A stretch of 64,000 bases of DNA, taken from Eledone cirrhosa. Lineage: Eukaryota. The stretch covers positions 216,814,001 through 216,878,000 of the forward strand of contig OZ024743.1 of the NCBI GenBank assembly GCA_964016885.1, given 5' to 3'. Positions 1 through 64,000 of this stretch are shown here, in pieces. Position 1 is the stretch's first letter. Each line of letters opens with the position of its first letter. The position numbers and the translations under genes were made by a program. Under the pieces are notes generated by a model, which was not told the origin of the DNA, made no database searches, and saw only the letters and a list, made by a program, of their open reading frames with translations.

Positions 1-300
1 CATAAAGAAAGTATATACTTTCAAACGTTCAATCATCTGACAGAAAGGTATACGATGCTGACGGTAGCTAATAAGCTTGAAATTAGTACATCGTTCCTAT
101 GTCAGTGTTGAACAAAAGGGCGACGATGGTTGCTGAGCACTGTACGGCGTAATTCGGGCTGTTTGTTTACAAACAAACCTAACAAAATAATAAATGTTCG
201 TAAACCCATACGTACGTATATATATGTGTGCATGTATTTATATATATACATACTACTGTACGTCTGAACACATATATGTATGTACGTATACATACTTATA
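1..300 (+). mobile_element. Partial, diverged copy of the 466-bp HHR-bearing (retrozyme-like) repeat family; HHR at 52-94 with a mutated core (CUGACGG)
   Basis: Reverse-complement homology to the 22.6-25.6 kb and 62.1 kb units (gaaagtatatactttc, agctaataagcttgaaattagtacatcg, gtttgtttacaaacaaac). Motif: ACGAUG-CUGACGG-UAGCUAAUAAGCUU-GAAA-UUAG-UA-CAUCGU. Confidence 0.8.
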
Positions 301-304
301 TATA

Positions 305-1853
305 TTTTGTCGACCTTGAGAAAGCCTTTGACAGAGTTCAACGTGCTGTAATCTGGTGGGCTCTTAGAAAACTAGGAGTAGATGAATGGCTTGTGAAAGC
401 GGTACAAGCCATGTATAGGGGAGCAGTCAGCAAAGTTAGGATTAGCAATGAGTATAGCGAGGAATTTAGCGTATAGGTTGGGGTCCACCAGGGCTCTGTT
501 CTTAGCCCCCTCCTGTTCATCATAGTCCTGCAGGTAATAACGGAGGAGTTAAAGACCAGATGCCCATGGGAACTCCTGTATGCTGATGACCTCGCACTCA
601 TAGCTGAATCTATGGTAGAACTAGAGAATAAATTCCAAACTTGGAAGCAGGGACTAGAAAGTAAGGGTCTCAAAGTCAACATGACAAAGACTAAGGTCCT
701 TGTAAGTAGACGAGAAAACAGAACCCAGATCCCCCCAGGGAAATGGCCTTGCTCAGTATGTAGGAAAGGTGTAGGTAGGAACTCCATTCTCTGCCCCAAA
801 TGCAAACAATGTGTACACAAGAGATGTAGCGGGATCTCAGGAAGCTTAACTAAGAATGTAGGCTTCACATGCAGAAGCTGTGCTGGGACAGCAAGCAGCA
901 AACAGCCACAGGAAACAAGTACCACCAATCTCTAGGAGGGCTCTGTAGAAACAGTAGACAGCTTCTGCTACCTAGGTGATCGAATTAGCAGCGGAGGTGG
1001 GTGTTCAGAAAGTACAATAACTAGGGTAAGAACGGGATGGAAGAAGTTTAGGGAACTACTACCACTGCTAGCTGCAAAAGGCTTCTCCCTCAGAATGAAA
1101 GGCAGACTGTATGATGCGTGTATCCGAACAGCAATGTTGCATGGTAGTGAGACCTGGGCGCTGAAGGTGGAAGACTTACGTAGATTAGAGAGAAACGAAG
1201 CCTGCGTGCTCCGATGGATGTGTAACAGTAATATACGTGAACGACAAAGCATAAATGAATTGAGAGAGAGACTGAGCATAAGAGGAATCAAATGCTGTGT
1301 GCAGGAGAGGAGGATGCGCGGGCATGGACATGTGATGCGTATGAAGGATGACAGCTGCATAAAAAGGTGCAGAGCACTAGAAGTTGATGGAAACCGCGGA
1401 GTGGGGAGACCCAAGATGACCTGGGATGAGATGATAACAGCCGACCTTACCCAATTACACCTCTCAAAGGCAATGACACACGACCGTGACCACTGGCGTC
1501 ACGCAGTAATACAGAGTACCCGACCTCCCATGGGTACAAGCTGAAGCATATAGACAATATGCCCCCAAACCCCCCACCGCAAGGTGGTCGTGGAGGTGCC
1601 ACGGCAAAAAAAGCACCCAGCCCACACTATAAAGTGGACGTGTAGGCGCCACGAAAAAGCACCCAGCACTCACTGTAAATGAGGTTGGTGTTAGGAAGGG
1701 CATCCAGCTGTAGAAATCAAGCCAAATCAGTTCCTGTATGAGCAAGGCATTGTCAGCCGACCAGACACTGCCCACAACAGGACAACCCGTCTAACCCATG
1801 CTAGCGTGGAAGAACGGACGTAAAACGGTGATGATGATGATGATGATGATGAT
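305..1853 (+). mobile_element. 5'-truncated RTE-clade non-LTR retrotransposon (LINE), ORF2 RT pseudogene with 3' UTR and (GAT)n tail
   Basis: RT motifs FVDLEKAFDRV, GVHQGSVLSPLLF and LLYADD (~575-590); a Cys-rich insert CSVCRKGVGRNSILCPKCKQCVHKRC; then FCYLGD and LHGSETW..GHVMRM..GRPKMTW. In-frame stops at 474-476 and 933-935. Ends in gatgatgat repeats at ~1829-1853. Confidence 0.92.
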
Positions 1854-2382
1854 ATATATATATATAAGCACAGTTATTTGTATGCACTTTACATCGTAAT
1901 TATTTTACATTGTTTAAATTACTATATCTATATATATTATGAAAGGTCATATTTTATTTTTAATCTGGTCTAGACCAGTCTTAAGATTATATTTTTTATA
2001 AAGAGATCAAACTTGTATGAAGAAGCATTGTTAATAGTTGTTTGTTACCAGTGAACTTTAACCTTAATATTTAATACAATAGAAATGTATTTCATATACG
2101 GCTGAATAAGCACGCAGTAAAACCCTCCCGCACGCCATTCTCGCCGCTTTTTTAAATTTTTTTTTAAGAGTTGACCCCTAGCAGAAAACTGAAGACTAGA
2201 CCTGTCCTTTATTTGTACTATCCTTTTATTTCTAAATACACTAAAAGTTGGCTCACTTCCCCATGCCACTATTTTCTTTCATTCTAAATATACCACATTT
2301 TCCCAGTTATATGTGTTTACTACATTAACCCATTACTACCTAATCAATCAGGTTGCTTTATATCGGAAATATTTCATCATAG

Positions 2383-3345
2383 TAATAATTGTTTCTACTT
2401 TTGGCACAAGGCCAGCAATTGTCCAGTGTATTACTGTACTTTATTTTGTCGACCCCGTAAGGATGAAAGGCAAAGTTAACCTCGGCGGGATTTGAACTCA
2501 GAATGGCAAGGGCCGTAACTCTATGCGTCAAAGCATAGCGTCCGACCCTCTACCGATACTGCCAATTCACCGCTAAATAATTGTTTCTACTTTTGGCACA
2601 AGGCCAGCAATTATCCCAGTGTATTACTGGTATTTTATTTTATCGACCCCGTAAGGATGAAAGGCAAAGTTAACCTCGGCGGGATTTAAACTCAGTCCAT
2701 AAAGGGACGTAACTGTGCTGCAAAGCATGGCGCCCGACCCTCTACCGATACTGCCAATTTACCGCCCCTTTCATCATAGTAATAATGAATAACCAATACA
2801 ATTAATAATTGCTTCAACATATGGCACAAAGTTTGCACTATTAATTATTGTTTCTACTTTTAGCACAAGGCCAGCAATTGTCCAGTGCATTACTGGTACT
2901 TTATTTTATCAAACCCTTAAGGATGAAAAGCAAAGTTAACCGCAGCGTGATTTGAACTCAGAATGCAAAGGGCCATAACTCTATGTTGCAAAAAACAGTT
3001 TCTGACGCTATACCGATATTGCCAATCCATAGTAATAATTATTTCTACTTTTGGCACAAGGCCAGCAATTTTCAGTACATTACTGGTACTTTATTTTATC
3101 GACCCCGTAAGGATGAAAGGCAAAGTTAACCCCGACAGGATTTGAACTCATAGTAATAATTGTTTCTACTATTGGCACAAGGACAGCAATTTGTCCAGTC
3201 CATTACTGGTAATTTTTTTTGTCGACCCCGTAAGGATGAAAGGTAAAGTTAACCTCGGCGGGATTTGAACTCAGACCATAAAGGGGCATAACTCTTTACT
3301 TGAAAGCATGGCGTCCAACCCTCTACCGATACTGCCAATCCCGCG
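2383..3345 (-). mobile_element. Cluster of five tandem or partial copies of a ~190-bp tRNA-derived SINE
   Basis: Repeated unit whose minus strand has an A-box-like TGGCAGTATCGG, a B-box GTTCAAATCC, a central gcctttcatccttacggggtcgataaaataaagtaccag and a 3' end ggccttgtgccaaaagtagaaacaatta. Confidence 0.85.
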
Positions 3346-3443
3346 CCCTCATAGTAATAATGAATATTATTTTGAACCAATAAGCGATATTTGAGTCCTT
3401 CATTTAGTGCATTTTTTAAGCCTATGAATCATTATATATAAGG

Positions 3444-3633
3444 GGCGGTGGATTGGGAGTATCGGTAGAGGGACGGACGCCATGCTTTGCACCACCGAGT
3501 TACGTCCCTTTACGGACTGAATTCAAATATCGCCGAGGTTGACTTTGCCTTTCATCCTTACGAGATCGATAAAATAAAGTAGCAGTAATGTACTGGGTAA
3601 TTGCTGGCCTTGTGCCAAATGTAGAAACTATTA
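3444..3633 (+). mobile_element. tRNA-derived SINE copy
   Basis: Same consensus as the 2.4-3.3 kb copies, sense orientation. Confidence 0.85.
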
Positions 3634-3977
3634 TATATACCAGGTTTCCAACTACCAAATTCCGCTTTCATAATCAATAGTCAAACAAAAGTGAGACCTG
3701 CACGTCTTTGAGGTAAACCTTTTGACTTCACACCTACGAGATTAAAAGCTTGTAATTTTAAAGAGTGATATGTTACATAGATTTTCAATTTGAAGGAAAC
3801 AGTCTCTTCCCACGAGATGGAAGTTATAATTTCACATTCGGAATTATAAATTGTTCATTCACATGTCTGAAATCACAGAAACACAGAAAATGGACATTCA
3901 ATAATTAGTTTTACATGAACTTCGATGTGGAACAGTTTGGTATAAAAATGCAAAATCTCACTGGTATAGCTACAACA

Positions 3978-4160
3978 TTGGCAGTATCGGTAGTGGGTCG
4001 GACGCCATGCTTTGACGCATAGAGTTACGGCCCTTGCCATTCTGAGTTCAAATCCCGCGGAGGTTGACTTTGCCTTTCATCCTTACGGGGTCGATAAAAT
4101 AAAGTACCAGTAATGTACTGGGTAATTTCTGGCCTTGTGCCAATAGTAGAAACAATTATT
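3978..4160 (+). mobile_element. tRNA-derived SINE copy
   Basis: tggcagtatcggtag...gagttcaaatccc...gcctttcatccttacggggtcg...gtagaaacaatta. Confidence 0.85.
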
Positions 4161-5653
4161 ATATTTCATGATTGTAGAGGTAGTGCATGGGTTCGTACTT
4201 TAAATTATCTTTCAATGAGCTATCACTTCTGGTTAACTGTTTATCTCTCCCTCTCCGCATTTTAAATAATTGTTTCTACTTTTGGCGCAAGGCCAGCAAT
4301 CCCCTCCACTAGTCCTCTGGTACTTTGTTTTGTTTCGATCTTTTTTTTTTTTTTTTTTCATGTCAACTATAATTTACAAACAAAAGGTATACAATGATGG
4401 AAATATAAAAAATAAAGAAAAAAAATTAGTCAACGAAACAATTGGGAAGGGTAAAAAAGGGCTGATCTAGCTGTTTAGGAATATAAAGGACTATTAGGCA
4501 ACGGTAGAAATAGAGGGAGAGGGGAGAGGTTGACAAACTAAATCCCTAGGTCGTGGCGGTGTATTGGCTGCACCCTGTGGACAAAACTGCAAACACATTT
4601 CCGGGGACAATGGCCAGTGACACTCGCTCAAACCCTCAGGAATCATATGTTAAGTAGTACAGCCATTCCAATAGCGTCTGGTAATTAAAGGAGAAAGGTG
4701 CCCCACATATGGAAGATATCTAAATAATCCTGATCATACTCCAATAGTACCAATCTATGACGGCTCTGTCTTAGTGAGTAATTTAGAATATTATAAGATT
4801 TCTGGTCTCCGATCAATAATTATATCAACCCAGAGAGCCAAAATTTAAGAGGGTTCCGCTCTCTGAAAATTGCATCCTATTAGGAAATACTTAGTAAATT
4901 CAACTGATTTTCAAACACCTAAATTTGATTAAAATAATTACTTGATATATTTTCATTCTGTTTCTTCTTCTACATTTACATACCTTCTATACTGCAATAT
5001 TCTATATCTTAATAAATATTTCTATCTCCATATTACATACCACTACATAACACTATACATCAGCGATAGCTCCCAAATTCTAACACGTGTAGGGTTTTAC
5101 TATTTCAAATGTACATCTGGGAATTATTTCTCTTTGTTATAATATATTTTTCGTAAACCAGCGTTTTAGCACGCTTTACTCTCTCTCTCACTCTCCCTCT
5201 GTGTGTGTGTGTGTGTGTCCACATGTATGTATGTGTGTGTGTTTTTGTATATATATATATATACAAATATAGGCACAGCATTATACATATGTTGTTAAAT
5301 GAACAGATACAATAAATGCACGAATACAATTACTAATACTTCTCTTATAGTATTGATAACAAAGGATAAGAGTGAAGTATTTTTGAAATAATTGAAAGAA
5401 TGTGATAATCCTCTATAGAACACTACCTTAATTAACGTCTTTGATGTCTTTCGAAATAAAAATCTACATAACCTGATAATTTCTTCCTGCAGCTGCCATG
5501 AATATCTGTCATACAAATAGCCAAAGAAATCTTACCAAGCGATCTTTAGCAGCCCTAGCCTGAAGTTACTAGTTATGTGTTTTTGTGTGTTGACGTCTCA
5601 ATGTGTGTTTGAGTTTGCGTGTGCATGGAAGTCCGTATGTATGCATGTATATA

Positions 5654-5730
<77 letters not shown>

Positions 5731-5742
5731 GTATATGTATAT

Positions 5743-8007
5743 ATATGATAATAAGGGCGCTGCGGAGTTGCAAATGGGTTAAATATGAAAAAAGTTTGTC
5801 CTTCATCAGTGATCTTCCAACTATCATAGGCATTTCATCGCTTTAAAGACCATATACCTCCGGTTGGTGCGAGCAACGGCTAAAAAAAGTCGTTCGGACA
5901 CGTAAATAAAGGGGACACGAGGGTAAACAAACAAAATGGTGAGGCAACAGAAAGTGAGGTAGAAGGAGACAAGTCCCAGATTTCTATGAATTTAAGTTCG
6001 GTAAAATCGTGAACGAGAGAATAAAGACCATCAAACCTGGTTGAAATGTGAGCAAGGAAGGAATTTCGCACAGGTCTAACGGGAAGAAGAAGAGGTCTGG
6101 TCTGCGAATTCGGTAAACATAAGTTCTGTGAAATCGTAGACGAGAGAGAAAAAATTCCGACCAGCTTGGCCGAGAATGTGAGAGAAAATAATTACTCACA
6201 GGTCAAACGGGAAGAAAGAGGAGGAGGAGAGATAGTGACAGAGAATGAGTGAGTGAAGGGTGAGGTGAGGAAGAGGCCAACAGAGAGAGAGAGACTGCTA
6301 GAAAGGGTAAATATACATAGAACGAAAAAGACGGTGTAGCAGCAGAGGAAAAAATATGTGTAAATATGATAATAAGGGCGCTGCGGAGTTGCAAATGGGT
6401 TACATATGAAAAAAGTTTGTCCTTCATCACTGATCTTCCAACTATCATAGGCATTTCATCGCTTTAAAGACAATATACCTCCGGTTGGTGCGAGCAACGG
6501 CTAAAAAAAGTCGTTGGGACACGTAAATAAAGGGGACACGAGGGTAAACAAACAAAATGGTGAGGCAACAGAAAGTGAGGAAGAAGGAGACAAGTCCCAG
6601 ATTTCTATGAATTTAAGTTAGGTGAAATCGTGAACGAGAGAATAAAGACCATCAAACCTGGTTGAAATGTGAGCAAGGAAGGAATTTCGCACAGGTCTAA
6701 CGGGAGGAAGAAGGGGTCTGGTCTGCGAATTCGGTAAACATAAGTTCTGTGAAATCGTAGACGAGAGAGAAAAAATTCCGACCAGCTTGGCCGAGAATGT
6801 GAGAGAAAAGAATTACTCACAGGTCAAACGGGAAGAAAGAGGAGGAGGAGAGGTAGTGACAGAGAATGAGTGAGTGAAGGGTGAGGTGAGGAAGAGGCCA
6901 ACAGAGAGAGAGACTGCTAGAAAGGGTAAAGATACATAGAACGAAAAAGACGGTGTAGCAGCAGAGGAAAAAATATGTGTAAATATGATAATAAGGGCGG
7001 TGCGGAGTTGCAAATGGGTTACATATGAAAAAAGTTTGTCTTTCATCAGTGATCTTCCAACTACCATAGGCATTTCATCGCTTTAAAGATCATATACCTC
7101 TGGTTGGTGCGAGCAACGGCTAAAAAAAGTCGTTGGGACACGTAAATAAAGGGGACACGAGGGTAAACAAACAAAATGGTGAGGCAACAGAAAGTGAGGT
7201 AGAAGGAGACAAGTCCCAGATTTCTATGAATTTAAGTTCGGTGAAATCGTGAACGAGAGAATAAAGACAATCAAACCTGGTTGAAATGTGAGCAAGGAAG
7301 GAATTTCGCACAGGTCTAACAGGAGGAAGAAGGGGTCTGGTCTGCGAATTCGGTAAACATAAGTTCTGTGAAATCGTAGACGAGAGAGAAAAAATTCCGA
7401 CCAGCTTGGCCGAGAATGTGAGAGAAAAGAATTACTCACAGGTCAAACGGGAAGAAAGAGGAGGAGGAGAGGTAGTGACAGAGAATGAGTGAGTGAAGGG
7501 TGAGGTGAGGAAGAGGCCAACAGAGAGAGAGACTGCTAGAAAGGGTAAAGATACATAGAACGAAAAAGACGGTGTAGCAGCAGAGGAAAAAATATGTGTA
7601 AATATGATAATAAGGGCGCTGCGGAGTTGCAAATGGGTTACATATGAAAAAAGTTTACCCTTCATCAGTGATCTTCCAACTATCATAGGCATTTCATCGC
7701 TTTAAAGACCATATACCTCCGGTTGGTGCGAGCAACGGCTAAAAAAAGTCGTTGGGACACGTAAATAAAGGGGACACGAGGGTAAACAAACAAAATGGTG
7801 AGGCAACAGAAAGTGAGGTAGAAGGAGACAAGTCCCAGATTTCTATGAATTTAAGTTCGGTGAAATCGTGAACGAGAGAATAAAGACAATCAAACCTGGT
7901 TGAAATGTGAGCAAGGAAGGAATTTCGCACAGGTCTAACAGGAGGAAGAAGGGGTCTGGTCTGCGAATTCGGTAAACATAAGTTCTGTGAAATCGTAGAC
8001 GAGAGAG
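5743..8007 (-). repeat. Tandem array of ~3.6 copies of a 619-621 bp non-coding unit embedded in (TA)n; each unit carries a permuted hammerhead-like motif
   Basis: Landmarks recur at 5803, 6424, 7043 and 7662 (periods 621, 619, 619). TA microsatellite flanks both sides. Homologous to 47224-48380 on the opposite strand. Confidence 0.95.
5803..5867 (-). ncRNA. Candidate non-circularly permuted hammerhead ribozyme (also 7043-7107 and 7662-7726; degenerate at 6424-6488)
   Basis: Minus strand reads CCAACC GG AGGUA-U-A-UGGUCUU UAAAGCGAU GAAA-UGCCU AUGAUA GUUGG AAGAUCA-CUGAUGA. Stem III is AGGUA/UGCCU and stem I is UGGUCUU/AAGAUCA. Confidence 0.6.
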
Positions 8008-8028
8008 TATATATATATGTATATATAT

Positions 8029-8081
<53 letters not shown>

Positions 8082-8134
8082 CATATACATATGTACATGT
8101 ATATATATATATATATATATGTATAATATATCTA

Positions 8135-8196
<62 letters not shown>

Positions 8197-11100
8197 TTTG
8201 TATGTGTGATGTGTCTATATATATAAGGATAAACTGAAGGGTGTAAGGGAATTGGAAACATAGGTACATAGATGTCTGGGCGGATACGTAGTGATAGTTA
8301 TATTGATATACGCACTGAATCACCATAAACAAGTTTTTAAATAGAAATTACTACCGCAATATGAAGAGACATGCGTGCGTGTCTGCGTGCTTAGTTGTAT
8401 AATCTCCTTCTTCCTGATGTATTTACTGATTTTGAGATAAATTAAGTAATGTTAATAATAATAATCGTGTAGGAAACTAATATTTGTTTTCGATTACTGA
8501 TATAGTTGATATATTTAGAAACAAACGGCTTGTTTGTTTGTTTATTTGTTTTGTTTTTGACGGAATATAGACAATTTAATGAAACTCAGTACTTGGTTGG
8601 TTCAAAACGTATCGGTCAGGGCAAAATAGAATGTGAAGTTGTCGGTAACTGTATTTGAAATAGTTTTAAAAACATTTTCTTTGCTGCAATTTGTGACATT
8701 CTATCATCCGTCCAGTATTTTAGAAAGGACTATGATGTGGAAAATCTTGGATGAACAACAAAAATCCATTTTACAAATATACATAGAACAATATGGTCTT
8801 GTCTGTACATATTTATTACGATTGTTATAGATTTATGTCGTGGCCGAACATATTAGATGTTAGTAGTGTGATATCGTGTTCAAGAAACACTGTAATGTGT
8901 GAAATCTGTCATGCCAGTAGTTTATGTTGGTCAAAAGCACTTCATTCACTTAATTCATGTTGTGTCTGCTTGGCATTTGTCTCGTGTGTTTATTCTATAT
9001 AGAAGAAATAAATAACAATGTATTGTCTGCTCAGTATATTGAATGTTAAAGTATTGTTTTTATAATAATGTTTTTGATAAAATCAACCCCACTAGTTAAT
9101 TAGACCTTCATTTATTGTACCTGGAGGGATCAAAATAAAGTTGACTTCATCGGGATTTGAACTCAGAACGTAGTTCAAATTACTTTCAGGTCAGCGTTGC
9201 CGTTGTGATTCAATTTAATAAATTCTAAATAATGGTGATGTAGCGGAAAAAGCAATGTAATAGACGGTAAAATAATTGTGATGTTATTTATTATTTCACT
9301 CTCTAAAATCTGTGTTCAAATCCCATGCTGGTCGGACTTACATTTTACTACTTCAGGGTCAAAGAACTGATTTCCAAATATTTTTTGCTATTGACCAGAT
9401 ACCCTCTGTGCCTGCCGTGACCTGTATGTTCACGTGCTAATGTGAATACACATTTAGGTTCGGCTATTATCATTCTGAAACTAATTCCGACCGTAATCAA
9501 ATGTGCCTGTTATTCTTCTATCCAATTTTATCAACTATTCATTTCATTCAAAATCTGTGATCCTATGGAGCATCTGGTGTGCTGCCTGGCACTCAATGCA
9601 CATAAGAAGATGGGAAAGGTGAAAGCTGTCGGACAAACAACACAACTACACTTCCTTTCTACAAAGAGTAAGTGAATATATGGGCAACAATGTGTGGGAG
9701 CGGCTCTGGGCGTCGAGGACAGTTTGAATATACTCATGCAAAGGTCTTTCAAGTCGGGGATTAAGCAACATTTCTCCTTGACATGACAGCGCTTCAGACG
9801 TGCACTGCCAGTTCGAGACCAACTCTACAAGCACGGGGGAACCAACAGCAAAATCTGTGCGAGAAGGACACGGGATGACGAAACCTTTATGCTTGCTATC
9901 ACCTGCCCCAGTGTCCATGAACTGCAGACATATGGGTTGTGTAAAATAATTGCTATGTTGTGTAGGACAGATCAGCCGTGTCTGTAGTGAAAATTAAACC
10001 GCCAATTAAGCTGTATAGTAGAAATATCTACGTTTGGGGACAGGCATCCTCCTCTTACCTTTTTCAAGTACCAACAGAAGATCCACCACTCTATATTCTA
10101 AAACTTAATGTATTTAAGACTCAGTTCAACTTTCTCGGTAACTAAAAAAAGAAAGCAATATTCATCATATGAAAAAAATCATTTTAAATACATAATACTG
10201 CAGGCACTTAAAAGTATATGTATAAATCCGGGCGCACATTTGCGTACATATAATTGTATGTGAATTGATAAAAACGGTTCTTTTGTGTGTATGGAGGGGC
10301 TTTGTACGTGTATCTCACTATGCATATAGACGCGTTTGTACTAATAAATACCTATCGTTTATCCTATATATACCATTGTACCCATATGCTTATACTTGAA
10401 TATAGTTGCTCACCGAACTCCTTATATATAAATACTTAGTTCTTAGTAAATGCTACGCTTTACACACCAGTTCCTTTGCAAGCAAGTTTAGTGTATGCCC
10501 AGTATTGTTTCTGTATATAAATGCATATTTAACCAACTGTCCTATAACTGTTTGTGTATGCGGGCCTGGCTATTTACACTTACACATTAAACAGCCATTC
10601 GTGCCCACTAATATCAGTGTGTGTCCCTATGTTTGCATCTGATTGCTCTCATATATGTGTGAATGCTAAACCTTTATAAAGTAGTTTGACAATTCTTAAT
10701 CAATTATATATTTACCACTATATATATTTGGAGAAAGGAGATGACAGTGCATGCACGTGTGAGTGTGTACTTGCATACATACACGTCCAGCATCTTTCCA
10801 TTTGATTCCATTCATAAAATTTCACTCAAAATGTTTTTGCTGACCTATTTTTATGGAATACTAAATTTGCCTAAGGGGATGCACAACGCTTTTGATGAAT
10901 TTGTGAGCCTCATCTAAATCAACACATATGCATAAACAAAGGCATATGTAAACTGCTATGCATTTACAATTAAATGTTCCCACACTGATAATCAATTATT
11001 TGTGAGTTCGTGAGTCGACAAGATTTCGGTGATCTATAAACATAAATTATTTAATTCATTGGCTGTCTCGTATTTTGCTTCAGGCAATTCTAGAACACTG

Positions 11101-11742
11101 CCGAAACTTCCTTCACAATTTTCTGACCTACACAATACATTATACTCATTCTACTTAGCTCTAGGAAGAAACTTAGCAGAACTAGAACCTGTGGGGAGAG
11201 ACTCCACTGATCTAGTTAAATATCTACGTAAATTTAGTCTGCCCGATCAGGGTTAAGTTAGAGCTGCACGAACTAGAAAAACAAGAAGTAAACAAAAGGC
11301 ATGTCTATATAATCAAATGATATGCTAGAATTAACTGCAAACATCTCCTTTAAATAATACTCGACTGTCCCAGAAATGAAATCACACAGTGATCACGTTC
11401 TCTGTTCAATGATTCGAGTATATTGAGGAATAGAATATTCTCAATTTCTTCTTCCTTACATTCGCACAAAATGTATTAACTAATTATTTCAATCTTACGT
11501 CGTAGTACAACACATGTTCAATCCTTTGTTATGCCTCTAAGCAAAACACGATATTCTACCTACTTACATTTATTTAGCTGCAAGGAACAAAATCCAGTCG
11601 AATCCATATCTGTAATATTTTCCTGTTACTCCACTGAATAAGAATGTATGCATAGGTTTCATGATCCCGTGCAACTATTGCCCTAATATTTGTTATATCA
11701 CAATACCTTTGTTAGATATATTCTCTCTCTCTCTCTCTCTCT

Positions 11743-11925
<183 letters not shown>

Positions 11926-13068
11926 GTGTGTAAATATATATGTATGTGTGTGTGTGTGGTGTGGGGGGGGATATATATATATATACATATGGGTGTGTAA
12001 ATATGTATGTGTGTGTGTGGGTGCTGGGGGGGGGGGGGGCTATATATATATATATATATATAGGCTTAAGCATAATAGGGGTATATATGAAAACACATGT
12101 ATGCATTATCACGTAACTCCCGGGGGAGTCGTAGGGCATCGTATTGACATACGAAGTTTCTAGGGCAATTTTAAACCTGCCTCAGACCATCCCTCTCCAG
12201 GTCTGAATAGAGCAGATTTCTTCTAGATATGAATAAAGAGTGAGTTCTTCACCACGTAGGTCGGTTTTTGAAATGAGATTCAGCTTGAGTTACGTGCTCA
12301 TTCGAATACAATAACCTACTCAACGCAAACAATTTTCGGCAGCACGTTGTAATCTATGAATAATAAAAATGGAATAATTTGAAATTCGAAAACCAAAATA
12401 TTACAAACACCAAAATGTAATTGCCTTCCAAAAAACGTATGCCAAGTACAACAGTTATTTATGCAGCCATTCTTACATCTAACATTATTCAATGCGCCAT
12501 ACACTATACCGGATCAACAGCAAATCAATTAAAGGTTAGTTCGTATCAGTGTAATTATACGTTTAGAACATAATCATAACATTAGAAAATTAGAAAGAAT
12601 TTCCAACACAAGCTTCGCGACATATACTTGTTTTTGAAAAAGTATAATTTAATATGAAATATACTGTGAAGAATTTTAGATAAAGCAATAACTAATACAC
12701 ACATATCGTTTTGAAGCTTCTCTGTATTCTAGAGACGTTTTAAAATATAAAATATGTTAAAACATTGTATATGCATATGGAGCTCAATACATGATCACAT
12801 TTATTTTTCGCTTCTATAAATCTATCCTACGAATATTATTCTAAAATAACGATGGAACAATAGACTATATTTTAAATTTCATTTAAATAAATAGTTATGG
12901 AAAAATATTGGCTTATGTAAAGATGCATAAATAAATTTGATACATGTTATTATACCTGCGTGCGCTCAACCCTCACTCTCTCTCTCTTACTCTTTCTCTC
13001 TTTCATATATATATATATTACATATATGAGCGAAAATAAAAAAATGAGCAATGCAGAGAGCCACGTAT

Positions 13069-13139
<71 letters not shown>

Positions 13140-13306
13140 GCGCGTGTATATGTTATCTTTAAAACGTAGAAATATCCTAGACCCCCAGTAGACAACTGAT
13201 GAGGAACCCCCCCCCCCCTATCCTTGGTTTTTTTCGTATTCCCACTGCAACTACACAACTATTTCTATTCTCCATATATTCATCATTATATATATATCTA
13301 TATAAT

Positions 13307-13495
13307 GCGGTGGATTGGCAGTATCGGTAGAGGGTCGGACGCCATGCTTTGACGCATAGAGTTATGGCCCTTGCCATTCTGAGTTCAAATCCCGCCGAGG
13401 TTAACTTTGCCTTTCATCCTTACAAGATCGATAAAATAAAGTACCAGTAATACACTGGTAAATTGCTGGCCTTGTGCCTAACGTAGAAACAATTA
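13307..13495 (+). mobile_element. tRNA-derived SINE, near full length
   Basis: A-box and B-box plus the conserved central and 3' parts seen in the other copies. Confidence 0.88.
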
Positions 13496-13519
13496 TATAT
13501 ATATATATATATGCTGATT

Positions 13520-33383: not shown

Positions 33384-34422
33384 CCTTAATAACCTCATTA
33401 GATGTAAACAATCTACTTTGATTTACCTTACCAATTCTAAAGGCTAGAAGAAGAACAGCTCTTCCAATATGATCGACTATCTCAAATACTTCTAATGTAG
33501 GCATCTCAAAAACCTGCAAAAACAGATTTGACAAATAAAAAGAAAATCCTTTTGTATGATAAACCTGTGCATGCCTGAGTGCACATTACGTTTGACCGCT
33601 AGCAGAGGCATATTATGTAGCTGGAACAATAGATTTGGCCTACTATTTCAACTGACTAAGGAACATGCCACATGCTTTCTATAGGATTGACCTGAGGCTA
33701 ATCAACAACATAACAACTACTACTGTCATCCTCGACATTAAAATCACCATTACTAAATTGCTTACCATGCTGGCTTTGTGCCAAAAGTAGAAACAATTAT
33801 TACCACGACCACCAGATGTCACCTTCAACGTCACCATCTCACTACAATAAAAACAGTAGCATTCATATCACATTCTCACCACTACTTGTACTACTACCAC
33901 TACTACACATTTATCCCCACTTCATCTCCCAGCTCCACCAGTTAAACCTTAACTTCAACAATAACAACAATGACAACTATGTCCCCACCCACCCCAGCCC
34001 ATCTCCCCAAAACCACTCCGACGAATCGATATCAAGAATACTTTAAAATTATAAAGAATTCTTTGCTGCTGCTGCTGCAACAGTAGTAGTAGTAGTAGTA
34101 GTAGTAAGGAGAGGTAGGGGGCGCTGCTACTGCTGCTGCTGGTTGTGGTGGTGGTAAGGATGTAGCGGATAAGTCTCGCTGCGGGTGTATGGCATTGATG
34201 TGATTACTATATATGTGTATGTGTGTTTAAGGGTTTGTTTACGGAACTCTGCAGATTGGGTGGTAGGGCTTGTTAGAGGTTGATGATGGGTGCTTATTAA
34301 TTCTGATCCTTATGATAGTTGATGTTCTCTAGTACAGGAGGTTAGAGTCAACAATAGCGTTAATATTGTTGTAGTGTCTTAAAACATGGTGATGACAGAA
34401 ATACTGCTGAGATTTAAAAAAC

Positions 34423-34604
34423 TAATTGTTTCTACGTTTGGCACAAGGCCAGCAATTTATCCAGTGCATTACTGGTACTTTATTTTATCGACCCCGTAAG
34501 GATGAAAGGCAAAGTTAACCTCGGCGGGATTTGAACTCAGAATGGCAAGAGCCGTACGTCAAAGCATGGCGTCCGACCCTCTACCGATACTGCCAATCCA
34601 CCGT
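34423..34604 (-). mobile_element. tRNA-derived SINE copy
   Basis: Matches the SINE consensus. Confidence 0.87.
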
Positions 34605-35619
34605 CTGATTTAAAAAAAATAATTGTTTCTACTTTTTGTTCCTGCTGTTACTGCTGCTGTTAATGTTTAGCCCAAGGTCAAAAGAATTCCAGTCATAAAC
34701 ATCCTGTCTTTTATTTTCTTATTATGGGAAAGGAATTTAGGACTACATTATCTAATATTTAATTTTCTAAGACTGTGGAATATAATTTTGGCAAGTTTGG
34801 TTCTATTTCTATTGAGTCAAGCAATCACTTACATGTTCTCCTGTTGAAATGTGGTGATGCTGGAACTTAATGAAAGTAGCTGTGATTGGAAATGATGATC
34901 ACATTTTGATACTGTGGTTTAGCTTCAATCCAGTTCTGATAAAGTAGAATTGTGATCAAAATGCATAATAGCCGCAACCACCCCTTGTCTATTGCGCATT
35001 CTCACACTATTTTCACGATTTGCACGATTTGCAAAGTGCCTTTCCTATATATGTGTGTATGTAGGGTTTAATTTGAGAGAGTTTGGTTGTTATTGTTAAA
35101 TTTGCTCAATTTTAGTGACCATTTAAAAGTTCTTATGTTTGGCTCGTAGGTTGCAATATATTTTTTTAACACCAAGTAACTATCTTACAGTCGCGGTCAA
35201 TCCACTCATGATAAAATATAGTCTACATATGTAATGTGTTCATTTTTATAACAGTATGGTATGATTTAAGGGAGATTATGGTCTGTCTAGCAGTCTGTGT
35301 TATTACACAGAGGCGCTGACTCATTGGAAAAAGCTAGTGGGAGTAATGCTGTTGCTGTCTTGCTAGTCATCTCTGGTTGAATTTTGAAGATTTGGCTCTT
35401 ATCTTTACCTCTCAGCGTGGCCACATAGTGATGTCCATCAGGTGATGATTGTAATAACCATGGTAGTGAATATCGCTGTATTGCTACTGTTATTGCTGTT
35501 GTTGTTGTCATCGTCGTCGTTGTTGCAATGATAGATCAGACCAAGTTCGGAAAATGTGGTTGCTCTGTCTAGAATAACGAGAGACTTCGTTGGACTTTCT
35601 AGATTGATACGTCTGTGAA

Positions 35620-35808
35620 ATAATAATTGTTTCTACTTTTGGCACAAGGCCAGCAATTATCCCAGTGTATTACTGGTACTTTATTTTATCGAACCCGTAA
35701 GGATGAAAGGCAAAGTTAACATCGGCAGGATTTGAACTCAGACCATAAAGGGCTGTAACTCTTTGCTGCAAAGGATGGCGTCCGACCCGCTACCGATGCT
35801 GCCAATCC
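35620..35808 (-). mobile_element. tRNA-derived SINE copy
   Basis: Matches the SINE consensus. Confidence 0.87.
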
Positions 35809-35921
35809 GAAATAATAATGATTGTGTAGATGATGTTATTGTTTAACCACAGATTGATGTTGATTGAACAAACATATGAGCAATATTGTTTGAGCCAATA
35901 ATCATCTCACCTTATTTATTT

Positions 35922-35974
<53 letters not shown>

Positions 35975-36008
35975 CACACACACACAGACAGACACACACA
36001 CACAATCA

Positions 36009-36060
<52 letters not shown>

Positions 36061-39000
36061 CGTCTATATATATCCAGGGGGTTCTTTCTTCTTTAAGACG
36101 GCAGACTTCGATTTGAAGAACATTTGACTGCTGATCTTACCGGGTTGAGTAACCATCTACTGATACTCTCCTTTCGCTGTTTGTGATAATATTATTGGAT
36201 GCTGTTGTTTTTTAGTCCGAGATCTGTTATGGTTCAGTAGAACTCTGATCAAATGTTTTCCAGTCCAGATGGTCCCTTGTTATTTGTGATTTTAGGAACA
36301 TCCCGCTGCTATTGCTATTTCTAGCATGTCACGTGACCGGTGTTCATGTCTTAATAGAGAATGCTGTGAAAAGATTGGCCACAATGTTTGATTGTTATCT
36401 TATACATTGATCCAGATAAAATGTAGAATAGGCATTTGAACGCAGAATGCAGGAAGCCGGAACAAAATGACGCTAGTTATTGTGTTAGTTTTAGTGGTGT
36501 TGACGGTGTTAATGGTGGTTAGAGTGTTATCTGTAGTGATATTATTAGTGGTGGTGATAATAGTCATGTTATGTTGGAGGTCGTAGGGCTAGAGAAGATA
36601 TCAGTGATCATGGGTGTGTTAGTTTTAGTATTATTGTTCCTAATGAAGGAGTTGTTTAGTTCTGATCATGTAGCCCAAGGTCAATTATGAACAATGAGAA
36701 ATACGATCAAAGACATCCCGTCTGTGATCAACTTGTCTTTATCCCAAGTGTAGGGAACCCCAGACTACAAAAATAACGTTGAGCTTTTAAGACATGATGT
36801 GTGTAATGAAGAGAATTCTGCAGCAGTTTCTAGCAGTTTGTGCGATTCATTGTCTCATACTTATATTAGTGGTGAAATAGTTTCGTGCTTGTTGCATTAA
36901 TTTGCTCGTAGTTATGCTTGTATAAATATTGTAGAACATAGTGAATGTGGTGGATTGGCAGGATTGGTATTTATTCTGACTCTTTAAATGCTGAGCTAAA
37001 TTCCCTCGAAGGTGAACTTTGCAAAGGAAGTTGATAAACTAAAGTAACAAGGCTGATTAAATCAACTTTGCCATTGCGCTTCAAATTTGCTGGCCATGAT
37101 CCTAAATTAGAAATTTATATTAGTGGGGCTAGGAGGCGAGGGTGGAGAGATATGTAGAATGTTGGCGAGGTTGTGATGTTGATATTAGAGATGCTGATCA
37201 TAGGTGGTAGTGATGATGTGTCACTCTCAAATTTGATCGCAGCTGGCGATTGCCTGCTGTGACGTTAATTATAGTTGTAGTATTAGTAATTGTGGTGGTG
37301 GTAAAGTTAGGAGTGGTAGAACTGGCACTATTAATGACAGTAGTAGGATTAGTGGGATATTCCTAGTTTTGTTTATTGTTGTTTTTGTTGTGGTGGTGGT
37401 GTGGTTAGTGGTCGCTGGTGTGGTGATGTTAGTGATAGTATCTGAGGTGCTGGTGTTGGCACAGGGCGGTGTTCGTAGTGATGGGGCAGTGACAATGCTC
37501 ATGGTCCTGTTGGTATAGGTGCGAGATATTGTGAGGGTAGTGGTGGTATTGGAGGTTGAAATGGTGGAGTAATTTAAGTGCTTCTGATGGTGGTAGTAGT
37601 AGTGGTGGCGCTAATAATCGTAGGTGAGGTAATGTTAATGCATATGGTAGTGATATTTGAAGTGATGGTAATTGTGGCGTTAGGAAGTGTGTTAGTGATG
37701 GTGGTAGTGGTGGTAATTATGATGTTATTAGGCCTGCTAGTGATGGGGCTATTGCTGATTATTATGATGAAAGCGTGGAAATTGTTTAGCTACATGTCGG
37801 CCCTAAACGGGCCAACCGATGATCAAAGTCATTCTGGTTATGACCATCACTAGCTTTTTGTATATCGAAGACAACATTATTCAAGCAGGAGAGAGAGCTA
37901 TGGCTACTATTTCTAGGCTTTCGGTTGACCGCATTGTGGCTCGTTGATCATTATTTGCGTTGTTGAATAAGTTGATAGTAAAAATGATGATGATGATGAC
38001 AATAGAGGAGAGAATGATGTATTGTCTGTTGGGGTTGTGGTGGTGATGATCATGATGATGAGGATGATAATGATGTCACTGGGACGGAGAAAGGATTGTG
38101 CTGATTCTAAAGATAATGAGGATAAAACTGAAAATAAAAATAAAAAGAGAAAATCTAAAGTAAATAATATTTGAAAAAGGACAACAGACAAACAAAGCAA
38201 ATTAAAACTACAACGAGGAAAACAATAAACAATAACAGTAACATAAAAGATAATAGTTCACTGCAGCTGTCGGGTGAAGTTATTATGATGTGAACAACAA
38301 TCTGCGTGTTGTGTGCCCAGGGCTTCACAAACATATTTACATGACACATCACCTCTTCTTGGCATACCTTATCTAACAGCAAAGATGGCTGGTGGCAGTC
38401 GCCTATCCTCCCCATCTCAAATGTTGTGTGTCGTCATAGGCTCCTGTCTTCATTTCATGTGCATGCGCGTGGATTTAGACATGATAGATAGTTGATGATA
38501 AACACACACACACACACACGCGCGCATATATATTAATTTATATAAAAGATAATACATAACTTGTCCTACGGACCGAGTGCTCTAAACCCTTGGATATATA
38601 AATCAAGTTTGGGCTGCAATATATGTATATATATGTATACATACATGTGTATGTATGAATGTATGTATGTATGGAGCTGAGTCCACTGTCGGTTTCACCG
38701 ATGAGACGTCAGTCGCTCAATCAGCTGAACATCCAAACTTTGAATTACATATAAGTGGTTGAGTATTCCAGACATGTGTATATCTAATGTAATATTTAAA
38801 GGCATTATTTGACATAGCTGACGCATGAATTACTGGTACAATTCAACTAATATGCTTCAACAAAGTTTCGTCAACTCACTTTTATTCACAAGGCTTGCGT
38901 CGATAAGAGGTTCTTGGAAAGACACTTACAGTGGGATCGAAATTAGACCTCATGATTACGAAGCAAAATTCTTAACCACGCAAACAAGCCTTTGTCCGGA

Positions 39001-39603
39001 CCCTATAGTATATTATTGTATGCAAAGCATCTCTAATATATTTAATCGAAGTAACTGCGCCAAATACTCAAGCCAGTGTACAAAATAGTAGCTTTAAATA
39101 CAATTTCTCAATTGAGGTACCGCTCAGACTAGGGGGTAATGACTGGTCCACACCCTCACTTTATTTCGCGCTTGACATTCCTTTCTCTTTCTTCTTTCCA
39201 TTTTCATATCTCTTTTTTTCCTTTTCTGTCTCCTATTGTAATGTGCTTTGTTTTTATTAATAACTGCAGAATTATTTTTATATAATATCAATGGTCTTTC
39301 ATTACATTCTCAGATTGTATATATTCAATAAATAATGTCGAAGAAAAATATTCATACGTACAACCGGGACATCGTAACCATTGCTAAAAAACACATTTCA
39401 CAATGATTAGTTAAAACGGGATTAAGTGGTTGTTTATAAGAAGTTAATGTTTACAACTATAGTTCAGCTAATACCTCTTTTTTTCTAATTACGGTGACGT
39501 TATTTAATGTAAGTCTAACTATTATTGTATTTAATTTTAATGGGTTTACACTTGGAGCAATGTCTAAAATATGTGACTCTCTTGTATAGTTTACTATACG
39601 TTC

Positions 39604-39671
<68 letters not shown>

Positions 39672-39678
<7 letters not shown>

Positions 39679-39827
39679 CGAAATATAAGTCAATTGCATG
39701 AACTCATAATCCTTTATGTACTGCTATATATATTTCGATGATAGCCATTCAATGGCTATCATCGAAATATATATAGCAGTAAATAAAGGATTATGAGTTC
39801 ATGCAATTGACTTATGTTTCGTCACTA
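39672..39827. repeat. Near-perfect palindrome with ~78-bp arms and essentially no spacer
   Basis: atagtgacgaaatataagtcaattgcatg...gatagccatt|c|aatggctatc...catgcaattgacttatgtttcgtcactat. Confidence 0.92.
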
Positions 39828-39911
39828 TTATAACTCCGGAACTTATATCTTCGTTGAGTGCTCCCTATCCGGATACTGAAGTACTGGATTTTACCAACAC
39901 TTCCTTTCTTG

Positions 39912-39982
<71 letters not shown>

Positions 39983-39988
<6 letters not shown>

Positions 39989-40770
39989 ATACTTTGGGAG
40001 GGTCATGTTGCCAATAAGAAACACACGCACCAGTTGCTTTCACTTCAATTTAATTTAATATATATTTATAAATTTACAAATTTATAAATTTCTGGTTGGT
40101 TGGTTGGTTCCACAACCAGATAGTTGTTTATATATATATAGTCATAGTTCTTTCGTCACACACTCTGTGACCTCTTCAGTGACTGGGGATTTCTTTCTTC
40201 GTTTCTGTGCCTTTCCTTTCTTCTATCCTACGCCATTTTGTTTGTGTGTGGGTTGCGTGCTCAGTTTGCGCATGCGCCACATCCGGGTGTCTGTGTGTGT
40301 TTGTGTTCATTTTTCTATTTTTCTATTTATATTTGTTTGTTTATTTATTTATTTATTGTTGGTTGGTTGTTTGTTCTATGTGTGTGTGTGTTTTCATTTT
40401 GTCTTGTGTGTGTTTTCATTTTGTGTGTGTTTTCAATTGTAAGTTGTTTATATATGTGTGTGTGTGTTTTCATTTTGTCCTTAATTGTAAGTTGTGATGT
40501 TGCTGTTCCACTCATATTTTCTATTTAATTTTGGTTTTAATTCTTTTATGCTTACTGCCTCTGTAATTTGCCTAAACATTGCGTCTTTCTTGTGTGTGGA
40601 TTCTATTTTTATTTCTATGCTCTCTAATTTACCCCTGTGTTCTATCTTAGCATGTTGGTAGAGCACAGATGATTCTTTACTATCTTGGAGGTCTCGCCAG
40701 TGTTCATTTATTCGTTCCCCTATACTACGAGCTGTCTCACCTATGTACACTATATTTTTGTTTCTACATT
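39983..40770 (-). mobile_element. 5'-truncated Penelope-like element (GIY-YIG C-terminus, 3' UTR, HHR at 40140-40184); left arm of a head-to-head inverted pair
   Basis: ORF 40481-40750 YIGETARSIGERINEH...HAKIEH...RQITEAVSIKELKPKLNRKYEW matches the PLE GIY-YIG endonuclease pattern. Confidence 0.9.
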
Positions 40771-40814
40771 AGTACATCTTAGCATAAGTACATTTTTGTT
40801 TCTACATTAGTACA

Positions 40815-41700
40815 TCTTAGCATAAGATGTACTGAGGGACAATGTAGAAACAAAAATATAAAAAAAAATATAGTGTACATAGGTGAGACAGCTCGTAGTA
40901 TAGGGGAACGAATAAATGAACACTGGCGAGACCTCCAAGATAGTAAAGAATCATCTGTGCTCTACCAACATGCTAAGATAGAACACAGGGGTAAATTAGA
41001 GAGCATAGAAATAAAAATAGAATCCACACACAAGAAAGACGCAATGTTTAGGCAAATTACAGAGGCAGTAAGCATAAAAGAATTAAAACCAAAATTAAAT
41101 AGAAAATATGAGTGGAACAGCAACATCACAACTTACAATTAAGGACAAAATGAAAACACACACACACATATATAAACAACTTACAATTGAAAACACACAC
41201 AAAATGAAAACACACACAAGACAAAATGAAAACACACACACACATAGAACAAACAACCAACCAACAATAAATAAATAAATAAACAAACAAATATAAATAG
41301 AAAAATAGAAAAATGAACACAAACACACACAGACACCCGGATGTGGCGCATGCGCAAACTGAGCACGCAACCCACACACAAACAAAATGGCGTAGGATAG
41401 AAGAAAGGAAAGGCACAGAAACGAAGAAAGAAATCCCCAGTCACTGAAGAGGTCACAGAGTGTGTGACGAAAGAACTATGACTATATATATATAAACAAC
41501 TATCTGGTTGTGGAACCAACCAACCAACCAGAAATTTATAAATTTGTAAATTTATAAATATATATTAAATTAAATTGAAGTGAAAGCAACTGGTGCGTGT
41601 GTTTCTTATTGGCAACATGACCCTCCCAAAGTATAACAATATCGGTTTCAACACACGATTTCAGATAAAGAATCTTGCTAAACAAATTCAGAAACGAAAT
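40815..41700 (+). mobile_element. 5'-truncated Penelope-like element (GIY-YIG C-terminus, 3' UTR, HHR); right arm of the inverted pair
   Basis: ORF 40873-41142 encodes the same peptide as the left arm; the element ends gaaacgaaat|atatat. Confidence 0.9.
41439..41483 (+). ncRNA. Minimal type I hammerhead motif in the PLE 3' end (also 40140-40184 on - and 46297-46341 on +)
   Basis: AGUCA-CUGAAGA-G-GUCAC AGAGUGU GUGAC-GAAA-GAAC-UA-UGACU. Confidence 0.8.
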
Positions 41701-43641
41701 ATATATATATATATATATATTAAATGTGTGCATCTATGTAGATGAACACACAGACATACATGTATAGTGCTGGACCTCCTTGCGTTCCGACAACGAGTAT
41801 TTCTGTCATTGGAAGAAAATGACATTAACGTGCAATTGACTGAAAATTCCACACAACTCATGTAGTTCTTAGGGATAGTAATCATGTCTAAGGTTGGCTG
41901 TTTGTATTGCATTTCTGCTAGCTGAATGGACGGCAGCAAATTAAAATAAAATGTCTGGTTCAAGAACACAACACACCACTGGGAATCTGAACCGAACACG
42001 TTCACCATAAATCCACGTGTCTTTACACAAGCATACATACAGACACGCACACATATATATGTATATAATATATATACATATTCCTATATGTGAGTGTGTG
42101 TGTTTAAACTGGGTAAAAACTGACAACAAAAATTAGTCAGATAGGTATAAAACAACTGCCATCAATACCGATTCTCCCAACATGCTTCTACCAGTGAAGT
42201 ACCCATGAAACCTTAATGAAGACCTCATTATCAGGAAGCTGTAAAATGTGATTATACTGCGCGGGTTTATTTATATACACCACACATAGTCGATACAGTG
42301 CAAGGAAAGGCGGGAATATGCAATAAACGTTTACGACTTTTACAAAACTCGAACAAATTGTTTTTGCATGATTGAATAATAATTCATGGTACTATTTAAG
42401 TAGTACATATTCCTTTATTCACAATAATTAATCAATGAAAAAGAGCAATTATGGTTATGTAAGAGAATTAGTACTTTGAAAGATTGATGAGAATTATTAT
42501 TTCATTCAAAAGGCAGTAACATGAGTGCTCAATGAAAATGAAACTTTTCAAGTTTCATGCGATTTATTAGCCCAGAGAAATACTTAAAACTATTGTCATT
42601 TTACATGGCAATGATATGTCGAACGTCCTCCTCCAGTATTGTGGTAATATGTTTCAACCAGGCAAATATACACCATTGTGTTACGAATGTTCCATTAACA
42701 GTGCTGTAAAAGGTCCAGAATCTATGTGAGGTTGTTTTAACACAGCAACATTAATAGTAGTTGTTCAAGAAAAACTGAAAACATCCAATACATTCTTGCG
42801 TACCGTTTACAAATCAGAAAATCTAACACGATTCGTCAAATTACAACGAAGCAAAACCCTGCGAAATGAGCTCTGGTATAAAAGTGTATAACAATTTCGC
42901 AGTGGTATTGAGAATTATTCTATTATGCAAAACAAATCTTAAAGGGACAATTATGTTGAAGGAAATTATGACAAAGAGTAGAAAATATAATACAGATCTG
43001 TAGAGGAATAAAAAAAGAATCAGCTACAGTAAGATTATTGATATAATGTAAGAAGATAATAATTAACCGAAGTAGTAATAGATAAATTACAGGGTTCTTA
43101 TTACTATAAGGTTATACGATAATTTTAATTTTGGTGAAAAGAACAATGATATTGATTTTTGTATATTAGAAGAGTTAATATGAGTAGGCAGAGAGGAAAA
43201 AAATGTTATAGATCAGAATCGATGTTTTTGATAATAACGTAGAGAAGTAACGTGAGTGTTAGAAAGGTATCAATTTGTAATAACATGGTATATTATCGAA
43301 AATTGATTTAATTTTAGAAGCAATTATATGGTTCTGCGTTTTAAAATATAGATTCTAATTGTAAGTGGGTGTTTCTGAAAGGGAATGTGAAGTTCTATAG
43401 CAATGGTGTGTGTGACTTGCATTAAAATTGTGCGGCCCCTATAGATGAGTGCATATGTAATGTAACAATCCATAGATGGAGGTTAGATATGGGATTCAAA
43501 ATGGTGGATGTTAAGGTTATAGTAATTTTAGTTGTAATTTAATTATAATCACATGTACGTGATATATAACTTAATGTGATTTGGAAGTATTGCACCTGAT
43601 TATGAATAAAATGAATCTTCGATTTCCTTTTCTTAACAAAG

Positions 43642-43727
<86 letters not shown>

Positions 43728-44233
43728 GTAATGATAATAATAATAAATAAATCCAACGGTTCGGATGGAATTTACAACATACATATAAGAAGCAAAAGAA
43801 TTCAGAAGCAAATATCCTGAGGGAGAATTATCAGAATATCACAATATTAAATGGATAATTTGAGTGAATTCCGGTGTTAAATGAACCATCAAATTAATGG
43901 AACTCTAGATATAAAAATAAAAAAATATATATAACAGCGAAGTACTACGATTCGATTATAGTGCAGGGAAAACTTTCTTTCCGTTTAAACAGGATAAATG
44001 TAGGAATCTACTTCTACATAGTGGAAACTTATTTAAATGAACATTTCTAACTATCTTTACATTATGCGTTATTTGAAGAAATGAACATATGAGTAATAAA
44101 AATGTAAATTCCGTCTAAACTTTTGGATTTATTATTCTTTATTGTATATGCAGTGTGACCTTAAACTTGGACAATGGTTTGGACTAATTTACCCATGAAT
44201 TACACATTGAGCGACTCGGTCCAACACATTTCC

Positions 44234-44299
<66 letters not shown>

Positions 44300-44340
44300 A
44301 TATATATATATATACACATGTATGTATATATATTTATATA

Positions 44341-44390
<50 letters not shown>

Positions 44391-44431
44391 TATATAAATA
44401 TATATACATACATGTGTATATATATATATAT

Positions 44432-44467
<36 letters not shown>

Positions 44468-44508
44468 ATATATATATATATACACATGTATGTATATATA
44501 TTTATATA

Positions 44509-44567
<59 letters not shown>

Positions 44568-44821
44568 TATATACATGTATGTATATATATTTATATATGT
44601 ATATATATACATGTATGTATATATATTTATATATGTATATATATATATATACATGTATGTATATATATTTATATATGTATATATATATATAATATATATA
44701 TATATATTTATATATGTATATATATATATAATATATATATATATATTTATATATGTATATATATATATACATGTATGCATATATATTTATATATGTATAT
44801 TATATATATATATATATATAT

Positions 44822-44864
<43 letters not shown>

Positions 44865-44868
44865 TATT

Positions 44869-44931
<63 letters not shown>

Positions 44932-45111
44932 TTATATATATAGAGAGAGATCTTCAAAACAACAAACAGTGGAGGACGCGTTTCGCACCTGTCCGACAGA
45001 CAACATTTACCCCCCCCCCCCCAATTGATCGATGTGAATCCGAAATATATAGGGTCTCTTAAATCTCTCCCAAGGTAACTCTCTCTTGTGTTGTTATTTT
45101 ATTTTATCCAT

Positions 45112-45299
45112 GGCGGTGGATTGGCAGTATCGGTAGAGGGTCGGACGCCATGCTTTCCAGCATAGTTACGTCCCTTTACGATCTGAGTTCAAATCCCGCC
45201 GAGGTTGACTTTGCCTTTCATCCTTACGGGGTCGATAAAATAAAGTACCAGTAATGCACTGGGTAATTGCTGGCCTTGTGCCAAAAGTAGAAACAGTTA
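45112..45299 (+). mobile_element. tRNA-derived SINE, near full length
   Basis: Matches the SINE consensus, with A-box and B-box. Confidence 0.88.
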
Positions 45300-45464
45300 T
45301 TTTATTTTATCCTTTATACTCTTCCCTTCTTTCTTCTACAGATTTACACATCTTTACAGACCACGCATCTCAACGTACACCCACTTACATCTCTCTCTCC
45401 ACCACCGGATCTTGTTACCAGGAGATTTACCCATTTGCATTGTCGAGGCTTCCAAACGACTTAA

Positions 45465-45516
<52 letters not shown>

Positions 45517-45569
45517 TATATATATCTTTAAGTCGTTTGGAAGCCTCGACATATATATAATATATTATT

Positions 45570-46504
45570 AGCAAGATATACCCGTTCCAAAGACCCTCAT
45601 GTATAGATAAGAAATGTATAACCTGTAAAATAAGCCCCCATATTAACTGTAAAACTAGAAATGTAGTGTATGGCATAAGATGTACAGAAGGACAATGTAG
45701 AAACAAAAATATAGTGTACATAGGTGAGACAGCTCGTAGTATAGGGGAACGAATAAATGAACACTGGCGAGACCTCCAATATAATAAAGAATCATCTGTG
45801 CTCTACCAACATGCTAAGATAGAACACAGGGGTAGACTAGAGAACATAGAAATAAAAATAGAATCCACACACAGAAAAGACGCAATGTTTAGACAAATTA
45901 CAGAGGCAGTAAGCATAAAAGAATTAAAACCAAAATTAAAAATTAAATAGAAAATATGAGTGGAACAGCAACATCACAACTTACAATTAAGGACAAAATG
46001 AAAACACACACAGGACAAAATGAAAACAGACAAAAACACACACACACATAGAACAAACAACCTACAATTAAGGACAAAATGAAAACACACACAGGACAAA
46101 ATGAAAACACACACACACATAGAACAAACAACCAACCAACAATAAATATATAAATAAATAAACAAATAGATAAATGAACACAAACAGACACCCGGATGTG
46201 GCGCATGCGCAAACTGAGCACACAACACACACACAGAAACAAAATTGCGTAGGATAGAAGAAAGGAAAAGCACAGAAACAAAGGAAAGGAATCCCCAGTC
46301 ACTGAAGAGGTCACAGAGTGTGTGACGAAAGGACTATGACTATATATAAACAACTATCTGGTTGTGGAACCAACCAACCAACCAGAAATTTATAAATTTA
46401 TAAGTTTGTAAATTTGTAAATTTAGAAATATATAATAAATTGAAGTGAAAGCAACTGGTGCGTGTGTTTCTTATTGGCAACATGACCCTCCCAAAGTATA
46501 ACAA
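45570..46504 (+). mobile_element. 5'-truncated PLE (same family as 40-41.7 kb): Cys-rich linker, GIY-YIG, 3' UTR and HHR, in (TA)n
   Basis: PFQRPSCIDKKCITC...CKTRNVVYGIRC...YIGETARSIGERINEH. Frameshifting insertion near 45940. Ends gtataacaat|atat. Confidence 0.9.
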
Positions 46505-46548
46505 TATATATATGTATATATAAATATATGTATTATATATATATATAC

Positions 46549-46591
<43 letters not shown>

Positions 46592-46653
46592 TATATATAT
46601 GTATTATATATATATATATATATTATATATATATATATATATATATTATGTAT

Positions 46654-46685
<32 letters not shown>

Positions 46686-46762
46686 ATATAATATATATAT
46701 ATATTATATATATATATATATGTATATATATATAATATATATATATATATATGTATTATATA

Positions 46763-46794
<32 letters not shown>

Positions 46795-46798
46795 GTAT

Positions 46799-46832
<34 letters not shown>

Positions 46833-46950
46833 ATATGTATATATATATATAATATATATATATTATATATATATATATGTATATATATATATAATATATA
46901 TATATTATATATATATATATATTATATATATATATATAATATATATATAT

Positions 46951-46984
<34 letters not shown>

Positions 46985-46992
46985 ATTATATA

Positions 46993-47048
<56 letters not shown>

Positions 47049-47055
47049 ATATATG

Positions 47056-47089
<34 letters not shown>

Positions 47090-47161
47090 TATAATATTTT
47101 ATATATATATATAATATAATATATATATATATATATATATTAATATATATATATATATAAT

Positions 47162-47223
<62 letters not shown>

Positions 47224-47226
<3 letters not shown>

Positions 47227-62108: not shown

Positions 62109-62811
62109 ATAAATGGAAAAAATTAAACGAAATTTCATTTCTCACTCTTAGTACGGCTGTTACTTAAATATAAGTATGTATACGTACATACATATATGTA
62201 TACAGACGTACACTAGTATGTATATATATACATACATGCACATATATATATATATATGTATGTATTGATTTACCGAACATTTATTATAATGCTCGGTTTG
62301 TTTGTAAACAAACATCCCGAATTAAGCCGTAGAGTGTTTAGCAACCATCGATGCCCTTTTGTCAACTCTCACAAAGGAAGGATGTACTAGTTTCAAGCTT
62401 ATTAGCTATCGTCAGCACCGTATACCTTCCTGCCAGACGATTGAACGTCTGAAAGTATATACTTTCCTTATGCATATTAACGGCTGAGCAGCCTAATTTG
62501 CATATCGAGTGATTTAATCGGCCGGGCACACCATAAACGATAAATGGAAAAAATGAAACGAAATTTCGTTTCTCACTCTTAGTACGGCTGTAACTTAAAT
62601 GTTTGTATGTATATGTACATACATATATGTATACAGGCGTACAAGAGTATGTATATATATATACATACGTGCACACATATATATATGTACGTATGGATTT
62701 ACCGAACATTTATTATAATGCATAAGGAAAGTATATACTTTCAGAACAAAGAGCAACGATGGTTACTAAACACTGTACCGCTTAATTCGGGATGTTTGTT
62801 TACAAACAAAC
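62109..62811 (-). mobile_element. ~1.4 diverged units (~430 bp) of the 466-bp retrozyme-like family plus short inverted fragments; HHR with intact core at 62381-62420
   Basis: Minus strand CGGUG-CUGACGA-UAGCUAAUAAGCUU-GAAA-CUAG-UA-CAUC; also shares ggctgagcagcctaatttgcata with the array unit. Confidence 0.85.
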
Positions 62812-63758
62812 CGGTTAAAGATGGAGCGGTATTTATGACCTATGGGAAAGTGTCTATCTAAGAGGGCTAGACATTTTTTTCCTACATTGGTTTTAACGTT
62901 GAGTGAGAAGGGAGGAGAGAACCTGATAGTTTGTTTATTGTTGCGCTTACTTTTCTTAATGGTGTTGTTGCTAGTGGAATACCGATCCATCTTTAACCGA
63001 CACAAAGTTAAACTAGGATGCTCCTGCGCTAAGAACATGAAGACCCACATCACCAGCAGCCCTAGGAGCAACACCCCACCCGGGTGCTCTTGCCGTAAGC
63101 CGGAAGCTTGCCCACTTCAACAGCAATGCAACAGACCAGCTGTAATTTATGAAGCTGTAGTCACTTCCAACCGACCAAACGAACCACAGGAGGTCAAATC
63201 CTATATGGGCATGGTGGAGGGCCGATTTAAGGAACGTTTACTGAACCACTAATCTACCTTCAGGTACCCGGACAGACGTTCATCCACGAAACACGCGAGC
63301 CCCGTATGGTCCCTCAAGGACTCAAGTATACTCAATTCAATGGAAAGCCATCACTAAGACCAATCCATACGCAAGGGGAAATCCGACGTGTGGCTTATGT
63401 ATTGACGAACGAATAACTATTCTAAAGAGCTTACACAATAATGATTGCCTAAACACGATAAATGAATTTTTCACACGTTGTCCACAAGTCGCCAAACACC
63501 TATTGCATAACTACAAAGCTCCGGACTAATTCTTTGTAATTTTATTTTCAACCTAAAAACTTTTCAGACTTTCGCAGTTATCTCCCTTACACCTCTCGCA
63601 CGCAGTCTAGTATTGCCTGTGTGAAGTGACAGGGTTTCTGCGCATGCGCGTTCGTACGGTTGTCCTTCCTGTTTCTATAACCATGCCCATTCCGAGCTGA
63701 GGATCCGCAAAGATCAAACAATTGTTCTCGGTATGGTGAACTAATTGTTGTGTAACTA

Positions 63759-63760
<2 letters not shown>
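62811..63760 (+). mobile_element. 5'-truncated PLE of a third family (GIY-YIG region) with an inverted 5' segment (62811-~62975), 3' UTR and degenerate HHR
   Basis: Inverted part FSPPFSLNVKTNVGKKCLALLDRHFP...YRSIFNR. Forward part YRSIFNRHKVKL...CSCRKPEACPLQQQC...VIYEA...YMG...FKERLLNH...CGLC...LNTINEFFTRC. HHR-like motif at 63692-63731 has GAAA changed to CAAA. Confidence 0.85.
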
Positions 63761-63831
<71 letters not shown>

Positions 63832-63895
63832 GTAGAACACTGGAAGGTAATATCCGTAGAGGTAGAGCACTCAGTCCATGGGACGAGTTTGGTTG

Positions 63896-64000
63896 AAGTA
63901 GTAACACAAGAGTTAGTTCACCATACCGAGAACAATTGTTTCACCTTAGCGGATCTTCAGCTCGTACTGGTCATGGTTATGCGGAACAGGAAGAACAACC
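63896..64000 (-). mobile_element. Inverted copy of the same PLE 3' end with an intact minimal HHR core at 63927-63964; runs off the window
   Basis: CGAG-CUGAAGA-UCCGCUAAGGU-GAAA-CAAUUG-UU-CUCG; homologous to 63657-63761. Confidence 0.8.

What the first reader, a model, noticed from the sequence alone, without database searches (positions are those of the whole stretch)
5803..7726. Tandem repeat family carrying a non-circularly permuted hammerhead-like RNA, with covariation visible inside this window
Seen in sequence: each unit (5.8-7.7 kb on -, 47549-47613 and 48245-48309 on +) has the order [stem III strand-UA-stem I strand]...[GAAA-stem III strand]...[stem I strand-CUGAUGA]. Stem I is UGGUCUU/AAGAUCA in one subfamily and UGGCCCU/AGGGUCA in the other, giving two double compensatory U-A to C-G changes. 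Copy 7043-7107 converts the G.U pair to A-U. Stem III goes from AGGUA/UGCCU to AGGCA/UGCCU. UA, GAAA and CUGAUGA are shared by both subfamilies; only copy 6424-6488 is degenerate. Established: hammerhead types I-III are circular permutations of the order UH, CUGANGA, GAAA. Here GAAA precedes CUGAUGA, so stem I must form as a pseudoknot. As I recall, rearranged hammerheads have been reported rarely; I cannot tell whether this family is among them. Inference: a self-cleaving retrozyme-like element with rearranged topology, cutting after AUA (47563 and 48259 on +; 5853 on -). Caveats: stem II is reduced to about one A-U pair, and the outer CCAAC/GUUGG helix may hinder folding as a monomer, so it may act between adjacent units.
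Basis: partly seen in the sequence, partly recalled or inferred. Interest (0 to 1): 0.92.

Follow-up and report, generated by a model that had tools for sequence, protein, structure and literature searches.

The report
Rearranged, kinked hammerhead ribozyme repeat
A mobile repeat with over 16,000 copies in this genome carries the catalytic letters of a hammerhead ribozyme in scrambled order, held by four helices whose base pairs change in step and a predicted kink-turn, and it likely cuts its own RNA using a layout that differs from the rearranged hammerheads described so far.

Summary
Observation confirmed and extended. The six window copies belong to a dispersed and tandem repeat with at least 16,293 exact pattern matches in G000. 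Block order site-GAAA-CUGAUGA is the 'type-SGC' non-circular permutation of Eckert et al. 2023, whose SGC examples came from metatranscriptomes. Stem II is mostly supplied by a strand upstream of the cut site (three pair types at one position, one from a hold-out search). The outer CCAAC/GUUGG helix is a strongly covarying stem I-II interaction helix. The loop joining it to stem III matches a kink-turn. In 15 subfamilies 309 of 315 model cells pair, and the top 7 of 3,160 possible 4-bp helices are all model helices. The RNA is therefore a circular permutation of SGC opened inside stem II, a layout outside Eckert's six. Fixed 3' ends in (TA)n, variable 5' ends, head-to-head inversions and three direct junctions to Penelope-like fragments point to Penelope mobilisation. 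Cleavage, expression and circles are untested.

The parts
5746..8007 (-). Tandem array of subfamily A: 3 full units of 619-621 bp plus partial units, 5'-truncated, 3' end about 105 nt past the last cut site, embedded in (TA)n
47225..48378 (+). Array of subfamily B: one full 696-bp unit plus partial units, embedded in (TA)n
5802..5872 (-). Predicted ribozyme, intact; predicted cut after 5853
6423..6493 (-). Predicted ribozyme, damaged (C3G and a stem I mismatch); AUA ends at 6474
7042..7112 (-). Predicted ribozyme; AUA ends at 7093; A-U in place of G.U in stem I; kink-turn 2b is G rather than A in this copy
7661..7731 (-). Predicted ribozyme, intact; AUA ends at 7712
47544..47614 (+). Predicted ribozyme, one mismatch at the inner end of helix X; AUA ends at 47563
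48240..48310 (+). Predicted ribozyme, intact reference copy (71 nt); sub-parts follow
48240..48243 (+). Upstream strand that supplies most of stem II (UCGC), pairing with 48271-48274 (GCGA)
48245..48250 (+). Helix X 5' strand, pairing with 48290-48295 (stem I-II interaction helix)
48251..48253 (+). Predicted kink-turn non-bulged strand (3n, 2n G, 1n A)
48254..48259 (+). Stem III 5' strand, U16.1 and A17; predicted cut between 48259 and 48260
48260..48266 (+). Stem I 3' strand, pairing with 48296-48302 (pseudoknot)
48267..48275 (+). Invariant UAA linker (48267-48269), stem II 3' strand (48271-48274) and position 11.1 (48275)
48276..48283 (+). GAAA core (G12-A15.1) and stem III 3' strand
48284..48289 (+). 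Predicted kink-turn 3-nt bulge, then G1b, A2b and 3b
48290..48302 (+). Helix X 3' strand running directly into the stem I 5' strand
48303..48310 (+). CUGAUGA core and position 10.1, which pairs with 11.1 in 13 of 15 subfamilies

Best explanation
This is a non-coding retrozyme-like repeat whose unit carries a hammerhead core in non-circular order, held by four covarying helices and a predicted kink-turn, and which likely cleaves its own RNA after AUH and is likely copied into (TA)n by Penelope-like retrotransposons. SHOWN from sequence: block order site-GAAA-CUGAUGA; stems I and III; a 6-bp helix X; a 4-bp stem II whose 5' strand lies upstream of the cut site, topped up by one pair (10.1-11.1) from the base after CUGAUGA; near-invariant core letters; fixed 3' ends, variable 5' ends, inversions. 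INFERRED fold: the chain runs stem II 5' strand, X, kink-turn, III, cut site, I, UAA, II 3' strand, GAAA, III, kink-turn, X, I, CUGAUGA. Stems I and II close as two pseudoknots on an X-kink-III hairpin, and the kink bends X back to the I/II junction. This is the SGC/CSG cycle with both X-III links closed and the chain opened between 10.1 and 10.2. INFERRED life cycle: multimeric transcripts are cut into unit-length RNAs with 5'-OH and cyclic phosphate ends, these circularise, and a Penelope-like RT-endonuclease primes 50-140 nt downstream of the cut site at A/T microhomology and copies round the circle (or a multimer), giving 5'-truncated monomers, tandems and head-to-head pairs.
For: Alignment of 134 thinned copies: 87.6% of cells paired against 72.8% in shuffles and 30-47% when slid; 21 of 24 pairs show a change on both sides. 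Subfamily level (15 families, 252 of 298 clean copies): 309 of 315 model cells pair, with 9 G.U against 2 A.C, which fits RNA of this strand. The top 7 of 3,160 possible 4-bp helices all lie in III, I, X or the upstream stem II. Upstream stem II: pair -36:-2 is U-A, or G-C in an old clade, and A-U in a family found by a hold-out pattern that did not contain that strand (10 of 24 sequences); pair -35:-3 is C-G or U-A. The strand after CUGAUGA cannot supply a continuous stem II in any of three registers (at least one of the first two positions pairs in only 1 of 15 families). Core invariant in all 15 families except one 3-copy family at C3; N7 varies U/C and H17 varies A/C, as hammerheads allow. 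Kink-turn: C-G closing pair 15/15, G1b 15/15, A2b 15/15, A1n 14/15 (23 of 24 in the hold-out set, where it was not in the pattern), 2n G in 12 and U in 3 families; A.U at 2b.2n is the Kt-23 variant (PMC2790904, passages). Eckert's SGC and CSG alignments have the same I-to-II linker (UUA, UUAAUA) and short X-III links, and all four helices were required in SGC-3. Mobility: 220 of 234 terminal copies meet a (TA)4+ run 50-139 nt past the cut site, while 5' ends are spread (63 of 229 within 226 nt); head-to-head pairs in 31 and tail-to-tail in 5 of 195 loci, some of which overlap. Arrays reach 9 units. Direct inverted junctions to fragments of one Penelope-like family occur in L073, L074 and L133.
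Against: No cleavage, expression or circle data exist here. The strand break sits next to the core, and 10.1-11.1 is the canonical G-C in only 2 of 15 families (A-U 4, G.U 4, U-A 3, unpaired 2); it is 16 of 24 in the hold-out set and 67.9% of cells overall. Taken alone, the upstream stem II is not significant on the pair-count measures (137 and 178 of 500 shuffles); two of its four pairs never vary between families. A blind mutual-information ranking was dominated by phylogeny and placed its four pairs at ranks 553-2,269 of 3,828. Nested folding gives weak z-scores (-0.67, -0.77, -1.77), and with flanks the B copy prefers a competing helix that removes X. 5' ends do not pile up sharply at the cut site (3 of 60 short-extension cases exactly there). 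My finder template included G1b, A2b and some stem letters, and most pattern-derived loci come from contig C1. Penelope-like fragments lie in 27 of 260 loci, no more than the window's own density, and no autonomous element carrying this ribozyme was seen.
Confidence: 0.72

Rival explanations
1. The same helices form, but only between neighbouring units or two molecules (the stem II/X strand of unit n+1 completes unit n, giving a plain SGC ribozyme with a 550-nt insert), so a 71-nt monomer is inactive.
For: In a tandem transcript the next unit's upstream strand lies 3' of CUGAUGA, exactly the SGC order. Amphibian and Penelope hammerheads work as dimers (PMC7229834 part 3). Covariation cannot tell cis from trans.
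Against: The kink-turn letters and the fixed 3-nt and 6-nt spacing between X and III are conserved on both strands of one unit, which has a purpose only if X and III are one continuous kinked duplex. RNAalifold finds X plus III as the nested consensus.
Confidence: 0.13
2. The fold is real but no longer catalytic (or too slow to matter); it is kept as a recognition structure for the Penelope protein or a kink-turn-binding protein.
For: Weak 10.1-11.1 pair. In the anole Penelope element, hammerhead cleavage was not needed for insertion in vitro and no RNA-seq reads ended at the cut site (PMC11167929 passages). No sharp 5'-end peak at the site here.
Against: The invariant single-stranded letters are the catalytic set, and variation falls at N7 and H17 (A or C, never G at family level) across subfamilies whose flanks no longer align.
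Confidence: 0.1
3. An ordinary satellite or SINE-like repeat; the apparent covariation comes from a few founder changes inherited by many copies, and CUGAUGA and GAAA are chance or left-over Penelope words.
For: Copies are related, and the shuffle control ignores phylogeny (note). The blind MI ranking was unclear. The 14 nt starting at CUGAUGA in one subfamily equal those of a conventional Penelope hammerhead in the same genome.
Against: Four helices, two of them crossing, stay paired in 309 of 315 family cells with up to four pair types per position. A hold-out family restored pairing at a position not in the search pattern.
Confidence: 0.03
4. A box C/D-like small RNA: CUGA and AUGAUG boxes with a kink-turn, the UGAUGA being a C box.
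For: Several families read CUGA on one strand and AUGAUG on the other.
Against: CUGA is not kept (UUA, GUA, GGA in other families); no Rfam hit in 5750-8000 at E up to 10 other than one lncRNA fragment at 9.8; it does not explain stems I, II, III or GAAA.
Confidence: 0.02

Closest known systems
Type-SGC (HRIMA-1 and variant) and type-CSG hammerhead ribozymes, Eckert et al. 2023, PMC10085705
   Same: Reverse cyclic block order; double pseudoknot; UUA-like linker from stem I to stem II; helix X feeding directly into the stem I 5' strand; short links between X and stem III.
   Different: There stem II's 5' strand follows CUGAUGA and closes with G-C, and only one X-III link exists. Here the stem II 5' strand and X' lie upstream of the cut site, both X-III links are closed by a predicted kink-turn ('k-turn' and 'kink' have 0 hits in their supplement), and the host is a large eukaryotic genome, whereas their SGC RNAs came from metatranscriptomes and CSG from metagenomes. 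Their search patterns need CGAAA, CUGAUGAG or CUGAUGAUG, and a downstream stem II, so they would miss this family.
Non-LTR retrozymes of animals (Cervera and de la Pena 2020, PMC7229834; Li, Clavereau and Pollet 2026 preprint 10.64898/2026.07.22.740005)
   Same: Non-coding dispersed and tandem units with one hammerhead each, thousands of copies, low GC, co-occurring with Penelope-like elements.
   Different: Those carry type I hammerheads in 150-450 bp units that fold into highly self-paired circles. Here units are mostly 445-830 bp, pyrimidine-rich with a mostly open centroid fold in subfamily B, and the ribozyme is permuted. The 2026 pipeline searched only type I models in 35 species.
Penelope-like element pseudo-LTRs with minimal type I hammerheads (Craig et al. 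2021, PMC8557442; PMC11167929)
   Same: 5' truncation, inverted 5' copies, (TA)n targets, internal initiation near a hammerhead; the same genome has such elements, and one has a hammerhead beginning with the same 14 nt as one subfamily's C block.
   Different: No ORF; different ribozyme topology; no autonomous element with this ribozyme among the 260 loci screened for Penelope-like fragments.
Kink-turns Kt-7, Kt-23 and the SAM-I riboswitch k-turn (PMC2790904, PMC3651934)
   Same: 3-nt bulge 3' of a canonical helix, then G.A and A.G (or A.U as in Kt-23); used to bend a helix so that it can make a long-range contact.
   Different: Here it would sit on hammerhead stem III; the k-turn search listed no paper on a natural hammerhead with one. 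Folding is untested.

Membership tests
Hammerhead ribozyme | Core C3 U4 G5 A6 N7 G8 A9, G12 A13 A14 A15.1, U16.1 H17 | tested here: met
   Invariant in 15 subfamily majorities except C3 in one 3-copy family; H17 is A or C. In clade O, found by DNA similarity, C-block letters are 22-25 of 25 and G12 is 19 of 25.
Hammerhead ribozyme | Stems I and III flanking the core, with covariation | tested here: met
Hammerhead ribozyme | Stem II under G12 and A9 | tested here: met
   Met in split form: 4 bp from an upstream strand plus one pair from the base after CUGAUGA. Support for the upstream helix is weaker than for the other three.
Hammerhead ribozyme | Canonical G10.1-C11.1 pair | tested here: not met
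   G-C in 2 of 15 families; some standard pair in 13 of 15
Hammerhead ribozyme | Site-specific self-cleavage after H17 | not testable with these tools
   No RNA run listed; 5' ends of genomic copies are inconclusive
Type-SGC hammerhead (Eckert 2023) | Block order S, G, C | tested here: met
Type-SGC hammerhead (Eckert 2023) | Short linker from stem I 3' strand to stem II 3' strand | tested here: met
   Invariant UAA plus 1-2 loosely paired bases; UUA-type linker in their alignment
Type-SGC hammerhead (Eckert 2023) | Uninterrupted block C: stem II 5' strand directly after CUGAUGA | tested here: not met
   No continuous downstream helix in three registers; a 2-3 bp downstream stem II is possible only in the 7-copy L120 family
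Type-SGC hammerhead (Eckert 2023) | Interaction helix joining the far ends of stems I and II | tested here: met
   Helix X follows the stem II 5' strand and leads into the stem I 5' strand; 90.3% of cells paired, 5 of 6 pairs compensated
Non-LTR retrozyme | Non-coding tandem or dispersed units with one hammerhead each | tested here: met
   Arrays up to 9 units; only short low-complexity ORFs of 63-119 codons in the window arrays
Non-LTR retrozyme | Type I hammerhead; 150-450 bp units | tested here: not met
   Permuted core; tandem spacings 445-832 bp
Non-LTR retrozyme | Expressed as linear and circular monomer RNAs | not testable with these tools
Penelope-mobilised element | 5' truncation, inverted 5' copies, microsatellite targets, defined 3' ends | tested here: met
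   features as described in PMC8557442
Penelope-mobilised element | Identified autonomous partner or pLTR homology | tested here: inconclusive
   Three chimeric junctions with one Penelope-like family and a 14-nt shared word, but no enrichment of Penelope fragments and no ORF-linked copy
Kink-turn | C helix, 3-nt bulge, G1b.A1n and A2b.G2n (or U2n), NC helix | tested here: met
   consensus from PMC2790904. G1b and A2b were in the finder template, A1n and 2n were not.
Kink-turn | Kinked geometry in Mg2+ or with an L7Ae-family protein | not testable with these tools
   No RNA 3D or binding tool

The most novel reading that the evidence does not exclude
A seventh natural hammerhead topology: the non-circular cycle opened inside stem II and closed by a natural kink-turn on stem III, amplified to tens of thousands of copies as an animal retrozyme, and possibly a protein-switched ribozyme in which the host's 15.5K/Snu13 protein binds the kink-turn to license cleavage and circle formation.
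Probability: 0.5. Interest if true: 0.93.

Novelty: new variant of a known kind. Interest (0 to 1): 0.86.

Why it matters
Eckert et al. assumed the three hammerhead blocks cannot be interrupted, giving six possible orders, and found no non-circular form in a known organism's genome except one weak bacterial candidate. This family breaks the block rule and sits in a eukaryotic chromosome in at least 16,000 copies. It brings its own evolutionary series of at least 15 subfamilies, including one in which the crossover point within stem II has shifted. That makes the open question of how non-circular permutations arise directly testable, with a Penelope type I hammerhead as a candidate source. A kink-turn would answer the geometric puzzle that paper raised (how the ends of stem III and the interaction helix meet) and would give a natural handle for protein control of a small ribozyme. 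It also means type I-only retrozyme screens miss whole families.

Tried and rejected
Rfam: nothing relevant in the whole window (of 515 matches the 150 listed were microRNA-like hits on low-complexity DNA plus one viral UTR, all below gathering score) or in 5750-8000. A general 53-letter pattern found 0 matches in metagenome and viral contigs; prokaryotic genome contigs were not scanned. Sequencing runs: no RNA holder listed, 4 runs of unknown kind from one study; laying two of them showed only that the repeat is present, so it is no evidence on expression. Blind MI/APC ranking was dominated by phylogeny and did not single out the model. Test for 5' ends at the cut site: spread over the whole ribozyme, confounded by TA microhomology and by search bias. 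Enrichment of Penelope-like ORFs near copies: 27 of 260 loci, no clear strand bias, and a few hits are artefacts of one query that overlapped a unit tail. Stem II from the strand after CUGAUGA: rejected for 14 of 15 families. A further helix bridging the break (GGAC downstream with the strand upstream of -37) looks plausible in clade O and subfamilies A, B and D but mismatched in C and E; seen by eye only, not counted. Pistol and twister readings were considered from recalled consensus and dropped, not tested beyond Rfam. Nested folding cannot represent the pseudoknots. No tRNA in the window. The 466-bp tandem repeat at 22653-25657 shows no such motif in the unit read. Rows dropped before counts: 32 of 330 copies (truncated, indel or microsatellite-broken); 199 haplotypes thinned to 134; 46 of 298 copies fell outside families of 3 or more.
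Full report
OBSERVATION. The window holds two arrays of one repeat, about 5746-8007 on the minus strand (units 619-621 bp) and 47225-48378 on the plus strand (unit 696 bp), about 76% identical and each embedded in (TA)n. Offsets below count from the G of GAAA (G12 = 0; window 48276 in the reference copy).

COPY NUMBER. The window is G000:C4:216814001-216878000 in a 3.0-Gb assembly. I take the host to be an animal, probably an octopod, because repeats at 2384-2765 resemble an octopus SINE as I recall it; this was not tested. Exact patterns give 7,895 matches (control 1), 3,071 (control 1), 2,961 (control 1), 14,561 (control 0) and, for stem III not starting GG, 1,732 (control 0). The last two cannot overlap, so 16,293 is a lower bound. 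A DNA search with one divergent copy found an old, decayed clade O (167 candidates, 40 scored) whose flanks do not align with subfamily A by blastn.

WHAT IS KNOWN. Eckert et al. 2023 (PMC10085705; I read main-text parts 1 and 3-6 of 8, supplement parts 1, 8 and 19, and passages) define blocks S (cut site), G (GAAA) and C (CUGAUGA) and six orders. The order here is their type SGC. Their SGC RNAs came from metatranscriptomes, cleave at 0.007-0.19 per minute, and need four helices including a stem I-II interaction helix; no RNA was found in a known organism's genome except one weak bacterial GCS candidate. They assume the blocks cannot be interrupted, and their patterns require CGAAA and a stem II strand after CUGAUGA. 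They note that the ends of stem III and the interaction helix are linked by as few as 0 nt although far apart in the crystal structure.

STRUCTURE. From loci L001-L260 and the window I collected 330 distinct genomic copies, dropped 32 broken ones and thinned 199 haplotypes to 134 (alignment A1). The model has stem III (-22..-18 with 3..7), stem I (-16..-10 with 20..26), helix X (-31..-26 with 14..19), an upstream stem II (-36..-33 with -5..-2) and one pair between 34 and -1. On A1, 87.6% of cells pair (shuffles 72.8%, slid registers 30-47%) and 21 of 24 pairs have a change on both sides; that control ignores relatedness. At subfamily level (15 families, 252 of 298 copies) 309 of 315 cells in the 21 firm pairs are standard, with 9 G.U against 2 A.C. 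Among 3,160 possible 4-bp helices the seven best all belong to the model. Helix X takes many forms (CCAACC/GGUUGG, CUGAUU/AAUCAG, CUAGGC/GCCUAG, CUGGCC/GGCCAG, CCAACG/CGUUGG, CUGGAG/CUCCAG, CCGAAG/CUUCGG), so it is selected, not a hindrance.

STEM II. The strand after CUGAUGA gives only one pair (13 of 15 families) and no continuous helix in three registers. The missing strand lies just before X. Pair -35:-3 is C-G or U-A; pair -36:-2 is U-A, or G-C in clade O. As a hold-out, a pattern lacking this strand, X, the stem I 5' strand and block C retrieved new families. Where -2 became U, -36 became A (10 of 24 sequences A-U, 6 U-A, 1 G-C, 7 unpaired, most of those shifted by an indel). In the 7-copy L120 family -36:-2 is U.U and the downstream strand can pair there instead, so the crossover point has moved. 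Against: alone this helix is not significant on pair-count measures, two of four pairs never vary, and a blind MI ranking did not find it. The connection stem II 5' strand, then X', is the same as in SGC; only its place in the chain differs. The RNA is thus a circular permutation of SGC/CSG opened between 10.1 and 10.2.

KINK-TURN. X and III are joined on both strands. Read against the consensus in PMC2790904 (passages), stem III is the C helix, 8-10 the bulge, G11.A-23 the 1b.1n pair and A12.G-24 the 2b.2n pair. The closing C-G, G1b and A2b hold in 15 of 15 families, A1n in 14 of 15, and 2n is G in 12 and U in 3, while bulge and 3b.3n letters vary. A.U at 2b.2n is the Kt-23 variant, which depends on G at 3n; the hold-out set has 2n U in 15, 3n G in 11 and A1n in 23 of 24. 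G1b and A2b were part of my finder and of the hold-out pattern, so A1n and 2n are the independent evidence. A k-turn gives an included angle near 60 degrees and serves a similar role in the SAM-I riboswitch (PMC3651934, abstract). That it lets X return to the I/II junction is inference.

CORE. Columns invariant across families are the hammerhead core, the core-adjacent pairs, the UAA linker, the k-turn GA, a few stem letters and two upstream T columns. N7 is U or C and H17 is A or C. Many copies were retrieved with core letters in the pattern, so within-family conservation is not evidence; clade O, found by similarity, keeps the same core in its majority. The weak point is 10.1-11.1, G-C in only 2 of 15 families.

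MOBILITY. 220 of 234 terminal copies meet (TA)4+ 50-139 nt past the cut site, whereas 5' ends are scattered; head-to-head pairs occur in 31 and tail-to-tail in 5 of 195 partly overlapping loci. Copies extend hundreds of bases, and up to 9 units, upstream of the cut site, so the template was circular or multimeric (inference). These are the insertion features described for Penelope-like elements (PMC8557442 passages), whose RT initiates internally and prefers AT-rich targets (PMC11167929 passages). In L073, L074 and L133 a 5'-truncated unit is joined head-to-head, without microsatellite, to a fragment of one Penelope-like family (the GIY-YIG hit is weak, E 0.036, so the assignment rests on recalled RT and endonuclease motifs). 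That family's own type I hammerhead starts with the same 14 nt as one subfamily's C block, and older subfamilies keep a GGA-N3-UCC hairpin there that resembles its stem II; an origin from a Penelope hammerhead is a hypothesis, in line with the 2026 preprint (part 1 of 5 and passages). Penelope fragments are not enriched near copies (27 of 260 loci), and 5' ends do not peak at the cut site.

COMPARISON AND NOVELTY. It works like a hammerhead retrozyme (PMC7229834, parts 2-3 of 6) but fails membership on ribozyme type and unit size, and it fails strict SGC membership on block C. Searches of the held library listed only Eckert 2023 for non-circular hammerheads, and their listings showed no report of this family or of a natural hammerhead with a k-turn; a 2026 paper cites only Eckert and two others for alternative forms (PMC13725137 passages). 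The library lacks most subscription journals. Earlier scan notes held nothing on this genome or sequence; one note on another genome pointed me to the 2026 preprint.

VERDICT. A real, covariation-supported new variant of the non-circularly permuted hammerhead in a very abundant mobile repeat. Cleavage, expression, circles and protein binding are untested. Confidence in the best explanation 0.72; interest 0.86.

Noticed in passing
L122 (G000:C1:80327000-80330000), also L063 and L115: A separate 467-bp tandem repeat with a conventional type I hammerhead-like motif (CUGAUGA, stem II hairpin, GAAA): an ordinary retrozyme candidate in the same genome.
   Followed up: no
window 40484-41139, 45582-45917, 57764-58299, 62811-63526: Penelope-like ORF fragments, two of them as head-to-head inverted pairs (tblastn); the 40.7-40.9 kb hairpin that Rfam scores as mir-5014 is one of these junctions.
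   Followed up: partly
L133:2250-4866 (-): Decayed Penelope-like element with two different minimal type I hammerheads, flanked by three copies of the permuted-ribozyme unit; a near-identical spacing of motifs recurs at G000:C1:35462051-35465687.
   Followed up: partly
many loci (L001, L008, L017, L044, L148, L154, L157 and others): At least five further families of CUGANGA-hairpin-GAAA motifs, presumably Penelope pseudo-LTR hammerheads.
   Followed up: no
window 22653-25657: 466-bp tandem repeat, 6.4 copies, 99% identical, between very long (TA)n tracts; no hammerhead motif seen in the unit read. It may be another microsatellite-targeting element.
   Followed up: partly
window 2384-2765 and 3028-3273: Short tandem fragments that resemble, from recall, the tail of an octopus tRNA-derived SINE.
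   Followed up: no
L132 (-) and L100 (-): One copy has a 4-nt duplication plus one extra base exactly at the predicted cut site, and another has an inverted junction exactly there; these could be scars of cleavage and ligation but are single cases.
   Followed up: partly
window 48225-48340 (+): Nested folding pairs the upstream flank with the 3' strand of helix X, a competing helix that could switch the ribozyme off in subfamily B.
   Followed up: no
window 16602-22655, 25658-27254, 50130-53116: Kilobase-long (TA)n-rich tracts.
   Followed up: no
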